Virus record (IMG/VR): IMGVR_UViG_3300036801_000470
Coordinates: 1,613 to 65,612 of that record
DNA: 64,000 bases
Direction: 5' to 3' (one strand)
Source: a virus
Taxonomy: Duplodnaviria > Caudoviricetes
Part shown: piece by piece, positions 1-64,000 of the stretch
How the letters are laid out: each line of letters starts with the position of its first letter
How positions within the stretch are numbered: position 1 is the stretch's first letter
Translations under genes and position numbers: made by a program
Notes under the pieces: model-generated
The model's input: the letters and a program-made list of their open reading frames with translations, nothing else
Told to the model about the DNA's origin: nothing
Database searches by the model: none

Positions 1-489
1 CAGGGTGTCGCGCTCGATGCCCCCAGGCCCCCACCCCCCGTCGGCGCGCGACCGGCCGACGACGACGAGGGCATCGGGCTTGGAGACCCCCTGGCCCCCC
101 CTGTCGGGTCGGCACCGCAGCCTCCTGCCCAGTCTCGCCCCCCCGGGCCCCCCGACGGCTTTCCTGCGCGAAACCCGCCCCCCCCTCCGGGCGGCGCGCA
201 GGCCCCCCAGCAGCCCCCCCCGTCCCCCGCCGCCGGTCCGCAGCAGACCACGTTGCCGGGGACGGGGGGAACGCCGGCGAGCGGGTTCACGATTCCCTTC
301 GGCCGGACGCGGGGGACGCCGATCGAGCAGGCCACCGACCGGGACCTCGAGTTCGTCGAGCGCTCGGTCCGCGAAAACCTCGAGGGCGGCCAGTCGCGCT
401 TTCCGGATCGGGACCGTCGCCTTTTGGACGCGATCCTGAACGAGATGGACCGGCGCGTCGTCAACGACGACCATAAGATCCGGTACTGA
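1..489 (+). CDS. 3' end of a protein with a Pro-rich linker and a C-terminal PFG-x-x-x-G small domain (possibly a recombination/ssDNA-annealing protein); 5'-truncated
   Basis: Frame 1 is open from base 1 to TGA 489; FTIPFGRTRGTPIEQATDRDLEFV resembles the PFGKHKG-type helical domain; lies upstream of sbcDC-like genes. Confidence 0.55.
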   Translation, partial: QGVALDAPRPPPPVGARPADDDEGIGLGDPLAPPVGSAPQPPAQSRPPGPPDGFPARNPPPPPGGAQAPQQPPPSPAAGPQQTTLPGTGGTPASGFTIPFGRTRGTPIEQATDRDLEFVERSVRENLEGGQSRFPDRDRRLLDAILNEMDRRVVNDDHKIRY

Positions 490-616
490 GCGTCATGTCG
501 CGCCTATCGGACAACGCGCGGCGTCGCCGTCGCCTTCGGGCGCACCGGCGGCGCCATGCGCGCCGGGTCGAGCGCATCGCGGAAGTCGTTTGGGCGCTCT
601 TTCTCGCTTCCGCCAC

Positions 617-645
617 TTGCGCGCCGTAATAACAGCGCGCATGAT
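617..645 (+). promoter_or_regulatory. Sigma70-like promoter TTGCGC-N17-CATGAT with a dyad in the spacer, probably leaderless
   Basis: 7 nt before ATG 653; near-identical element at 3037-3064. Confidence 0.55.
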
Positions 646-652
646 TCAGAGC

Positions 653-880
653 ATGAAGACGCCCGCACCCTCCCCCTTCCCGCCCGGTCAGGGCTATGGA
701 CCGCGCATCGACGCGGTCATCTACCACGCCGAGGCCACGCGAGACTTCACGCGGGAGGAATGGCTCCTGCTCGCGGCGGCTGCGCTCGACCAGGGCGTGA
801 AGGGGGAGGACGGGATTTTCGGAAGGCGCGCCATCGAGGCCGTGCACGAGCTTTGTCTGCCGGTCGAGGACGTAGGTTGA
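653..880 (+). CDS. Hypothetical protein
   Basis: ORF track 590..880, ATG 653 follows the promoter; stop overlaps next ATG (TGATG). Confidence 0.6.
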   Translation: MKTPAPSPFPPGQGYGPRIDAVIYHAEATRDFTREEWLLLAAAALDQGVKGEDGIFGRRAIEAVHELCLPVEDVG

Positions 881-1170
881 TGGCCGCCGCTCTTTCGCTC
901 GCTCCGATCGTGAAAGCGTGCCGATGCGGGCGCGCGTATTCGGCCGAGACGTGGTCGGCGCTGAAGTACGTCGGGACGTCGCGCTACCCGTGGGGCGAGG
1001 TGCAAGAGCTCCGCGACTGCCCATGCGGAAGCACGATCGCGCGCGTGCTCGAGGAGGGGCTGCCGGAGTCGGGCCCGTGCCCGCACTGCGGCCGCGAACT
1101 CGGGGATATCGAGGATCGGGATCTCGCGCCGCACGTGATGGGCGCCTGTCGGGAATTGGGAAGGAAGTGA
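880..1170 (+). CDS. Small Cys-rich (zinc-ribbon) protein
   Basis: CRCG, CPCG, CPHCG motifs; TGATG coupling. Confidence 0.6.
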   Translation: MAAALSLAPIVKACRCGRAYSAETWSALKYVGTSRYPWGEVQELRDCPCGSTIARVLEEGLPESGPCPHCGRELGDIEDRDLAPHVMGACRELGRK

Positions 1171-1173
1171 ATC

Positions 1174-1383
1174 GTGCCGTCGCGCAAAAGAACCAGGCCC
1201 GAGGAGATCAGTCGTTCGGATCGGCTCGCGCGTTTGCGACGGACCTTCCGCTCTGCGGAAGCCAACCTCGCGAAGCTGCGCGAGAGCGTGCCGGTGGGCA
1301 TCGGCACCGAGCTCGTCGAGGAGATGCGCCGGATCGCCGCGGCGCTCGTGGAGGTCACGGTCGTCATCGAGGAGAAGTCGTGA
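1174..1383 (+). CDS. Hypothetical protein
   Basis: AAGGAAG upstream, helical-looking sequence, GTGA overlap with next gene. Confidence 0.55.
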   Translation: MPSRKRTRPEEISRSDRLARLRRTFRSAEANLAKLRESVPVGIGTELVEEMRRIAAALVEVTVVIEEKS

Positions 1384-1610
1384 AGGTGTCGCTCTCCGAC
1401 TTGAGCGTCACGCAGCGCCGCGTGCTGCGCATTCTACTCAACGCCGACGGCGATTGGGTCGGGCTCACGTACGGGGAGAGTGGCGCTGCGGTGCGCCTGG
1501 TGGAGATGCAGCTCGCGGAGCGACGCGGGATCGACAAGCACGCGGCGGCGTGGCGCATCGCCGAGGCGGGGCGCGCGCTCTATTCCGCGGAAGGAGTCTC
1601 GACGTCATGA
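1380..1610 (+). CDS. Small winged-helix-like protein
   Basis: LSVTQRRVLRIL...WRIAEAGRAL pattern typical of wHTH; coupled start and stop. Confidence 0.5.
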   Translation: MKVSLSDLSVTQRRVLRILLNADGDWVGLTYGESGAAVRLVEMQLAERRGIDKHAAAWRIAEAGRALYSAEGVSTS

Positions 1611-2785
1611 AGTCCTTCTCGCTTCTCGGCTCCGCCGATCACCACTGGAAGCGTCTCGGGTCCCGCTTCGCGGAGTGCCAGCGCATCCACGCCTGGACGG
1701 TGGAGCAGACCCGGCTCCGCGCACCCGACGTCTTCGTCTCGGCCGGGGACCTCTACGAGGAGAACTCGACGCCGGCGGACCGTGAGGCGACGGCGGACTG
1801 GGTCACCGCCATCACCGAGACGTGCCCCTTCGTCATCGCAAAGGGGAACCACGATCGAGATCTGGACCTCGCCTACCTGCGTCGGCTCCGCACGAAGTTC
1901 CCGGTGCACGTCGTCGAGAGCTGCGGCATCGTGCACATCGGCCCCGCGGCGATCGCGGTCGTCGCCTGGCCGAACCGCTCGAGCCTCGCCGCGATGCTCC
2001 CCGGCGCGAACGCCGAGCAGCTCGACGACGCCACCGGGGACGCCCTCCGGAACGTCCTCTCGATGCTTGGCGCCGAGCTCGCGGCGCACGACGGCCCCCG
2101 GGTCCTCGTCGGGCACTTCCAGATCGACGGCGCCGTCACCTCCGTAGGGCAGCCGCTCATCGGGGGCGGGATGCGCCTCGGGCTCGCCGACCTCGCCCTT
2201 GCGCGCGCGGACATCGCGCTCTGCGGCCACATTCATCGTCCACAAGCGTGGACGCACGGCGGGACCGAGATCGTGATGTGCGGGTCGCCCTTCCGCACGG
2301 CGTTCGGGGAGGTGGAGGAGAAGAGCATCGTCAGCGCGCGCTGGGAGCACTGGGACGGCGAGGTCACCGAGCCGGGGGGGTGCCGATGGGCACTCGAGGG
2401 CTGGGACCGCCTCCCCACCCCCTCGACGCCGATGCTTCTCCTCTCGGGGCGCTGGGAGGGGGACGGCCGGGGGCTCGTGCTCGACGACGAGACGGCCGCG
2501 TGCGTCGCGGGGGCCGAAGTCCGCTTCCGCTACCAGGTGGCCAGCGACCAGCAGGCGATCGCGCGCGCGGAAGCCGCGAAGCTCCGCGAGGCGTGGCTCG
2601 TCGCCGGCGCCGTGCGGGTCGAGGTGGAGAAGGAGGTCGTGCCGGTCGTGCGCGCGCGCGCGCCGGAGGTGTCGCGCGTGGCCACCCTCCCCGAGCAGCT
2701 CGACATCCATTGGGCGTCGCGCGGCATCACGCTCGACCCGACGCGCCGCGCGCGCCTTCACCAGAAGCTCGGGGAGCTCGGTTGA
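1607..2785 (+). CDS. sbcD: SbcD/Mre11-like metallophosphoesterase nuclease
   Basis: Motifs ADHH, AGDLYE, KGNHD, VGHF, CGHIH; ATG 1607 overlaps previous stop. Confidence 0.9.
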   Translation: MKSFSLLGSADHHWKRLGSRFAECQRIHAWTVEQTRLRAPDVFVSAGDLYEENSTPADREATADWVTAITETCPFVIAKGNHDRDLDLAYLRRLRTKFPVHVVESCGIVHIGPAAIAVVAWPNRSSLAAMLPGANAEQLDDATGDALRNVLSMLGAELAAHDGPRVLVGHFQIDGAVTSVGQPLIGGGMRLGLADLALARADIALCGHIHRPQAWTHGGTEIVMCGSPFRTAFGEVEEKSIVSARWEHWDGEVTEPGGCRWALEGWDRLPTPSTPMLLLSGRWEGDGRGLVLDDETAACVAGAEVRFRYQVASDQQAIARAEAAKLREAWLVAGAVRVEVEKEVVPVVRARAPEVSRVATLPEQLDIHWASRGITLDPTRRARLHQKLGELG

Positions 2786-2806
2786 CCAAGGAGATGGGGG
2801 TGGGCC

Positions 2807-3034
2807 ATGTCGATGGCAGCGCGGCGGAAAGCCGAGGAGGAGGTCGCCCGCTCGCTCGCGGATAGCCCCTGGGAGCGGGGGCTACGCGCTGCGAAGGCGG
2901 GAGAGTCGGGCGAGCGCCCGAAGCTCGTGATGTGCGCGTGCTGCAAGAGCCGACCGGCGGAGCCGGGCAGCGCCTTCTGCGGAGAGTTTTGCGCGATCGA
3001 CGCGGAGATTCGAGAGGCGTTTCGTGACCGATAG
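2807..3034 (+). CDS. Small Cys-rich hypothetical protein between sbcD and sbcC
   Basis: CACC...FCGEFC; purine-rich upstream sequence. Confidence 0.55.
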   Translation: MSMAARRKAEEEVARSLADSPWERGLRAAKAGESGERPKLVMCACCKSRPAEPGSAFCGEFCAIDAEIREAFRDR

Positions 3035-3036
3035 AG

Positions 3037-3064
3037 TTGCGCGCCGTACTAACGTGCGCATGGT
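3037..3064 (+). promoter_or_regulatory. Second copy of the TTGCGCGCCGTA-x-TAAC...GCGCATG(A/G)T promoter/operator, upstream of sbcC
   Basis: Direct sequence similarity to 617-645. Confidence 0.55.
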
Positions 3065-3090
3065 GTTTGGACACCGGAGACCGTGACCTG

Positions 3091-5592
3091 ATGCGATTCG
3101 GACGCTTCTACGCCAAAGGCTTGGGCATCTTCGCCGAGCCCTTCGAAGTGAATCTGGACGACGTCCCCGGGCCGCTCGTGGCGGTGACGGGCCCAAACGG
3201 CTGCGGGAAGAGCACTTTCCTCGAGCTGCTCGGCGCCGCCAGCGTCTACCGCGACACGCCGACGCACGGCTCGCTCGGCGCGCACGCGCGCTCGCGCGGG
3301 GCGGTGCTCGAGGTCGACGTCATCAACGGTGCTCGCTACCGCATCCGGCACACAGTAGACGGCCCGGGCAAGGGCGAGACGCTGGTGACCGACGTGAACG
3401 GCGTCCCGCAGCTCCCCGACACGAAGGTGTCGAGCTTCGACGCTTGGGCGAAGAAGCACTTCCCGCCGAAGGAGGTCACGTACGCCAGCCTCCTGGCCGC
3501 CCAGGAGTCGGATGGCCTTCTCGACATGGACCCGGGGCCGGCCAAGGGGGTCCTTCTCCGCGTGCTCGGCTGCGAAGAGCTCGAGACGAAGGCAAAGCGG
3601 GCGAGCGAGCGCGCGCGGGAGGCGAAGGCGGCCTGGCAGCTCGCCGGGGCGCGGCTGAAGGACGAGAAGGCGCGTCCCGAGGCGGTGCCGGTGGAAGAGG
3701 CGGAGTCGAAGCTGGCGCGGGCGCGCGAGGTCGTCGTCTACGCCGAGGGGGTCGCGAGCCAGGCGGAGGAGGACCTCGGGAAGGCGCGCGCCGCGGACGA
3801 GGCCCACCGTGCGAGCGTGCGGGAGCACGACGACGCCGTGTCGCGGCGAGCCGTCGGGCAAGCGGCGCTGGAGGCCGAGCAGAAGAAGCTCGAGGAGCTT
3901 CGCGTCCGCATCACGAACAACGAGGCGGTGCTCGCCGAGGAGGCGGTCATCCGCGCCGCCGCGGCGCGCGCGCAAGAGATCGGGGCTCGCATTCCGGAGC
4001 TCCGGACGAAGATCGAGGCCGCGCGGGGAGAGAAGAGGGCGGCGGAGGAAGCGCGGGCGCGCGCGGGGACGACCTCACGAGGGGCGCAGGATCGGAGGGA
4101 TGCGGCGCGCGGGCGCGCGGAGACGGCCGACGGTCGCGCGGACGCGCGCGCACAAGAGGCCTCGAAGGCGGAGGCTGAAGTCGGCCCCCTCAAGGCGGAG
4201 ATCGAAGCCGTCGATCGCGCGCTCGCCGAGGCGTCTGCGGAGGTGGAGCGGCTGCAGGGCGTGGCGCTCGTGGGGGCGGAGGGGCGGATCGAGTCCCTTC
4301 GCACTTCCCTCGCCGAGATCTGCGCGATCGGCGCCGAGGACAATCCGTACGCCACCGCCGTCCACGACGCGGAGAAGCGATTCCTTGACGCCCAGGATCG
4401 CGCCGCGAGCGCCCTGGCGGCTGACGACACCGCGGTGGCTGCCGCGCGCGACACCCCCGCCCTCCTCCGCGCCGCCAAGGCGAAGGAGACCCGCGCTCGT
4501 TCGCTCCTCACCGAGCTCCGCACGCGCCTCAGCACGACCGCGGCGCGCGCGGCGTGGGCAACGGAGGTGCCGGCGATCCGCGAGGACGCGGCCGCGGCCC
4601 GGCGCGAGGTCGAGGCGGCGGAGCGCGAGGACCTGGCCGCACGGGAGGACTGGGCGCGCGCCAACGCGCTGCTCGAAGGCTTCGGGCCGAAACTCGCGAG
4701 CCTGCAGGCGGAGATCCAAGCCCTCAGCGACGAGAACGTCGCCCTCGCCGACACCCTGAAGAAGCTTCGGCCCCTCGAGGCCGCCCAGGGTCGACTGGAG
4801 GAGCTCCGGCACGCGAGCGCGCAGGCCCGCGAGGCGCTCGCGCAGCGGGAGGCGGAGCTGGCCGCGATCGAGATCCCGCCGGTCGTCGGATCGGAGGCGC
4901 CGGCGCGCCTTCAGCAGGCCGCCGCGACGCACACCCAAGCCGTGCAGCTGCTCGAGCGGGCGCGCGCCGAGGTGACCCGCCTCGCGCCGACGGTGACGGC
5001 CGCGCACGAGAGCGCGGCACGATGCACCGCGCTCGAGGAGGAGGTGCGGCGCGCGGGCGAGGACCTGGGGGACTGGACGCTCCTGGCCGAGTCGCTCGGG
5101 CGGGACGGGCTCCAGGCGCTGCTCATCGACGCGGCCGGGCCCGAGCTCACGGCGATCGTGAACGACCTCCTGCACAACTGCCACGGGCCGCGGTTCACGA
5201 TGACGCTCGCGACGTCGCGCCTGTCGGGCGACGGGAAGAAGGAACTCGACGGGCTCGAGATCTCGGTGCTCGACACGCGCGAGGGGCGCGAGGCGTCGGG
5301 GAAGCTCTTCAGCGGGGGGGAGAAGACCTTCCTCCGGGAGGCGCTGTCTCTGGCCATCGTGATCCGGGCGTGCCGGGCGTCGGGAGCTCCCACCCTCATC
5401 CGAGATGAGTCGGGCTCGGCGCTCGATCCGGAGTACGGGCGGGCGTACATCGCCATGCTGCGGCGCGCGGCGGAGCACGTCGGGGCCAGCCGAGTGTTGT
5501 TTGTGTCCCACAACCCCGCTCTCGTAGAGCTCGCGGACGGGGTGATCGATCTGGGGGCGCGGGCGGCGAAGCTTGAGGGGTTCGTCTCGTGA
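3091..5592 (+). CDS. sbcC: SbcC/Rad50-like SMC-family ATPase
   Basis: Walker A GPNGCGKS, long coiled coil, signature FSGGE, Walker B LIRDE, H-loop VSH. Confidence 0.92.
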   Translation: MRFGRFYAKGLGIFAEPFEVNLDDVPGPLVAVTGPNGCGKSTFLELLGAASVYRDTPTHGSLGAHARSRGAVLEVDVINGARYRIRHTVDGPGKGETLVTDVNGVPQLPDTKVSSFDAWAKKHFPPKEVTYASLLAAQESDGLLDMDPGPAKGVLLRVLGCEELETKAKRASERAREAKAAWQLAGARLKDEKARPEAVPVEEAESKLARAREVVVYAEGVASQAEEDLGKARAADEAHRASVREHDDAVSRRAVGQAALEAEQKKLEELRVRITNNEAVLAEEAVIRAAAARAQEIGARIPELRTKIEAARGEKRAAEEARARAGTTSRGAQDRRDAARGRAETADGRADARAQEASKAEAEVGPLKAEIEAVDRALAEASAEVERLQGVALVGAEGRIESLRTSLAEICAIGAEDNPYATAVHDAEKRFLDAQDRAASALAADDTAVAAARDTPALLRAAKAKETRARSLLTELRTRLSTTAARAAWATEVPAIREDAAAARREVEAAEREDLAAREDWARANALLEGFGPKLASLQAEIQALSDENVALADTLKKLRPLEAAQGRLEELRHASAQAREALAQREAELAAIEIPPVVGSEAPARLQQAAATHTQAVQLLERARAEVTRLAPTVTAAHESAARCTALEEEVRRAGEDLGDWTLLAESLGRDGLQALLIDAAGPELTAIVNDLLHNCHGPRFTMTLATSRLSGDGKKELDGLEISVLDTREGREASGKLFSGGEKTFLREALSLAIVIRACRASGAPTLIRDESGSALDPEYGRAYIAMLRRAAEHVGASRVLFVSHNPALVELADGVIDLGARAAKLEGFVS

Positions 5593-5924
5593 TCGAGCCC
5601 GCACCGAGAGGAGTCATGACCGAACCGAGAGACATCGCGGATCAGGACCTGCTGACCCGCCTCATCGGCCATATCGAAGAGGGGGGCACGCGGGACGGCT
5701 CGTGGAAGATCGCGCGCCAATACCTCGTCCAAATCCGTCCCTCCAAGGGCCGCAAGCTGCGTTGCCTCACGCCAAGCGAGCGCGCATGGGCCAACAAGGA
5801 GCTGGACCGGTACGAACCGCGCGGGCCGGCAGCAGAGCCGGCGCCGCTCGTCGCGCCCCGGCGCCCAGTGCCCACCCCCGCCGTCCTGCAGTCGCTGCCC
5901 CTGCGACCGCCGGGGAGGGCCTGA
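5589..5924 (+). CDS. Hypothetical protein
   Basis: Coupled to neighbouring genes; alternative start ATG 5616 with GAGGAG. Confidence 0.6.
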   Translation: MIEPAPRGVMTEPRDIADQDLLTRLIGHIEEGGTRDGSWKIARQYLVQIRPSKGRKLRCLTPSERAWANKELDRYEPRGPAAEPAPLVAPRRPVPTPAVLQSLPLRPPGRA

Positions 5925-6352
5925 TGACCTCTCACGCCCTAGCCTACCTAACCGCCGACATCATCGTCATCGGCGGCGCCGATGGGATCTCTGACCACGT
6001 CCTTCTCATCAAGCGCGGGAAGGAGCCGTTCGTGGGCCGGTATGCCCTCCCCGGCGGGCATCTGCACGAAGGCGAGGCGCCGGAGCAGGCCGCGCGGCGC
6101 GAACTCCTTGAGGAGACGGGTCTCGACCTCTCGATCGTTCCCTTCGAGTTCGTCGGCGCCTGGGGCGACCCTCGGCGAGACCCGCGCGGTCGGTACGTGT
6201 CCTTCGTCTTCAGCGCGCGCGTGTACGGGCTTCCTGCCGTGAAGGCCGCTGACGACGCTTCTACGGCAGAGTGGATCTCGGCGATTGGAGGCTTCGGCAT
6301 CCCATTCGCCTTCGATCATCGGGACATCCTGCGCGAGGCGCTGCGGACATGA
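5924..6352 (+). CDS. Nudix hydrolase (ADP-ribose pyrophosphatase/NrtR-like)
   Basis: Nudix box GGHLHEGEAPEQAARRELLEETGL, RDPRGR motif, AFDH tail. Confidence 0.92.
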   Translation: MTSHALAYLTADIIVIGGADGISDHVLLIKRGKEPFVGRYALPGGHLHEGEAPEQAARRELLEETGLDLSIVPFEFVGAWGDPRRDPRGRYVSFVFSARVYGLPAVKAADDASTAEWISAIGGFGIPFAFDHRDILREALRT

Positions 6353-6891
6353 GCCGTCTCCGTCTCCTTCTGCTCCTCGCCCTCGCCGGCTGCACGCCGC
6401 CCATGGAGCTGCTCTCTCAGCCGTCGCCGCCGAGCAGTGGCGTTTCCGCGCTCGACGCCGGCGCCCCCTGGTCCCCTCCCCTCGCGACCAACGCGACCGG
6501 CTGCGCCGCTCGCGGTCCCCTCCCCGACCCCGCCTGCAGCCCCGGCGCGGTGGGGACGACCGACCTGGCGGTGATCTGCGGCCAGGGCACGCGCGAGCGC
6601 CGGCACGTCACGGAGGCGACGCGGCGCGCGGTCTTCGAGGCCTACGGCGCCCCCTGGGACGAGCGCGCGGGCTACGAGGTCGATCACCTCATCAGCCTAG
6701 AGCTCGGCGGCAGCAACGACGTCGCGAACCTCTGGCCCGAGCCCGCCGAGCCGCGCCCGGGGTTCCACGAGAAGGACGCCGTGGAGAACTACCTGCACCG
6801 CGAGGTCTGCGCCGGGCGGATGCCGCTCGCCGAGGCGCAGCGCGTGATCGCGACGGACTGGACGAAGGTTTTGGAGGCCGCGCGCCGATGA
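6349..6891 (+). CDS. Lipoprotein with HNH-like nuclease domain
   Basis: Lipobox LALAGC; YEVDHLISLELGGSNDVANLWPE HNH-like core. Confidence 0.75.
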   Translation: MSRLRLLLLLALAGCTPPMELLSQPSPPSSGVSALDAGAPWSPPLATNATGCAARGPLPDPACSPGAVGTTDLAVICGQGTRERRHVTEATRRAVFEAYGAPWDERAGYEVDHLISLELGGSNDVANLWPEPAEPRPGFHEKDAVENYLHREVCAGRMPLAEAQRVIATDWTKVLEAARR

Positions 6892-6935
6892 CGCGGGCTT
6901 GGGATCGAAGGGAACACGAAAGGAAGCAGGTCGAG

Positions 6936-9014
6936 ATGAGTCTGAGCAACTTGCAGGCGTTCGCCCAGATCGTGGCGGCGTCTTTCCAGGAGATGGTGAA
7001 GGCGCCCAACGTCTTCGTCGTCGATGTCGAAGGGGACGCGCTGTACGAGAAGTACCTGGCGTCCTTCCCTGAGGGCACCAATCCGATCTTCAAGAAGCGC
7101 ACGGAGCACGACTGCTCGTGCTGCAGGCAGTTCATCCGCCGCGCGGGGACCCTCGTCGTCATCGACGGGGCGACGCTTTGCACGGCATGGGACGATGCCG
7201 CCGAACGGGCGCCGGACTTCTACCGCACGGTGGCCACCGCCATGCGCGACGAGGTACGCGGCGGGATCGTGTGCGATCTGTACCGGGTCGGTTCGATCGA
7301 AGGTAGCTTCGGGGCGCCCACGACGTACTCGCAGGACCCGGAGACGCAGGCAGCCATCGCCTGGAATCACCTGTTCACGGGCGAGATTCCGCGCTCGGTG
7401 CGCGCGCCTTCGCCCGACCAGGTGCGGGGCGAGTACCGAACGACCGCGCAAGTCTTCGAACGCGGGCTCGTCGAACTCACGCCGGAGGCGGTGGACACCG
7501 TGATCTCGCTCGTCGAGGCGAACAGCCTGTATCGCGGGGAGGAGCACAAGCCGGCGCTCGTGCAGTTTCAGAAGCTGCAGCGCGTGTTCCTGTCCAAGAA
7601 GGAGGGACGCGAGCGGAACCTCTTCGTCTGGTCGAACGCCGGCAGCCCCGCGGCGCGCTTCCGCAACACCGTGATCGGCACGCTCGTACAGGATCTCTCG
7701 GAGGGTCAGGAGCTCGAGCATGCGGTCAATAGCTTCGAGACCAAGGTCGCGCCCCAGAACTACAAGCGGACCACCGCGCTCATCACCGCCGGCATGGTGC
7801 AGAAGGCGATGGAGACCATCGAGTCGCTCGGCCTGGAGTCCGCGCTTGAGCGGCGCTTCGCCGTGCTCGGCGACATCTCCGTCAACGACGTGAAGTGGGT
7901 CGACGGCGCGGTGAAGCCCCTCCTGAAGGGCGGCATCGGTGACGTGCTCATGCAGCACGCCGCGGCGACGACGCGGAGCGCCGCCAAGGACGAGGAGCGG
8001 GCAGAGGACGTCACCCTCGACGATTTCATGACGAGGGTGCTCCCCGAGACGACGGGCATGGAGGTGCTCTTCAAGAACGAGCTCGCCGGGAACCTCATGT
8101 CGCTGACCGCGCCCAAGCACTCGGAGCCGAAGCAGCTCTTTCGCTGGTCGAACGACTTCGCCTGGTCGTATGGAGGCAACGTCGCCGACTCCATCAAGGA
8201 GCGCGTGAAGAAGGCCGGCGGCAAGGTGGACGGCGCGCGGCTCCGCGTCTCCTTGTCCTGGTACAACTTCGATGACCTCGACCTGCACATCCACGAGCCT
8301 CCCGGCCGCGGCGCGCAGGCCTTTGCCCAGCACATCTACTTCCGGAATCGGAGGGGGTGGACCGGCGGCACGCTCGACGTGGACATGAACGCCGGTCACG
8401 GACACACGCGGGAGCCCGTGGAGAACGTCGTGTGGTCGGAGCCCGTGCCCGACGGCGCCTACCGCGTCGTGGTCCACAACTACCAGGCGCGCGAGACGAG
8501 CAACCCCGGCTTCGTCATCGAGGTGGAGTGCGCCGGGAAACTCGACCACTTCTCGTACAACAAGGCCGTGCGAAGCCAGCAGGAGCTCGCCGTCGCGACC
8601 CTTCACATGAAGGGCGGTGTACTCGTTTGGTACGAGTTCTACCCCGGCATCACGCCCACCAACGTCTCCCAGGAGAAGTGGGGCCTCAAGACCGAGCAGT
8701 ACGTGAAGGTCAGCGCCGTCACGCTCTCCCCGAACTACTGGGGCGACAACGCGGTCGGCAACAAGCACACGTTCTTCGTGCTCGAGGGCGCGAAGAACGA
8801 CGAGGCCACGCGCGGGTTCTACAACGAGTTCCTGCATCCGCGTCTCGAGCCGCACCGCAAGGTGTTCGAAGTGATCGGCGACAAGACGAAGTGCGAGCCC
8901 ACCGAAGGCCAGCTCTCGGGCCTCGGGTTCTCGTCCACCAAGCGAGAGTCGTTTCTCATTCGTGCCCAGCAGGGCAAAAAGCAGCGCGTTTTCAACGTTC
9001 GAGTCGGCGCCTAG
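6936..9014 (+). CDS. Large conserved phage protein of unknown function (N-terminal HDCSCC motif, C-terminal YfaP-like LRVSLSW...DLDLH domain)
   Basis: Long ORF with natural composition from ATG 6888/6936; DLDLH and LDVDMN..PVENV motifs. Confidence 0.8.
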   Translation: MSLSNLQAFAQIVAASFQEMVKAPNVFVVDVEGDALYEKYLASFPEGTNPIFKKRTEHDCSCCRQFIRRAGTLVVIDGATLCTAWDDAAERAPDFYRTVATAMRDEVRGGIVCDLYRVGSIEGSFGAPTTYSQDPETQAAIAWNHLFTGEIPRSVRAPSPDQVRGEYRTTAQVFERGLVELTPEAVDTVISLVEANSLYRGEEHKPALVQFQKLQRVFLSKKEGRERNLFVWSNAGSPAARFRNTVIGTLVQDLSEGQELEHAVNSFETKVAPQNYKRTTALITAGMVQKAMETIESLGLESALERRFAVLGDISVNDVKWVDGAVKPLLKGGIGDVLMQHAAATTRSAAKDEERAEDVTLDDFMTRVLPETTGMEVLFKNELAGNLMSLTAPKHSEPKQLFRWSNDFAWSYGGNVADSIKERVKKAGGKVDGARLRVSLSWYNFDDLDLHIHEPPGRGAQAFAQHIYFRNRRGWTGGTLDVDMNAGHGHTREPVENVVWSEPVPDGAYRVVVHNYQARETSNPGFVIEVECAGKLDHFSYNKAVRSQQELAVATLHMKGGVLVWYEFYPGITPTNVSQEKWGLKTEQYVKVSAVTLSPNYWGDNAVGNKHTFFVLEGAKNDEATRGFYNEFLHPRLEPHRKVFEVIGDKTKCEPTEGQLSGLGFSSTKRESFLIRAQQGKKQRVFNVRVGA

Positions 9015-9032
9015 CAAGGCGAAGGAGACAGC

Positions 9033-9437
9033 GTGATCAACATCTTCGAGTACGCCACCCGCAACAAGCTCCGCTTCGCGTCGCCGCGCGGCGAGCTCTC
9101 CCTCGAGCAGCTCTGGGACGTGCCCCTTCGCTCGAAGGACGACTTCAACCTCAACACCTTGGCGCAGACGGCGAACAAGGCGCTGAAAGACATCAGCGAG
9201 GAGAACTTCGTCGAGACGGCGAAGACCCCCCAGCACACCCGGCTCGAGACGGCGCTCGACGTCGTGAAGTACGTCATCACCGTGAAGGTCGCTGACGAGG
9301 AGACCGCGAAGCTCCGCGCGGTCAAGAAGATCGAAAAGGAGAAGCTCCTTGGCATCCTCGCCGACAAGCAGGCTGGGAAGCTGAGCGAGCTCACGGAGAA
9401 GGAGCTGCAGCGCCGGATCGCGGCGCTCGACGAGTAA
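9033..9437 (+). CDS. Conserved phage hypothetical protein (NIFEYATRNKLRF...LEQLWDVPL), coiled-coil C-terminus
   Basis: AAGGAG RBS, GTG start; immediately downstream of the large gene. Confidence 0.85.
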   Translation: MINIFEYATRNKLRFASPRGELSLEQLWDVPLRSKDDFNLNTLAQTANKALKDISEENFVETAKTPQHTRLETALDVVKYVITVKVADEETAKLRAVKKIEKEKLLGILADKQAGKLSELTEKELQRRIAALDE

Positions 9438-9448
9438 TCGGACCGAGG

Positions 9449-9478
9449 GAAGGCGGGCGTCACGTGGCGCCCGCCTTC
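9449..9478 (+). terminator. GC-rich hairpin after the two-gene module (terminator or processing site)
   Basis: GAAGGCGGGCG...CGCCCGCCTTC perfect 11-bp stem; no U-tract. Confidence 0.5.
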
Positions 9479-9505
9479 GCCACCGAACGGGAAACGATGT
9501 AGTCC

Positions 9506-9874
9506 ATGCTCGAGATGACCTCCAAGACCCGCTACCGCCTGCGCCGCATCGACCGCGCACCCGACGACCGGACGAAGTCCTACGCAAGCCGCGAGGAGGC
9601 GGAGACCGCTCGGGATCGCGTGCTCTCGGCCAAAGAGGCGGCATCCTGGGAGATCGTGCCGCAGACGAGCGGACCCTCGGGAGCGCGCGACGAGGCCGCG
9701 CGCTCGAAGGTGCCGCGCACGTTCACCCTGGCACCAGAGGTCTGGGAGACCGTGGGCCGCCTGGCGCTCTCGCTCGGCCTCACCAAGACGCGCGTGGTCG
9801 AAAACGCCGTCCGTCTCTACGACGAGAAGGTCGGCACCGAAGCCTCCCCGCGCCGCGCGCGCCCGAAGAAGTAA
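9506..9874 (+). CDS. Ribbon-helix-helix (CopG/Arc-like) regulator
   Basis: C-terminal KVPRTFTLAPEVWETVGRLALSLGLTKTRVVENAVRLY fits the RHH pattern. Confidence 0.7.
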   Translation: MLEMTSKTRYRLRRIDRAPDDRTKSYASREEAETARDRVLSAKEAASWEIVPQTSGPSGARDEAARSKVPRTFTLAPEVWETVGRLALSLGLTKTRVVENAVRLYDEKVGTEASPRRARPKK

Positions 9875-9906
9875 GGCGCCCGCCGCTCTTTCCCGTCTCA
9901 AAGCAC

Positions 9907-10021
9907 TTGCTTCGCGCAAGCAACGTGACCAGTATTCTGGTCGATGCTACGGTCCGATTCGATGCAGCGAGCTGCTGCGTCGATCGTCACGCACGTCTTG
10001 TACGACCAGCATTCTGGTCGT
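9907..10021 (+). promoter_or_regulatory. Promoter-like TTGCTT-N17-CAGTAT with two GACCAG-N4-CTGGTC palindromes (9927-9942, 10004-10019)
   Basis: Palindromes read directly; third copy at 49073-49088. Confidence 0.6.
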
Positions 10022-10104
10022 TTGCCGCTGGGGGAGGATGACCATGACCCGGGCCTATCCACGTCGCTACTACAGCGGGTGTGCCCTCGCTCGGTGAAGC
10101 CGTC

Positions 10105-10320
10105 GTGAGCGAGTTCACCTGTCCGAAGTGCGGCTCGCATTACTTCAACACCGATCTGCTGGCCAGGACGGGGCACTGCAAAGGCCGCCTCGTCCTCTCT
10201 TTGTACGGGCACTCCTACACGCGCTGCGACTTCTCGTGGCCGCGCGCCGAGGACGCCCGCGTCTTCGCTTCGCCTTCGCCGGAAGTGGTCTTCGAATCGG
10301 GCCTCGTGAAGGCCCGCTGA
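10105..10320 (+). CDS. Small zinc-ribbon protein
   Basis: CPKCGS...C...C. Confidence 0.55.
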   Translation: MSEFTCPKCGSHYFNTDLLARTGHCKGRLVLSLYGHSYTRCDFSWPRAEDARVFASPSPEVVFESGLVKAR

Positions 10321-10372
10321 CGCCTCGAGCTGATGGGAGGGAGGACGCGATGAAACTGCCCTTGAGGACGCC

Positions 10373-10576
10373 GTGAACGCCACGGCGATGCAGATGAGTG
10401 CGAAGCTCGGCGAGCTCGCGCGCACGGTCGGCCGGAGCTCCCAGTGGGAGAGCCTCGCCGGCGAGGCGGAGATGACCTGGGATGAGGCGAAGGAGCTGAC
10501 GCTCCCGGTGTTCACGGCGCGCCTCGTCGTCGTTCGGACGCGGGGTCTGCGCCTTCAGCCTGTGAGGCGATCATGA
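10373..10576 (+). CDS. Hypothetical protein
   Basis: GAGGA upstream, ATGA overlap with next gene. Confidence 0.45.
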   Translation: MNATAMQMSAKLGELARTVGRSSQWESLAGEAEMTWDEAKELTLPVFTARLVVVRTRGLRLQPVRRS

Positions 10577-10860
10577 ACAAGCTGAGCCTTCGGGCGAGGG
10601 TGCTGGTGTCGATCGTCCTCGCGGCCGTCGGGGGCTGCGCGGGCGCCTACTGCGGCGCGACGGAGCATGAGGCGGCGCAGGAGCGCGCGCGAGCCTCGCG
10701 CTGCGAATCGAAGCTCGAGACCTCGCGCCAGATCATCCAGTTCGACGAGGACCTCCTCGACATCTGCCAGGCGGCGCTCGGACCGGGGAGTGACTCAGGG
10801 AAGATCAGCGCGCCCGTCGCGGAGCCGGCCGCGGACAAGGCCCACGGGACGGAGCTGTAG
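10573..10860 (+). CDS. Small membrane-anchored protein
   Basis: N-terminal hydrophobic segment followed by a short coiled coil. Confidence 0.55.
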   Translation: MNKLSLRARVLVSIVLAAVGGCAGAYCGATEHEAAQERARASRCESKLETSRQIIQFDEDLLDICQAALGPGSDSGKISAPVAEPAADKAHGTEL

Positions 10861-10863
10861 GCG

Positions 10864-11655
10864 ATGCTCACTCCCCTCTGCCAGCGCTGGCGGGCGCGAC
10901 GCGCCTCCTATCGTCCCGCGCGGGAGCCGATTGACACCAGGCGGTTCGAGGTCGCTCCCATCGAGCGCGATGTTGCGCGCGGCTATGTCATAGCCAATCA
11001 CTACGCGGCGTCATACCCGGCGGGGCGCCTGAACTTCGGTCTATTCCAGGGTTCCGCGCTCGTCGGTGTCGCGGTCTTCTCCCATCCGGTGAACGAGGCC
11101 ACGCTGAAGGCGCTCCCCGGGGAGGGTCTCGAACGCATCGAGCTCGGTCGCTTCGTCCTCGACAACGAGGTCGGTGGGAACGGGGAGTCCTGGTTCCTGG
11201 CGCGCTGCTTCGAGCAACTTCGCTCCGAAGGGATCGTCTCGGTCATCTCCTTTTCCGACCCGGAGGCTCGATGCACGGCGGCCGGCGAGCCGGTGTTCGC
11301 CGGGCACATCGGTGGCATCTACCAAGCGAGTAACGCTGTCTACGCGGGGCGTGCTCGCCCCGATACGCAGCGACTCCTACCCGATGGCACGGTGCTTCAC
11401 TCGCGAGCGATCGCCAAGCTTCGGAAGCGTGAACGCGGGTGGACGACGGCCGCTCGTCTGCTCGAGAGCTACGGCGCTGAGCCTCTCCGTGTCGCCGAGG
11501 ACGCGGCGGCTTGGGCCGAGCGCTGGGTGCCGCGTCTGACCCGCAAGCGGCGCCACGACGGGAACCACAAGTACCTCTTCGGGCTCACGCGCGCCGCCAA
11601 GCGCGCGCTTCCCGAGAGCCTCCCTTACCCGAAGCTCGCCGCGAGGCTCGCGTGA
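10864..11655 (+). CDS. mom: Mom-family (GNAT-fold) DNA adenine modification protein
   Basis: ANHY, LVGVAVFS, IELGRF..D, NGESWFLARC, VISFSDP, GHIGGIYQASN motifs characteristic of Mu Mom homologues. Confidence 0.8.
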   Translation: MLTPLCQRWRARRASYRPAREPIDTRRFEVAPIERDVARGYVIANHYAASYPAGRLNFGLFQGSALVGVAVFSHPVNEATLKALPGEGLERIELGRFVLDNEVGGNGESWFLARCFEQLRSEGIVSVISFSDPEARCTAAGEPVFAGHIGGIYQASNAVYAGRARPDTQRLLPDGTVLHSRAIAKLRKRERGWTTAARLLESYGAEPLRVAEDAAAWAERWVPRLTRKRRHDGNHKYLFGLTRAAKRALPESLPYPKLAARLA

Positions 11656-11831
11656 AGCGCAAGGCCGCCCCTCGCACGCTGGAGGAGCTTTACCCGAACA
11701 GCCGGGCGCGCGCTGTGGCGTGGGACGCGGTGGATGCGCTCTCGGTGAGCGAGCCCATGAGCGTTTACCTCGACACGTTCGACGAGGCCTATACCAAGGC
11801 CGGGGGCAAGAGTCCCTGGAGGCACGCTTGA
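11652..11831 (+). CDS. Hypothetical protein
   Basis: GTGA coupling with mom. Confidence 0.5.
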   Translation: MKRKAAPRTLEELYPNSRARAVAWDAVDALSVSEPMSVYLDTFDEAYTKAGGKSPWRHA

Positions 11832-12358
11832 GAGTAGTGACTCCGAACCTCCTGCACCCCGAGAGCGACCCTCGCGCGCAGGACGGCGCCGTCACGCTCT
11901 GGCTGGTCATCTACCCCCACGCCGAGTGGCAGATGCTCACGCTCGGGGAGGCCCGGAGCCGCCGCCTGGGCATCCGCACGGACCGCGGCCGCTACCCCGA
12001 GTGGCTCCGTCACGAGCTCGCGCACACGGGCTGGGAGGACATGCTCGGCATCGACTGGGCGCGTCTTCGGAACGAAGACCACGCCCGCTGGCTTCTGGAG
12101 CACGGCGTCGCTCCGGGGCAGCCGTTTCTCGCGCGCATCCCGCAGCCGCGCGGCGTCGTCAGCCGCACGATGGATGGGGACGAGTACGACGTCGCGTACG
12201 ACGGGCCGGAGATCTTGGACCGGATGCCGTGGCCCCGCGAGCGCGTTGTCGCCGCGTGGCGCCGCTGGATCGGACTCGAATGCCTTTGGCGCAAACTACA
12301 TGAGGCGTGGCGGCGCGACCTACGCCTGCAGCAGGCCCGCAACGGAGCAGCGGCATGA
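11828..12358 (+). CDS. Hypothetical protein
   Basis: Natural-looking ORF, coupled at both ends. Confidence 0.55.
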   Translation: MRVVTPNLLHPESDPRAQDGAVTLWLVIYPHAEWQMLTLGEARSRRLGIRTDRGRYPEWLRHELAHTGWEDMLGIDWARLRNEDHARWLLEHGVAPGQPFLARIPQPRGVVSRTMDGDEYDVAYDGPEILDRMPWPRERVVAAWRRWIGLECLWRKLHEAWRRDLRLQQARNGAAA

Positions 12359-12699
12359 GCGTCGTTCCCAGTCTGGGTCGCTGCATGCGCCCGATTCACT
12401 GCCGACCGAGCGCGCCGAAGTGCGACCACTGCCGGAGGGTGGTCGCCGACGCGAAGAAGCGCGCGGAAGCGATTGTCGCGACGGTGCGCGCGGAGATCGA
12501 TGCGGCGGTGGAGGATCTCGACTCGGCACGCGGCCAATCGTCTCCGCAAGAGGTGGTCGCGCAGGTGATCGCGGCCGCGCGCGAGGTGGATGCGGCGCAA
12601 GGCCGGAGCGGGAATCCATACGTCCGCGCCAGGCATCGCCTCCACCAGGCGATCGAGCAACTCGACAACATGGAACGGGAGATGGGGCTTAGGAAATGA
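12355..12699 (+). CDS. Hypothetical protein
   Basis: ATGA overlaps at both ends. Confidence 0.55.
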   Translation: MSVVPSLGRCMRPIHCRPSAPKCDHCRRVVADAKKRAEAIVATVRAEIDAAVEDLDSARGQSSPQEVVAQVIAAAREVDAAQGRSGNPYVRARHRLHQAIEQLDNMEREMGLRK

Positions 12700-14231
12700 G
12701 ACCGCCCTCGGTACGACTCTTTGCAGACGAGATCGTCGTCGACAACTTCGCCGGCGGCGGAGGGGCGTCGACGGGGATCGAGCGGGCGACCGATCGCTCC
12801 CCGGACCTCGCGATCAACCACAACGAGAACGCCCTCTCGATGCACCAGCGCAATCACCCGCGCACGCGCCATCTTCACGGCGACGTGTGGGACGTGGACC
12901 CGGTCGCCGTCTGCGCGGGGCGCCCGGTGGGCCTCGCGTGGTTCTCCCCCGATTGCACCGACTTCTCCCGCGCGAAGGGAAAGCGCCCCCGATCCCCGCG
13001 CGTTCGGGCGCTCGCCTGGGTCGTCATCCGCTGGGCCCGGACGGTGCGGCCCCGGGTCATCTTCATGGAGAACGTCGGGGAGTTTGCCGACTGGGGCCCC
13101 CTCGACGCGGAGGGTGAGCCCGACCCCGCGAAGCGCGGGCGGACGTTCAAGCATTGGCTCGGCAAGCTCCGCGGCGCTGGCTACCAGGTCGAATACCGGG
13201 AGCTCCGCGCCTGCGACTACGGCGCGCCCACCATCCGGAAGCGGCTCTTCCTGATCGCTCGCTGCGATGCTCGCCCCATCGTCTGGCCGATCCCGACGCA
13301 TGGGTTTGGCGGCCAGCCGCACCGGGCGGCGGCCGAGTGCATCGAGTGGGCCCTTCCCTGCCCCAGCATCTTCGGCCGGAAGAAAGCCCTCGCCGAGAAC
13401 ACCCTCCGCCGCATCGCGCGCGGCGTGCAGCGCTTCGTCCTCGAGTCCGGGCAGCCGTTCCTCATCCCGACCACGCACCAGGGCGACAGCCGCGTCCACT
13501 CGATCGCGGAGCCGCTGCGCACCGTCACGGGCGCGAATCGCGGGGAGCTCGCGCTCGTCGCCCCAAGCCTCATCCAGACTGGCTACGGCGAGCGCCGGGG
13601 ACAGGCCCCGCGGACGCTCGACATCCTCACGCCCCTGGGCACGGTCGTTGGTGGCGGCCAGAAGCACGGGCTCGTGTCGGCGTTCCTGGCGAAGCACTAT
13701 GGCCACCCCGACCGGAAGTCCGGAGGCGGCGCCGTCATCGGCAGCGAGCTGCGGAGCCCGATCGGGACCGTGACGTCGACCGACCACCATTCGCTCGTCA
13801 CGAGCCACATGGTGAAACTGCGCGGTACGTGCCCCGACGGCCAGCGGATGGACGCGCCGGCGCCGACGATCACCGCGGGCGGGACGCACCTCGGCGAGGT
13901 CCGGTCGTTCCTCACGCGCTTCAACGGCACCGGGGGCCCTGAACCCGTCCAGCTGCCGCTCGGCTCGGTGACGAGCAAGCCGCGCTTCGGGCTCGTGCGC
14001 GTGAGCGGGGAGGACTACGCGATCGCCGACATCGGGTTCCGAATGCTCCAGCCGCGCGAGTTGTACCGGGCGCAGTCGTTCGCCGACAGCTACGAGATCG
14101 AGCGCGGGCACGATGGGCGCGTGTTCACGAAGGAGACGCAGATCTTCCTCTGCGGGAACAGCGTTCCCCCGGTGATGGCCGAAGCGCTTGTGCGGGCGAA
14201 CCTCGCGAGCCGGGAAGAGGTGGCTGCTTGA
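12696..14231 (+). CDS. C5 DNA cytosine methyltransferase
   Basis: FAGGGG (I), SPDC (IV), MENV (VI), RKRLF (VIII), RML.PRELYRAQ (IX), GNSV (X). Confidence 0.95.
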   Translation: MRPPSVRLFADEIVVDNFAGGGGASTGIERATDRSPDLAINHNENALSMHQRNHPRTRHLHGDVWDVDPVAVCAGRPVGLAWFSPDCTDFSRAKGKRPRSPRVRALAWVVIRWARTVRPRVIFMENVGEFADWGPLDAEGEPDPAKRGRTFKHWLGKLRGAGYQVEYRELRACDYGAPTIRKRLFLIARCDARPIVWPIPTHGFGGQPHRAAAECIEWALPCPSIFGRKKALAENTLRRIARGVQRFVLESGQPFLIPTTHQGDSRVHSIAEPLRTVTGANRGELALVAPSLIQTGYGERRGQAPRTLDILTPLGTVVGGGQKHGLVSAFLAKHYGHPDRKSGGGAVIGSELRSPIGTVTSTDHHSLVTSHMVKLRGTCPDGQRMDAPAPTITAGGTHLGEVRSFLTRFNGTGGPEPVQLPLGSVTSKPRFGLVRVSGEDYAIADIGFRMLQPRELYRAQSFADSYEIERGHDGRVFTKETQIFLCGNSVPPVMAEALVRANLASREEVAA

Positions 14232-14698
14232 AGCTCGACCCCATCACGCTCTGCCTCGTCGGCTGCGGCAAGGCGAAGCTGTCCCGCCGCGCAAAGGCCA
14301 AGGCGCTCTATACCGGGAACCTGTTCCGCGCGGCGCGCGCCTGGGCGGAGAACTGCGACGAGTGGCGCATTGTCTCGGCCCGCTACGGCCTCGTGGACCC
14401 GGAGACGGTCCTCTCCCCGTACGAGCACCGGCTCGAGCCCAAGGAGGCTGCGCAGTGGGGGCAGGCCGTCGCGAATAGCATCATCGGCGAGTTCCTCGAG
14501 TGCGGGCCCGTCACGGTCGTCATCCTGGCGGGCGAGGACTACGCGCACCCGATCATGTCCGGACTCCGGGCGAGCGGGGACACCTGGCGCTGCAACATCG
14601 TCGACGTGGTGGCACCGCTGCGCGGCCTGGGGCTCGGCAAGCGCCTGGCGTGGCTCGCCGATGACTCGGCGTGGCTGGCGCAACGGAGGTCCGCGTGA
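14228..14698 (+). CDS. DUF6884-like protein
   Basis: LVGCGKAK...ALYTGNLFR...IVSARYGL...PY...LAGEDY...PLRGLGLG pattern. Confidence 0.7.
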   Translation: MKLDPITLCLVGCGKAKLSRRAKAKALYTGNLFRAARAWAENCDEWRIVSARYGLVDPETVLSPYEHRLEPKEAAQWGQAVANSIIGEFLECGPVTVVILAGEDYAHPIMSGLRASGDTWRCNIVDVVAPLRGLGLGKRLAWLADDSAWLAQRRSA

Positions 14699-15294
14699 AG
14701 CCCGAGACAGAACGTCACGACTGGATCGTCCTGGTGGCCTCCCACATCGCCGTGGCGCCCGATATGCGCCAGCACGGGGGGCTCATGTGCCTCCGCTGCG
14801 GCGAGACGCACGTCGTCGTCTTGCCCGCGCGCATCGACATGGTGGCGGCGACGGGCGAGGCCTTCGAGAAGCTCCATCGGGTCTGCAAGCCTCACCCGGA
14901 TGGCGACGCCTGCACAATCTGCCTTCGGCGCGGCCACGACCCTCTCCAATGCCCTATCGGGAATGCCAAGACCGCGGAGGAATGGATCCGCGGGCCCGAC
15001 ACGGGGCTCAGCTCCAAGACGATCTGGTCGGTGATGATGGGCAATCCGCTCGTGCTCGGGGACTGGGGGCCGCATACCCCCAGCGACGCGAGCGACTTCG
15101 GCCGCTGCTATCGACTGCTCAAGGTCGTTCCAGCGTGGCGCGCCCACCTGCACGAGGTGGCGGCGAAGTACCCGAAGTGGACGAAACTCGTCGAAGCCTG
15201 GGACGAGCTCTCGCGGCTGTACGAAGAGGAGATCCCGAAGGGGCGGGGCCGCGCGCCGAAGCTCTACGCCAAGATCAAGGAGTGCACGCGATGA
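14695..15294 (+). CDS. Conserved phage hypothetical protein
   Basis: DTGLSSKTIW...PSDASDFGRCYRLL motif; N-terminal Cys clusters. Confidence 0.7.
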   Translation: MKPETERHDWIVLVASHIAVAPDMRQHGGLMCLRCGETHVVVLPARIDMVAATGEAFEKLHRVCKPHPDGDACTICLRRGHDPLQCPIGNAKTAEEWIRGPDTGLSSKTIWSVMMGNPLVLGDWGPHTPSDASDFGRCYRLLKVVPAWRAHLHEVAAKYPKWTKLVEAWDELSRLYEEEIPKGRGRAPKLYAKIKECTR

Positions 15295-15944
15295 GCAAGG
15301 CGCCCGGCGCTCCGAAGGAGCGTCCCCTCATCTTCTCGGCGCCGATGGTCAACGCCATCCTCGCGGGGACGAAGACGCAGACGCGTCGGCTCGTGAAGCC
15401 CCTACAGGCGCGCATCGCTCCTCGCGTCGCGGCAAGCGACTTGGGGGCCTACTTCTGGCTCCCACCGCTCGGCCGTAAGTCAGGCGGCTGGATCGAGTGC
15501 CCGTATGGCTTCCAGGGTCAGCATCTACGGGTCAAAGAGACTTGGGCTCCGCATGCCGATGAGGAGCGTCACTTCAAGGCCGCGCGGCCGTGGAGCGCCT
15601 CCATCTGCTATCGCGCCGACGGCGCGTTTTGGGACAACGATGACGGGCGCGGGGGCCGTGGCTGGTACGTGCCCGGGGGCGACCCTCACATCAACCGGTG
15701 GCGTTCGCCGCTCTTCCTGCCGCGTTGGGCGTCCCGGCTCATGCTCGAGATCACGAGCATTCGCATCGAGCGCCTGAAAGAGATCAGCGAGGAGGACGCG
15801 AGGGCGGAGGGGTATGGCGTCGCCTTTGGCCCGGGAATGTTCGCGCGCTCGTTCCCGTCCTACTGGGACTCGATCAACGCCGAGAAGGCGCCGTGGTCCT
15901 CGAACCCTCGCGTATGGGTCATCGGCTTTCGAAAGCTGCCGTGA
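15291..15944 (+). CDS. ASCH/PUA-like phage protein
   Basis: ERPLIFSAPMVNAILAGTKTQTRR, LRVKETW, RIERLKEISEEDARAEG, NPRVWVIGF. Confidence 0.8.
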   Translation: MSKAPGAPKERPLIFSAPMVNAILAGTKTQTRRLVKPLQARIAPRVAASDLGAYFWLPPLGRKSGGWIECPYGFQGQHLRVKETWAPHADEERHFKAARPWSASICYRADGAFWDNDDGRGGRGWYVPGGDPHINRWRSPLFLPRWASRLMLEITSIRIERLKEISEEDARAEGYGVAFGPGMFARSFPSYWDSINAEKAPWSSNPRVWVIGFRKLP

Positions 15945-16062
15945 ACATCGCCCACTGCGCCACCTGCGGCCGCGAGCTCCGCTTCTACACGCTCGCGATG
16001 GAGCCGCGCCCGGCTCCGCCGCCGCCCATCTACTGCTTTGACCACGACCCGAGGAGAAAGCG

Positions 16063-16740
16063 ATGCTGACCGGAGTAACCATCACGGGCGCCGACGACCG
16101 CGTCGACCCCGTTGCGCTCGCCCACCTGAGCGAGGAGTTCCCGTTCGTCGAGTGGGGGATCCTGGCGTCGGAGACGCGCGCCGGCACGCCACGCTACCCG
16201 ACCAAGGCGTGGGTCGACACGCTCGGCGCCGGTCGCTACGCCGTGCACCTCTGCGGCGCCATGGCGCGGGATGTACTCGAGGGGAACGGCGCGGTCATCG
16301 CGAGCGCGCCTCTCCGCTTCGGACGCATCCAGGTGAACGGCTACAAGCCAGGGTGGCCTTCCTTCCTGCATCTGGTGCGCGTCTGGACGGGCCGCCGGCT
16401 CATCCTTCAGGTGCGGTCGGAGGATCAGCTTCAGGCTGCCGCAAACGAAGTCGCCGAGATGGGCAGTAGCGGGCGCGCGGAGATCCTCTTCGACCCGTCC
16501 GGTGGTCGCGGCATCGAGACCTTTCGATGGCCCGCCACCCCGATCGGCGTCCCCATGGGCTTCGCGGGCGGCATCAAGCCCTCGAACATGCTCGACGTCC
16601 TCTCCGAGATCGGGCCGCGGGACGCCCCCTTCTGGATCGACATGGAGAGCGGCGTACGGTCGGGGGAGGACACCTTCGACCTTCGGCTCGTGCGAGAGGT
16701 GCTCGAGCGCGCGGCTCCTTTCGTCGTGAAGGGGCCCTGA
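16063..16740 (+). CDS. TrpF (PRA isomerase)-like TIM-barrel protein
   Basis: LFDPSGGRG, GFAGGIKPSN, WIDMESGVR phosphate-binding motifs. Confidence 0.75.
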   Translation: MLTGVTITGADDRVDPVALAHLSEEFPFVEWGILASETRAGTPRYPTKAWVDTLGAGRYAVHLCGAMARDVLEGNGAVIASAPLRFGRIQVNGYKPGWPSFLHLVRVWTGRRLILQVRSEDQLQAAANEVAEMGSSGRAEILFDPSGGRGIETFRWPATPIGVPMGFAGGIKPSNMLDVLSEIGPRDAPFWIDMESGVRSGEDTFDLRLVREVLERAAPFVVKGP

Positions 16741-17261
16741 TGCGCAACCTCGCCGGAAGCCCCGACTGCGACCACTACATCGATGCCGAGCTCTCGCGCG
16801 CCAAGATCGACCTCGTTCACCACGACGCCATGGCCGACGCAGAAGTCCGCTCGAGCATCACGGGCCGCCTCGGCGCGTTCAGCTTCAAGCGGGCCTGGCG
16901 CTACTACATCGCCAGCGGCCCCTTCCCGCTCGACGTGGCAGAACGCCTCTATATCGCCGAGCGCGCCTGGCGGAGCGACGTTCGCGCAGGGGGCCACTGC
17001 GCCTGTCCGGAGCCTCGCACGCAGGCCACGTACTTTGATGCGGATGGCAAACAGCGAGTCTCTCGCGCCGAGGAGGCTGACTTCATGGCCTTCGCCGCGC
17101 GCGGGGACGGCATCGGCGCTCACATTCGCGAAGCCATCAAGACGCTCGTCTTCGTCGAGGACCCGGCGGCAGGCGCGCATCGGTCGATCGTCGATACGTT
17201 CCACATCGACTCCGAACTCGGCCTCTGGCTCTTCGCTGACGCGGTCGAGAAGCTTCCCTGA
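16740..17261 (+). CDS. Hypothetical protein
   Basis: TGATG coupling, natural composition. Confidence 0.65.
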   Translation: MRNLAGSPDCDHYIDAELSRAKIDLVHHDAMADAEVRSSITGRLGAFSFKRAWRYYIASGPFPLDVAERLYIAERAWRSDVRAGGHCACPEPRTQATYFDADGKQRVSRAEEADFMAFAARGDGIGAHIREAIKTLVFVEDPAAGAHRSIVDTFHIDSELGLWLFADAVEKLP

Positions 17262-17644
17262 TGGCGTGGTACGGCACGACTCGCGCGGGGGTGAAGGCGA
17301 AGAATGCCCGCCACGCAAAGCGCCGCGCCGAGCGCGAGAAGGCCGCGCACGTGGACGGCGACATCATCGACCTCGATCGCGTCTACGCCGTTCACAACGG
17401 CCGCTGCCACCTCTGCAAGCGCCGCGTCGCGCGCGAGCTCGCCCACTTCGACCACGTCATCGCGCTCGCTTCGGGCGGGGAGCATTCCGAAGAGAACCTC
17501 GCGCCGAGCCACCCCAAGTGCAACCTGGAGAAGGGCGCGCGGGACCCGGGCGCGTCGAAGAAGAAGGGCCTCCGGCGGCGCGCGCCGCTCCGCCGCAAGC
17601 CCAAGCCGTTGCCGCCCGCGCCGGGCGGGGAGGAGTGCTTCTGA
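17261..17644 (+). CDS. HNH endonuclease
   Basis: CHLC...FDHVIALASGGEHSEENLAPSHPKCNLEK. Confidence 0.88.
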   Translation: MAWYGTTRAGVKAKNARHAKRRAEREKAAHVDGDIIDLDRVYAVHNGRCHLCKRRVARELAHFDHVIALASGGEHSEENLAPSHPKCNLEKGARDPGASKKKGLRRRAPLRRKPKPLPPAPGGEECF

Positions 17645-17949
17645 TGGTCGACTTCGAAGGAACGCATGCGGACCCGCTGACGCTTCCGCCCGAGCGAGAT
17701 TGGAGCAGGCTGCTCGAGGAGATGACGGCGGCCGTCGAGAAGATCCGACGCGACTATCCTGACCCGCCGATCCGATGGGAACTCGCGTTCGATCTGTACG
17801 AGCAGCTGAAGAAGCTCGTGCCGGCCGCGATGGCCCCTGAGTCAGGACTGACAGCGCTCGCGGAGATCTTCGGACGCGGCACTCCCATCGTCGTCGCGCC
17901 CTGGCGGCAGCCCGGAGAATGGGGCCCCATCTTCAAGGCGGGCCGATGA
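17644..17949 (+). CDS. Hypothetical protein
   Basis: TGATG coupling. Confidence 0.55.
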   Translation: MVDFEGTHADPLTLPPERDWSRLLEEMTAAVEKIRRDYPDPPIRWELAFDLYEQLKKLVPAAMAPESGLTALAEIFGRGTPIVVAPWRQPGEWGPIFKAGR

Positions 17950-18182
17950 CGAAACCCTCACCGGAGCTACTGGCGCGCGCCCGTGAGATGTGGGCGAGCG
18001 CCCAGGCCAACGTAGCCGCTCTCGACGCCTGCCAGGGACCGCACGACTTCCTCGACATCACGCCGGAGAAGCCGATCGGCAAGCGCTATCGCTGCTCGCT
18101 CTGCAGGGGCGAGGTCGATGCCCACGCCGAGCGCTGGTACCGGCAGGGGATCGAGCACGCGCACGCCGCACCGAAGATCTAG
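17946..18182 (+). CDS. Hypothetical protein (possible Zn-binding)
   Basis: C..PH, CSLC; last gene of the + strand run. Confidence 0.6.
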   Translation: MTKPSPELLARAREMWASAQANVAALDACQGPHDFLDITPEKPIGKRYRCSLCRGEVDAHAERWYRQGIEHAHAAPKI

Positions 18183-18445
18183 CCGCAGAAGGCGAAGTAC
18201 AGCCCTCCCATCAGCACCAGGAACGGCACGCAGAGCCAGAGGTAGATCGCCGTCGTGTTGATGGGCGGCGGCGGCGGACGCCCCTCCGCGATGGCCTTCG
18301 CGATCTCCACTTCTCGGTTCGCCCTGGCCTGCTCGATCCCGCCGACGATCCCTGCGACGATCGGACTGTCGTACTCGGAGGTATGGGAGACGCCGTCCTT
18401 CGTGACGGTAACCCGGTGTTTGCCCATCGAGCCGAAGGCCACCAC
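18179..18445 (-). CDS. Small protein with C-terminal transmembrane helix
   Basis: IYLWLCVPFLVLMGGLYFAF. Confidence 0.55.
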   Translation of the reverse strand: MVAFGSMGKHRVTVTKDGVSHTSEYDSPIVAGIVGGIEQARANREVEIAKAIAEGRPPPPPINTTAIYLWLCVPFLVLMGGLYFAFCG

Positions 18446-18496
18446 GCGGGCCGAGCTCCCTCAAGATGAGCGCATGCCCAGTGGTAGCTTGACCTG

Positions 18497-18655
18497 ATGC
18501 CCAAGGAGATCGTCATCGCCTGCGAGGTGTGCCGCACGGTCTTCCGCGGCGACCCGAACACCGCCGTGAGCCGCGGTTGGACCAAGACGCACCCGACGGT
18601 CCCCGGCTCGCGCTGGCGCTGCCCCGAGCACCCGCCCGACGCGGCCACAAAATGA
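18497..18655 (+). CDS. 52-aa Zn-finger-like protein (not in ORF track), probably leaderless
   Basis: MPKEIVIACEVC...RGW...WRCPEH; TGgTAGCTT extended -10 lies 6 nt before ATG. Confidence 0.55.
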   Translation: MPKEIVIACEVCRTVFRGDPNTAVSRGWTKTHPTVPGSRWRCPEHPPDAATK

Positions 18656-18688
18656 CGAAAGGCCCCTGATCCAGAAGGACCAGGGGCC
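18656..18688 (-). terminator. Hairpin terminator downstream of the endolysin
   Basis: GGCCCCTG...CAGGGGCC stem followed by TTTCG on - strand, between convergent genes. Confidence 0.55.
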
Positions 18689-18713
18689 AGGGGGAAGAGG
18701 ATGTTGTGCGGCT

Positions 18714-19439
18714 TCAAGTCGCGGTGGAGGATCCCCCCTTCGCGCAGAACGCCGTGAACGCCGCCTCGTCGCCGAGGAAGACGTCGGAGTCCACGGGTTC
18801 CCCCGAGGGGAGCCGCGACCCTCCGCCGTTGCACTGCCAAAAGGTGGCGCGCTTCCAGGGCTGCGGGACGACGAGGAGCGAGGTGTCAACCGGGTAGGCG
18901 TGCGTCAGCGCGACGGGGTAATCGACGACCCAGAGTGGGTAACGAGCGAAAGAGGGCACGCTCGCCCCGTCGATCCCCAGCCAGTAGTCCGGGAAGCCGT
19001 CATAGAGGACCGGAAGGCACCCGTAGAGGCGCTCGGCCTCCTCGAGGTAGGCCAGGGCCCAGGCGCGCACGCCGGCCGCCGTGAGCTTGTACGCGTGCCA
19101 CTTCGCCGACCCCGGCACGGGCCACTCGAGGTCGAGCGCGGGGGGGAGCTCCCCTCCCCCGCTCCCGAGCGCCCCGCACTGCTCGTGGTGCATGCGCGCC
19201 TGGGCCTCGGGCTCCCGCCCGGGCTCGGTCGGGTCCGGGGGGAGCGGGAAGCCGACGTGGTAGGCGCCCACCACGATCCCGGCGTCGTGCGCCCGCTTCG
19301 CGTGTTCGGCGAAGCTGGCGTCCGGGGCATCATTCCCGTCCCCGGCCTTCGCGTACAGGAAGCGCACGCCCTGGCGCGCGAGGGCCGCCCAGTCGATGCC
19401 CGTCTTCTGGATACTCGAGACGTCGATTCCGCGGATCAT
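18714..19439 (-). CDS. GH25 muramidase endolysin
   Basis: GIDVSS, YAKA, GAYH, PPALDLE, PLWV, FWQ, VDSD motifs; GGAGGG RBS. Confidence 0.92.
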   Translation of the reverse strand: MIRGIDVSSIQKTGIDWAALARQGVRFLYAKAGDGNDAPDASFAEHAKRAHDAGIVVGAYHVGFPLPPDPTEPGREPEAQARMHHEQCGALGSGGGELPPALDLEWPVPGSAKWHAYKLTAAGVRAWALAYLEEAERLYGCLPVLYDGFPDYWLGIDGASVPSFARYPLWVVDYPVALTHAYPVDTSLLVVPQPWKRATFWQCNGGGSRLPSGEPVDSDVFLGDEAAFTAFCAKGGSSTAT

Positions 19440-19456
19440 CACGCCCTCCGGGGAGC

Positions 19457-19930
19457 TCAGGTCTTCGTGGTCTCGGCCAAAGGCGCCGGAGGGGGCGGCG
19501 AGGGGATGGTCGAGTAGCGCCCGATCATCTGGGCTTCCGCCGCCGCCTCGGCGACCGCCGGCGGCGGCGAGGTCGCGCCAGGCGGCATGTTGTCGATGAG
19601 CGCCCGGATCTCGCCCTCGGTGAAGGGCTGCGTCGGCTCCCCTTCGACGAGAGGCGTCTTCACCACGAGAAACGGGAGTTCGTGCTGGTCGGCGTAGCGG
19701 CGCGTGCGTTCGACAAGCGCGCGGCCCCGCTCGAGGATCGAGCGCAGCTCGTCGACGTCGGCGGTCGACTCGGCGCCTTGCGCCATCACGGCCTCGAGCT
19801 GGCTCGCGCTGCAGCGGAGGCTTCTCGCCTCCCCCCGAAGGGTCTCCCCCTCTTCGTCGGTCCGGTCGACGAGGACGCCGACGACCCGGTCGAGCATCCC
19901 CCGCAGGCTCTGAACTTGATGCAGCAGCAT
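19457..19930 (-). CDS. Hypothetical protein
   Basis: AGAGG RBS, helical content. Confidence 0.6.
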   Translation of the reverse strand: MLLHQVQSLRGMLDRVVGVLVDRTDEEGETLRGEARSLRCSASQLEAVMAQGAESTADVDELRSILERGRALVERTRRYADQHELPFLVVKTPLVEGEPTQPFTEGEIRALIDNMPPGATSPPPAVAEAAAEAQMIGRYSTIPSPPPPAPLAETTKT

Positions 19931-19939
19931 GGGAACCTC

Positions 19940-20323
19940 TTAGCGGCCGTGGGACTCGCCGATCTTTCCGATCTCCTCGCTCACGTGCGCCGGCGCCCCG
20001 GTGAGCAGGACGCTTCCGAGCGGCAGCGACGGGTGGACCGTGGCGACGTCGCCCAGCGCGTCCTCCCCGCGCCAGACCGCCGGCGTGAGCCGCCACGAGT
20101 ACTCGTCCACCCGCACGACGATCCACGAGCCCACGATGGGGCGCGCGTTCGTGCAGACGGGAACCTCGCATTCGACGGCCGGCGCCGAGGCGATGCGCAC
20201 CGAAAGCAGAAGCCTCGCGGGCTTGCTCGGGAAGCCGCCCGCCGGAATGAACTCCCACCAGCGGGAGAGATCCCCGGAACCGGAGACGTGCCGCAACGCG
20301 TCGAGCTCGGTGGTAGCGCGCAT
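19940..20323 (-). CDS. Hypothetical protein
   Basis: GGAGG RBS before ATG 20323. Confidence 0.55.
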   Translation of the reverse strand: MRATTELDALRHVSGSGDLSRWWEFIPAGGFPSKPARLLLSVRIASAPAVECEVPVCTNARPIVGSWIVVRVDEYSWRLTPAVWRGEDALGDVATVHPSLPLGSVLLTGAPAHVSEEIGKIGESHGR

Positions 20324-20376
20324 GAGCCTCCAGGCGGGCCCCGCGAGGGGGCCGCGCGGCAGCGATCGAGCGGCGC

Positions 20377-20616
20377 TCAGGGCGCGTCCCCCGCGTCCAA
20401 GGGGGCGCCCGCCGGGTCCTTCGTGATGCCGTTCTTCGGGCCTCGGAACGTAGGCTCGCAGACGCCACGGAAGCACTCGCCGTCGCAGTCGCGGCAGGTG
20501 TACGGCGCCGGCGCCTCCGCATCCCCGAAGATGGCGCACGCGCCGAGACCGACGATGAGCGCCGCCGTGATCGACGCGGCCCACGTCTCGTCAAAGGTCC
20601 ACGTGAGCCGGGTCAT
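20377..20616 (-). CDS. Small membrane/secreted Cys-rich protein
   Basis: Hydrophobic helix, CRDCDGECFRGVC, DAG tail. Confidence 0.55.
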   Translation of the reverse strand: MTRLTWTFDETWAASITAALIVGLGACAIFGDAEAPAPYTCRDCDGECFRGVCEPTFRGPKNGITKDPAGAPLDAGDAP

Positions 20617-20846
20617 AGAACGCGGAGCTCCGGCGACGCGTAGACCCAGATCGACTCGACCTGTCCCTCGATGCGAGCGATCCGGCGATGGGAGGCGCCG
20701 ATGCGCTCGACAGGACCGAGCTGGAGGACCTTCCCTTCGACACGTCGGTCGTCTTTCGCGTCCACGTCGGTCACGAGGTAGTCGACCCGGTCGCCCACCC
20801 GGAGGGCCCAGAGCCGATCGATGTCCGCGGGGCTCGCCGCGCTCAT
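20613..20846 (-). CDS. Small SH3/KOW-like protein
   Basis: LRVGDRV...EGKV...ELRVL. Confidence 0.5.
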   Translation of the reverse strand: MSAASPADIDRLWALRVGDRVDYLVTDVDAKDDRRVEGKVLQLGPVERIGASHRRIARIEGQVESIWVYASPELRVL

Positions 20847-21139
20847 CGCGGGGCGCCCTCGCGGTACTGCACCCGGCGTTTCTTGCCGCCGATGAGGTTC
20901 GTGTTTTCGTCGCCGGGCCCGATCCCGTCCCCGGTGAACTCGCACACGATCGGGTCCTCTTTGCTCTCGTGGCAGAGGACCCCGGCGCAGTCGATCTGGG
21001 CGAGGTTGCAGCACCCCGCATGGCACGCGCACTGGCCGCTGCACTCCTTCACGGGAGGATTCGCCGTGCCGCTGAGCGAGGCGCCGCACGCCGAGACGAG
21101 GAGACACGCCACCGAGGCGAGAACGTAGAGGTACTTCAC
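20843..21139 (-). CDS. Cys-rich lipoprotein
   Basis: AAGGAG RBS, GTG start, lipobox VSAC. Confidence 0.6.
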   Translation of the reverse strand: MKYLYVLASVACLLVSACGASLSGTANPPVKECSGQCACHAGCCNLAQIDCAGVLCHESKEDPIVCEFTGDGIGPGDENTNLIGGKKRRVQYREGAPR

Positions 21140-21171
21140 TGGACGCTCCTTCGAGCACAACGCATGAGGGA

Positions 21172-21462
21172 CTACGGACAGGAGAGAAAGCTTCGGTCGC
21201 ACGCCACGACCTCGGTGGCCGTGTGCGCGGTCTCGGCGCAGGCGAGCGCCGCGCGCGTCGTCAGGTTCTCGGAGACGGCCTGGCGCATCACGTCGGCGCA
21301 GTCACGGTCCTTGCCGATCGCGCACCCCACCCGAGCGAGGTTCTCGCAAACGACCGGAGCGTCGGCGAACGGGGGTGCGCTCGGCTCCTCTCCAGGCGCA
21401 GGACGTGGGCACGCCGCGCACGCCGCGAGGAGGAACGCGACGGGAAAGAGGGCGCGCATCAC
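21172..21462 (-). CDS. Cys-rich lipoprotein
   Basis: LLAAC lipobox, paired cysteines. Confidence 0.65.
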   Translation of the reverse strand: MMRALFPVAFLLAACAACPRPAPGEEPSAPPFADAPVVCENLARVGCAIGKDRDCADVMRQAVSENLTTRAALACAETAHTATEVVACDRSFLSCP

Positions 21463-22385
21463 GCCACCGCCTTGAGGGAGACCTCGAAGCGCATCGCGAC
21501 GACGCAGAGGGCGCGGAACTCGGCACCGGTCACCCAGATGCCCGCCTCCTCACCCCAGTCGCCCCACGAATTGCTGATCCAGTAGGATGTCGAACCGTCG
21601 GCCTCGGTGCGGTAGTCGAGGACGACCACGCCGTGGAGATCGTTCTCGGTGCAGCCCGTCGGGTCCGCGAAGGGCGCCTGGTTCGGTACCCATCGATCCC
21701 CCCAGAGCTGCAGGGCGGACGTCGCGTGAATGCCGACGAGCACCGGCCACCCAATCGGGGTGGCCGAGATCGCCGCGCGAACATGGTCCTCGAAGTCCGC
21801 CTGGGTCGGGTCGAGGAGCTGGACGCGCGAGGTGTCAACGCCGCGCTTCCGTCCAAGCTCCGACTCCGCCGCGGTCGGGCGCGCGTGCATGTTTGCCGGC
21901 GGAGGACTCGGCAGGTTCTTGACGTCGTCCTCCGTCCAGACGTCGGACACGCGCCCGTCGGGGGAGAGCTGGACGCTGCCGTCCGCGTTGCGCGGCCAGT
22001 CGATCATCCCCTGGTGGTCGAGGGCGGTGATGCAATCGACCATGTCCACCCCCTCGTTCGGGAGGGGACCCGTACCGGCGTCTTCTTCGCTGCGGATCGT
22101 GGCCCAGAACCACCGGACCGACGCCTCGAAGGCCTCCCAGGAGGAGGCCGCGAGGCCCAGCGCGACGAGCTGCGCGATGACGACGCGCATCGCGGTGCTG
22201 AGGGCGTGGGCGACGCAGCCTTCGCTCCGTCCCTGGTTTAGGCGCAGTCGCCGGTGGCGCCGGAGCGATGCCGCCGGCGGCGAGGGCGCCGCGCCTTCGG
22301 TCGGGTGTGGTGCGCCGAGGCGATGGTGCTTCCAGGGACGATGGACCAGTCCCTTGCCATGGATCGGGGTCTGCTCTTCGCTCAT
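21459..22385 (-). CDS. Papain-like (C1) cysteine peptidase
   Basis: NQGRSEGCVAHA (oxyanion Q, catalytic C), LHGV (His), WISNSWG (Asn). Confidence 0.85.
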   Translation of the reverse strand: MSEEQTPIHGKGLVHRPWKHHRLGAPHPTEGAAPSPPAASLRRHRRLRLNQGRSEGCVAHALSTAMRVVIAQLVALGLAASSWEAFEASVRWFWATIRSEEDAGTGPLPNEGVDMVDCITALDHQGMIDWPRNADGSVQLSPDGRVSDVWTEDDVKNLPSPPPANMHARPTAAESELGRKRGVDTSRVQLLDPTQADFEDHVRAAISATPIGWPVLVGIHATSALQLWGDRWVPNQAPFADPTGCTENDLHGVVVLDYRTEADGSTSYWISNSWGDWGEEAGIWVTGAEFRALCVVAMRFEVSLKAVA

Positions 22386-22396
22386 GATGCGTTCCT

Positions 22397-22618
22397 TCAG
22401 CGGTGAATCAGGAAGAGAACGAGCGCGGCGCCGGCGCCCATGCCGAGCGCGAAGGCGGCCAGCGAGACGAGGACTGCGCGGACGATTGCGCGCTCCTCGG
22501 CGTGGGCTGCGTCGCTTGGGGGACACTCGAGGGCGTCACGCATCGGAGTCGCTGTCCCCGCGTTACGTTCGGGTGAGCATTCGTGCATACGCGCCGGCCC
22601 CCTCTTGAATGGAGGCAA
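22397..22618 (-). CDS. Small membrane protein (start uncertain)
   Basis: C-terminal hydrophobic helix. Confidence 0.45.
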   Translation of the reverse strand: MPPFKRGPARMHECSPERNAGTATPMRDALECPPSDAAHAEERAIVRAVLVSLAAFALGMGAGAALVLFLIHR

Positions 22619-22823
22619 GCGCCCCGTACGCGGACGCCGCCTTTTGCAAGGCCGCGAGCGCGTCTTCGCGGTTTTGGACCGTCTTGGCGTCGGTCTGTCT
22701 TTCCGTCGCGATTAGAAAGTCGTAGAGCGCGTAGTCCAGCGCACGGGCGATCAGTTCGGCGTGCGCGGCGTCGCGCTCGGTCTCGGCCGCGTCCGCGCTT
22801 CCTTCTTGTGCTGCTTCACTCAT
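22563..22823 (-). CDS. Hypothetical protein
   Basis: GAGG RBS, helical. Confidence 0.5.
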   Translation of the reverse strand: MSEAAQEGSADAAETERDAAHAELIARALDYALYDFLIATERQTDAKTVQNREDALAALQKAASAYGALASIQEGAGAYARMLTRT

Positions 22824-22830
22824 CGCGGCC

Positions 22831-23394
22831 TCACGTCTCCCAGGGAGGAACGAGGCCGGGCACGTCATCGAGACGGCGCCGCCGCTCATTCAGGTAGCGC
22901 ATCGCCGTCGGGAGCGCCTGGACCTGGAAGTCGACGGGGAGATGCGTGTGGTTCGCGCCCTGCACGTTCATCTTCGCGATCTCGACGTGCCAGCGCCGGT
23001 CGGCGTCCATCTCGTCGACGTCGGTGAGGACTCGTTCGGCGCTTCGCCAGGGACCGAAGCGCGCCTCGAACTCGGAGGCCAGGAGGACGACGCGTACGTC
23101 GATGTCGCGCGGCGTGGCGTCCTTGAGCGCGCCACCGCAGAGGAAGACCGGGCGGCCGTAGCGGCTCGCCATGAGGTTCGCCCAGCCGCGGAGCATGCGG
23201 CCCTGCCAGTCGTTGAGCTTGCGATCCGCCCACGATTCGTGGTCGACGCGCGCCTCAAGAACCGCGGCGAGGGACCGGCCGCCGCAGACCTTGCAGGAGG
23301 CGTCCCCATCGCAGCCGGCGTAGTTCGTCCCCGACTCGCCGACTCCGCGCCAAGCGCCCGGGCACCACCACTCGCCTTCTTTGGGATGGGTCAT
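22831..23394 (-). CDS. Minimal Pol-beta-type nucleotidyltransferase
   Basis: VFLCGGALKDATPRDIDVRVVL (hG[GS]..DhD) and third Asp in LPVDFQ. Confidence 0.7.
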   Translation of the reverse strand: MTHPKEGEWWCPGAWRGVGESGTNYAGCDGDASCKVCGGRSLAAVLEARVDHESWADRKLNDWQGRMLRGWANLMASRYGRPVFLCGGALKDATPRDIDVRVVLLASEFEARFGPWRSAERVLTDVDEMDADRRWHVEIAKMNVQGANHTHLPVDFQVQALPTAMRYLNERRRRLDDVPGLVPPWET

Positions 23395-23762
23395 GTGACG
23401 TTTCCGTTCGTGATGAAGCCGTGCCAGCAGGACGGCGTCCCGACATCCACGCTCGGCGTGAGCGTGAGATCCTCGAGATTCGTCCCGCTCATCGTCCAAC
23501 GCGTCTTGGTGACGCGGTCCCGCCCGGTGATGCCGAAGTTCGCCTCGACGATTGCAGCCCCGCGTGGGTTCGCGAACGGAACGATCAGCCCGTGCGGGCG
23601 CGCCCCGTCGAGTGGGTACTCGGCCTTGCCGTAGCCGCACGGACACCAGAGGTTGATTCCCTGAGCGCCGTCGATGCTCGACAGATAGCAGAAGGACCCT
23701 TTCTCGGTGCCGCGACCGATGAAGGTCGCTTCGAACCACGGATCCGACAGACGAGCGATCAC
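23391..23762 (-). CDS. DUF6527-like protein
   Basis: LWCPCG...WT...LTLTPSV...CWHGFITNG; AAGGAG RBS before GTG 23762. Confidence 0.7.
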   Translation of the reverse strand: MIARLSDPWFEATFIGRGTEKGSFCYLSSIDGAQGINLWCPCGYGKAEYPLDGARPHGLIVPFANPRGAAIVEANFGITGRDRVTKTRWTMSGTNLEDLTLTPSVDVGTPSCWHGFITNGNVT

Positions 23763-23774
23763 GGCGTCTCCTTT

Positions 23775-24141
23775 TGCGCGCTCTCGCGCGACATCGAAGC
23801 CAGGCTGTCGGTCCCTCTTCGGTTCCGCCCGGCTCGCCTCTTCGATCACTCCGTCGGCAGGCACCAGCAGAACGCGCCGGCCGGCTGAACAGAGAGGTGC
23901 ACGATGCTCGTGTGCCGCTCGATCTGCCGCCCGTAAGGGTCGCCCTTCGCCTCATCGCTGCTCACGAGAACCAGGTTGACCCCGGGCATCCCGCCAAGGC
24001 TCTCCCAGGTGCGCGTGACGAGCGCGTCGTGACGCTCTCGCTGCCCGTCGATGAAGACGATCGCCTGTCCGACTTTGATGTCTCGATTCGACATGATGTC
24101 CGCTGCCCTTTCGCGACTTCGGTGTCGCGCGAGAGCGCGCA
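23775..24141. repeat. 25-bp inverted repeat pair (23775-23799 and 24117-24141, 24/25 identical) enclosing one gene
   Basis: TGCGCGCTCTCGCGCGACATCGAAG on + and TGCGCGCTCTCGCGCGACACCGAAG on -. Confidence 0.9.
23846..24094 (-). CDS. 82-aa SH3-like conserved phage protein
   Basis: IKVGQAIVFID...ALVTRTW...VNLVLV...TSIVH...W pattern. Confidence 0.7.
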   Translation of the reverse strand: MSNRDIKVGQAIVFIDGQRERHDALVTRTWESLGGMPGVNLVLVSSDEAKGDPYGRQIERHTSIVHLSVQPAGAFCWCLPTE

Positions 24142-24152
24142 GTCCTTCGTTG

Positions 24153-24428
24153 TTATGTTCCCGCTGTCCCACGCCGATCGGCGAGTTCCTTGAGGAATCC
24201 CCAGCAACGATGCGCGCACGCGTTCGCGTGGTCGGCATTGTGCGGGAGACCGCCTTCGGTGGGGAGACAGTGCGGCGGCAGCGAGAGCATCGCTCGCTCG
24301 GCTTCGCTCATCGCCATCTTGAGCAAGTCGTCGTCTGTCGCGGCTCTGCGACGGTGCCTGGCATATGCCTCGCGGAGCGGCTCGACCATCTGCTTCTCTT
24401 GCACGGCTGGCTCCCTTCCGTAGCTCAC
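24153..24428 (-). CDS. Hypothetical protein
   Basis: GTGA coupling with upstream gene. Confidence 0.45.
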   Translation of the reverse strand: MSYGREPAVQEKQMVEPLREAYARHRRRAATDDDLLKMAMSEAERAMLSLPPHCLPTEGGLPHNADHANACAHRCWGFLKELADRRGTAGT

Positions 24429-24682
24429 GCGAACAGCGTTCGAAGCTGCCCGCTCAGCCCCACGATCGGGATGGCGATGCCAGCCACCTCCGACGCGATC
24501 TTCAGCCCCGCCACGAGCCGGTCGAAGACCGACACCGAGGCGATGACGTTCGCGTCGCGGTACGTCCGCAGGAGCAGTTCGAGGTCCTCCGCCGAGGCCT
24601 CGGCGAGCGCCTGAACGTCCGCCGGCTTGAAGCTCGTCTCCTCGGCGATCTTGGCGATCGCCGTCATCATCTCGGGCGTCAT
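24425..24682 (-). CDS. Hypothetical protein
   Basis: GGAGGA RBS before ATG 24682. Confidence 0.6.
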   Translation of the reverse strand: MTPEMMTAIAKIAEETSFKPADVQALAEASAEDLELLLRTYRDANVIASVSVFDRLVAGLKIASEVAGIAIPIVGLSGQLRTLFA

Positions 24683-25041
24683 GGTCCGGCGTCCTCCCGC
24701 CAGGCGCACGTGCACACGTGATTCTGGCAAACGAGCGATTCTCGGCACGATGAAGGGATCGGCACCGGCTTGGGCGGCGGTGGGGGCTGGCAGACGATCG
24801 CCCCGCCGGCGTCGGGCGGGCCCGCGTCGTTCCGGACGAGCACCCTTTCCGCCGCGCAGAACGCCGCCCGGTCGCGGGCGGCCGCCAGCGTCGTCTCAGG
24901 CCCGCGCTCGTAGTTGCGAAGCGTCAGGTCAGCGACGTCGCGCACGCTCGCCGCGTCCTCGGGGGCGAGCGCGTAGCGCACGCAGGAGGTCACGGCGAGG
25001 ACCGACAGCGCGGCGAGCCCGATGCGGAGCGAGGAGCCCAC
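24679..25041 (-). CDS. Lipoprotein (possible spanin-like)
   Basis: Lipobox VTSC, Pro-rich C-terminus. Confidence 0.55.
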   Translation of the reverse strand: MGSSLRIGLAALSVLAVTSCVRYALAPEDAASVRDVADLTLRNYERGPETTLAAARDRAAFCAAERVLVRNDAGPPDAGGAIVCQPPPPPKPVPIPSSCRESLVCQNHVCTCAWREDAGP

Positions 25042-25048
25042 GCGCGCC

Positions 25049-25843
25049 TCAGTGGTAGCGCGAGAGCGACGCGATCTGGTCGTGCAGCGCGGCGCGGTGC
25101 GCGACGTACGAGGAGTCGAGCGTCGGCCCCACGCCGCCAAGCGCGGCCCCTGTCTTCGGGTCCGCCCATACGTCCACGGCGGCCACCACCCTCGCCAGCG
25201 CGTCTTGCGCGTCGGCGATGAGCTTCGCCCAGTCCTGCGCCTTCCCGTCCTGGTAGGCGGCGAGGGCATCGTTGATGGCAGACACGGCGTCCGCTTCGCT
25301 CGACTCTGCCCGATCGAACGCGGCCTGGGCGCTCGCCTGCTGCGATGGCGCTAGGCGCTGCACGATGACTGCGAAGAGCGCCTTGGCGCCGTCGTTGGCG
25401 ACGTTCAGGGCCAGCTCGAAGTCGCCCACGTACACGGCGGGGCTCTTGGCGATGTCCTGCGCCAACGAGCACCCCGAGGTCCCTCCGAGCGCCAGCGCGC
25501 CGAGAAGCATGACCGCGGCGCCACCTTTGGCCATGGTCGACGCGCGCGCCCGTCCGAGCGTGAGCCCGTGCGTGTCGATGACCGGTAGTTTGCCCAGCGC
25601 CTTCGCCACGATCGTGAACAGCGGCACCTTCGGGAAGAGAGCGGCCAAGCCGGTGAAGAGCGCCGACAGCAGCGTCCCGACCCCCATCGCCACCACGATG
25701 TAGTGATCGAAGCTCCCGCCTCCGGCGGGCGCCGGAGGGGGAACGGGTGTCGGGTCGGCCTGGATGGCCAGGGCGGCCGTCGTCCCGAGCAGGACAGCGC
25801 CGAAGGTGAAGACCGCGGATCGATGCTTGATGAGGAACTTCAT
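25049..25843 (-). CDS. Multi-pass membrane protein with a helical C-terminal domain (holin/spanin candidate)
   Basis: Three or more hydrophobic segments, internal TSGC lipobox-like motif, GGAGAGG RBS. Confidence 0.6.
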   Translation of the reverse strand: MKFLIKHRSAVFTFGAVLLGTTAALAIQADPTPVPPPAPAGGGSFDHYIVVAMGVGTLLSALFTGLAALFPKVPLFTIVAKALGKLPVIDTHGLTLGRARASTMAKGGAAVMLLGALALGGTSGCSLAQDIAKSPAVYVGDFELALNVANDGAKALFAVIVQRLAPSQQASAQAAFDRAESSEADAVSAINDALAAYQDGKAQDWAKLIADAQDALARVVAAVDVWADPKTGAALGGVGPTLDSSYVAHRAALHDQIASLSRYH

Positions 25844-25917
25844 GCAGACCTCTCCCGTCCGAGCCCGGGGGCTCGGCTGTTGCGGCTCCGCTGGGAGCCG
25901 GTTCGCTATGCGGCCCG

Positions 25918-26598
25918 TCAGCCCTCGTGGCCGTCGGTCGGCACGGCGCCGAGCGTGGGCACATCGACGGGCGGCAGCCTCGACGCGGCTGCCTTGCAGT
26001 CCTTGACGAAGGCGGCGCCGACCAGCGCCAAGAACACCGCGAAGGCCGTCCCCAGCACCTGGCCAATAAGCTTCTGAGAGGTCTCGTTGAACGAGGCCCC
26101 GATGCCTTCGAGCATCGACGTCTGCCGGGCGTTCTCGGCGGCGATGCGCTCGTTCTGGGCGATGACCCGCTCGGTCTTCTCGTCCACCCGCTCGAGGATC
26201 GGCGTCTGCGCCTTCGTCTCCGCGGCCGCCTCGACGGCATTCATCGCGGCAACCCGGAGCGACTCTCGCCCAGAGCGAATCACCTCGTTCGTCACCGACT
26301 GCGCCGGCGGCCGCACCGCGTGTGTCGGGGTCGCCGGCTCGATCGGCGGAAACGCCACTTCGTACGACGGCAGCGATTCATGAACGCCGGCCACGATCTG
26401 CCGCTCGACGGTGTCGAGCCGAGCCTCCATCGCGCTCAGGCGCTTGCCATGGCCCTCGCTCTGCCCCTTGATCAGGTCCACGTTGCGGCCCATGCGCCGC
26501 ACGGCCCGCAGCGTCTCGCGCGCTAGCTCGGCGGCGTCCTCGGGCTCGGGAGGGTCGGTGATCGGCGTGCCGTCGTCGGTGTTCGTAGGATCTTCCAC
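25918..26598 (-). CDS. Coiled-coil protein with C-terminal TM helix
   Basis: Heptad-rich sequence then LIGQVLGTAFAVFLALVGAAFV. Confidence 0.65.
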   Translation of the reverse strand: MEDPTNTDDGTPITDPPEPEDAAELARETLRAVRRMGRNVDLIKGQSEGHGKRLSAMEARLDTVERQIVAGVHESLPSYEVAFPPIEPATPTHAVRPPAQSVTNEVIRSGRESLRVAAMNAVEAAAETKAQTPILERVDEKTERVIAQNERIAAENARQTSMLEGIGASFNETSQKLIGQVLGTAFAVFLALVGAAFVKDCKAAASRLPPVDVPTLGAVPTDGHEG

Positions 26599-26623
26599 GG
26601 GTTGCGACTTTCTGCCCTACTGA

Positions 26624-27400
26624 ATGGACCTGATTACCGGAGCCTTCGAGACCTCTTACCGTCCTGGCGCGATGATCGCGGTTGACCAGCTCCCCGCACG
26701 CTTCGGCCGTCGTTTGCGTCGCTACACCGCCCAAGCGAGGGCAGGCCTCGCTGCAGGCATCCGTGTCGCGCGCGCGCCGGCGAGCCTCCTCACGAGCGAC
26801 CGCGACGTGCGCCTAGCCGTCTCGCGTTACCTCGAGGCCTCGAAGCCAGCCGCCCTGAATCTCGGCAGCGGTACGGTCCCCATGGCCGGCTGGTTCAACA
26901 TCGATCTGGACGGCCATGGCCAGATCTCGAGGGACCTAACGCAGGGGCTGCCGTACCTACCCGACGACTCGTTCGACTTCGCGTTCAGCGAGCACTTTTT
27001 GGAGCACATCGAGCGGCGCCAGGCGGCGCACTTGCTCACCGAGGTCCGCCGCGTCTTGCGGGGCGGCGGGCGCCTTCGCCTGGCCATCCCGGACCTCGAT
27101 CTCGTGATCGACCGCTATCGAGACGGGCGCTGGAACAGCCGCGACGATGAAGGACTTCAGCGCGGGTTCGCGCCGCACTACGGCGGCGCGCTCCTCACGC
27201 GCGGCGAGTGGATCGACATGGCGTTCCGGCAGTGGGGTCACCGGTACCTCTACAACTTCGAGGACCTCTCGCGCGTGCTCTCGCAGGCGGGCTTCCGCTC
27301 GATCGAGCGCGTCGCCCACAAGCAGTCGCGCGAACCGTTCCTCGCGGGCCTCGAGACCCGGCCGCCGGATGCCTCCGCCCTCGTCGTCGAGGCGAGCTAG
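26624..27400 (+). CDS. Class I SAM-dependent methyltransferase (glycan-locus type), opposite to late transcription
   Basis: LNLGSG, WFNIDL, DLTQGLPY..DSFDFAFSEHFLEH, RVLRGGG.LRLAIPD. Confidence 0.85.
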   Translation: MDLITGAFETSYRPGAMIAVDQLPARFGRRLRRYTAQARAGLAAGIRVARAPASLLTSDRDVRLAVSRYLEASKPAALNLGSGTVPMAGWFNIDLDGHGQISRDLTQGLPYLPDDSFDFAFSEHFLEHIERRQAAHLLTEVRRVLRGGGRLRLAIPDLDLVIDRYRDGRWNSRDDEGLQRGFAPHYGGALLTRGEWIDMAFRQWGHRYLYNFEDLSRVLSQAGFRSIERVAHKQSREPFLAGLETRPPDASALVVEAS

Positions 27401-27409
27401 GCTCGCGGA

Positions 27410-27556
27410 ATGCTACGCCTCCTCCCTATTGCCGGCCTCACGTTCGTCGCGGTCGGGCCTCTTCTGCCGAACCCCATCGACGTCTGCTGCATCGTGCTGG
27501 GCATTGGGCTCGCCCTCGCCTCGCTCGCTTCGCATTACCGCGCGCAGCATCGCTGA
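27410..27556 (+). CDS. 48-aa two-helix membrane peptide (not in ORF track)
   Basis: MLRLLPIAGLTFVAVGPLLPNPIDVCCIVLGIGLALASLASHYRAQHR; TAGGCT -10 lies 6 nt before ATG. Confidence 0.5.
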   Translation: MLRLLPIAGLTFVAVGPLLPNPIDVCCIVLGIGLALASLASHYRAQHR

Positions 27557-27569
27557 TGCCGTAGCGCCC

Positions 27570-27908
27570 TCAAGGAGTCGCGCCTGCGTCCAGCGTAAGG
27601 CCCACCTGATCGCAGCACGTCCTCACGTCGACGGTCGCGCCGTGAAGCGCGGTCACTCGCTCCCCCGGTTGGGAACTCGCGCAGAAGCGGCTCCACACCA
27701 TCGAATTCTTCCCGGGGTCGGCTTGGAAGATCGGCCGCAGCTCCGCGCTCTGCGCAGCTACGCACTCGAGAAACGGGGACAGCTCGACCTCCGGCGTAGC
27801 TGCCCCGAGGTGCTGCCGCGACGGCGCCGGCTCCGGCGGGGAGCCCTTGCATCCCGCACCGCCGATCGACGCCGCCAAGACCGCGAACACACACATTCCG
27901 TAGCGCAT
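27570..27908 (-). CDS. Lipoprotein
   Basis: GAGC lipobox; AGGAG upstream. Confidence 0.55.
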   Translation of the reverse strand: MRYGMCVFAVLAASIGGAGCKGSPPEPAPSRQHLGAATPEVELSPFLECVAAQSAELRPIFQADPGKNSMVWSRFCASSQPGERVTALHGATVDVRTCCDQVGLTLDAGATP

Positions 27909-27925
27909 TTCTGTTCACTCCTGTT

Positions 27926-29836
27926 TCAGCAGCCGAAGGGCAACGTCGCGCAGAGTTTCGCTTCCATCTGCGCGTGACCGGCATTGTTGTAGTGCGGGCA
28001 CTGCGTGACGTTCCCCACGCTCACGGTGCTCGTGTTGTCGAGAAAGGTCGCGAAGCTCACGCCGGCGGCGCTATTGGCGTTGAGGACCGCCGTGTTGATG
28101 ACCCCCCGGAGCGTGACCGCCGCGCTCTCCTGCGAGCAGGAATAGGCCGGCGTGTCGGCCAGCACGTGGATGGCGCTGTCGTTGGAGTGGATGTCCGCCA
28201 TCAGCGTCTGGTACTGGCTTCCGAAGCTCGGATTGGTGAGCCCGAGGTCATTCTCCCCGAGCTCGATGACGACCCACTTCTGGCCGCCCGCCTGGACCTT
28301 CTGGACCAGTGCCGTGAGGTCGTTGGCCATCGACTGAAGCGACGCCGGCGTCGAACCGTAGAAGAGGTTAGCGTTCTCCGTCAGGCTGTTGCCGCTCTGG
28401 CAGAACGCCGAGACCCCAACGCCCTTGCTGCGATAGGCGTCGCGGAGGAGGGTGAGCCACCCGTCGCGGCCGAGCGGATTGGCAACCGCTCCGACGCAGA
28501 TCGAGTCCCCCAGGAAGACGACATGGCCGTTCGCCGGCGGGGTCGTGACCTGCGCGATCGGGCACGTCGAGGTCCGGATCGCGACCAGCGGCTGGCTCTC
28601 CGGCGGCCCCGGCGCCGACGGCGGAAGGCCCGTCAGGATCGCTTCGCCGTCGTCGATCTCCACCGTGTGCGACGTCCCGCTTCCGACCGTGACCGGGAAG
28701 ACCTGGCGCGTGCTCGCGTAGGTGAGCACGCTCGGGTTGCAGCTGTCCGGGCCGCACTGCGAGGCGGAGTAGACATCGTCGATGTACGTATGCGCGAGGA
28801 TGACGGTGATCGTACCGGACGCATAGTCTGCGTACATGACCTGATCGGTCGTGGTCAGCAGCGTGCGGCCCCACGCCGATGGCATGACCGGTGAAGTGAT
28901 CGTGTCGTACGAGCCTGGGAGGAAGGCAGCGCGCTTCGCGAGGCATTCGCTCACGTTCGCCAGCGTCGGCGCGCCAGTGTTGGTGAGGGTCGCGGGGCTC
29001 GAGCCGCGGGTGGTCCAGGTCGAGGAGACCCCGTTCCAATCGCGCCCGGGCTGCGCATCGAAGATGAGCGACGTGTCGCCCGTGGGCGCCGTCATCAGCG
29101 TGTAGCGATTGTCCTGCCCGTTAGCCGAGATCGCGTACAGCTCCGCGTCGGATAGGACACGCCCGTAGGCTTTGACGTGAAGGACGCCGCCCATCCACGG
29201 CGATGCTCCGGAGGTGCCCGCGCCGATAAACGTCGCAGCCGACGTATCGGGACTCGCATACGTCCCCGATACCGCGACCACGACGGGGGCGCTCGATCCG
29301 CCTACGCCATTCAGGAACGCGCGGAAGTTCCCCCCCGTGTTGGCGATGGCGAGGACGTTCGGACCCGGGCCCGACGGGACGGTGAGACCGAGGCTAGCCG
29401 TCACACTCCCCGGGTTTTGGACGATCTTGACGACTCCCGACTGGATATCGACGTAGCAGCCGGTGGCTGTGTCGTAATGGCCGAATGGAATCGCATGCGC
29501 CGCCGTCGTCCCACCCGGGTTGTCGAAGGCCAGCACGACGCTGTTCCCGGAGACGCAGAGGTCCGGGCCCTGATTTGTGGCGCTCGCGTAGTTCGAGCCG
29601 GAGAATGTGGTGAAGCGGGTTCCGAATTGCGCGTTCCCTAGCCCGCTCCCACCTCCTCCGGAGCTAGACCCTGAACCGCCGGAACTCGACCCAGCCCCTC
29701 CCCCCGCGGAAGCGGAATAGCCGACGTTGACCACGCGGCTATTGCAGCATCCGAACAGGATGCCACCGAGGAGGAGCAGCCGGAGGGCGACCCCTTTCGT
29801 AATTCGATGCGAATCTCCGGCTCTCATAGGCGGCAT
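27926..29836 (-). CDS. Exported LamG-like + SGNH/GDSL hydrolase protein
   Basis: LLLLGGILFGC signal, Gly/Ser linker, VFLGDSI (block I), ELGEND (block III), PHYNNAGH (block V). Confidence 0.75.
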   Translation of the reverse strand: MPPMRAGDSHRITKGVALRLLLLGGILFGCCNSRVVNVGYSASAGGGAGSSSGGSGSSSGGGGSGLGNAQFGTRFTTFSGSNYASATNQGPDLCVSGNSVVLAFDNPGGTTAAHAIPFGHYDTATGCYVDIQSGVVKIVQNPGSVTASLGLTVPSGPGPNVLAIANTGGNFRAFLNGVGGSSAPVVVAVSGTYASPDTSAATFIGAGTSGASPWMGGVLHVKAYGRVLSDAELYAISANGQDNRYTLMTAPTGDTSLIFDAQPGRDWNGVSSTWTTRGSSPATLTNTGAPTLANVSECLAKRAAFLPGSYDTITSPVMPSAWGRTLLTTTDQVMYADYASGTITVILAHTYIDDVYSASQCGPDSCNPSVLTYASTRQVFPVTVGSGTSHTVEIDDGEAILTGLPPSAPGPPESQPLVAIRTSTCPIAQVTTPPANGHVVFLGDSICVGAVANPLGRDGWLTLLRDAYRSKGVGVSAFCQSGNSLTENANLFYGSTPASLQSMANDLTALVQKVQAGGQKWVVIELGENDLGLTNPSFGSQYQTLMADIHSNDSAIHVLADTPAYSCSQESAAVTLRGVINTAVLNANSAAGVSFATFLDNTSTVSVGNVTQCPHYNNAGHAQMEAKLCATLPFGC

Positions 29837-29858
29837 TCCGGGATGTGGCTTTGTCGCG

Positions 29859-32096
29859 TTACGGCGTTCCCCAGTTCAGCTTCTGGATCGGCTGAATGAT
29901 CGTCGTGAGGTCCGACTCCTGCTGCGCGGCTGACACGCCCGCAAGGACCTCCACTTCGCCCAGATCGCCGGGCCACGGGGTGGCCTGGTCATAGCGAGTG
30001 AAGATGGTCAGGCCTACGAGCGGGTCGCTGCCGACCGAGGTTCCGTTGCTGTTGGCGATCTGCGTTCGGTCGCCGTAGAAGAGCGAGGCGTTCGCTGCCG
30101 AGCCGTTGTAGGTACCACCCACGGCATGGGCCGAACTCAGGTTGAAGGCGCTCGCGACGCAAGCCGTATTCGCGGCACCGGCGAAGAAGCTGATGCGCCG
30201 ACCGGCGCCACACGACGACCCGTTGTCGTTCAAAAGATCGTTCCGACCGCCGCTTGTCGTGCCCGACCATAGAAACCCGGTGAATGAATCTGTCGCCGTC
30301 GTCGCATCGGCCACACCATTGATACTGAGTGGCTGCGCCGTGCTCGGGATCGCCGACGTCATGTAGTGCGTCCCGCTGACGTTGGTGTACCCGGGCCAGC
30401 TGTTGAGCCACGACGTGGTGAGCGTGAGCTGGTTAGCGCCGGTCGCCTGCGTGAGGTTGTACGGCCCCACCTGCGCCTGATCGACCCAGGTGGAGACGGT
30501 CTGGCCCGGGCTCGCCGGGAAGCCCGTGTCGATCGCGATCGCCGGGATGTGCAGTTCGACGACGCTGTTCGGGTAATAGTAGAAGTTCTTGGTGTTGCTC
30601 GTCTGCCCGGCGAGCGTGACTGAGAAGTTGATCGCGCTTCCGGTCGCCGTGCCCGACGGAATCACGCAGGCGGCGTGCGCGCTGTCGGTGATGGTCGTCG
30701 GTACGCCGGTGGTCGACCCAAAGTTGCAGGTCATCCCGGCCGCGAAGTTCGACCCCTTGAACGCGAGGGTTGCGCCGCCGCGCGCGACTCCCACTGGGAA
30801 GCTCGTCGCCGTGAGGGTGGGCGTGGTCGAGAAGGTGAAGCCGTTGACGAGCGGCGTGAGGACGCCCGAGCCCGTGCACGTCGCCGAGACGGTGTACGAT
30901 CCGACGGTGTACGTCCCCGACGGGATGGAGCAGTTGATCGTGTTGCCGCCGCTGGGCGAGCAGCCCGTCAGCGCCGTGCTGCCGATCGACGCCGTGCAGC
31001 TCCCGGTGGCCGCCCCCGTGCTGGTGCCCAGCGCGACGGAGTACGGAGACGCGAGGACGTTCGGGCCGCTCGTCGGGGAGATCGTGTTGATGGTCCCGCT
31101 CGAGAACGTGAACCCGTTCGGGATCGTGAACGCGCCGGCCGCCGTGGTCACGGAGACGGTCACCGAACCGCCGGTGTACGTCGCGGCGGCGAGCGTCCCC
31201 TGGACGCAGTCCGTGGATGCGCCGCTATTGCAGGCACCGAGGTTCGTGAGCCCGGTGGCCCCGAGGCTAATCGCGCTCACGGTCGAGGCGAAGATGTCGT
31301 GCGTGCCGAGCACCTGCACGACCACGGGGCTCGCGAGGGTGGTCCCGAGGCTCGCCGGGACGACCTGGTCGATCGAGCGCGCCGGCCATGCGGGGGGTAG
31401 CGTGCGCTGGTTCGACAGACCGACGGTGACGCAGGCGCCAGCATCCGTCGAGACATTCAGGGCCAGCGTCGGGAGCTGTCCCGCCCCTCCAGCGTCCCAT
31501 CCGAGCGCGCAGGACCCGGTCGCCAGGAGGCCACCAAAGTCGTTGAGCGTCGAGATGTCGGTGAGGCCTCCGTCCGCCCACTCGAAGACGCCATTGACGT
31601 TGGTGCCGTGCCATTCGCGGCGGCAGTGGCTCATCACGCCGCCCGCGTCCGTGACGAGCTGCGCGTTGATGTCGAGGTCGTAGCCTTCGCCGTTTGCCAG
31701 CGGGCCCGACGTCCACACCTTCTGCGTACCCGCGCCGACGCAAACCGGCTCGAAGATCGGCTCCGCTCCCGTCGTGTGCGCCCCGGAGATGCCACTGCCC
31801 GTGGTCATCTGGCCATTGAACACATAGGCCGGACCTGCACTCGAAGGTAGGGGCACGAAGCTGCCGAGCTTCTGCTCGTGGATCTCTTTCTTCAGATCGG
31901 CCAGCTGCCGCTGCATCTCGGCGATCGCGACCTGCTGCTCCGCGATCTGTCGGGCCGACTCGTGCTGGCCTCTCCAGGCATCGCCCAGCGCCAGCGCCAT
32001 CACTAGAATGGCGACGAGGCCTGCGACGATCGTGACGATCCGTACGCGCTGCAGCAGCCGGTTGCCCGCGCCGAGGTCGGTTTTGTCTCGGTCCAT
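29859..32096 (-). CDS. Membrane-anchored IPT/TIG-repeat protein with C-terminal LamG-like domain (adhesin/fibre-like)
   Basis: N-terminal TM and coiled coil, repeated ..ISP..G...NGFTFS Ig-like units. Confidence 0.7.
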   Translation of the reverse strand: MDRDKTDLGAGNRLLQRVRIVTIVAGLVAILVMALALGDAWRGQHESARQIAEQQVAIAEMQRQLADLKKEIHEQKLGSFVPLPSSAGPAYVFNGQMTTGSGISGAHTTGAEPIFEPVCVGAGTQKVWTSGPLANGEGYDLDINAQLVTDAGGVMSHCRREWHGTNVNGVFEWADGGLTDISTLNDFGGLLATGSCALGWDAGGAGQLPTLALNVSTDAGACVTVGLSNQRTLPPAWPARSIDQVVPASLGTTLASPVVVQVLGTHDIFASTVSAISLGATGLTNLGACNSGASTDCVQGTLAAATYTGGSVTVSVTTAAGAFTIPNGFTFSSGTINTISPTSGPNVLASPYSVALGTSTGAATGSCTASIGSTALTGCSPSGGNTINCSIPSGTYTVGSYTVSATCTGSGVLTPLVNGFTFSTTPTLTATSFPVGVARGGATLAFKGSNFAAGMTCNFGSTTGVPTTITDSAHAACVIPSGTATGSAINFSVTLAGQTSNTKNFYYYPNSVVELHIPAIAIDTGFPASPGQTVSTWVDQAQVGPYNLTQATGANQLTLTTSWLNSWPGYTNVSGTHYMTSAIPSTAQPLSINGVADATTATDSFTGFLWSGTTSGGRNDLLNDNGSSCGAGRRISFFAGAANTACVASAFNLSSAHAVGGTYNGSAANASLFYGDRTQIANSNGTSVGSDPLVGLTIFTRYDQATPWPGDLGEVEVLAGVSAAQQESDLTTIIQPIQKLNWGTP

Positions 32097-32159
32097 GTCG
32101 AATTCCTCAAGCCGGCGCTCACAGTGAGAGCGCCTTAGGAAAAGGGCCGCGCGAGCAGC

Positions 32160-33299
32160 TCAGATGACGGTCCAAAACGGGCGCGTCGTAAGTGGGTTGG
32201 TCACGTCCGCGGGGACAAGTTGGAAGACCAGGGTCTCGCCCCTCTGGTTCATCAGAAACGTCTGGGTCAGCGTTCCTTGATTGGGACCGGAGGGGTTGAG
32301 AATCTGGAACGCACCGCCGTTGACCGTGAGCGGCTTCGCGTCACATGCGAATCCTGTATCGGTCGCCATGACCTGCAATCCGCCAAAGGAGACCGACGGC
32401 AGCGTGAGGGTGAAGGGGCCGCCTACGGTGTTCACTGGCGCCCATTGGCTACCGAGCAGCGTCGTGTTGCCTGTCAAAACGCCGTTCGGCGCGAATGGGT
32501 AGATCCCGTCGCCAACGACCATCCAGAATGGCGCCGTGCTGATCACGTTCGCCGGGTCGGCTGGCGTAAGCGCGAACGAGAACGACCCCAGCGGGACGTT
32601 CATGGAGTACGTGCTCTGAAGAGTCCCCGCGTGCGGGCCGGTCGGATTGAAAACCGGTACCCCATTGCCATCGATGAGCAGCGCGTTGGTGCCCACCGCG
32701 CCCCCGACGTCCGACACGCCGATCTGGTACGGCTGCACGATCGGCGACGGCAGCGTGAGCGTGAAGGGCCCGCCGGCGGTGTTCACCGGTGCCCATTGGG
32801 CGCGCGTGACCTGCGCCGTTAGGATCGTGTTCGAGGTGTAGACCTTGTTCGACGCGGAGGCCGAGCCGCCACCGATGGAGCGGAGGACCGGGTTGACGAT
32901 GGACGTCCAGCCCGCGAGGGCGTGGGACTCGAAGCCCTCGTTCACCGCCATGACGCGGTTGCCAGAGGTCGCGCGGACATAGACCCCAAACGTCGTGGTC
33001 CACGAGGGGACCCAATTGCCGTTCTTGTCGTAGCCGTTGTTGATCTGCGACTGGAATCGGTACGTCGTGCCGAGCCCACCCGCCGCGAACTGGCGCGTAT
33101 TCCCGCCCGGTCCGGTGAGCGAGATCGAGGGCGCGGTCGACGTCTCGTCGGTGCCCACGCACGCGAGCGTCCACAAGTTGACGCCGGCGGTGCTGAGCAG
33201 CTGTACGGAGATGGTGTCTCCGGCCGACACGTCGACGCCATTCGTGGTGAGCACGTAGGCGCCGCCATTGTCAGAGACCTGACAAGCGGGTGAAGCCAA
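32160..33299 (-). CDS. Tail fibre/baseplate-like protein with duplicated C-terminal domain
   Basis: Two copies of QWAPVNT(A/V)GGPFTLTLPS...(D)..G....N/KPL.. Confidence 0.7.
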   Translation of the reverse strand: MASPACQVSDNGGAYVLTTNGVDVSAGDTISVQLLSTAGVNLWTLACVGTDETSTAPSISLTGPGGNTRQFAAGGLGTTYRFQSQINNGYDKNGNWVPSWTTTFGVYVRATSGNRVMAVNEGFESHALAGWTSIVNPVLRSIGGGSASASNKVYTSNTILTAQVTRAQWAPVNTAGGPFTLTLPSPIVQPYQIGVSDVGGAVGTNALLIDGNGVPVFNPTGPHAGTLQSTYSMNVPLGSFSFALTPADPANVISTAPFWMVVGDGIYPFAPNGVLTGNTTLLGSQWAPVNTVGGPFTLTLPSVSFGGLQVMATDTGFACDAKPLTVNGGAFQILNPSGPNQGTLTQTFLMNQRGETLVFQLVPADVTNPLTTRPFWTVI

Positions 33300-33316
33300 G
33301 GAAGTAGTCCCCTCGG

Positions 33317-34657
33317 TTATTGGAAGGAGAGAGACGAGATGCCCGAATACGTGAACTTCACGCCCGTGTAGATCGTGGGCCCCCAGCCGTTCGGGGTGGC
33401 CGAGTACGTCGAGTCGTCGAAGAGGACGAGGTGATAGGCGTACGTGCTCTGATCGATCGTCGCGAGCGGCGCATAGGGGGCGAACGTGATCGACTGCGCG
33501 TAGCCGGCGTTCAGACCCCCGCTCGTGCCGCCCGGCGCCGCGACGGCGGCCGCGAGGACGTTCGGCGGTGGGTCCGACCAGCTGAACGCGTCACCGGCGG
33601 CGTGGTCCGTCGTCGCCCCCAGAAACACGCCCGCGCTGGGCGCGATGGCTTGCACGGGAACCGGCGCGCCGTTCTTGAACGTCCCGCCCTGCGTGACCTG
33701 AAAGGTGTTGTCGAGCGCGTCGGTGGCGAGCTGCCCGGTCGCGATCTTCGCCGATCCGCCGTTGGCGGTGGCCAGCGTGAGCGCTCCTGAGGCGCCTACG
33801 GCATTCGTGTTCGCGTACGCCGCGGGCGAGGCGGGCGTCGGAATGGTGACCCTGGGAGCCGCTCCCGGAGCGACGAGCGGGGTGACCGTCATGTCGCCCG
33901 TCGGGTTCATCCGGTAGAGCGACAGAAGCGGGAAGTAGGCCGGGAGGACCGCCAGGGAGGCGTCGGTGATCTGCGGCCGGAAGTAGACCGTCACGCTCTC
34001 GAGGAGCGCGCCGTGGTGGAGACGCGAGAGCGGCATGGCGAGGCGGGACTGTTGCTGCCCCATCGCCGACGACACGCCCATGGTGGCGAAGTCGATGACC
34101 CACCCTTTGCCCGACGCCTGGTCGAAGCTGTTGAAGAGCTCCGCCATCGACACGAGAATCGAGCGCGACGTCCGCCCCTGGGTGAGGAGAATGTCGTCCC
34201 CGTCCTGGTGCTGGATGCGGCCGCCCGACGCCGTCTGCACCGACGACGACCCGGCGAAGACGAGCTGGCCGCCCGTGTCGACGTCCAGACAGTCGAACCC
34301 TCCGCTCGCGGCGAGCGAGATGGGGCCGGCGACCGTGTCCCCGGTCTTGTCGGTCACGCGCGTGGCAAGCGCGGTGTCGAGCGCGGTGAGCATCGCCGCG
34401 CTCACCTCGGATCCATGCTGCCAGAGGACTCCGCCTCGCAGGTACGCGCCGTTGCCCGTGCCGGGCACGCTGATGTGATCGAAGTCGACGACCGTGATCG
34501 GCTGGTCGGTCACATTGGCGGCGGTGTTCCCCTTGATCCCCGCGGTCGAGACGACCGTGCCGTTCGGGATGTTGTGCCCCGGGATGTGCAGCACAATCGG
34601 AGACACCGCATTGCCGCTCGTGCCGGCAATGGGCCAAAAAGAGATCGGGGGATTCAC
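33317..34657 (-). CDS. Tail-tip protein, paralogue 3 of 3 (with N-terminal beta-barrel and J-like insertion)
   Basis: Shares H.GA...SV...F and YxY...DD...G.K.TY motifs with the two upstream genes. Confidence 0.7.
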   Translation of the reverse strand: MNPPISFWPIAGTSGNAVSPIVLHIPGHNIPNGTVVSTAGIKGNTAANVTDQPITVVDFDHISVPGTGNGAYLRGGVLWQHGSEVSAAMLTALDTALATRVTDKTGDTVAGPISLAASGGFDCLDVDTGGQLVFAGSSSVQTASGGRIQHQDGDDILLTQGRTSRSILVSMAELFNSFDQASGKGWVIDFATMGVSSAMGQQQSRLAMPLSRLHHGALLESVTVYFRPQITDASLAVLPAYFPLLSLYRMNPTGDMTVTPLVAPGAAPRVTIPTPASPAAYANTNAVGASGALTLATANGGSAKIATGQLATDALDNTFQVTQGGTFKNGAPVPVQAIAPSAGVFLGATTDHAAGDAFSWSDPPPNVLAAAVAAPGGTSGGLNAGYAQSITFAPYAPLATIDQSTYAYHLVLFDDSTYSATPNGWGPTIYTGVKFTYSGISSLSFQ

Positions 34658-35523
34658 TCGTGCCTTAGATCGCTAACGGAGTAGGTGACCTTGCAGCCGA
34701 CGAAGGCGCTCACGTACAGGCTCGAGAAGGCGCCCGCGTAGTCCTCGTCCGCGATCGCAAGCCAGTAGAGGTAGCGCGAGGCGTCGACGACGTTGTTGGC
34801 GGCGCAGCTGTAGTGGATGCTGTTGGGCACCCCGCCGTTGATGTACGCCGTCATGCTGCCCGCCGACGGGAAGCCGGCGGGGAGCCAACCGGTGTTGAGC
34901 GGCTCGACGGTGCCGAGGAACGGGTCCGACCGGAAGGCGATGATCGACGGGTAGTTGAGCGGCAGCGAATGGCCCGAACGCTGCGCGTTCACGATGAAGG
35001 CGACGTCGATCGACTGCATCGTCGCGCCGTCGTGCGCGCGCCCGAGCGGGACAATCAAGACCGCGTTCGCGGCGAGCGGCGAGAGACCATCGACGAAGTT
35101 TTGCGGGGAGAAGAGCTGGTTGACCTGCCACTGCCAGGTCGGGGAACTCGGCATCCACGGCATGCTCGCGAGGCTGGTCGGGACGCTCGTGCCGTGGTTG
35201 ATCGCCTCGTAGAGGTTCTGGTTCTTGACGAACGTGCGCGGGGCGCTGAAGACGGGCACGTCGCCGCTGCCGCATTCGATGCGGGCGCCGGATCCGCCGG
35301 TCTGCGTGTAGAGCTTCGAGCCCGACCCGCTGATCAGGAGGCCCCCCGACTGCCACGTAATGCTCCCGATGGGGAGCACCGTGACCGTGGACCACAAGGT
35401 CCCGCCGGCGGCGCTCTTGTCGAGCGCCTGCATCTGGTTGGCGTCGAGCGCCGCCATGTCGCTCGAGTTGAGCTGGCCGGTATCGGCGCTCAGGCCGTTT
35501 GGCCATCTCCGGGAGAGCGTCAT
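34654..35523 (-). CDS. Tail-tip protein, paralogue 2 of 3
   Basis: PLGRAHDGATMQSIDVAF; ATGA coupling. Confidence 0.7.
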   Translation of the reverse strand: MTLSRRWPNGLSADTGQLNSSDMAALDANQMQALDKSAAGGTLWSTVTVLPIGSITWQSGGLLISGSGSKLYTQTGGSGARIECGSGDVPVFSAPRTFVKNQNLYEAINHGTSVPTSLASMPWMPSSPTWQWQVNQLFSPQNFVDGLSPLAANAVLIVPLGRAHDGATMQSIDVAFIVNAQRSGHSLPLNYPSIIAFRSDPFLGTVEPLNTGWLPAGFPSAGSMTAYINGGVPNSIHYSCAANNVVDASRYLYWLAIADEDYAGAFSSLYVSAFVGCKVTYSVSDLRHE

Positions 35524-36296
35524 TGGGAGAAGCGTCGGTCGGCAATCGCCGTGTAGTTCACGCGGATGCCCGTGAAGCGGGTCTTCAGAGGCCCGGCGAC
35601 GTTGTTGTTGTCGTCGTTGATCTGAAAGAAGTAGCGGTACGTCGAGGTGTCCACGACATTGCTCGAGAGGCTCGAGATCGTCAGCGACTGCACGGTCCCA
35701 GGTACGTATGGCCCGCCGAAGGTGGCGAACCCCAGCGCGGTCGACGTGTTGGTGCTGATTTGTTGGCGGGAGATGCTGAAGCTTGGGTACTGGCTCGGCA
35801 CCGAGACGGCGCTCGGAGAGAAGAAGTAGAGCGTCACGCTCGAGATGGTGGCGCCGTTGTGGATCTTCGTGAGCGGGACGAAAATCGATGCGCCCGCCGC
35901 GTAGGGGTCTTGGAAGAGCCCGAGGGAGTTCGAATCAACGCTCCAGCCGTCGAGCGCGTCGGAGAAGCACGCCTCGGCGCACGGGATGACGACCGAGCGG
36001 GTCCGCGCGGGGCTGTAGGTGGGGTAATCGTTGTCGCCGAGGATGATGCTCCCGCCGGCGGTGCGCGCCTGGATGCCGCTCCCGATGAGGCCCACGAGCC
36101 CAGACGGTGCCGCGGCAGTGCTCCAGGTGCCGAGCGCCGTGAGTGGGCCCGAGAGGAAGTCCCCCTCCGAATCGAGGCCGTAGGTCGCGAGGAGCTGGTC
36201 GAGCTGCGCGAGCTCGGAGGTCGTCGGCGTGTAGAGCTTGCGCCACCCGACCCCCGACTTGACGGGGCGGATGGTGACGGAGGTGAGGTTGCTCAT
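35520..36296 (-). CDS. Tail-tip protein, paralogue 1 of 3
   Basis: PLTKIHNGATISSVTLYF; follows the gp48-like gene. Confidence 0.7.
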   Translation of the reverse strand: MSNLTSVTIRPVKSGVGWRKLYTPTTSELAQLDQLLATYGLDSEGDFLSGPLTALGTWSTAAAPSGLVGLIGSGIQARTAGGSIILGDNDYPTYSPARTRSVVIPCAEACFSDALDGWSVDSNSLGLFQDPYAAGASIFVPLTKIHNGATISSVTLYFFSPSAVSVPSQYPSFSISRQQISTNTSTALGFATFGGPYVPGTVQSLTISSLSSNVVDTSTYRYFFQINDDNNNVAGPLKTRFTGIRVNYTAIADRRFSQ

Positions 36297-36299
36297 GGG

Positions 36300-37028
36300 T
36301 CAGAAGAGCAGCGCGCGGTAGTTGAGATTCTGCTGGTCGAGGAAGAACCCGAGCGGCGCCACATATGAGGAGAACGTGCACTGCGCGGGCAGCGCGCCGT
36401 CGAGGTACGCGGTCATCAACGCGATCGTGTCCCGGTAGACCGTCGTGGACATCCACGCGGGCTGCGCCGCCACCTGCACGGCGACGTGGGCGATTGCGGA
36501 CGACCAGTCCACGTAGGAGACCCCGTCGGTGGTCGTGCCCGCGGGGTCGTAGGGATTCGGGTTGCCGCCGCCCACGCTGTTGAAGCCGGGGTAGATGGCG
36601 CCCGAATCGGCGTCGCCCACCATCTCCACGTCGATAAAAAGCGCGCCTAGGAGATAGGCGAGGTCATCGGCGATCTGCTGCGGCGTGGGGTTCTTGCCGA
36701 GCGCCTGGAAGGCGAAGCCAAGCCGCTGGCGGCGGCTCGAGGGGGTGTCTCCCGGCACGAGCACGAGCTCGAAGATCCGCTCCCAGCGGGGGAGCATGTC
36801 GGTGACCGAGTCGGGGACGAACTGGTTCGCCATCCGCTCGTTCTGGGCCCACTCGGCGTCGATCGCGTCCGCAAAGGCGCGGTTCTCGACGGAGGGACCG
36901 GAGCTCCAGTCGCTGGTGTCGTAGAGACGCCCGCGCCCTTCATTCAGCGCCTGGGCGAAGAGCTCGGCGCGCCGGGGGCCGCCCCCGAACGAGAAGGGGG
37001 CGCCGGCGAAGCCGCCGAAGGACCCCAT
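36300..37028 (-). CDS. Baseplate wedge protein (Mu gp48/DUF2313-like)
   Basis: PDSVTDMLPRWERIFEL...RRQRL and C-terminal LPAQ; position after J. Confidence 0.75.
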   Translation of the reverse strand: MGSFGGFAGAPFSFGGGPRRAELFAQALNEGRGRLYDTSDWSSGPSVENRAFADAIDAEWAQNERMANQFVPDSVTDMLPRWERIFELVLVPGDTPSSRRQRLGFAFQALGKNPTPQQIADDLAYLLGALFIDVEMVGDADSGAIYPGFNSVGGGNPNPYDPAGTTTDGVSYVDWSSAIAHVAVQVAAQPAWMSTTVYRDTIALMTAYLDGALPAQCTFSSYVAPLGFFLDQQNLNYRALLF

Positions 37029-37029
37029 G

Positions 37030-37527
37030 TCAGCTCGCCTTCACCAGGATCTGCGTGCCGACGGCATCGGTCGCCGCGAAGGAGGTGTTCCAGAGCTGCA
37101 CGATGATGTCGCTCGTGGAGGCGACCGCGCGCGCGAAGTAGAGGGTCGTCGTGTTGAGCACGAAGACCTCGACCTCGCGAAAGAGAACGGGGATGGACGC
37201 CGCGGGGTCGATCTCCGTACCGACGAGGGCGGGGAAGTTCACCGCAAACTGCCCCGTCGTACCGCGCGTCAGGAACGGCGGCGCATTCGTGTTGAGCGCC
37301 TTCCACTCGGCTTCCCAGTCGACGAGCTGCGTGGTGAGCGTCGTCGCCCCGGTCTGGAAGATCGCCCAGGCACGGCAGCTCGTCCGCGTCATCGACGCGA
37401 CGTCGCCGATCATCTCGGTCGCGGAGCTGGCGTCCCAATCCGTCTTCGGGTTGCGGACCGGATTGGCGTTTTGGAAGCCGCCAGACGGGACGCCGTAGGC
37501 GCTTGCAGTGGAGGCGTTGGGGAGCAT
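37030..37527 (-). CDS. Hypothetical baseplate-region protein
   Basis: Beta-rich ORF within the structural operon. Confidence 0.6.
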   Translation of the reverse strand: MLPNASTASAYGVPSGGFQNANPVRNPKTDWDASSATEMIGDVASMTRTSCRAWAIFQTGATTLTTQLVDWEAEWKALNTNAPPFLTRGTTGQFAVNFPALVGTEIDPAASIPVLFREVEVFVLNTTTLYFARAVASTSDIIVQLWNTSFAATDAVGTQILVKAS

Positions 37528-37532
37528 TCGTT

Positions 37533-39116
37533 TTACGCCGGGTAGAAGCCGATGAGGTACGGCACGAAGATGTTGGGCGGGTCCGACACGGTGCCAGGGA
37601 GCGCGGGGGTCGTGGCGCTCTGGTACAGCCAGATCGCCGAGCTGACCTCGGGCCCGCTGCTCGTCAGCGCCTTCAGGAACGCGGCGCCGAGGGACGACGG
37701 GTACGAGCTCGAGGGGAGGGGCTTACGGAAGGCCCGCGGGAGCAGCCCCGCGCTCGCGGTCTTCTCACCGGGCCCCAGGCTCGCGAACGCGCTCAGGACG
37801 GCGTTCGCGTAGACCTGCTGGTTCACGCACTGCGGCCAGATGTAGCCGGGCGATTGGACGTTCACGAGCGGCGCCGAGAGCGTGAGCGCGTACGCGCCCG
37901 GGGAGCCCGTGAACGAGATCACCGTGGCGTTGAAGATCTTCCAGGTGTTCGGGTCCAGGTAGGCGATGCGGGAGACGCCGGCCGTCGGGGGGCTCGGCGC
38001 GTCGCAGGTGATCTGGGTCGTCGAGGTGACGCTGGTGATGTTGCACTTGAAGCTGCCCGCGCCGTTGAAGTTGTAGGGCCAGGGCTGCGCATCGAGCCAT
38101 CCACCGCCGGGGCCCGGCGGCTGCGCGTTCGGGGCGGCCGGCAGCGAGAGGCCGATGGCGATCGAGGCCTGCACGTTCGCGACGGTCGTGACGACGATCT
38201 TGCTGCCCTCGCCGAGCTGCCCGAGGATGTAGGGGGTGATCGTGCCGGTCAGAATCGCGGCGGCGATGTCGCGGTTCCGCGCGTTGCTCGCGGCGAGGTT
38301 GGTCGCGTACCCGACGACCGCGACGTGGTAGCTCGCCGGTCCTCCCGCGGCCGGGTAGCAGAAGCCGGCTTGCACGCCGGCCCAGGCCTTTTCGGCGACC
38401 TCGCAGACCTGGGCGGCGTTCCCCCCGCCCATCGGATTCGCCAGGCGGCGGAGGAAGCGCGCGCGGGCCGTCTCGACGTCCTCGGCGTCGCCCCCGTTCG
38501 AGAGGCCGTCCTCGCCGCCGGTCGTGCCGACGGTGACCGAGGGGCTGCAGTTCGGGGGGGCGATGATCCAGGTGAGCGTGTCGCCGTTGACGTGCTCGGT
38601 GCTCGAGCCGGTGCTGAGCGCCTGGACGGGGACCGGCTGGCCGTTCGAGTACGTGCCGCCCTGAATGACCTGGTAGACCTGATTCAGGTCGTCGACGAGC
38701 TGGTCCCCCTGCCCCGGCGTCGTGCTGCCCGCGATGGGGGTGGGGGCCGAGCAGGTGATCGTGACGTAGCCGCTGGCGCCAAAGGCGGCCCGCGGCGCCA
38801 TCCCCACGATCGCCATCCAGCGCGTCAGCGCGTCGAGCGCGGCGCTGTCGGGCATGAAGTCGTCGACGGAGACGACGGTGTTCGCCTCGTTGACGGCCAG
38901 CTGCCGGGCGATCGCATACGCGAGCCGGTAGTAGTCGCTCCCGATCTCGACGTTGACCGGCACGCCCTGTCGCGCGAAGTCGGCGACGAGGGTGCGAAGG
39001 ATCGACTGCGCGATCGTCACCTCGTCCCGCGCCGAGATCGGCGGGGAGGCGTTGAGCGTGAGCGCGACCGGAGCCGACGTGGTCGTCGTGCTCCCGATGG
39101 TGGTGACGTTCGCCAT
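37533..39116 (-). CDS. Baseplate J-like protein (Mu gp47-like)
   Basis: PDSA...L, ASGYVTIT, GGDAEDVETARARFLRRLANP.GGGN motifs; real start ATG 39116. Confidence 0.85.
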   Translation of the reverse strand: MANVTTIGSTTTTSAPVALTLNASPPISARDEVTIAQSILRTLVADFARQGVPVNVEIGSDYYRLAYAIARQLAVNEANTVVSVDDFMPDSAALDALTRWMAIVGMAPRAAFGASGYVTITCSAPTPIAGSTTPGQGDQLVDDLNQVYQVIQGGTYSNGQPVPVQALSTGSSTEHVNGDTLTWIIAPPNCSPSVTVGTTGGEDGLSNGGDAEDVETARARFLRRLANPMGGGNAAQVCEVAEKAWAGVQAGFCYPAAGGPASYHVAVVGYATNLAASNARNRDIAAAILTGTITPYILGQLGEGSKIVVTTVANVQASIAIGLSLPAAPNAQPPGPGGGWLDAQPWPYNFNGAGSFKCNITSVTSTTQITCDAPSPPTAGVSRIAYLDPNTWKIFNATVISFTGSPGAYALTLSAPLVNVQSPGYIWPQCVNQQVYANAVLSAFASLGPGEKTASAGLLPRAFRKPLPSSSYPSSLGAAFLKALTSSGPEVSSAIWLYQSATTPALPGTVSDPPNIFVPYLIGFYPA

Positions 39117-39600
39117 CAGAAGAGGTTCGTGACCTGGTCTTGCTGCTGAGATCCGGTGAGGTCGCGCCAGCGCATGTCCACGCGGACGCCGGAGATGGTC
39201 GCGCCCGAGCCGATGGGCGTGACGACGATCGACACGATCGCCATGAGCCCCCGGTTCACGTACAGCGCGAAGGCCGTCTGCACGATCGCGAGGACGTTCT
39301 GCGTGAGGTCCGAGCCGGCGACGTCGAGGCTCGAGAAGTCGAGATCCGCGGCGACGAGCGCAACGATCTGCGGCATCGTCGCTTGCCCGGACGCGAGCCC
39401 TAGCGCGGTGAAGTCGAAGTCGCCGGTCCGCGGGTCGATGATCCGCCCCGTGTCCGAGAGTCCGGAGAGCGGTCCGGGAAGACCACCGGGATGGCCACCT
39501 GGCCGGTCGCGCGAATCCCCGTTCCCGCCGGCGACAAGCCCGCGGGCTGCCCCCCCGCACCGAGCGGCACCGTGATCGGGAACGTGGGCGGGATGCTCAT
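39116..39600 (-). pseudogene. Mu gp46/gpW-like baseplate gene split by a 1-nt frameshift near 39471
   Basis: Frame A MSIPP...VVFPD continues naturally in frame B as LSGLSDTGRIIDPRTGDFDF...MPQIVALV...WRDL. Confidence 0.65.
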
Positions 39601-39902
39601 GTGGAGGAGGAGTTCAGGGGGCAGTCGAGCTGCAGCATCCCCAGGAAGGCGTTGATCTGGTCCACAAGCGCGAGGATCGCCGTGATCGTCGCGATGTTGA
39701 GGATGAGCGGCGGGAGCGGCGTCGCGGGGATGAGGTTGTTCAGCGGGTTGGGGATCGTGATCGTGCAGCAGAGCGTCGCCTGCCCGAGATTGATCCCGAG
39801 CTCGGAGGGCCCAAAGGAGAGCCCGGGAATGCTCGGCAGCCCGATCGACAGCGGGCTCTGAAGCGAGGCCGTCGGAAGGAGCGGGACATCGAAGCAGGGC
39901 AC
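39597..39902 (-). CDS. Hypothetical Pro/Leu-rich baseplate-region protein
   Basis: GAGG RBS, coupled to next gene. Confidence 0.55.
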   Translation of the reverse strand: MPCFDVPLLPTASLQSPLSIGLPSIPGLSFGPSELGINLGQATLCCTITIPNPLNNLIPATPLPPLILNIATITAILALVDQINAFLGMLQLDCPLNSSST

Positions 39903-39906
39903 GGCC

Positions 39907-40692
39907 TCAGATCCCCACGCGCACGCTGTTGGAGGTGAAGAGGCCGATCGGGGCGCCGAAGCCCGCGGCGATGATGGGCACGCCGGGCATCGTGAGCGGC
40001 ACCTCGGCGAAGCCCCACGCCACCGGGCTCCACGCGGGGCCGACCCCGAGGAAGCAGGCGCCCGCCTCCGCCTTGAAGAGCCCCGCCTTGAACTGGATGG
40101 CGCTGGAGAGCCCGGGAATCGGAAGGCCGCCGGTCTGCCCCATGTCGAACGAGACGCCCGACTGATGGGTCATGTGGAATCCCGTCTGATCGAAGACGAG
40201 CTTTCCCCAGGGCCAGACCAGCATCCATCCCTTGCTCGGGTGGATGCGCTCGTAGGAGGCGCTGCCCGAGTCGTCGTTCGTACTCGTCGTGTAGTGGGTG
40301 ATCGACCCGTCGGCCTTCCACATCGTGCGCGCTTGCGCCTTGCCGTCGGGCCCCGGCGCAAACACGCACGTCTCGCCGGGCGAGAGGTTGCCGTAGATCT
40401 GGTTCGTCCGGACGTCGCGGGAGGCGATGACGACGTCGCGGTTCGAGCAGCGGATCGCCACACCTTGGCAGGCGGCGACGCCGTTCTTGGGATTGACGGG
40501 CCGCGAGGCGAAGCCGGTGTGCTGCCACCATTCCGCGTTGTCGCAGTCGGTGACCTGTTTTACCGCGTCGCCGGTCTGCGCCAGGATCGTCCCGGTCTGC
40601 TGCCCATTGTCCGGGTTGGTCTGCGTCCCCAGGATCGTGTTGAGGATATCGACGCCGATCTGGAAGACGCCGGAGATGGTGGGGGCCGACAT
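39907..40692 (-). CDS. Baseplate spike/assembly protein (Mu gp45/gpV-like)
   Basis: QHTGFASRP, VVIASRD, LSPGETCVF motifs. Confidence 0.75.
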   Translation of the reverse strand: MSAPTISGVFQIGVDILNTILGTQTNPDNGQQTGTILAQTGDAVKQVTDCDNAEWWQHTGFASRPVNPKNGVAACQGVAIRCSNRDVVIASRDVRTNQIYGNLSPGETCVFAPGPDGKAQARTMWKADGSITHYTTSTNDDSGSASYERIHPSKGWMLVWPWGKLVFDQTGFHMTHQSGVSFDMGQTGGLPIPGLSSAIQFKAGLFKAEAGACFLGVGPAWSPVAWGFAEVPLTMPGVPIIAAGFGAPIGLFTSNSVRVGI

Positions 40693-40696
40693 GGGA

Positions 40697-41356
40697 TTAG
40701 GACGGGAGGACCTGGATCAGCGCCGGGCCGAGCAGCGCGCCCGAGCCGGTCTTGCTGACCTGGTAGGAGAGGACGTCGCCGGCGCTGAGTGCGACGGCGC
40801 CCCCGAGAAGCGGGATCGAGGTTCCCGCCCATGCCGCCCACGCCGTCCCCGAGCTCGCCAGCTGCGCGATCGCGCTTGGGCTCCCCGTGCCGCCGGCGCG
40901 GCGGTTGACGGTGAGGGTGAGGTAGTTGGACGGGTCGGCGGTGACGGCGTTCGCCTGCACCTGCAGGACGAGCGAGCCGACGACGCAGGGATGAATGGCC
41001 CGCCCGAGGAGGGTCTCGGGAACGGCGGTGGACGCCAGCACCTCGGTCGCAAACTGCACGGCGAAGAGCGGCCGCGGAGTCGCACCCGAGACCGCAGCCG
41101 CCTGCGCGTTCGTCTGCGCGGCGACGTTCTGCATCACCCGCCCCTTCATGGTCGTGACGGGGCTCGTCGTGACGTCGACGACGTCTGCGAGCTGCGCGGA
41201 GGTCATGCTCGCCAGGACGAGGGGGAAGGCCTGCTCGAAGAGGGCTTGCGCGAGGCTCGTGGCCGTGAGGGGGTTCCCGAAAGGGCCGAGCGTCGGGACC
41301 GCCGTGTAGGTCCCGTCGCCCTGCACCGTCACGACGCCGGCGGTCGTCTGGGTCAT
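40697..41356 (-). CDS. Hypothetical virion protein
   Basis: Beta-rich C-terminal domain ending LSAGDVL...GSG. Confidence 0.65.
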   Translation of the reverse strand: MTQTTAGVVTVQGDGTYTAVPTLGPFGNPLTATSLAQALFEQAFPLVLASMTSAQLADVVDVTTSPVTTMKGRVMQNVAAQTNAQAAAVSGATPRPLFAVQFATEVLASTAVPETLLGRAIHPCVVGSLVLQVQANAVTADPSNYLTLTVNRRAGGTGSPSAIAQLASSGTAWAAWAGTSIPLLGGAVALSAGDVLSYQVSKTGSGALLGPALIQVLPS

Positions 41357-41357
41357 C

Positions 41358-42701
41358 TCAGGGGAACTCCATCGTGTGCGGGAGGATCAGCTGCAGGTGC
41401 GTCATCGGGCTTCGCCCCTGCCGGATGAAGGAGCGGCCGCCGACCCACATGGGCGCGTGGAAGTTGGAGTGGTCGTCGTCGACGTCCACGATGGTGTTAA
41501 CGGTCCAGGGCACGCCGTTGTACGTGTGCCCGTGCACGACGTAGTCGCCGACCCACATCTCGCATTGGATGTGGCTCATCTCCCGCTGCACGAACCGAAT
41601 CAGCTGATCCTGCGTCTTCGCTTCGTCGTCATGCAGGAACGTCACCGTGGAATACGGCAGTGGGCGAAGAACCGAGTCCGGGAACTGGCGTGGCGAGAGG
41701 ACGAGGCAGTCGTCGTTCTCGAGGAAGATGTCGTCGAGGTCCCTGCGGACGTTCAATCGCGAGTCTGAAAAGCGCGAGTCACGGAAGACATTCGTGAGAC
41801 CCGGCGAGCGCGGACTCGTCGTAATGCTCCCTTCGAAGGCGCCGAGCTCGATCCCGGTGGCGATCGTGACGAGCTCGTTCATCATCCCCACCTTGTAGTG
41901 GGACCGTGGCCACTCCCCTCCCCCGGTGAACCCCGTGGCGATGATCGCGCCGACCTGTCGCGAGGTGCGGCACTTCACTCCACCGCTCAGAATGTTGTTC
42001 GCCGTCGGGTCGTCGATGCGCCGCGTGAGCTTCGCGATCGCGGCCTGCTCGTAGTCGGGGAGCCCGACGACAACCGAGGTGCCGTCGGCGCTCGGCCAGA
42101 AGAAGTAGCCTGCGCGGTTGATGATGCGCGTGGCGTACTGATGGATCGACTCGCCGGGATGCGGCTTCAACTGCTCGGTGAAGATGGAAGACTTGATCGG
42201 CTTCCCCTTCACCTTCGTGAACTTCTCGGCGCGAAGCCCCGTGCGTACGGCGCGATTGGCCGCGTCGCTCTCGGTGTAGGTCTTGAATCCGTACGGCGCG
42301 AACACGCCCTCGACGAAGTCGGCGAGCGTCTGGTTGGGGCTGAACTTCAGATTGAACGGGTCGGCTCCGCCCATCACGAGCGGGCCCATGACGTCCTTGC
42401 CGGTGACCTTCAGGATCTTGCCCTTGCTGGGGCTCGTGTCCGGCTCGACATCATCGATGTAGCCGGTCGCCTGGACGAGCCCGCGAATGCGCAGCTGCAC
42501 GCGAGCGCCGGGCTTGAGCGCCTCGACCTCCTTGGCCGGCGGGTTCTCCTTGCCGCCCGTCTCGAGCGAGAAGCCGTCGGCGGCCGTGCGGAAGTTGGAC
42601 CCGAACTCGTAGGCGTTCCAGCGGGTGAGCGTCTGGCCGGTGTCGACGACCTGGAGCTCGAGGAGATCCTCCTCGGGCGCGCTTTCGCCGGGGGCGCTCA
42701 T
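41358..42701 (-). CDS. Baseplate hub protein (Mu gpP/gp44-like)
   Basis: W..YE....F..AADGFSL, TGYIDDV, VTGKD, PHPGES, WTVNTIVDV.D motifs. Confidence 0.8.
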   Translation of the reverse strand: MSAPGESAPEEDLLELQVVDTGQTLTRWNAYEFGSNFRTAADGFSLETGGKENPPAKEVEALKPGARVQLRIRGLVQATGYIDDVEPDTSPSKGKILKVTGKDVMGPLVMGGADPFNLKFSPNQTLADFVEGVFAPYGFKTYTESDAANRAVRTGLRAEKFTKVKGKPIKSSIFTEQLKPHPGESIHQYATRIINRAGYFFWPSADGTSVVVGLPDYEQAAIAKLTRRIDDPTANNILSGGVKCRTSRQVGAIIATGFTGGGEWPRSHYKVGMMNELVTIATGIELGAFEGSITTSPRSPGLTNVFRDSRFSDSRLNVRRDLDDIFLENDDCLVLSPRQFPDSVLRPLPYSTVTFLHDDEAKTQDQLIRFVQREMSHIQCEMWVGDYVVHGHTYNGVPWTVNTIVDVDDDHSNFHAPMWVGGRSFIRQGRSPMTHLQLILPHTMEFP

Positions 42702-43705
42702 GCGGCGAGGTAGTAGCGAACGCTCGTGTTTAGGGGGATGACCGCGCTCCGAAGGAGCGTCGGGTTCAGGGTGATGAGGTCGAGCGTCGAGGCGCTCAGC
42801 TGCTGCGCGACCGACGCGAGCGTCGTCGGCTGCAGCCCCACCGAGTAGAGCCCAATCTTCTTGCCGCTCGTGTTGAGGTTGCCCTGAAGAGCGATGCACG
42901 CCACGCGGAGGCGGTCAATCGCATCGCGGGCGGGCCCGTTCTGGACGCTCTGGATCGCCTGGGCGGGCGAATTCACGGCGCCGCCCATGGCGTCGAGGAT
43001 GGCGTTGCAGCGGTAGCCGACCTCGTTGATCTGGCCCGCGACGCGGCGCGAGAGGAGGGCGGCGGTGTCGAAGACGCCCTGGATGCTCCGCATCGTGTCT
43101 TGGAAGTTGGGCTGGTACTGCGGGAGCTTCGGTAGCGCGGGCTTGATCTGCGGGATGAACGAGTCGAGGTCGGACGCCGCGCCGATGGCGGCGCTCATCG
43201 GGTTGACCTGGACGAGTACTGCGGTCGTGTCGTTCGTCGCGTCGAAGGTCTCGCGCCAGGTGGCGGTGACCCAGACGCCGTCGGTCGTCGCCTCGTCCCA
43301 GTCCGTTTCGGCGTGGATGAAGCGGCAGGTGATGGCGCCGAACTCGGGGTGGTCCAGCGTGCCCTTGCTCTTTTTGGCACACGCGGCCGTGAACTGCCGG
43401 TAGACGCCCGGGTAGAGCGCCCCCGGCGGCCACTTCTCCTGGGGCCCCGGGGTGAGGCTGTTCAGGAACGGGATGCGGGCCTCGAACTCGAGCGGCATGC
43501 GCCCGAGTCCTTCGAGCTCGGCCCCGTCCTTCTCGACGTAGCGATGCTCGGCGATGTCCTGCGCGAGGTGCACACGGAAGCTCTTCGTCGGGAACGAGAT
43601 CCCCTTCCACCGGAACTCCGGAAGATTCCGCACCACGAACTTCGCGAAGTCGGGGACGATCTTCAGGTTCGGGACGAAGGCGTTGGTGAGCGTCGTGTTC
43701 GACAT
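42698..43705 (-). CDS. Mu gpN-like DNA circularisation protein with C-terminal LysM-like segment
   Basis: WKGISFP, EHRY..KDGA.LE.LGR, GTLDHPEFG; C-terminal TLASVA...LITLNP. Confidence 0.8.
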   Translation of the reverse strand: MSNTTLTNAFVPNLKIVPDFAKFVVRNLPEFRWKGISFPTKSFRVHLAQDIAEHRYVEKDGAELEGLGRMPLEFEARIPFLNSLTPGPQEKWPPGALYPGVYRQFTAACAKKSKGTLDHPEFGAITCRFIHAETDWDEATTDGVWVTATWRETFDATNDTTAVLVQVNPMSAAIGAASDLDSFIPQIKPALPKLPQYQPNFQDTMRSIQGVFDTAALLSRRVAGQINEVGYRCNAILDAMGGAVNSPAQAIQSVQNGPARDAIDRLRVACIALQGNLNTSGKKIGLYSVGLQPTTLASVAQQLSASTLDLITLNPTLLRSAVIPLNTSVRYYLAA

Positions 43706-43708
43706 GGC

Positions 43709-46126
43709 CTAGCCGTGGTCGTGCCCCGGGCGCTGCTGGTTCGGCGGCAGGTGGCGCGACATGTTGAAGTCCGCCGAGCCGCCGCCGGCGGTCGATGCGC
43801 CCGCGCTGTTGGAGAACTGATCGAGCGTGTCCTTGGCGCGCTTCAGGGCGCGCACGAGGTCGTCGAGGTGGTCGAGGTACTGGCTCTGCTTGTTGTAATC
43901 CTCGACCTGCCCGCGCTGCCCAGGCAGTGGAGATAGCGCCGCGGCGCCCGCGCCGAGCGCCGCCATGGGCCCCGTGTTGTCCTTCGCCTGGGAGATGCGC
44001 GCCTGGATCTCGCGCACCCGGGAGCTCAGCTCCTCAGGCTTCGCGGTCCCTTCCTCGATATCGCGACGCAGCACTCGAAGCGAAGTGAGGTCCTTCTGCG
44101 CCTGGTCTTCCCCGGCGTAGGCGCCCCCCTTCCCCCGGGCGATGACGTCGTCTCCGGCCACCACCGCGAGTACGCCGGCGGCGATGGGCGCAGCCAGAGC
44201 CGATCCCGCTCGGGCAGCCCCGGCGACGCGCGGCGCGACCGCTCCGGCCGCAACGCCCCCCGCCGTGGTCAACGCCGCGCCCGCGCGGCCCGCCGCGCCG
44301 CTCACCACCCCCGCAACCGTGCCGGCCGCTTGGCTGTTCAGAAGCGCGGTGAGGACGCCGCGGACCGCCGCGCCAATGCCGGCGGCGGCAAGGTCTCGGC
44401 TGATGGAGGCGGCGACGATCGCGCCGAGCCCCTTCCAGGGGTTCTCGATGAGGTAATCGGTCGCCTTCGCGATGCCATCGACGAAGTGCTCGATCTTGTC
44501 CGGGTTCTTGGAGAGCGCGTCGATCCACCGCTCGAGGATGGGCGTACCCTTCTCGGCGATGACCTCTTCGAGATGGATCATCGCGGCGCTGAGCTTCTGG
44601 GAGTCCTCCGCCATGACGCGCGAGAAGTCGGCGCCGACGTTCGACTCGGCGTAGGAGGATTGTTCGAAGTCGATGACCTTGCTCTTGACCGCGCCGTATC
44701 CGCTCCCCTTCTGCTGGGCCTCGGCTCCGCGGTAGGTGTCGGTCAAGGCAGCGAAGACCTTCATGCCGCGCTCGCCCAAGATCTCTTGGGCGAGGTCGGC
44801 GCGCCCCTTGGTCGCCTTGAACACGTTCGGGAGCAGCTCCTCAGGGCCGAGGAGCCCCTTGGCCGGATTGCCGCCGACGTAGATGTCCTTGAGGGGCATG
44901 CCTTTCTTGTGCCCCTTGCGCATGACGTCTTCGCCGAGGTGCTTCACCGCGGTCGCCGTCTCCGCGGCATCGCCGCCGGTGGCAGGGCCGACGAGCTGCG
45001 CGAGCCCCAGGAGCTTCTGCTGGTTGATGCGGACGTCCCCGCCATAGAAGCCCGCGGTCTCGGTGATCGTGCCGACGTTCGCGGCGAGCTGCTCGAGGGG
45101 GAGGTTGCCTTTCTTGCCGCCCCCGATGATGCCGCGCATGTTCTGGAGGAGCTCGTCCTGGCTCATCTCGGGCTTCGCGGCCTTCATGGCCGCCGCGGCC
45201 CGCACGTACTGCCCCAGGTCGCCCCCGGAGCCGCGCGCCATCATCGCGAACTCCTCGAGGTTCGACCGGCCCGTCGCCTTGCTGGGCGTGCTGATGCCGG
45301 CGAAGTCGGAGGCGTTGCCGACGTACTCGTGGATGTAGTTGGCGAGGTCGGTCTTGTCGAAATTGGTCGCCTTCTCCACGTGGCGCGCGAGCGCCATGAT
45401 CTTTTCGGGACTCGCCGCCGCGCGCGTCCGGGTGGCATCCCCTTCGACGAAGGCGGCGTTCGAGGCCTGGACAGAGGCCTCTTTGAACTGCATCTCGTTG
45501 CGGAGGCTGTCGGCGATCGAGAATCCGCCGCCGATCGCGAGGGCCGCTCCCCCGAGCGTCAGCGCCGTGTTGACGACGCGCCCGGTGCCAGAGCCAATCG
45601 CTCCGGAGATGGTGCTCGCGTACTGCGCGCGCCGCTGGCGCGTCGCCTGGCGCTGCATCTGGGCCTGGTGATCGAGATTCGCCCGCTCGCGGAGGCTCTG
45701 GCGGAAGATGCGCTCCTCGGTCTTCGCCTCCTGCGTCGCGATGCGCTCCCGATCGCGCGCAGCGCGCTCGCGGTCCCGCGTCGCCTCGCGCGTATAGCGC
45801 TCGCGATCCTGGGCGATGCGCTTCTCCGCGGAGCTCTCCTTGGCCGCGAACTGCTCGGCCGCGCGCTCGCGCTCCTTGCCGGCGCGCGCCGCCTCACGGG
45901 AGAGCTCCTTTTCCCACCGCTCCGCGTCCTTGACGAGCTTGTGGTAGTCCTTCTCGCGCGCGTCGACCTCCTTCTTCGTGACCTGGACGCGCTCGCGCGA
46001 GGCCCGCTGCGACTGCGAGACGGTCTGACGCTCGGCGCGGACCATGCGCTGCTCGAGCGAGTCGAACGCGCGCATGACATCCCTCACCCCGCCGGCGAGG
46101 AAGTCGATCTCTACGGGTGCGGGCAA
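43709..46126 (-). CDS. Tail tape measure protein
   Basis: Long Ala-rich helical ORF after the chaperone; TTG start. Confidence 0.85.
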   Translation of the reverse strand: MPAPVEIDFLAGGVRDVMRAFDSLEQRMVRAERQTVSQSQRASRERVQVTKKEVDAREKDYHKLVKDAERWEKELSREAARAGKERERAAEQFAAKESSAEKRIAQDRERYTREATRDRERAARDRERIATQEAKTEERIFRQSLRERANLDHQAQMQRQATRQRRAQYASTISGAIGSGTGRVVNTALTLGGAALAIGGGFSIADSLRNEMQFKEASVQASNAAFVEGDATRTRAAASPEKIMALARHVEKATNFDKTDLANYIHEYVGNASDFAGISTPSKATGRSNLEEFAMMARGSGGDLGQYVRAAAAMKAAKPEMSQDELLQNMRGIIGGGKKGNLPLEQLAANVGTITETAGFYGGDVRINQQKLLGLAQLVGPATGGDAAETATAVKHLGEDVMRKGHKKGMPLKDIYVGGNPAKGLLGPEELLPNVFKATKGRADLAQEILGERGMKVFAALTDTYRGAEAQQKGSGYGAVKSKVIDFEQSSYAESNVGADFSRVMAEDSQKLSAAMIHLEEVIAEKGTPILERWIDALSKNPDKIEHFVDGIAKATDYLIENPWKGLGAIVAASISRDLAAAGIGAAVRGVLTALLNSQAAGTVAGVVSGAAGRAGAALTTAGGVAAGAVAPRVAGAARAGSALAAPIAAGVLAVVAGDDVIARGKGGAYAGEDQAQKDLTSLRVLRRDIEEGTAKPEELSSRVREIQARISQAKDNTGPMAALGAGAAALSPLPGQRGQVEDYNKQSQYLDHLDDLVRALKRAKDTLDQFSNSAGASTAGGGSADFNMSRHLPPNQQRPGHDHG

Positions 46127-46235
46127 AGGTCACGCTGGGGACGAAGCAAGAAAGAGGGGGGAGGATGCCGAGAGGCCGGCGAAGAGGAAGTGGCAGGGAG
46201 GGCATCGACCGGGGAGGGACGCCCTGAGGGGTGAA

Positions 46236-47048
46236 TCAGTCGAGCGAGGGCTCGGGGAGCTCCTCGACGTCTATGTCCGGGGGCTCATCGAGGCCGCCCG
46301 CGTTCGCGCTGTCGCTCTCGCTCGAGTCGCCGGTCGACCTCCCGGAGCCGTCGTGCGGCGTACCAGAGGAGGATGTGGCCATCCGTGAGTTGCGTAGGTG
46401 AAAGACCAAACGCAAGATCAGGTCGATCAACGCACCCGAGGAGAGTGAACCTAAAGGGTCGGTGCGCGCCCCCGCGGCGAGCTTCTCGATCCAGAGATCG
46501 CACTCCTCGTTGGTGAGGTAGGCGAGGATCGGTCCGCACTCGATCTGGACCCGAAGGTACAGATTCATCAGCACGCCGACCTCGTCGGCGAGCATGTTGT
46601 GTCGCATCCATTGCGGGGACGGAAAGGCGTTGTCGTCGAGCTTCGACGTTGGCTTCCGGCACGTGCGGTAGAGCAGCTCGACGGTCGCCGCGTTCTTGTA
46701 GACGTTCGCGTAGCCGAGCGTGGTCGCGTCCACCGACTTGCTCGGGTCCTTCTTGTTTCGAAGGACCTCCTGCGTGTACAGCTCCGCGGCCGCCTGCGCG
46801 AGGATCTGCTCCTGCTGTGTTGCGGGGACGATCGCGATCTCGCCGATCGACGTGTCGGTCCCGGGCATCTTGCGCGGGTAGTCGACCTTCTTCGAGGGGC
46901 GCGGCACCTGCTCGAGCATCGCCACGAGCTCCCCAGGGGAGATGTGCTCGGGGGGCCCATGCGCCATCGCGCGCGGCGCCTGTCCGTCCGCGTGCTGCTC
47001 TTGCGCCGGCTTGCCGTGCGACGCCGATTGCTTCTTTTGGATCGTCAC
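46236..47048 (-). CDS. Tail assembly chaperone (G), with predicted -1 frameshift product (GT) ending at 46285
   Basis: Between tube and tape measure; in-phase C CCT TTA slippery heptamer. Confidence 0.75.
   Translation of the reverse strand: MTIQKKQSASHGKPAQEQHADGQAPRAMAHGPPEHISPGELVAMLEQVPRPSKKVDYPRKMPGTDTSIGEIAIVPATQQEQILAQAAAELYTQEVLRNKKDPSKSVDATTLGYANVYKNAATVELLYRTCRKPTSKLDDNAFPSPQWMRHNMLADEVGVLMNLYLRVQIECGPILAYLTNEECDLWIEKLAAGARTDPLGSLSSGALIDLILRLVFHLRNSRMATSSSGTPHDGSGRSTGDSSESDSANAGGLDEPPDIDVEELPEPSLD
46452..46458 (-). other. Predicted programmed -1 ribosomal frameshift site CCCUUUA
   Basis: X XXY YYZ in the correct phase (GAC CCT TTA); -1 frame stays open to 46285. Confidence 0.65.
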
Positions 47049-47060
47049 CGAGACCTCGGG

Positions 47061-47441
47061 TTACTGCCAGATCGGGAACGTGCCGATGAAGCTGAAGTCG
47101 TACTTCGCCTCTTGATCGGTGGCGTGCGAGTGCGCGTCCTTCATGATGAAGCCGTTCACGACGCACTGCTTGCCGTCGCTCCGGATCACGCCGATGTTCA
47201 CGGGCGTGTACGTCACGATCACCTGGCCGGCGTCGTACTCGAGCCCCGTCGCGGGGATGACGTTCATGACGCGGCCCGAGCACATGGATGAGCCGGGCGA
47301 GACGCCGGCCAAACCTTTGGCCGTCGTCTTGACGATGTTGCCGCCGCCGTCTCGCTCGAAGTCGACCGAAGCCTCCTCGGTGAGGAGCGCGCCGTTCACT
47401 CGCGCGTAGAGCAGCGAATAGAGCTGAAGATTCCCAGCCAT
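47061..47441 (-). CDS. Tail tube protein
   Basis: 126 aa, beta-rich, AAGGAG RBS, downstream of the sheath. Confidence 0.75.
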   Translation of the reverse strand: MAGNLQLYSLLYARVNGALLTEEASVDFERDGGGNIVKTTAKGLAGVSPGSSMCSGRVMNVIPATGLEYDAGQVIVTYTPVNIGVIRSDGKQCVVNGFIMKDAHSHATDQEAKYDFSFIGTFPIWQ

Positions 47442-47574
47442 AGGGCAGGACTCCTTGGGGTAAGAGAAGGGGGACGCGGGCCAAAGGGCGCCTGGCCGCT
47501 CGCGCGTCCGGGGCGAGAGGTGCGCGGCAGCAAAAGGCTTGGCCGCGCTGCGGGCGCTGAACGGGCGCGCTCCG

Positions 47575-47608
47575 TAGACGGCAAGGCTGCGAGCGTTACG
47601 CTCTCAGC
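47575..47608 (+). promoter_or_regulatory. Leaderless promoter TAGACG-N16-TACGCT-N6-ATG
   Basis: Directly before ATG 47609. Confidence 0.5.
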
Positions 47609-48304
47609 ATGAACGTGTGGCGAATCGCGGTGTTCGGAGGGCTGCTCGCGCAGCTGCTCGCGTGCGGGCCCGCGAACGAGGTTCCGTACATCATCGTCGA
47701 GGGACTCGACGCGGGCCTGGGCAGCGCGAGCCCCGACGCGGGATCGGCGGAGGGCGACGCGAGCGACCCCGCTCCCGACGCCTCGCCGCCCCCCAGCCTC
47801 GACAGCGGCCCCCCTGCGCATCTCGATGGCGGAACCAGTCCGCAGCCGGATGCCGGGGAGCACGACGCGGCCAGCCCGGATGCGGGCGAGCCGGTCGATG
47901 CCGGGTCCGAGCCCGACGCCTCCGCGCAGGATGCCGGGGAGGACGCGGCTCCGATCTGCACGGGCCTCGTGGGCGCTCGCACGTCGAGCGCCACGTGCAC
48001 CGCCCCCGCGGGCGACGCGGTCTACTGCCCCGCGTGCGCCCCCTTCGCGTACGAGTGCCTCTTGCCGTCGCAAGAGCCCGCGGAGTTCGAGGCGCCGGGC
48101 GCGCCGTCTCTCTACCAAGGGACGCTCGGGAGCGGCCTCGTCGTCTGCTCCCCTACCCCGCGGTGCATCCAGCAGACGGGCGCGCAATTCTGCTTGGCGG
48201 GCACCGTCTACTGGTGTCCGGTCGCCGGCGGCGTGCAGGCGACGCCGCCGGGCACCGGGTGTCAGCCCGTCTCAGGGCAGCCGAACGCGTTCTGCTGTCA
48301 TTGA
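47609..48304 (+). CDS. Lipoprotein with PDAG-repeat linker and Cys-rich C-terminal domain (moron-like)
   Basis: LLAC lipobox, about 8 DAG/DAS repeats, 10 Cys in the mature domain; antisense to the tail operon. Confidence 0.75.
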   Translation: MNVWRIAVFGGLLAQLLACGPANEVPYIIVEGLDAGLGSASPDAGSAEGDASDPAPDASPPPSLDSGPPAHLDGGTSPQPDAGEHDAASPDAGEPVDAGSEPDASAQDAGEDAAPICTGLVGARTSSATCTAPAGDAVYCPACAPFAYECLLPSQEPAEFEAPGAPSLYQGTLGSGLVVCSPTPRCIQQTGAQFCLAGTVYWCPVAGGVQATPPGTGCQPVSGQPNAFCCH

Positions 48305-49071
48305 ACCGTTGGCGTTGAAGCTCGCTCGGTGAGCGCCGACAGGCGCTCGAAGAGAGGCTCCGCGTCATCGTCTGCTTCCGACTTCGAAGCCTGCAGCAGT
48401 GTCACGAACGCACGGAAGCGCTCCGCAGTCGTTTCGCTGCGACCGAGATTCGCAGCCATGCAGCAGAGGACGACGTTGTCGGGCGTGTAGCCCTTGTCGT
48501 TTTCGAGTCGGTCGATCGATGGCCGCTGCGGATCGCGATGAACGCCGCTCGGCACGATCGGTATGCCGAACCAGTAGCAGCGGCCTTGCTGCCGCTCCCA
48601 GATGGCTCGCACCGTCTCTTCGTCCAGGGCGAAGTCGAGGCCGCGGCGGCGCGCGCTCGCCTTCGTGATAGCAAGGAGAGAGGAGAGCCAGTGCTTGGTG
48701 CGCTGATTCTCCCGCCAGACGCCGCCACGCTTGGCGTGTCTCGCGCGCGATGCAGCGAGCATCTGCTCCTTGTTGGCTTCATATCGCCTTTGTTGATACG
48801 CGCCGACGCAACCCTTGCAGTGAGCGCCGAATCCACCTCTTCCGGTCTTCAGCGGATAGAAGTGTTCCTTGGTGCACGGATAGACCTTCTTGCACTTCGT
48901 GCAGGCTTTCTCCGACAGGAACTCAGGTCTGCGTCGTCTCGCCGCGCGGACGTTTCGCTGCTTCTGGCACTTTTTGCACTGCGTGTGAAGCCCGCCACGG
49001 CAACCGCTATGCGCGTAGAAGAACTCCGTCGTCTCCGGCTTCTCAAGCCCACACGCAGTACATTGGCGCAT
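48298..49071 (-). CDS. HNH-type endonuclease with two N-terminal Zn-finger repeats
   Basis: Two CxxC...FY...CxxC units; QQGRCYW...PSIDRLENDKGYTPDNVVLCC..AN. Confidence 0.85.
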   Translation of the reverse strand: MRQCTACGLEKPETTEFFYAHSGCRGGLHTQCKKCQKQRNVRAARRRRPEFLSEKACTKCKKVYPCTKEHFYPLKTGRGGFGAHCKGCVGAYQQRRYEANKEQMLAASRARHAKRGGVWRENQRTKHWLSSLLAITKASARRRGLDFALDEETVRAIWERQQGRCYWFGIPIVPSGVHRDPQRPSIDRLENDKGYTPDNVVLCCMAANLGRSETTAERFRAFVTLLQASKSEADDDAEPLFERLSALTERASTPTVQ

Positions 49072-49072
49072 C

Positions 49073-49108
49073 GACCAGCATTCTGGTCATTCGCCCAACT
49101 CGTCGCAA
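49073..49108 (-). promoter_or_regulatory. Promoter TTGCGA-N17-CAGAAT overlapped by the GACCAG-N4-CTGGTC palindrome; ATG 8 nt after the -10
   Basis: Read on - strand between the sheath stop and the HNH start. Confidence 0.6.
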
Positions 49109-49113
49109 GCGGC

Positions 49114-50658
49114 TTACGCCACCTGCAACAAAAGGACAGCGAATTGATCAATGATATCGACGGGCTGTAGAGGGCTCTCCACGTCGATGCGGTTGTTGTT
49201 GTTCGGGTCCTGCTGGACGATCGTACCGGCTTTGATGTCGGCCACGTTCTTGAACAGATTGCTCTGTCCATAGAGGTCGATGAGGTTGAAGACGTCGCCG
49301 CGGTACAGGTTCGGCGTGATCGTCGAGGAGTCCGGCGGCGGTGAGCCGGGCTTCGGGTCCTGCGCGAAGACCTTCTGGCTCCAGTTCGTGTTGGTGAGCG
49401 AGTAGAGGTCGTCGCCGAAGAAGTCGCAGACGGTGACCTTCCCCGCGTCGCGAACCCGGTAGTCCGGCACCGAGCCGTTGAGCGAGTAGCTCGTGATGCG
49501 CTTGACGAGGTAGGTCTTGGTCGCGCTCGACCAGCCGACCGGCGTGACGCCGTTCTGGAGCAGCCCCTTGATCGTGGTGCGCGTGGGCTGCTTGGTCGTG
49601 TCGCGGGACGGAGGGATGGGCCAGGTGTCGTTCGGCCCCTGTCCGTACCCGCTCCAGTTCAGCTTCGGCTTCGAGCCGCTGTTCTCGTACAGGGCATAGA
49701 GCCCCGCCGCGACGCAGGCGATCTCGAAGGGCGTGTATGGGCACGCCTGCGACCAGACGAACTCCGCGCGCGGGTTGTTCACCGTCGTCGCGAGCGTGGT
49801 GACGTTGCCGCTGCTGTCCACGCTCCCGCAGAAGGCGCGCTGGCGGATGCCATTGGTGGGCAGCGCCTGCGAGCTCACCTGCGCCGCGAGGGCTCCGAAC
49901 TGCGTGGAGTCCTCGGCGGCCGAGACCAGGTAGTAGTAGCGCTTCGGGTTGATCGTGCCGAGCGCGGTGGTGTTCGAGTCCGCCGTGGTGCCGCCCGTGA
50001 AGAAGGCGTCGGCGGTGTTCGTCACCGTCATGTTCGAGACGATGCCGGCGGGCGGGAGGATCTGCGCCATTCCGCGCAGCCAGTTGCCGCGGGGGCCCGG
50101 CACCTTGGCGGTGAGCGTGACGCTGTCGTTTGACGTCGAGACGGTGGTCTGCGACGCCGCGAACGGCAGCCAGGACCGCGAGTTGATGTTCAGGACCGCG
50201 GCGGCGGTGATGCTCGCCAGCGTGTCGCTCGCGTTGTAGCCGGTCTCGACGAACTCGTCGGCGCCGAAGATGCGCAGCGTGCCGCCCGAGGTCGGGACGT
50301 TCGCCAACGTGAAGACCATCGTGGCCGATGCGCCGCCGCTCGCCGTCACGGCGAGGAGGTAGACGCTCGTGGTCTTGTTGTACTGCGTGAGCTTCCGCCA
50401 CCCGCGATGGAGCTCGGAGCCGGGACCGGCGAGGCCGATGACGTCCTGCTCGGTCTGGCACTGCGCGCCCTGGATGTCCGGTCCATAGACGACCGTGTCC
50501 GGCGTCATGGTGCCCGCGGAGCTCTTGTTCCCGATCAGCAAGATCGGGCGATTGCCCTGGTAGCCGCCGGCGGGTCCGGCCGCGAACTGGATCTGGAGGT
50601 AGGTGCCGGGGACCGGATCGTTGCTCGCGAGGCCGGTCAGCTGGATCGACGCGGGCAT
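49114..50658 (-). CDS. Contractile tail sheath protein (Mu gpL-like)
   Basis: VPGTY, GPGSELH, LTAKVPGPRGN, LLQNGVTP, RITSY, DPNNNNRIDV. Confidence 0.92.
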   Translation of the reverse strand: MPASIQLTGLASNDPVPGTYLQIQFAAGPAGGYQGNRPILLIGNKSSAGTMTPDTVVYGPDIQGAQCQTEQDVIGLAGPGSELHRGWRKLTQYNKTTSVYLLAVTASGGASATMVFTLANVPTSGGTLRIFGADEFVETGYNASDTLASITAAAVLNINSRSWLPFAASQTTVSTSNDSVTLTAKVPGPRGNWLRGMAQILPPAGIVSNMTVTNTADAFFTGGTTADSNTTALGTINPKRYYYLVSAAEDSTQFGALAAQVSSQALPTNGIRQRAFCGSVDSSGNVTTLATTVNNPRAEFVWSQACPYTPFEIACVAAGLYALYENSGSKPKLNWSGYGQGPNDTWPIPPSRDTTKQPTRTTIKGLLQNGVTPVGWSSATKTYLVKRITSYSLNGSVPDYRVRDAGKVTVCDFFGDDLYSLTNTNWSQKVFAQDPKPGSPPPDSSTITPNLYRGDVFNLIDLYGQSNLFKNVADIKAGTIVQQDPNNNNRIDVESPLQPVDIIDQFAVLLLQVA

Positions 50659-50661
50659 GGC

Positions 50662-51159
50662 TTACCCCTCCTTCGGCGCGCTCGGCGCAGGCGGCGTGGT
50701 GGTGGGCGGGACGGGCGTGACCGGCTTCGGGAGGACCGGGATGCGCGCGGCTTCCTGCGCGGCCTTCGCCTGCTCGGCGTTCTTCTCGCCGGCGCGCAGC
50801 GCCTTGTCGGCCGCGCGGCTCTTCAGGAACTCCTTGACCTCGTCGACTTCCCCTCCGAAGTTCGGGTCGAACGGCACCTTCGCGAGGTCCGCCGTCTCCT
50901 TGTCGGCGGGCCAGAGGTCGCCGTCCTTCAGGTGCGTGATGTACTCGGGGCGGACCGGCAGCTCGTGCGGCTCGGTGCGCGGACGCCAGCCGCCGGAGCT
51001 CGTCTCGTCGGCGAGCTCGGGGTCGAAGACGCGCCCGATGAACCCGCGCCGCGGGAGCGTAGGGTGATCGAGCAGCTCGTGGTCGCAGACCATCGCATCG
51101 CCGCGCGCATAGACGCGAAGCGTGCTGCGCTTCGTCTTCTGCAGGATCTTCAGCGCCAT
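50662..51159 (-). CDS. Small pre-sheath protein
   Basis: LKDGDLWPADKETA motif; position of Mu gp38-like genes. Confidence 0.6.
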   Translation of the reverse strand: MALKILQKTKRSTLRVYARGDAMVCDHELLDHPTLPRRGFIGRVFDPELADETSSGGWRPRTEPHELPVRPEYITHLKDGDLWPADKETADLAKVPFDPNFGGEVDEVKEFLKSRAADKALRAGEKNAEQAKAAQEAARIPVLPKPVTPVPPTTTPPAPSAPKEG

Positions 51160-51293
51160 GAACGACTCCAAGGGCGCGGGCTCGTGGGAGAGCGCGCGCG
51201 GGTAAGAGCCACGCGAGAGAGGCGCGTGGAGGTTGGGTAAGCGACAGACACGCGCGCCGCGGCGGCAGAGCGCGCGCGGGCTTTAGCGACGCT

Positions 51294-52118
51294 TCACGGC
51301 GTCTTCGGGAGCGGCACCCACGAGTTCACGTCGGCGACATCGCGCACCGTCGTCCCGCTCGCGGAATCGAAGATGTCGAGGCGCGCCGACACACCGCCGT
51401 CGAACGGCGGATTGTTCGAGTACGACGTCCCGCGCTCCTTCACGCGGATCGTGGCGACGATGCTCGGGAGCCAGAGCTCGTCCCCCCAGCCGGCGATCTT
51501 GCCGTACTCGGCGCCGACGAAGTCGATGCGGTCCAGGTTCGCGTAGGCCTTGGACCAGACCTGGTCCCCCTTGGTTCCGCCCGGCGGCGTATAGGCCGGG
51601 TCCCAGCCCAGCTGCGTCGCGTGCTGCAGCACGATCTCGATCGCGCGGAGAATGGGGCCGAGGTCCTCCTCTTGCGCAGCGGTGAGCGGCGGGAGGATGT
51701 ATGCGCAGCGCCAGGTGACGGCATCGCGTGCATGGACGACGGTGATCTGCTCCGAGTCCGACTTCATTCGCCAGAGGGCGAAGAGCGGCAGGCGCATCTG
51801 CGCCTTGGTCAGGTGCTCGGCGGGGTCGTACGGGATCTGCTCGTGGACGGCGGCGGGAATCTCCGCCGACAGGTTGAGCGCGGCGACCACCTGCATCATG
51901 CGGGCCCCGACGTACTGCCCAATCATCCAGGCGTAGTAGTCGAGCGCGAAGTTGAGTGACGGGTCGGCGTCGCGAAGAAGGGTGTTCCCGCTCGTCGTGG
52001 AGAGCGGGAAGGTAACGCCGCCCCACTGCCAGGTGCCGTAGCTCGGCGGCGGGATGATCGTCGCCGCTGCGCTCCCGCTCGAGGTCGAGAGCCCCGTCCC
52101 GGTGATGGGGATCGCCAT
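51294..52118 (-). CDS. Neck/tail terminator candidate
   Basis: Position and size. Confidence 0.55.
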   Translation of the reverse strand: MAIPITGTGLSTSSGSAAATIIPPPSYGTWQWGGVTFPLSTTSGNTLLRDADPSLNFALDYYAWMIGQYVGARMMQVVAALNLSAEIPAAVHEQIPYDPAEHLTKAQMRLPLFALWRMKSDSEQITVVHARDAVTWRCAYILPPLTAAQEEDLGPILRAIEIVLQHATQLGWDPAYTPPGGTKGDQVWSKAYANLDRIDFVGAEYGKIAGWGDELWLPSIVATIRVKERGTSYSNNPPFDGGVSARLDIFDSASGTTVRDVADVNSWVPLPKTP

Positions 52119-52121
52119 GGG

Positions 52122-52517
52122 CTAGTTCAGCTGGAGGACGAGCGCGCCGATCGCGAACTGCACTTGCTGGCCGTTGAGAACAGTGACGCCGGCGCCGAGA
52201 GGGCTCGGTCCCCAAAGGGCATTGCCGGCGCTCGCCGCGTCGTAGATCGCGAACTGCGTGGCCTGGACCCAATCGGCGGTCGCGAGCGGGAACTGGATGA
52301 CGAGGGCGTTCGACACGAACTCCGGCGCCGCGCCCGCCGGCGCCGAAAACGCGCCGGAGTTGTTCGCCACCTGGACGCGCGCGTAGCCGTTGCCGGCGAG
52401 CTCGGCGCTCCCCGCGGTGAGGAGCGCGACGTACAGGAAGCCGGGCACGGGCGCCGGCACCGCACCGAACCACTGGCCGAGGGTGGCGCGGCCGGCGTAG
52501 GTGGAGAAGCCGCTCAC
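52122..52517 (-). CDS. Conserved small virion protein (YVAL...E..GNGYARV...FP.AT..W...AIYDA..GN family)
   Basis: Recognisable phage fibre/neck-associated motif. Confidence 0.7.
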   Translation of the reverse strand: MSGFSTYAGRATLGQWFGAVPAPVPGFLYVALLTAGSAELAGNGYARVQVANNSGAFSAPAGAAPEFVSNALVIQFPLATADWVQATQFAIYDAASAGNALWGPSPLGAGVTVLNGQQVQFAIGALVLQLN

Positions 52518-52990
52518 TTGTTGTGCTCGCGGATGGCCACGTTGAGCTCTCGGACGGTCTGCGCGCGGAAGGACGTCTCGACCTCATCGCGCGCCTTGTC
52601 GATGAAGTGGGTCGGCTGGATGCCGGGGTGCATAACGAAGCGGCGGAAGAGGACGCGCCCGCCGGCGACGACGAAGCGGAGGATCTTGCCCGACCCCCCG
52701 CCAAGCTTCGGGATGCGGTAGCGGGCCCGCTTCGGGCCCCAGAGGCCCGTTCCGGAGTTGAGCCAGCCGGCGGCACCACCGATCTTGAAGCGCCATCGGT
52801 AGGGCCCCGCGATCTGCGCCTTGGCGCTGTCGCGTGTCTTGTGGGACCGGTCCTTGAAGCTGCGCTGGGCGCGCACCTTCTCGACCATCTTCTCGGCGGC
52901 GTGCTGCACGCCCAGGGCGATGGCGGCGTCGACGCCGACCTTCAGCTGGAAGAGCGCCCGCCGCGCGGCGGCGGTTCGGATGCGACTCAC
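52514..52990 (-). CDS. HK97 gp10-like tail completion/neck protein
   Basis: GTG...LRF...V.HPGIQPTHFI..A pattern. Confidence 0.7.
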   Translation of the reverse strand: MSRIRTAAARRALFQLKVGVDAAIALGVQHAAEKMVEKVRAQRSFKDRSHKTRDSAKAQIAGPYRWRFKIGGAAGWLNSGTGLWGPKRARYRIPKLGGGSGKILRFVVAGGRVLFRRFVMHPGIQPTHFIDKARDEVETSFRAQTVRELNVAIREHNK

Positions 52991-53496
52991 GGCTGCCCGC
53001 CGGGCTTTTGGTTCGCGCTGCGCCGAAGGACGAGGAAGTAGCGCGTCGCGCTGGCGACCTGGTCGCCCTTGCGCTCGAACCAGACGGGGAACTGGAAGCC
53101 GCCGCCCGTCAGTTTGAAGAGGATCTCCTTCGTCGCGCCGACGCCCCCTACGGGCGGGTCGAGCTGCGAGGGGAGATAGCCGCCCGAGGGGATGCCAGGG
53201 GATGCCGCGAACGCGGGGGTGAGCGGACCTACCTTGAAGTCCTGCGTCGTGTAGAGGCCCCCGGACGCGATGACGTCGCGGTCCGTGAGCTGCAGGACGC
53301 GCGGGTTTTGGGTCGCCCATCCGACCAAGAGCGGGGTGTCCACGAGCGAGGTGGGCGCGCCGCGGCTGGGAGCCCCGGGCCAGCTGATCACGCGGATGGT
53401 GACCGAGATGGGGCGGAAGCCGAGCGCCCCCGAGATTCCGCGGACGGAATCGAGCAGTGGGAGGAGCCCCTGCGCGAGTGAGGGGGGGGTCGCCAT
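52987..53496 (-). CDS. Head closure candidate
   Basis: Position, beta-rich. Confidence 0.55.
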   Translation of the reverse strand: MATPPSLAQGLLPLLDSVRGISGALGFRPISVTIRVISWPGAPSRGAPTSLVDTPLLVGWATQNPRVLQLTDRDVIASGGLYTTQDFKVGPLTPAFAASPGIPSGGYLPSQLDPPVGGVGATKEILFKLTGGGFQFPVWFERKGDQVASATRYFLVLRRSANQKPGGQP

Positions 53497-53581
53497 GGCG
53501 CAAAGGAGAGGAAGCTAAGACGGCGGGTCAGGCCGTAAGAAGCCGCGGGCTCCGGGGGAGGGCACCCGCCGCGGCCAGCCA

Positions 53582-54250
53582 TCAGAACGGCTCGAACGAC
53601 TGTCCGCGTCGCTTGCGGACGTCCGCGAGGTACGGGATGCCGAGGACGCCGCAGAGGTCGCGGCGCGCCTGCTCGCGCTGGGCGATCAGGTCGTCGAACT
53701 TGTTCCGCTCGCTCCCCTGCCGCCCGCCCCGTCTCGAGCCGTAGAACTTCGCGTCGCCCACCGCCTCCTGCACGCCCGCGAGGAGCGGCGCGAAGGTGTC
53801 GAGCTGCGCATTGATCGCGTCAAGACGCGTGAGGTAGGCGCGAACCTGGTACTCGGCACCCCACGGCTCGACGAGGTAGGAGCCGAGCGTGCCGTGGGCG
53901 TTCGCCAGGGTCACCACGATGACGAGCCCGGTGATCGACTGAATCACCGACGTCTCCTGGCTCGGTCCGATGTCGACGACGATCTTGCTCTGGAGCGCGA
54001 AGGTCAGCGGCTGGACGTTGTTGCCGGGCGCCGGGGGGTTCGCGGCGAGCGTAATCGAGACGGCGGCCCCGCCGGGGGCGGCGGTGACCGCCGTGCTCGA
54101 GGTCGTGGACTGGTCGATGAGGTACGGCTGCACCGCCCGGTCAAAAAGGGCGACGTACCCCGCCATCCCGCTGTACGCCTCCGCGCCGATGCCGACGACG
54201 TTGTAACCGCAGGCCCCCTTGAGGCGCAGAATCTCGTCGTTGGTCAGCAC
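53582..54250 (-). CDS. Head-tail adaptor candidate
   Basis: LT.DEI..LK...GY N-terminus and L..VLGIP C-terminus; position. Confidence 0.55.
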   Translation of the reverse strand: MLTNDEILRLKGACGYNVVGIGAEAYSGMAGYVALFDRAVQPYLIDQSTTSSTAVTAAPGGAAVSITLAANPPAPGNNVQPLTFALQSKIVVDIGPSQETSVIQSITGLVIVVTLANAHGTLGSYLVEPWGAEYQVRAYLTRLDAINAQLDTFAPLLAGVQEAVGDAKFYGSRRGGRQGSERNKFDDLIAQREQARRDLCGVLGIPYLADVRKRRGQSFEPF

Positions 54251-54257
54251 GTTGGGA

Positions 54258-54704
54258 TCACGGAGTGATGAAGAAGCGCTTCAGCCAGCCGAAGGTGATG
54301 GTGATGTTGTCGCCGGCGGCGCCGGTGGCGCCCGTGCTCTTCACGGCCGCGCGCACGTATTGGCAGGCCGCGGCGTCGCCGAAGTCGAACCACTGGCGGT
54401 AGGTCGTGGTGACGAGGCCACCGTTCCCGGTCGCGGCCACCTGCACATACGCGGCGCCGTTGCCGGGGAAGATCGTGTCCCAGTTCGTGCCGTCGTCGGA
54501 CGCCTGCCACATCGTGACCACGACGAGCGAGGTCGTCGTGATGGCTGCCGACACGCGCATGTAGAGCGCGGTCGGTCCGACCCGCTGCGCATCGCCGGGG
54601 GCGAGCTGCGGGCCCGCGGTGACGGTGCCGGTAGTGACGCCGTTCAGCGCGACGACGCTGCCCGACGGGGCATAAGCCTTCTGCCGATTCGAGTTGTAAG
54701 ACAT
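54258..54704 (-). CDS. Small beta-sandwich virion protein (decoration candidate)
   Basis: Q.SDDGTNW...QYVRA; AAGGAG RBS. Confidence 0.6.
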   Translation of the reverse strand: MSYNSNRQKAYAPSGSVVALNGVTTGTVTAGPQLAPGDAQRVGPTALYMRVSAAITTTSLVVVTMWQASDDGTNWDTIFPGNGAAYVQVAATGNGGLVTTTYRQWFDFGDAAACQYVRAAVKSTGATGAAGDNITITFGWLKRFFITP

Positions 54705-54745
54705 GGAAAGAACTCCTTTGGCGGAGACGTGGGCAGAGATGCCCT

Positions 54746-54773
54746 CCCGGCGCGCTCAACGGAACGCGCCGGG
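54746..54773 (-). terminator. Hairpin after the major capsid gene
   Basis: CCCGGCGCG...CGCGCCGGG stem. Confidence 0.45.
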
Positions 54774-54805
54774 CCGGCCTTCCTCTCGCGCGGGGCGATT
54801 GCCCG

Positions 54806-55918
54806 TTACGAGGTGTGGACGTTGACGACGAAGCGCTGGTCGAGCAGCCCGATCGCGAGGTACGTGAGCCAGATCACGAGGGCCGACTCGCCGTAGTTGT
54901 CCTGCGTGTTGTACGCGGTCTCCGGGAGACGACCGAAGCCCGCGCCGAAGACGCCTGCGCCGAAGAACTGCGAGCTCCGGATCTGGATGCTGTTGCCGTT
55001 CGCGGTCGAGATGAGCGACGTGGACTCGAAGAGATCGATCCCGCCGACGCGCGCGATGAAGTTCTGGAACAGCGGGTTGGTGCTGCCCGCGTACGGGTTG
55101 TCCTTCGCGTAGGTCGCGAACTGCGGGTCGTTCTTCAGCTGCCGCGAGTCGGTCGGGCCGATGACGCCCATGTACTTCCCGTTCGGGAAGCGCGGGATGC
55201 TCGCGTTCTTCAGCGTCTCCTCGACGCGGAAGATCGTGTCGACGTCCATCGCCATGTCGCCGGCGACCGTCGAGTTGTTGTCCGCGGTGAACGACTGCGG
55301 CCAGAGGGTCACGCTCGCGAGGTTGCCCATCGCGACGAGCACCTGGTCGACCCACTTGTCGAGGTCGCGCTGGAGGTGCTTGCCGACGATCTGCGACTCG
55401 GAGTGGACGCTCCGGGTGCTGTCGAACTTGTCGACCGCGATCGGCGCCACGTTGTTGTTCACGGCGTCGTAGGGACCGCCGTAGCGCTTGATCGTGAGCG
55501 TGACCTGCTCGCTCGCGACGTCGATCGCCGTCGTCGAGATGCTCGCGCCCGAGGGGATCTCGCGCGCCGACAACGAGAACCCGCCCGACCCGAACTTCGG
55601 CCGGTTCAGCTTCACGGTGTGACCGACCCGCTGGGTGATCTCCTCCGGCATCATGACCGCGCGCGCGTACGCCGGGTCGGGCGTCGCGAGCATCAGGCGG
55701 TCGTACTCGGGCGACGTGTACGCCGCGCCGCCGTCCGCAATCGGGCGACCGGGGACCGGGAGGCCGAGGGGGCCGCCGAAGGGCAGCTTCATCGAGGCGC
55801 TCAGCGCCATCTTGAGAAGCAGCGCGTGGAAGTACGCCGGCTCCGGCTGGACCAGAAGCATCGCCGACGTGACGTCGAAGAACTCCTCGGGCAGTGAGGC
55901 GCGATTCACCAAAGCCAT
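54806..55918 (-). CDS. Major capsid protein (HK97 fold)
   Basis: 370 aa, G.TV, Y.G.I.P....QLKND.QF, DNYG...IW; strong AAAGGAG RBS; follows the scaffold. Confidence 0.85.
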   Translation of the reverse strand: MALVNRASLPEEFFDVTSAMLLVQPEPAYFHALLLKMALSASMKLPFGGPLGLPVPGRPIADGGAAYTSPEYDRLMLATPDPAYARAVMMPEEITQRVGHTVKLNRPKFGSGGFSLSAREIPSGASISTTAIDVASEQVTLTIKRYGGPYDAVNNNVAPIAVDKFDSTRSVHSESQIVGKHLQRDLDKWVDQVLVAMGNLASVTLWPQSFTADNNSTVAGDMAMDVDTIFRVEETLKNASIPRFPNGKYMGVIGPTDSRQLKNDPQFATYAKDNPYAGSTNPLFQNFIARVGGIDLFESTSLISTANGNSIQIRSSQFFGAGVFGAGFGRLPETAYNTQDNYGESALVIWLTYLAIGLLDQRFVVNVHTS

Positions 55919-56033
55919 GGCAAGACTCCTTTATTGGGAAAGCGAAGTTGGGGAGCCGGCGCGCGGGCGCGCGGGCGCGAACGAGCACGCCTCTCCCCCG
56001 AAGTGGGGATAGAGGAGCCGGCAGTCGGACTAG

Positions 56034-56930
56034 CTACTTGCGAAACGAATCGACGTAAGCGCGTGAGTTGTTCAGGATGGCGACGCGCGCGAGCAGGTGG
56101 TCCCGAGGGTCACTGCTCTTGGCGAGGCGCTCGACCTCTGAACGCACATTGAATTCGGCGCCGGGCTGCGCGGGCGCGGGCCCGGGCTGCGCGGGGGCGC
56201 TCGAGGCGGGCGCCGGAATGGGCGGAGCCGCAGCGGGCGGTGCAGCCGCCGGCGGCGTCGCGGGAGGCGCGGCGGCGGCGGGGGCCGCGGCCGGAGGTGA
56301 CGCCGGCGCAGCGGGGGGCGGTGCTGCCGCGGGTGGGGCGGCCGCGGGGGGCGTGGCCGTCGCCGGCGGGGCGGCGCTGCCGGGCAGCTGCACGCTGAGT
56401 CCCAGCGAGGCTGCCGAGAGCTTGTGCATGGCGATCATCTCGAGCTGCTTGGCGGCGCTCTTCTCCGCCTTCACGACCGCGCGCACGGCGTCCGGAAGGG
56501 AGGGGAGCTCGGCCTCGACGTAGATGCCGATGGTGGCGTTCGCGATCGCGGCCTGCTCGGCAAGGGGCTCGAGCTCCGTCACCCGCTTCTTCACCGCGTC
56601 GTACTTCTCCTTGCGGGTGGAGAGCTTGTCGGTGATCTCGGCGATCTTCTCCTCGATGCTGTCCTTCTTGCCGATCTTCACGCCCGCCGTGGCGCCGATG
56701 GCATTGGCGATCTTGCGGCGCTCTTCTTCGAGGCGCGCGGGCAGCCACGCGGGGTCCTTCGGACCGCTCGTGACCGGAGGGACCGCAGGGGGTGCGGCGG
56801 CGGGGGGGGGCGCCGGAGGAGCCGCGGCGGCCGGAGGAGCCGCAGGCGGCGGCGTAGCGGGCGGGGCGCCGCTGGCGCCTCCCGGAACGACTTCGTCGGG
56901 GGCGCGCAGCATAAGCAGGAAACGACGCAT
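56034..56930 (-). CDS. Capsid scaffolding protein
   Basis: Pro/Ala low-complexity tracts plus coiled coil, immediately upstream of the capsid gene. Confidence 0.7.
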   Translation of the reverse strand: MRRFLLMLRAPDEVVPGGASGAPPATPPPAAPPAAAAPPAPPPAAAPPAVPPVTSGPKDPAWLPARLEEERRKIANAIGATAGVKIGKKDSIEEKIAEITDKLSTRKEKYDAVKKRVTELEPLAEQAAIANATIGIYVEAELPSLPDAVRAVVKAEKSAAKQLEMIAMHKLSAASLGLSVQLPGSAAPPATATPPAAAPPAAAPPPAAPASPPAAAPAAAAPPATPPAAAPPAAAPPIPAPASSAPAQPGPAPAQPGAEFNVRSEVERLAKSSDPRDHLLARVAILNNSRAYVDSFRK

Positions 56931-57073
56931 GGAATGCCTCTTTGGCCGCCTCGATTGGGCGGTTTCTCTTCACCGGGTGGAGCGGGACCCGTGGCCCGAA
57001 TGCGAGACATGGCGCGGCCGGGGCGCCTCCCTCTGGGAGGGCGCCCTCTCGACCGCGCGCGCGAGCGTGAGTC

Positions 57074-57514
57074 TTAGTAGCCGGTCGCCTGGCCCATCAC
57101 GAAGATGGCCGCGGCGGCGTCCCATCCCGTGGCGGTCGCCGTGATCGCCGAGCCGCCCGTGATGGCGTTGAAGAGCACGATCGAGCCGATGTTGCCGGTC
57201 GAGACCGCGGCGCTCTGCACGTAGAGCTCGGGGCCGTTCGTGGCGGCCGCCTGGCGACCCGGGGGACCGGCGAAGACGCCGTAGAGCGTCACGGTCTTGC
57301 CGTCGCGCCGACGGTTCTGGATCAGCTGGGCGAGGGTCAGCGTCGTTGCGATGCCCGCGTCGAAGCCGCCGCCTCCGATCTGAATGGTGTCGGAGCCGCC
57401 GGTGTAGACGACGCCGAGGAGGTCGAACGTGACCACCGCGAGAAACTCGAGGGCGGAGCCGCGGGGCTCGTAGAGGAAGTTGATGCCCTTCACGTTGGCA
57501 TTGCGAGTCGCCAT
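57074..57514 (-). CDS. Hypothetical virion protein
   Basis: AGGAG RBS, Gly/Ala/Thr-rich. Confidence 0.65.
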   Translation of the reverse strand: MATRNANVKGINFLYEPRGSALEFLAVVTFDLLGVVYTGGSDTIQIGGGGFDAGIATTLTLAQLIQNRRRDGKTVTLYGVFAGPPGRQAAATNGPELYVQSAAVSTGNIGSIVLFNAITGGSAITATATGWDAAAAIFVMGQATGY

Positions 57515-57594
57515 GGCGATTGTCTCCTAAGTGAGGTGGAAGAAAGGGCGGCGTCTCGCGGCCGCAGCGCGAACGTAAGTGGAGAGAGGGTCCA

Positions 57595-57984
57595 TCACAT
57601 CTTGGTGACGAGCCCGATCAGCGAGATCTCGATGGTCTTGCCGGCAGTCACCGACGCCGCCGTCGCTTTCAGGTTCAGGCCGGGGTAGCCAAACAGCACG
57701 CCGACGGGCAGGTTCATGACGATGGGCGACGTCGTCGACACCCTCCCCTGAAAGAGGACCGTCGGATTGGTCGTGGAGTTGTCGGTGATGGTCACGACCT
57801 CCGGCGTCGCATCGTCCGCGGTGATGGCGAGCGACACGACGCAGATCCGCTCCTTCGCGCCGAGTACGTACGCGGTGGCGACGTCGCGCCCTCCGGCGAA
57901 GATGGGGATAGCCGCGCTGGGCGCGCCGTTCGTGAGGGAGAGATGTCCGACGAGCGGATTGCCCTGGTAGGCATTGACGCTCAT
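57595..57984 (-). CDS. Hypothetical beta-rich virion protein
   Basis: AAGGAG RBS. Confidence 0.65.
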   Translation of the reverse strand: MSVNAYQGNPLVGHLSLTNGAPSAAIPIFAGGRDVATAYVLGAKERICVVSLAITADDATPEVVTITDNSTTNPTVLFQGRVSTTSPIVMNLPVGVLFGYPGLNLKATAASVTAGKTIEISLIGLVTKM

Positions 57985-57990
57985 CGGGGC

Positions 57991-58254
57991 TTACTCCTTC
58001 TCCGGATCGTGGCCTTCGTCGTGGTCGGCCGGCTCGGTGCCCTGGGGGGCGGGAGCGTGCGGCTCCCCTTCCCCGCCGTCGGGCGGTGGCGGGTCGTCGC
58101 TGGGCACCTTGGCGGTCCCCTCACCGTGGCCCTCGCCGAGCTTCGTGGGGGGCGTCGGTTCCGGCTTCTCCTCGTGCAGCCAGGAGGCGCCGCCGCAGTT
58201 CAGGCAGTGGGGAGCGCCGTCGGGCGCCTTCGTGCCGCATTCTCCGCAGATCAT
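57991..58254 (-). CDS. Zn-ribbon protein with acidic Pro-rich tail
   Basis: CGECG...CLNCG. Confidence 0.6.
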   Translation of the reverse strand: MICGECGTKAPDGAPHCLNCGGASWLHEEKPEPTPPTKLGEGHGEGTAKVPSDDPPPPDGGEGEPHAPAPQGTEPADHDEGHDPEKE

Positions 58255-58772
58255 GGGGGCGTCCCTTCTCGGCGTTCGTTGCCGGTCAGACGCGCATGCT
58301 CCCGGCGGAGCGCGCGCACTTCGGTTTCCAGGCCGCGCATGCGGCACTGCTCGATCTTGAGCCGCGCGAGTTCGGCTTCGGCCTCCGCGAGGCGCGCGGC
58401 CACGATCTCCGTGGGCGAGAGAGTCTCGCTGGCCTGCTCCTCCGGCAGCGCCACCTCATCCAGGTCCAGAACGCGCCGCGCGAGCTCGGGGGATGCGCGC
58501 GTCGGACGCGGACGCTGCATGGGCACCACGCGAGCGCCTTGGTCCGCCTCGCGCTTGGTCGGGACGACCCGCTGCAGCGGCACGCGATTGCCGTCCTCGG
58601 CGATGCCGCCGGCGACCGAGCCGGTCACCGCGATCCCGAACTCGACGCCGCACTTCACGCACTGCGGTCCGATCTGCCCGGACTTGAGCAGCGCCATCGT
58701 GGGCACGCTCGTCGTGCCGCAAGCGTTGCAGTGCATCGGCGTCACGGGCTTGGCCTGCGGCTGCGCGCCCAT
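58251..58772 (-). CDS. Zn-ribbon + coiled-coil protein
   Basis: CNACG...CVKCG. Confidence 0.6.
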   Translation of the reverse strand: MGAQPQAKPVTPMHCNACGTTSVPTMALLKSGQIGPQCVKCGVEFGIAVTGSVAGGIAEDGNRVPLQRVVPTKREADQGARVVPMQRPRPTRASPELARRVLDLDEVALPEEQASETLSPTEIVAARLAEAEAELARLKIEQCRMRGLETEVRALRREHARLTGNERREGTPP

Positions 58773-59284
58773 CAGGCGAGCCCCACGCCGAAGACGCTCC
58801 GGGCGCTCTCGGCGACCTCGCGCACGGCGCTGTTGATGGTCTCGGCGATCGTGCGGCTGAACGGCGCCTCGAGGTCGAACTTCGAGAGCGGCCCCTGCAC
58901 CGTCCAGTGCAGGCACGGCCGGTCGCCCTTCATGTGGACCTGCAGCGCGAGCCGGCGCGTGTCGCCGAGCTCGTAGGTGAACCACACGAAGCCTTCCGGA
59001 TCCGCGCCCGGCGTCGGCCGCGGCATCCACGGCGCCGCCCAGGCCACCTTCATCGCGACCTTGAACGCGTCCTGCCAGTCGTCCTTCGCGATGGGCTTGG
59101 CGCCCACGTCAGTGGGGTCGCGACTCAGCTCCTCGCCGGTCTTGTTCCAGCCGACCTGCGCGGTGATGCAGATCTTGAAGTTGGGATCGTCGCCGTACAT
59201 GAAGCGGCGGATGTCCGCGGCCAGGAGCTTCAGCTTCTCCTCGAACGGTTCGTCCGCGAGCTTGGCGATGGAGGCTTGGTGCAT
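58772..59284 (-). CDS. Hypothetical protein
   Basis: Natural composition, TGATG coupling. Confidence 0.65.
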   Translation of the reverse strand: MHQASIAKLADEPFEEKLKLLAADIRRFMYGDDPNFKICITAQVGWNKTGEELSRDPTDVGAKPIAKDDWQDAFKVAMKVAWAAPWMPRPTPGADPEGFVWFTYELGDTRRLALQVHMKGDRPCLHWTVQGPLSKFDLEAPFSRTIAETINSAVREVAESARSVFGVGLA

Positions 59285-59302
59285 GAGCGTACGGTCTCGG
59301 GA

Positions 59303-60058
59303 TCAGCGGCGCGCGCGCGGGGGCGCGACGCCTAGGTGCAGGAGCACGTAACAGCGGCATCGGACGTGGAGCGGCGGGTCCCCCTCGGGGAACTCGTCGT
59401 CGCCTTCCACCACGAGCTGGTCGAGCGCCTCGCATACCTTGCAGGTGCGCTCATCGACGTCGGCGACCCACTCGCGCGAGAGGATGACCCCAATCTCGGC
59501 GGCGGCGGCCGCTACGTCCCCGATGCCGGCGTTGAAGGCGCTGGCGTTCTCGTGGACGGCCCCCGTGCGGAGCCGGGGGGTGAGCTGCTCGTTCGCTCGC
59601 TCGAAGGCGCGCTCGAGCGCGCCGGGCTCGGAGGCCTTCGCCTTCCGGAGCTCGCCGAGCGCCATCAGCCCCCACGCAGAGGCTTGGGCGGTCGCCGTCG
59701 TCCGGGCGTGGACGGCGTCTTGCTCGGCGCCGTCGGCGTCGCTGCGCTCGGCGGGGAGCTCGACGCCGTCGCGGGTGAGGTAGTGGGTGGTGGTTCGCCA
59801 GCCCGCCTCGCGAGCCCGCACGCGGGCGTCGAGGTAGGTCTCGGCGAGGCCCTGCGCGAGCGCCGCGACGCTCACGTCCACCGCGCGGCGTGCGGCGCGC
59901 TGATCGAGCCCGACGAGCGCGCGGGCCGAGGAGGCGTGGAGGGCGAGGACCGCCAGCACGGCGGCGGCCGTCCTCCCCTCCTGCGAGTCGAGCGCCGAGC
60001 GGAGCTCGCCCTTGCGGCGCGAGAGCTCCGCGGCGCGTGCTCGTCTCGGCTTGGGCAT
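59303..60058 (-). CDS. Minor head/morphogenesis protein (Mu gpF/SPP1 gp7-like)
   Basis: EW....DERTC..C..LD...PPLHVRCRC. Confidence 0.85.
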   Translation of the reverse strand: MPKPRRARAAELSRRKGELRSALDSQEGRTAAAVLAVLALHASSARALVGLDQRAARRAVDVSVAALAQGLAETYLDARVRAREAGWRTTTHYLTRDGVELPAERSDADGAEQDAVHARTTATAQASAWGLMALGELRKAKASEPGALERAFERANEQLTPRLRTGAVHENASAFNAGIGDVAAAAAEIGVILSREWVADVDERTCKVCEALDQLVVEGDDEFPEGDPPLHVRCRCYVLLHLGVAPPRARR

Positions 60059-60061
60059 CGG

Positions 60062-61933
60062 CTACGCGGCGGCTTTGGTCTTCGGCGTCTTGCCGTCGGC
60101 CTTCGGGGGCTTCGCCTTGTCCTTCGGCTTCTTCACCGCCGGGCCGATGCCCGGGGGCTTGCCGGTGACGCCGGCGGCGAGGGCTCCCGCCTTCGCCATC
60201 GTCACCATGCGGTTGGCCTCCTGGCTCTCCCTCTCGAGCCGCTCCTTCTCGAGCGTCTCGAGGTACTGGTCGGCGTTGCCGATGTCGTCGAAGACACCCT
60301 TGATCTTGAGGAGCGCGGATTTTTTCGTGATGAGCCCCGCATCAAGCGCGCTCTCGGCGGTGGTCACACGCGACTGCTCGTCAGCGTCGGAGGCTTCGAA
60401 GTAGTCGCCCCAGGACAGCTTGATGGTGGGGTCGAACCACTGCCGCCGGGTCGCCTTGGCATCGCCTGCGCGGGCTGCGGGGGCGATGCTCGCCATGTCG
60501 CTCGCCGGAGCGGTCTGCAGGACGGTCACCTCCTGGTAGAAGCGCGCCAGGATCGGCAGCGCCTTCTTCGAGCCGGCCAGGTACAGGCCCGTGCCCGAAG
60601 CGAGCGCGATGCGGAGGAGCATGTTGACGAGCGGGAGCAGGCAGTTCGCGCCGAAGTCCTCGCGGAGCTCGTTGCAGATGGCCACCTGCGGTCCGAAGAG
60701 CCGCTCGATCGCCTTGCCCGATAGGTCGCTCGAGGAGAGCGTCTTGGCGTCGATGGTGACGTGCCCGAGGCTCTCGCGCAGCGTCGACCGGTTGTCGTCG
60801 ATGTCCCCGACGAGCGGGTCCAGGCCGCCGTTGGGGATGGTGAGCATGTTCACCTTCGACTCGGCGTTCGTGTAGGTCCAGATGACGCCGGGGCCCTTCT
60901 TTCGGACCTGCGCGCCGGAGCGCCCGCTCAGCGGCATCTTCCAGCCGGTGGGGTCGCTGCCCATCTGGGCGGCGGTGGAGGCGCGCCCATACGGCGCCTC
61001 GACCGACGCCTCGTCGTCGACGCCGGTCTCGTAGACCTGCGGCTCGCCGCAGTAGAGCGCCGCGCGGAAGCGCTGGGAGAGGCCGAAGTTGACCGAGTCG
61101 CAGAGCGATAGAAGGCCCCAGTGGATGGGGCGCCCATCGATCTGCGAGACGTCCGAGACGGTCTCGAGGAACCGGTACCAGATGGCCGGGCAGAAGCCGA
61201 AGCCGTGGACGAAGCGCGACTTTTCCTTCGTCTGGAACTGCGACGCCCGAAGGAGCTTCAGCGGCACGTCCTCGACGGCGCGGATCTCGATGGGCTCGAA
61301 GACGATGTCCGTCTGCGCGTCGATGCGCCGGCGGTACTGGTAGACGCGCTTCTCGAAGCGCTTGTCCGCCTCGTTCCAGACGTTGGGGTCGACGTAGAGA
61401 TACCGAACCTCGACGGCGGCGAGGGTGACGCCGTCCTCCTCGAACTCCGGCCAGCAGGTCTTCGGATCGAGCTGCGTCACGCGCAGCTTCCCCTTCACCA
61501 CGCTCGGCATCGGCACGCAGGTGCCGGCGCCCATGGCGTGCTCGAGCAGCTGCTTGGACACCGCCGGTAGGCGCGCCTGCTCGCAGATCTTGCCGAGGTA
61601 GGCGTCGATCACCTCGCTCTGCTCGGGCGTGAGGCCGAAGCGATCGTCGAAGGCGCCGTCGTCCTCGCTCGTGAGCGTGGTCATGACCGGGAAGCGCCGG
61701 TCGCCGAGGGCCATCGAGGAGAAGGATCGGATGGCGTTGCGAACGCCGGGGTAGATGACGCAGGGGGCGCGCTCGGTGAGCGGCTTCTCGCTGCCCTGGT
61801 CGAGGAAGCCCGCGCGCCCCTCGTAGACCGTCCCGTCGACGTACCGCTGGTAGATGGAGACGCGCTCCGCCCGCGGCGTCATCGCGAGCTTCAGGACCTT
61901 CGCGATCTCATCTTCGGAGAGGGGGGCGGACAT
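60062..61933 (-). CDS. Portal protein (SPP1-like)
   Basis: 623 aa before gpF; HGFGFCP, SGKAIE.LF.P, GLITKKSAL. Confidence 0.8.
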   Translation of the reverse strand: MSAPLSEDEIAKVLKLAMTPRAERVSIYQRYVDGTVYEGRAGFLDQGSEKPLTERAPCVIYPGVRNAIRSFSSMALGDRRFPVMTTLTSEDDGAFDDRFGLTPEQSEVIDAYLGKICEQARLPAVSKQLLEHAMGAGTCVPMPSVVKGKLRVTQLDPKTCWPEFEEDGVTLAAVEVRYLYVDPNVWNEADKRFEKRVYQYRRRIDAQTDIVFEPIEIRAVEDVPLKLLRASQFQTKEKSRFVHGFGFCPAIWYRFLETVSDVSQIDGRPIHWGLLSLCDSVNFGLSQRFRAALYCGEPQVYETGVDDEASVEAPYGRASTAAQMGSDPTGWKMPLSGRSGAQVRKKGPGVIWTYTNAESKVNMLTIPNGGLDPLVGDIDDNRSTLRESLGHVTIDAKTLSSSDLSGKAIERLFGPQVAICNELREDFGANCLLPLVNMLLRIALASGTGLYLAGSKKALPILARFYQEVTVLQTAPASDMASIAPAARAGDAKATRRQWFDPTIKLSWGDYFEASDADEQSRVTTAESALDAGLITKKSALLKIKGVFDDIGNADQYLETLEKERLERESQEANRMVTMAKAGALAAGVTGKPPGIGPAVKKPKDKAKPPKADGKTPKTKAAA

Positions 61934-61960
61934 GGGAGGGGCCGGCGTCTCTCCGCCGTG

Positions 61961-62341
61961 TCAGTCGGGAGCGTCGCGCTCCCACGTTCGAAGGCGGCGC
62001 CGGCGCGGGCGTCGCTCGCGCTCCCCCGACTGGCGCCGTGACCAGGGCGGCGTGCGTGGAGCGTCGCGCATCGTGCGCGGTTCGACCCGCAGCGCCGTGC
62101 GGAGGTCGAAGTCGCCAAGTGGGTAGCGGTGGGACGTGCCCGAGCAGCGCGAGAGGCCCGGGAACATGCGCTCGCCGTACCAGCAGGACGCGCGCATCTC
62201 CTCGACGAGGCCGAGCATCCGATCGCGGAGCGAATGCATCCGGTTCTGAAGCGACTCGCCGGTGACGTACCCGAAGTCGATGCGGATGACGTACGGGTCG
62301 TAGATCGACGCGTTCGTCGTCCCGGAGGTCTCGCCGATCAT
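61961..62341 (-). CDS. Hypothetical protein
   Basis: ATGA coupling. Confidence 0.4.
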   Translation of the reverse strand: MIGETSGTTNASIYDPYVIRIDFGYVTGESLQNRMHSLRDRMLGLVEEMRASCWYGERMFPGLSRCSGTSHRYPLGDFDLRTALRVEPRTMRDAPRTPPWSRRQSGERERRPRRRRLRTWERDAPD

Positions 62342-62574
62342 GCTCCGTCGACGTCCGCCTTGGCCGAGACCTCCAGCGGCGCGGCGTCGAGCTTCACCTC
62401 GGACCCGGCGGGCATCTCGTAGCCCTCGTCGCCCGGCTGCAGGGTCTTCAGGTCCCCGTGCACCACGGAGGTCTTCCGCCCGAACTTCTTCCGGAGCTCG
62501 AGCAGCGGCGAGAGAGCCTCCTCGCTCTTGATCTCGATGCCTTCGGCGCTGGGGCGCTGCGGGGTGAAGCTCAC
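62338..62574 (-). CDS. Hypothetical protein
   Basis: GTGA coupling. Confidence 0.55.
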   Translation of the reverse strand: MSFTPQRPSAEGIEIKSEEALSPLLELRKKFGRKTSVVHGDLKTLQPGDEGYEMPAGSEVKLDAAPLEVSAKADVDGA

Positions 62575-62945
62575 GTCGGCACCTTTTTGACGTAGGCGAT
62601 TACGATGTAATGCCGCTTGTCGTCGCGACGACAGACCACTGGTCTACGTTCACCGCCGAGAAAGAGGGCGTTTGGGTTCTGCGCTGCGTAGCGTGACAGC
62701 TCGCGCGCGAGCAGCGTCCCCAGCAAGCGGCCGTCGCCCTCCGCGTGCTCTGGGCGCAGCGGGTCTACAGCGAACGGGACGAGCCCACCCGTCGAGTTCA
62801 TTGGCCATCCGACGCGCTCGACATCCTCGCGATCCGTTTCGCCTTCGACGAAGCGTTCCGCGCCGATTGCCGTGCAAGCCTCATCGACCACGCTCTGCGC
62901 CGCGACGGTGAACGTGTCCGATGCGACGAAGTCCGCCACGCTCAC
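62571..62945 (-). CDS. Hypothetical protein
   Basis: GTGA coupling. Confidence 0.55.
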   Translation of the reverse strand: MSVADFVASDTFTVAAQSVVDEACTAIGAERFVEGETDREDVERVGWPMNSTGGLVPFAVDPLRPEHAEGDGRLLGTLLARELSRYAAQNPNALFLGGERRPVVCRRDDKRHYIVIAYVKKVPT

Positions 62946-63175
62946 GTCGGCCTCACCCCGAGGGAGCTGTACAGCTCGAGGAGCAGCTTCTTCGACTGCC
63001 CGAAGTGCGCATACGTCTCGGACGCCTTCAGCACGACATCCTTGCGCCGGTCCTTGGGGTCGGCGGCGTGCCGCAGGATGGTCTCGATCTTCTCCATCGC
63101 GGAGTCGATCGCCTTGGCTGCGGTCTCGAGCTCCTCGCGCGTCAGCTTGATGTCGCCCAGCTTCGTCTCGTTCAT
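62942..63175 (-). CDS. Hypothetical helical protein
   Basis: GGAG upstream. Confidence 0.6.
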   Translation of the reverse strand: MNETKLGDIKLTREELETAAKAIDSAMEKIETILRHAADPKDRRKDVVLKASETYAHFGQSKKLLLELYSSLGVRPT

Positions 63176-63256
63176 GTGCTCACGTGCTCCGACCGTTACG
63201 GAAACGAAAGCCCGTCTCGTGGGCCATACGTACGATGCGAGACCCGAAGGCCCCGG

Positions 63257-64000
63257 CTAGGTCGGAATGGCCTCCGCGCTGGCCGTCGTAGCGGCGACTT
63301 CCTTTCGTGCGATGCCCGCCGCGGCGTCCCCGCGCGCCTGCCGCGCGCAGTTCTGCCCGCAGAACAGGCCGTGCTCGGTCTCGATCCACCCCATCGCCGC
63401 CGCCGCCTTCGCGGCGAGCGTGCCGTCCTTGTCCTCGGTGTTGGGCTCGAGCTCGACCCGCGCCTCGCACCCGGACTTGTCGCAGGTGAGGACGCCATGG
63501 GGGGTCTTCAGCGTCTGCGGCGGACGAAGCGGCTTGGCCGCCTCCTCCTTCTTCCGCGGCTTCCCCTCCCCATTGGAGGTCTCGAGCTCGTGGCAACGCC
63601 GCGAGCAGAAGATCGCCGGCTTGCCGTCGCGGTCCTTCGCGCGGACGTAGCCATGCACCTCGGCGAAGCGCGCGATCTCGGCTTCGCTCATTCCGTCGGT
63701 GTCGAGCCGCGCGCCGCAGTGGTACCGCGAGCAGCAGAGCCACCGCCCGAGGAGCTTCGAGCCGTCCTCCGACACCCGCACGACGTCACCGGGCTTCGGG
63801 GCGAAGCCGGGCGCGAAGCGCGGAGCGGTCTTGATCGACGCCGCCGCCGCGTCGGGCACCGTGGCCATGCGCGCCGCGAGCGCGACGTTCCGGGCGCGGT
63901 GCTCGGCCGCCTCGCGCTCGCGCGTCGCTTCGGCTTCGGCCACGCGCTGCGCGTCCTCTGCGGAGGGGCGCGGCGCGGTGGCCGTGCGGGGCATCGGCAA
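63257..64000 (-). CDS. Cys-rich hypothetical protein, probably 5'-truncated
   Basis: Two C..C...FC...C repeats; runs to the window edge. Confidence 0.6.
   Translation of the reverse strand: MPMPRTATAPRPSAEDAQRVAEAEATREREAAEHRARNVALAARMATVPDAAAASIKTAPRFAPGFAPKPGDVVRVSEDGSKLLGRWLCCSRYHCGARLDTDGMSEAEIARFAEVHGYVRAKDRDGKPAIFCSRRCHELETSNGEGKPRKKEEAAKPLRPPQTLKTPHGVLTCDKSGCEARVELEPNTEDKDGTLAAKAAAAMGWIETEHGLFCGQNCARQARGDAAAGIARKEVAATTASAEAIPT

Follow-up and report, generated by a model that had tools for sequence, protein, structure and literature searches.

To our knowledge, only a few worked examples of long-distance pairing within bacterial or phage mRNAs are known. Among type I toxin mRNAs, metastable hairpins that mask the Shine-Dalgarno sequence (SD) give way to a long-distance interaction between 5' and 3' regions (PMC6733600). 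In the examples described in that source, hok of plasmid R1 and aapA1 and aapA3 of Helicobacter pylori, a small open reading frame (ORF) is enclosed by pairing of a site 5' of its ribosome-binding site (RBS) with a site 3' of its stop codon, and local hairpins with a CU-rich anti-SD mask the SD during transcription until they are replaced by the more stable long-distance helix; this final helix sequesters the SD, and activation requires trimming of the 3' end (PMC6733600). A second group is formed by the substrates of RNase III, which cleaves bacterial mRNAs at intramolecular duplexes of long range (>100 nt), as described for Bacillus subtilis (PMC11780869). Like these mRNA duplexes, the leader-trailer stems of 16S and 23S rRNA comprise at least two helical turns, and their strands lie hundreds of nucleotides apart. 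Such processing helices bracket the RNA to be released, and their pairing is conserved while their sequence is not. [quoted passage not shown]

The locus described here lies in a window of 64,000 nt (the whole stretch of DNA that was analysed, to which all positions refer), which belongs to a 65.6-kb provirus record of IMG/VR with a completeness rating of 64%. Like hok and aapA, it contains a small ORF enclosed by pairing of its flanks and, by prediction (minimum-free-energy (MFE) fold of the leader and consensus of 17 leaders), a metastable hairpin that masks the SD. With the RNase III processing helices it shares a duplex of about 20 bp or more that flanks an RNA (25–28 positions in the window) and compensatory change. 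It differs from the toxin mRNAs in that the long-range helix takes up the anti-SD and spares the SD; sequestration of the SD by a long-distance helix is absent from the window's class and occurs only in some relatives of a second class (class B, see below). Furthermore, the toxins are short hydrophobic membrane-active peptides, whereas the product of the window's gene is an 82-aa protein modelled as a soluble beta-barrel; there is no known counterpart here to their cis-encoded antisense RNA antitoxin; and the unit is internal to an operon instead of lying at transcript ends. The differences from the RNase III helices are that the helix in the window competes with an RBS-masking hairpin, that it would stack on a 3' hairpin, and that its cleavage is putative. 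The short, repressive pairing of icaR is closer to class B (locus L032) than to the window. The element works most like type I toxin mRNAs and RNase III helices and is a member of neither, because its product is not a toxin-type peptide, its helix spares the SD, and its cleavage by RNase III is only putative. No description of such an element was found in the literature on the general mechanism, which was searched by mechanism and not by gene family or motif name, and its RNA elements are absent from Rfam 15.

A small phage gene enclosed by an inverted repeat

PHROG matches identify the provirus as a contractile-tailed phage. The inverted repeat lies downstream of the tail genes, within a run of small ORFs on the minus strand, whose order on the transcript is a 91-aa ORF, the 82-aa ORF, a gene matching DUF6527, and a 187-aa ORF. 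A consensus scan of positions 22500–27500 revealed no sigma-70-like promoter on either strand and no terminator-like site on the minus strand. Because neither kind of site is present on the minus strand of this region, the small minus-strand ORFs are consistent with a single polycistronic message. The features of the window are listed below in transcript order after the flanking gene blocks; P0 denotes the long-range helix formed by the two arms of the inverted repeat, and P1 the outer stem of a 3' RNA element.

about 64000 down to 37500, minus strand: genes for tail sheath, baseplate hub and wedge, major head protein, and a portal-like protein (PHROG matches)
before 15300, plus strand: SbcC-like, Mom-like, and methyltransferase genes (PHROG matches)
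24153..24428, minus strand: upstream 91-aa ORF, with its stop codon 11 nt before the 5' arm
24114..24141 (core 24117–24141), minus strand: 5' arm of P0, conserved in position and covarying in related loci
24105..24136, minus strand: local alternative fold of the leader (MFE fold of the 5' part alone and RNAalifold consensus)
23846..24094, minus strand: 82-aa small gene, predicted SH3/Tudor/KOW-like beta-barrel (profile search and predicted structure)
23799..23833, minus strand: 3' RNA element (motif, covariance model, covariation, and G-U bias)
23775..23802 (core 23775–23799), minus strand: 3' arm of P0, starting directly after P1 without a linker
23391..23762 (23391..23774 with its SD), minus strand: downstream gene with a match to Pfam DUF6527 (E = 3.2e-08)

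The core arms of 25 nt are separated by 317 nt and pair at 24 of 25 positions (96% complementarity); with G-U pairs allowed, P0 extends to 28 positions. They are located in the two intergenic gaps that flank the 82-aa ORF and bracket this gene only, as reported in the initial annotation. At up to three mismatches, the arm matches just these two sites in the window, and two or more matches were obtained in none of 100 dinucleotide shuffles. The arm sequence also occurs only twice in the entire 65.6-kb record, and no exact copy was found in other contigs of the viral and genome collections. A scan of the window detected 43 inverted repeats of at least 20 nt within 1500 nt; among the 25 longest listed, this is the only one with more than 83% complementarity, all others ranging from 70 to 83%. 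A boxA-like CGCUCU in the window's 5' arm recurs only in the closest relatives and is regarded as a coincidence.

On the mRNA, the stop codon of the 91-aa ORF is followed by 11 nt, the 5' arm, the 3' strand of a local hairpin, AAAGGG, 11 nt, and the AUG of the small gene, whose UGA is followed by the 3' element, the 3' arm, AAAGGAG, 5 nt, and the GUG of the DUF6527 gene. The SD of the latter (AAAGGAG, 23768–23774) thus abuts the end of the 3' arm. Both the flanking heptamers noted previously (GAAGGAC and AAAGGAG) and the DUF6527-like label were reproduced, the latter by the Pfam match listed above, whereas the label “NTase” for the next gene was not, since the 187-aa ORF has no match in Pfam or PHROGs. 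The upstream 91-aa protein likewise has no match in either database and is without relatives in viral contigs.

The 82-aa ORF is a genuine gene that is subject to selection. Ten homologues yielded a profile with an invariant motif, D-x-YGRQIER, which retrieves 719 representative clusters at E ≤ 0.001 (588 at E ≤ 1e-10); all Atlas neighbours of the protein are annotated as “hypothetical protein” of Uroviricota, and there are no matches in Pfam, PHROGs, or the sequences of the PDB. AlphaFold (66 sequences) confidently predicts a soluble small barrel of five strands (pLDDT 90.8), for which Foldseek found no match in the PDB at E ≤ 0.001 and a wide structural search returned only generic small barrels (Tudor, KOW, chromo, and SH3-like; Z ≤ 6.9, which the search tool itself rates as common). 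Counted from the translation, the protein is slightly net acidic. By this modelling, the family represents a large, unnamed group of predicted small beta-barrel proteins of phages.

Covariation of two competing pairings

Profile-guided searches yielded 47 viral and 3 genome loci, later joined by 12 metagenome loci; the unbiased set analysed after removal of duplicates comprised 41 loci, including the window. An ungapped search for helices joining the last 100 nt ahead of the start codon to the first 130 nt beyond the stop codon gave scores of 32–51 for 15 of the 41 loci and of at most 25 for the other 26. In 14 of the 15 helix loci, the geometry is that of the window, with the 5' arm stopping 12–25 nt short of the start codon and the 3' arm beginning 37–51 nt past the stop codon; the fifteenth (L032) is built differently. 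Eight loci from other searches, three from a leader-pattern search (L077, L098, and L146) and five from a metagenome scan (L177, L178, L182, L184, which is nearly identical to L186, and L188), bring the total with the window's architecture to 22 distinct loci, whose proteins are 38–66% identical to that of the window. Across these 22 loci the sequences of the arms differ, while their complementarity is kept and the distances remain the same, which supports the earlier proposal that the arms pair as a long-range RNA helix. In 14 relatives, P0 has a length of 23–35 positions with few mismatches. Duplex folding of the 130-nt flanks gave over-long structures and was used for spotting stems only.

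The covariation among related phages that the initial annotation had proposed as a check is evident from the arm pairs, which score 44.0 (range 33–53) when cognate and 22.2 (sd 5.8) when non-cognate, with the cognate arm as the best partner in 15 of 17 rows. When the arms are aligned on their conserved core, P0 extends from offset −16 to +8. In the 12 distal columns, each of which contains three to five standard pair types, 191 of 204 cells are paired (93.6%), compared with 1908 of 3264 (58.5%) when arms are swapped between loci; because the loci are related on the protein tree, these cells do not represent independent events. The 13 proximal columns are conserved in sequence (89.6% paired vs 80.2% swapped), and two columns of the helix alternate between G-C and G-U (9/17 and 10/17 G-U). 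L182 and L184 are distinguished by a single compensatory exchange of A-U to G-C (CGAAGC/GCUUCG vs CGAGGC/GCCUCG). Over 15 loci, G-U pairs outnumber A-C pairs by 28 to 13, an excess that favours the sense RNA but is only suggestive because it stems largely from two inherited columns. On a weakly resolved protein tree, the presence of P0 is clustered (6 changes vs 13.9 for shuffled labels; none of 500 as low), and the trait may have a single origin.

The arms are specific to the 82-aa gene family. Of 91 leader-pattern sites in viral contigs, 88 could be scored. Eight of these precede a family ORF, and seven of the eight have a long-range helix with a score of at least 40, while the remaining one reaches 32. 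None of the other 80 sites attains 40, their highest score being 35 and that of the controls 31, which leaves no indication of other genes bounded by such arms. P0 is not needed for the function of the gene, because 26 of the 41 family loci lack it.

The 5' arm has a second potential partner. When the first 101 nt of the window element are folded alone (−32.1 kcal/mol, z −2.25), the MFE structure contains the SD-masking local fold drawn in the initial annotation: CGCGAC (24124–24129) pairs with GUCGCG (24112–24117) around the loop ACCGAA, and the stem is extended by GCUCU (24132–24136) with AGGGC (24105–24109). A further extension pairs CUGC with GCGG, and the SD region AAAGGG (24106–24111) is paired in this structure. 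Both the anti-SD stretch GCUCU and the 5' strand of the hairpin are part of the 5' arm, so the SD-masking hairpin and P0, which share this arm, are mutually exclusive.

The hairpin is present in all 17 leaders examined, in variants that include CGCGAC/GUCGCG in the window, GUGGC/GCCAC in L014 and L023, and UGCAGC/GCUGCA in L009; one pair is A-U in the window and U-A in L014 and L023. The 3' arm changes in step with every variant of the hairpin, so that one 5' strand covaries with two alternative partners. RNAalifold recovers from the 17 leaders the hairpin together with an outer helix in which the SD purines form three pairs with the pyrimidine stretch of the 5' arm, with compensatory changes in six of the eight pairs (one of them CG in 6, GC in 6, and UA in 2 leaders). 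The 3' arm resembles a copy of the 3' strand of the hairpin plus the SD purines, as illustrated by L027 (leader GCCGCUGGAAGG; 3' arm GUCGCGUGGAAGG), and could for this reason act as a decoy for the anti-SD.

Partition-function folds predict that the mean probability of the SD region being unpaired rises from 0.32 in the leader alone to 0.51 in the full element. The increase is predicted for 15 of 17 loci (unchanged in L008 and reversed in L052) and, together with the covariation of the hairpin strand with both partners, agrees with the earlier suggestion that pairing of the arms frees the RBS. In size, this predicted change in accessibility is moderate. Folded at full length, the window element shows P0 together with the 3' element in its MFE structure as well as in its centroid structure (z −2.16).

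The conserved 3' RNA element

Between the stop codon and the 3' arm lies a conserved composite hairpin that the initial annotation had missed. In the window, its outer stem P1 is formed by GCCGGGC (23827–23833) and GCCUGGC (23799–23805), and its inner hairpin P2 (GGAACC-GAAGA-GGGACC, 23810–23826) contains tandem non-standard pairs and is followed by a 3' bulge, GACA (23806–23809). Of the 41 loci, 38 have the composite hairpin immediately 3' of the stop codon. P1 has up to 11 pairs and the bulge on the 3' side measures 3–7 nt across loci; P2 has the general form NNxyCC - 5-nt loop - GGy'x'N'N', with two non-standard middle pairs (A-A/A-G, U-G/A-C, C-A/A-C, or U-G/G-U) and a loop that reads GA(N)GA or GAG(N)A. 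The sequence conservation of the hairpin, its tandem non-standard pairs, and its GA(N)GA-type pentaloop suggest specific recognition.

Because the length of the bulge varies, MAFFT alignments were out of register in P1, and the element was aligned with a covariance model built from five seeds. The model has 24 matches at E ≤ 1 in 377 kb, one per locus and each directly 3' of a family gene; the sole match in the window is 23799–23833 (28.5 bits, E = 1.5e-4). In the alignment fitted to this model, 97.3% of the cells are paired, compared with 67.3% in shuffles (none of 500 reaches the observed value) and 27–46% in slid controls, and all seven pairs of P1 change on both sides. A separate count of P1 pairs in 37 loci, with G-U and A-C scored alike, gave 214 Watson-Crick, 27 G-U, 4 A-C, and 6 other pairs (binomial p = 3.4e-5); the excess of G-U over A-C places the structure on the sense RNA.

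A natural variant of the window is found in a 569-nt contig of run X3 that covers 23659–24227 with eight differences, three of which fall inside the 17-nt P2 while the arms are unchanged. Two of them (23825 C>T and 23811 G>A) jointly convert the second pair of P2 from G-C to A-U and are compensatory; the third (23818 T>A) changes the loop from GAAGA to GAUGA, the consensus of the family. Searches of Rfam 15 returned nothing relevant at E ≤ 10 in 23500–24400 and, at E ≤ 1 in eight related loci, only tRNAs and one sub-threshold match overlapping a tRNA. Viral contigs contain 31 exact copies of the 17-nt motif, 18 of which follow a family ORF. The 13 non-family matches are attributed to chance; in the 11 that were examined, either directly or via an identical copy, the motif lies inside a long open frame encoding GTDEEP or GTDEGP.

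Hairpins with GNRA-like pentaloops are also known from the boxB elements of lambda and P22, and the P2 loop of the window, GAAGA, is presumably identical to that of lambda nutL boxB. P2 differs from boxB in the tandem non-standard pairs of its stem and in the outer stem P1, and neither a conserved boxA nor an N-like protein was found, so that the likeness is taken as a lead only.

In the window's class, the 3' strand of P1 runs into the 3' arm without a linker, so P0, P1, and P2 can stack into one long irregular hairpin. In such a modelled stack, the RBS and the ORF would form a bulge of about 300 nt on the 5' side.

A proposed switch and its alternatives

Of the two explanations offered by the initial annotation, RNA pairing and a DNA cassette, the former fits everything computed, from the conserved and covarying pairing of the arms and the local fold that excludes it to the 3' element and the bias towards the sense strand. 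Most likely, therefore, the inverted repeat represents the strands of a conserved long-range RNA helix that competes with an SD-masking hairpin and not the ends of a mobile cassette. With some reservation, we consider it probable that P0 serves as a co-transcriptional translational switch and also as a substrate of RNase III.

We propose the following course of folding, translational control, and cleavage. In the sense mRNA, P0 (about 25 bp) would close the RBS, the small ORF, and the 3' hairpin into a loop. During transcription, the 5' arm would first fold locally, its pyrimidine stretch pairing with the SD purines and holding back initiation. Once the polymerase has passed the ORF and P1/P2, the 3' arm would emerge, which is similar to the local partner of the 5' arm and longer than it; it would capture the 5' arm, stack on P1, and release the SD. 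At 23 bp or more, the helix would be long enough for RNase III to cut the message of the small gene from the polycistronic late transcript, and after cleavage the inner half of the helix, whose sequence is conserved, might still join the two ends of this message.

The strongest alternative is that P0 is purely a processing or insulation stem, which is cut by RNase III to excise and stabilise the message of the small gene, the SD-masking fold being incidental. RNase III requires roughly two helical turns, and the helices of 23–35 positions exceed this length. The distal half of P0 is conserved as pairing only, as expected for an enzyme without sequence specificity, and long-range RNase III duplexes are documented in the mRNAs covered by PMC11780869. 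However, a processing stem alone leaves unexplained the conserved local hairpin with its three-way covariation, the covarying helix between anti-SD and SD, and the likeness of the 3' arm to the hairpin strand plus the SD, and this alternative is judged unlikely.

Still less credence is given to the possibility that P0 is repressive and brings the RBS into a three-way junction next to the 3' hairpin, where initiation would be blocked by the fold as such or by a factor bound there, be it the small protein or one from the host. The conserved sequence of the 3' hairpin, its non-standard pairs and pentaloop, and its position abutting P0 are compatible with such a role, and icaR (PMC3868564) and aapA (PMC6733600) provide precedents in the cases described. 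In addition, 6 of the 27 loci outside the window's class contain a long-range partner that covers the RBS directly: the RBS/start region pairs with a site that lies 45–60 nt beyond the stop codon and closely follows the 3' element (p ≤ 0.05; about 1.4 expected by chance), as in the class B examples L032 (17 bp) and L053 (13 positions). By contrast, P0 does not include the SD in the window's class, where the SD is predicted to be more accessible with P0 than without it, and the net acidic charge of the protein is unusual for an RNA binder (a weak argument against self-binding). If, as the class B pairing over the RBS suggests, that class represses translation, control in the window's class might run the other way from our reading. 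The theme common to both classes is the closure of a loop beside a 3' hairpin, and an activating sign in the window's class is our best estimate.

The DNA-level explanation, in which the arms are either terminal inverted repeats that bound a mobile cassette without its own transposase or the sites at which an invertible segment crosses over, draws on the fact that the cassette occurs in unrelated gene neighbourhoods with the arms at its boundaries. It lies directly before the gene for the terminase large subunit (terL) in L014 and downstream of one in L022, between genes for a virion structural protein and a tail assembly chaperone in L052, and among RuvC, SSB, and ParB genes in L009; its neighbours include a peptidase in L013, a sigma factor in L023, and a methyltransferase in L044. 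The genes next to the window's unit have no homologues in any related locus except for one weak DUF6527 match in L052. Clearly, the 82-aa gene unit moves between genomes, but the 26 family members without P0 are also located beside genes unrelated to those of the window.

The arms themselves lack the hallmarks of a mobile cassette. The decayed target duplication postulated earlier was not recovered, as the longest string common to the 14-nt flanks measures 0–5 nt in 17 loci and the AAGGA of the window is part of an SD. Sequence conservation is lowest at the outer ends of the arms, and the distal arm differs in every lineage. There is a single copy of the inverted repeat per record, its exact arm sequence is absent elsewhere in the viral and genome collections, and no other gene family lies between such arms at the 88 scored leader-pattern sites. 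Moreover, the G-U bias sits on the sense strand, and none of the 10 neighbouring ORFs scanned belongs to a recombinase family. Four runs of soil-metagenome DNA that carry the sequence contain no joints indicative of inversion or deletion, which is weak evidence against an invertible segment, since the runs were available as assembled contigs, which drop rare forms, and X2 and X4 are partly uncovered. A search for empty sites by way of the upstream 91-aa protein returned no relative in viral contigs, and thus no syntenic phage for comparison. Because there are no flanking duplications, the termini are variable, the arms are specific to the gene, and armless relatives also occur in unrelated contexts, the arms are read as part of the gene's own RNA, carried along as the gene moves by ordinary recombination, and a role as DNA ends is very improbable.

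If the arms are strands of an RNA switch, the 82-aa family may travel between unrelated phages as a self-contained, RNA-controlled unit, in which a switch of anti-SD, SD, and 3' decoy would admit ribosomes only after the gene has been transcribed in full, the message would then be cut from the operon, and the 3' hairpin would be the docking site of a partner; we hold this extended scenario to be possible rather than probable. We know of no other mRNAs built like this switch that encode anything but toxins. By analogy with them, the 82-aa protein may be harmful to the host or dose-critical, for example as a takeover or anti-defence factor.

In this one small gene family, more than 20 natural variants of a long-distance helix are available, with three-way covariation between two mutually exclusive pairings and a strongly covarying 3' hairpin outside Rfam. 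The family offers a test system for the co-transcriptional control of translation, for the action of RNase III on operon transcripts, and for the way in which accessory phage genes keep their expression independent of the landing site. It further points to a still uncharacterised protein family, with 719 clusters, as one that phages regulate with unusual care.

Genes around the cassette and elsewhere in the window

A papain-like cysteine peptidase gene is located near the cassette in the window (21459-22526, minus strand), with a weak Pfam match to Peptidase_C1 (E 0.0092) that is below the cut-off. A gene near the cassette in L013, another locus carrying a homolog of the small gene (L013:3346-4170, minus strand), has a PHROG peptidase match (E 7e-16), and the presence of a peptidase beside the cassette in both may be a coincidence. 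In the AT-rich phage locus L024 (L024:600-5310), the small gene is situated within an array of eight tRNA genes, which were recognized by their Rfam tRNA matches.

The early region on the plus strand of the window encodes three further proteins:

3028-5589, +, SbcC-like nuclease subunit
10861-11652, +, Mom-like DNA modification protein
12693-14228, +, DNA methyltransferase

In region 23284-23458, contigs from two soil-metagenome DNA runs (X3 and X4) depart from the window sequence through substitutions and small indels clustered at 23324-23356. The cluster falls where the DUF6527 gene meets the 187-aa ORF and suggests a spot that varies between strains.

Purine runs and P2 pentaloops

In the 17 class A loci, the arms pair as the long-range helix P0 with the SD outside. 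SD-like purine runs are found immediately 5' of the 5' arm in roughly half of them:

Window 24142-24150 and class A 5' flanks, GAAGGAC, AAAGGAG, GAGGAG, AAAGG, GGUAGG

Among these 17 loci, the runs show no complementarity to the 3' flank and are not accounted for by target duplication.

The pentaloops of P2, the inner hairpin of the conserved 3' element (window 23810-23826), follow the pattern GA(N)GA or GAG(N)A in the window and related loci (GAAGA, GAUGA, GACGA, GAGCA, and GAGUA), equivalent to a GAGA tetraloop with one additional base. They resemble the GNRA-type pentaloops carried by the boxB hairpins of lambda and P22. A second loop class (UUAAC, UUGAC, and UAAAA) accompanies GGAACC/GGUGCC stems.

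Possible loss of the 3' half and alternative pairing

L183 (L183:1-560) retains the leader hairpin (GCGCGGCACCGAAGCCGCGGAAGG) yet carries only a truncated 3' hairpin, with no 3' arm after it, whereas the 3' hairpin of its near-twin L185 is intact as far as the contig end. In L183, the 3' half of the switch may have been lost through natural deletion.

Where family loci lack arms of the window type, it is the RBS or start-codon region that pairs, and its partner is a site located 45-60 nt 3' of the stop codon, immediately beyond the 3' hairpin:

L032:2960-3300, RBS-covering pairing of 17 bp, including GGAGG opposite CCUUC
L053, L036, L054, L024, and L055, pairing of the RBS or start-codon region

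Of the non-class-A loci, 27 were tested, and 6 of them showed such pairing at p<=0.05. This layout would repress translation, a logic opposite to that proposed for the window's class.
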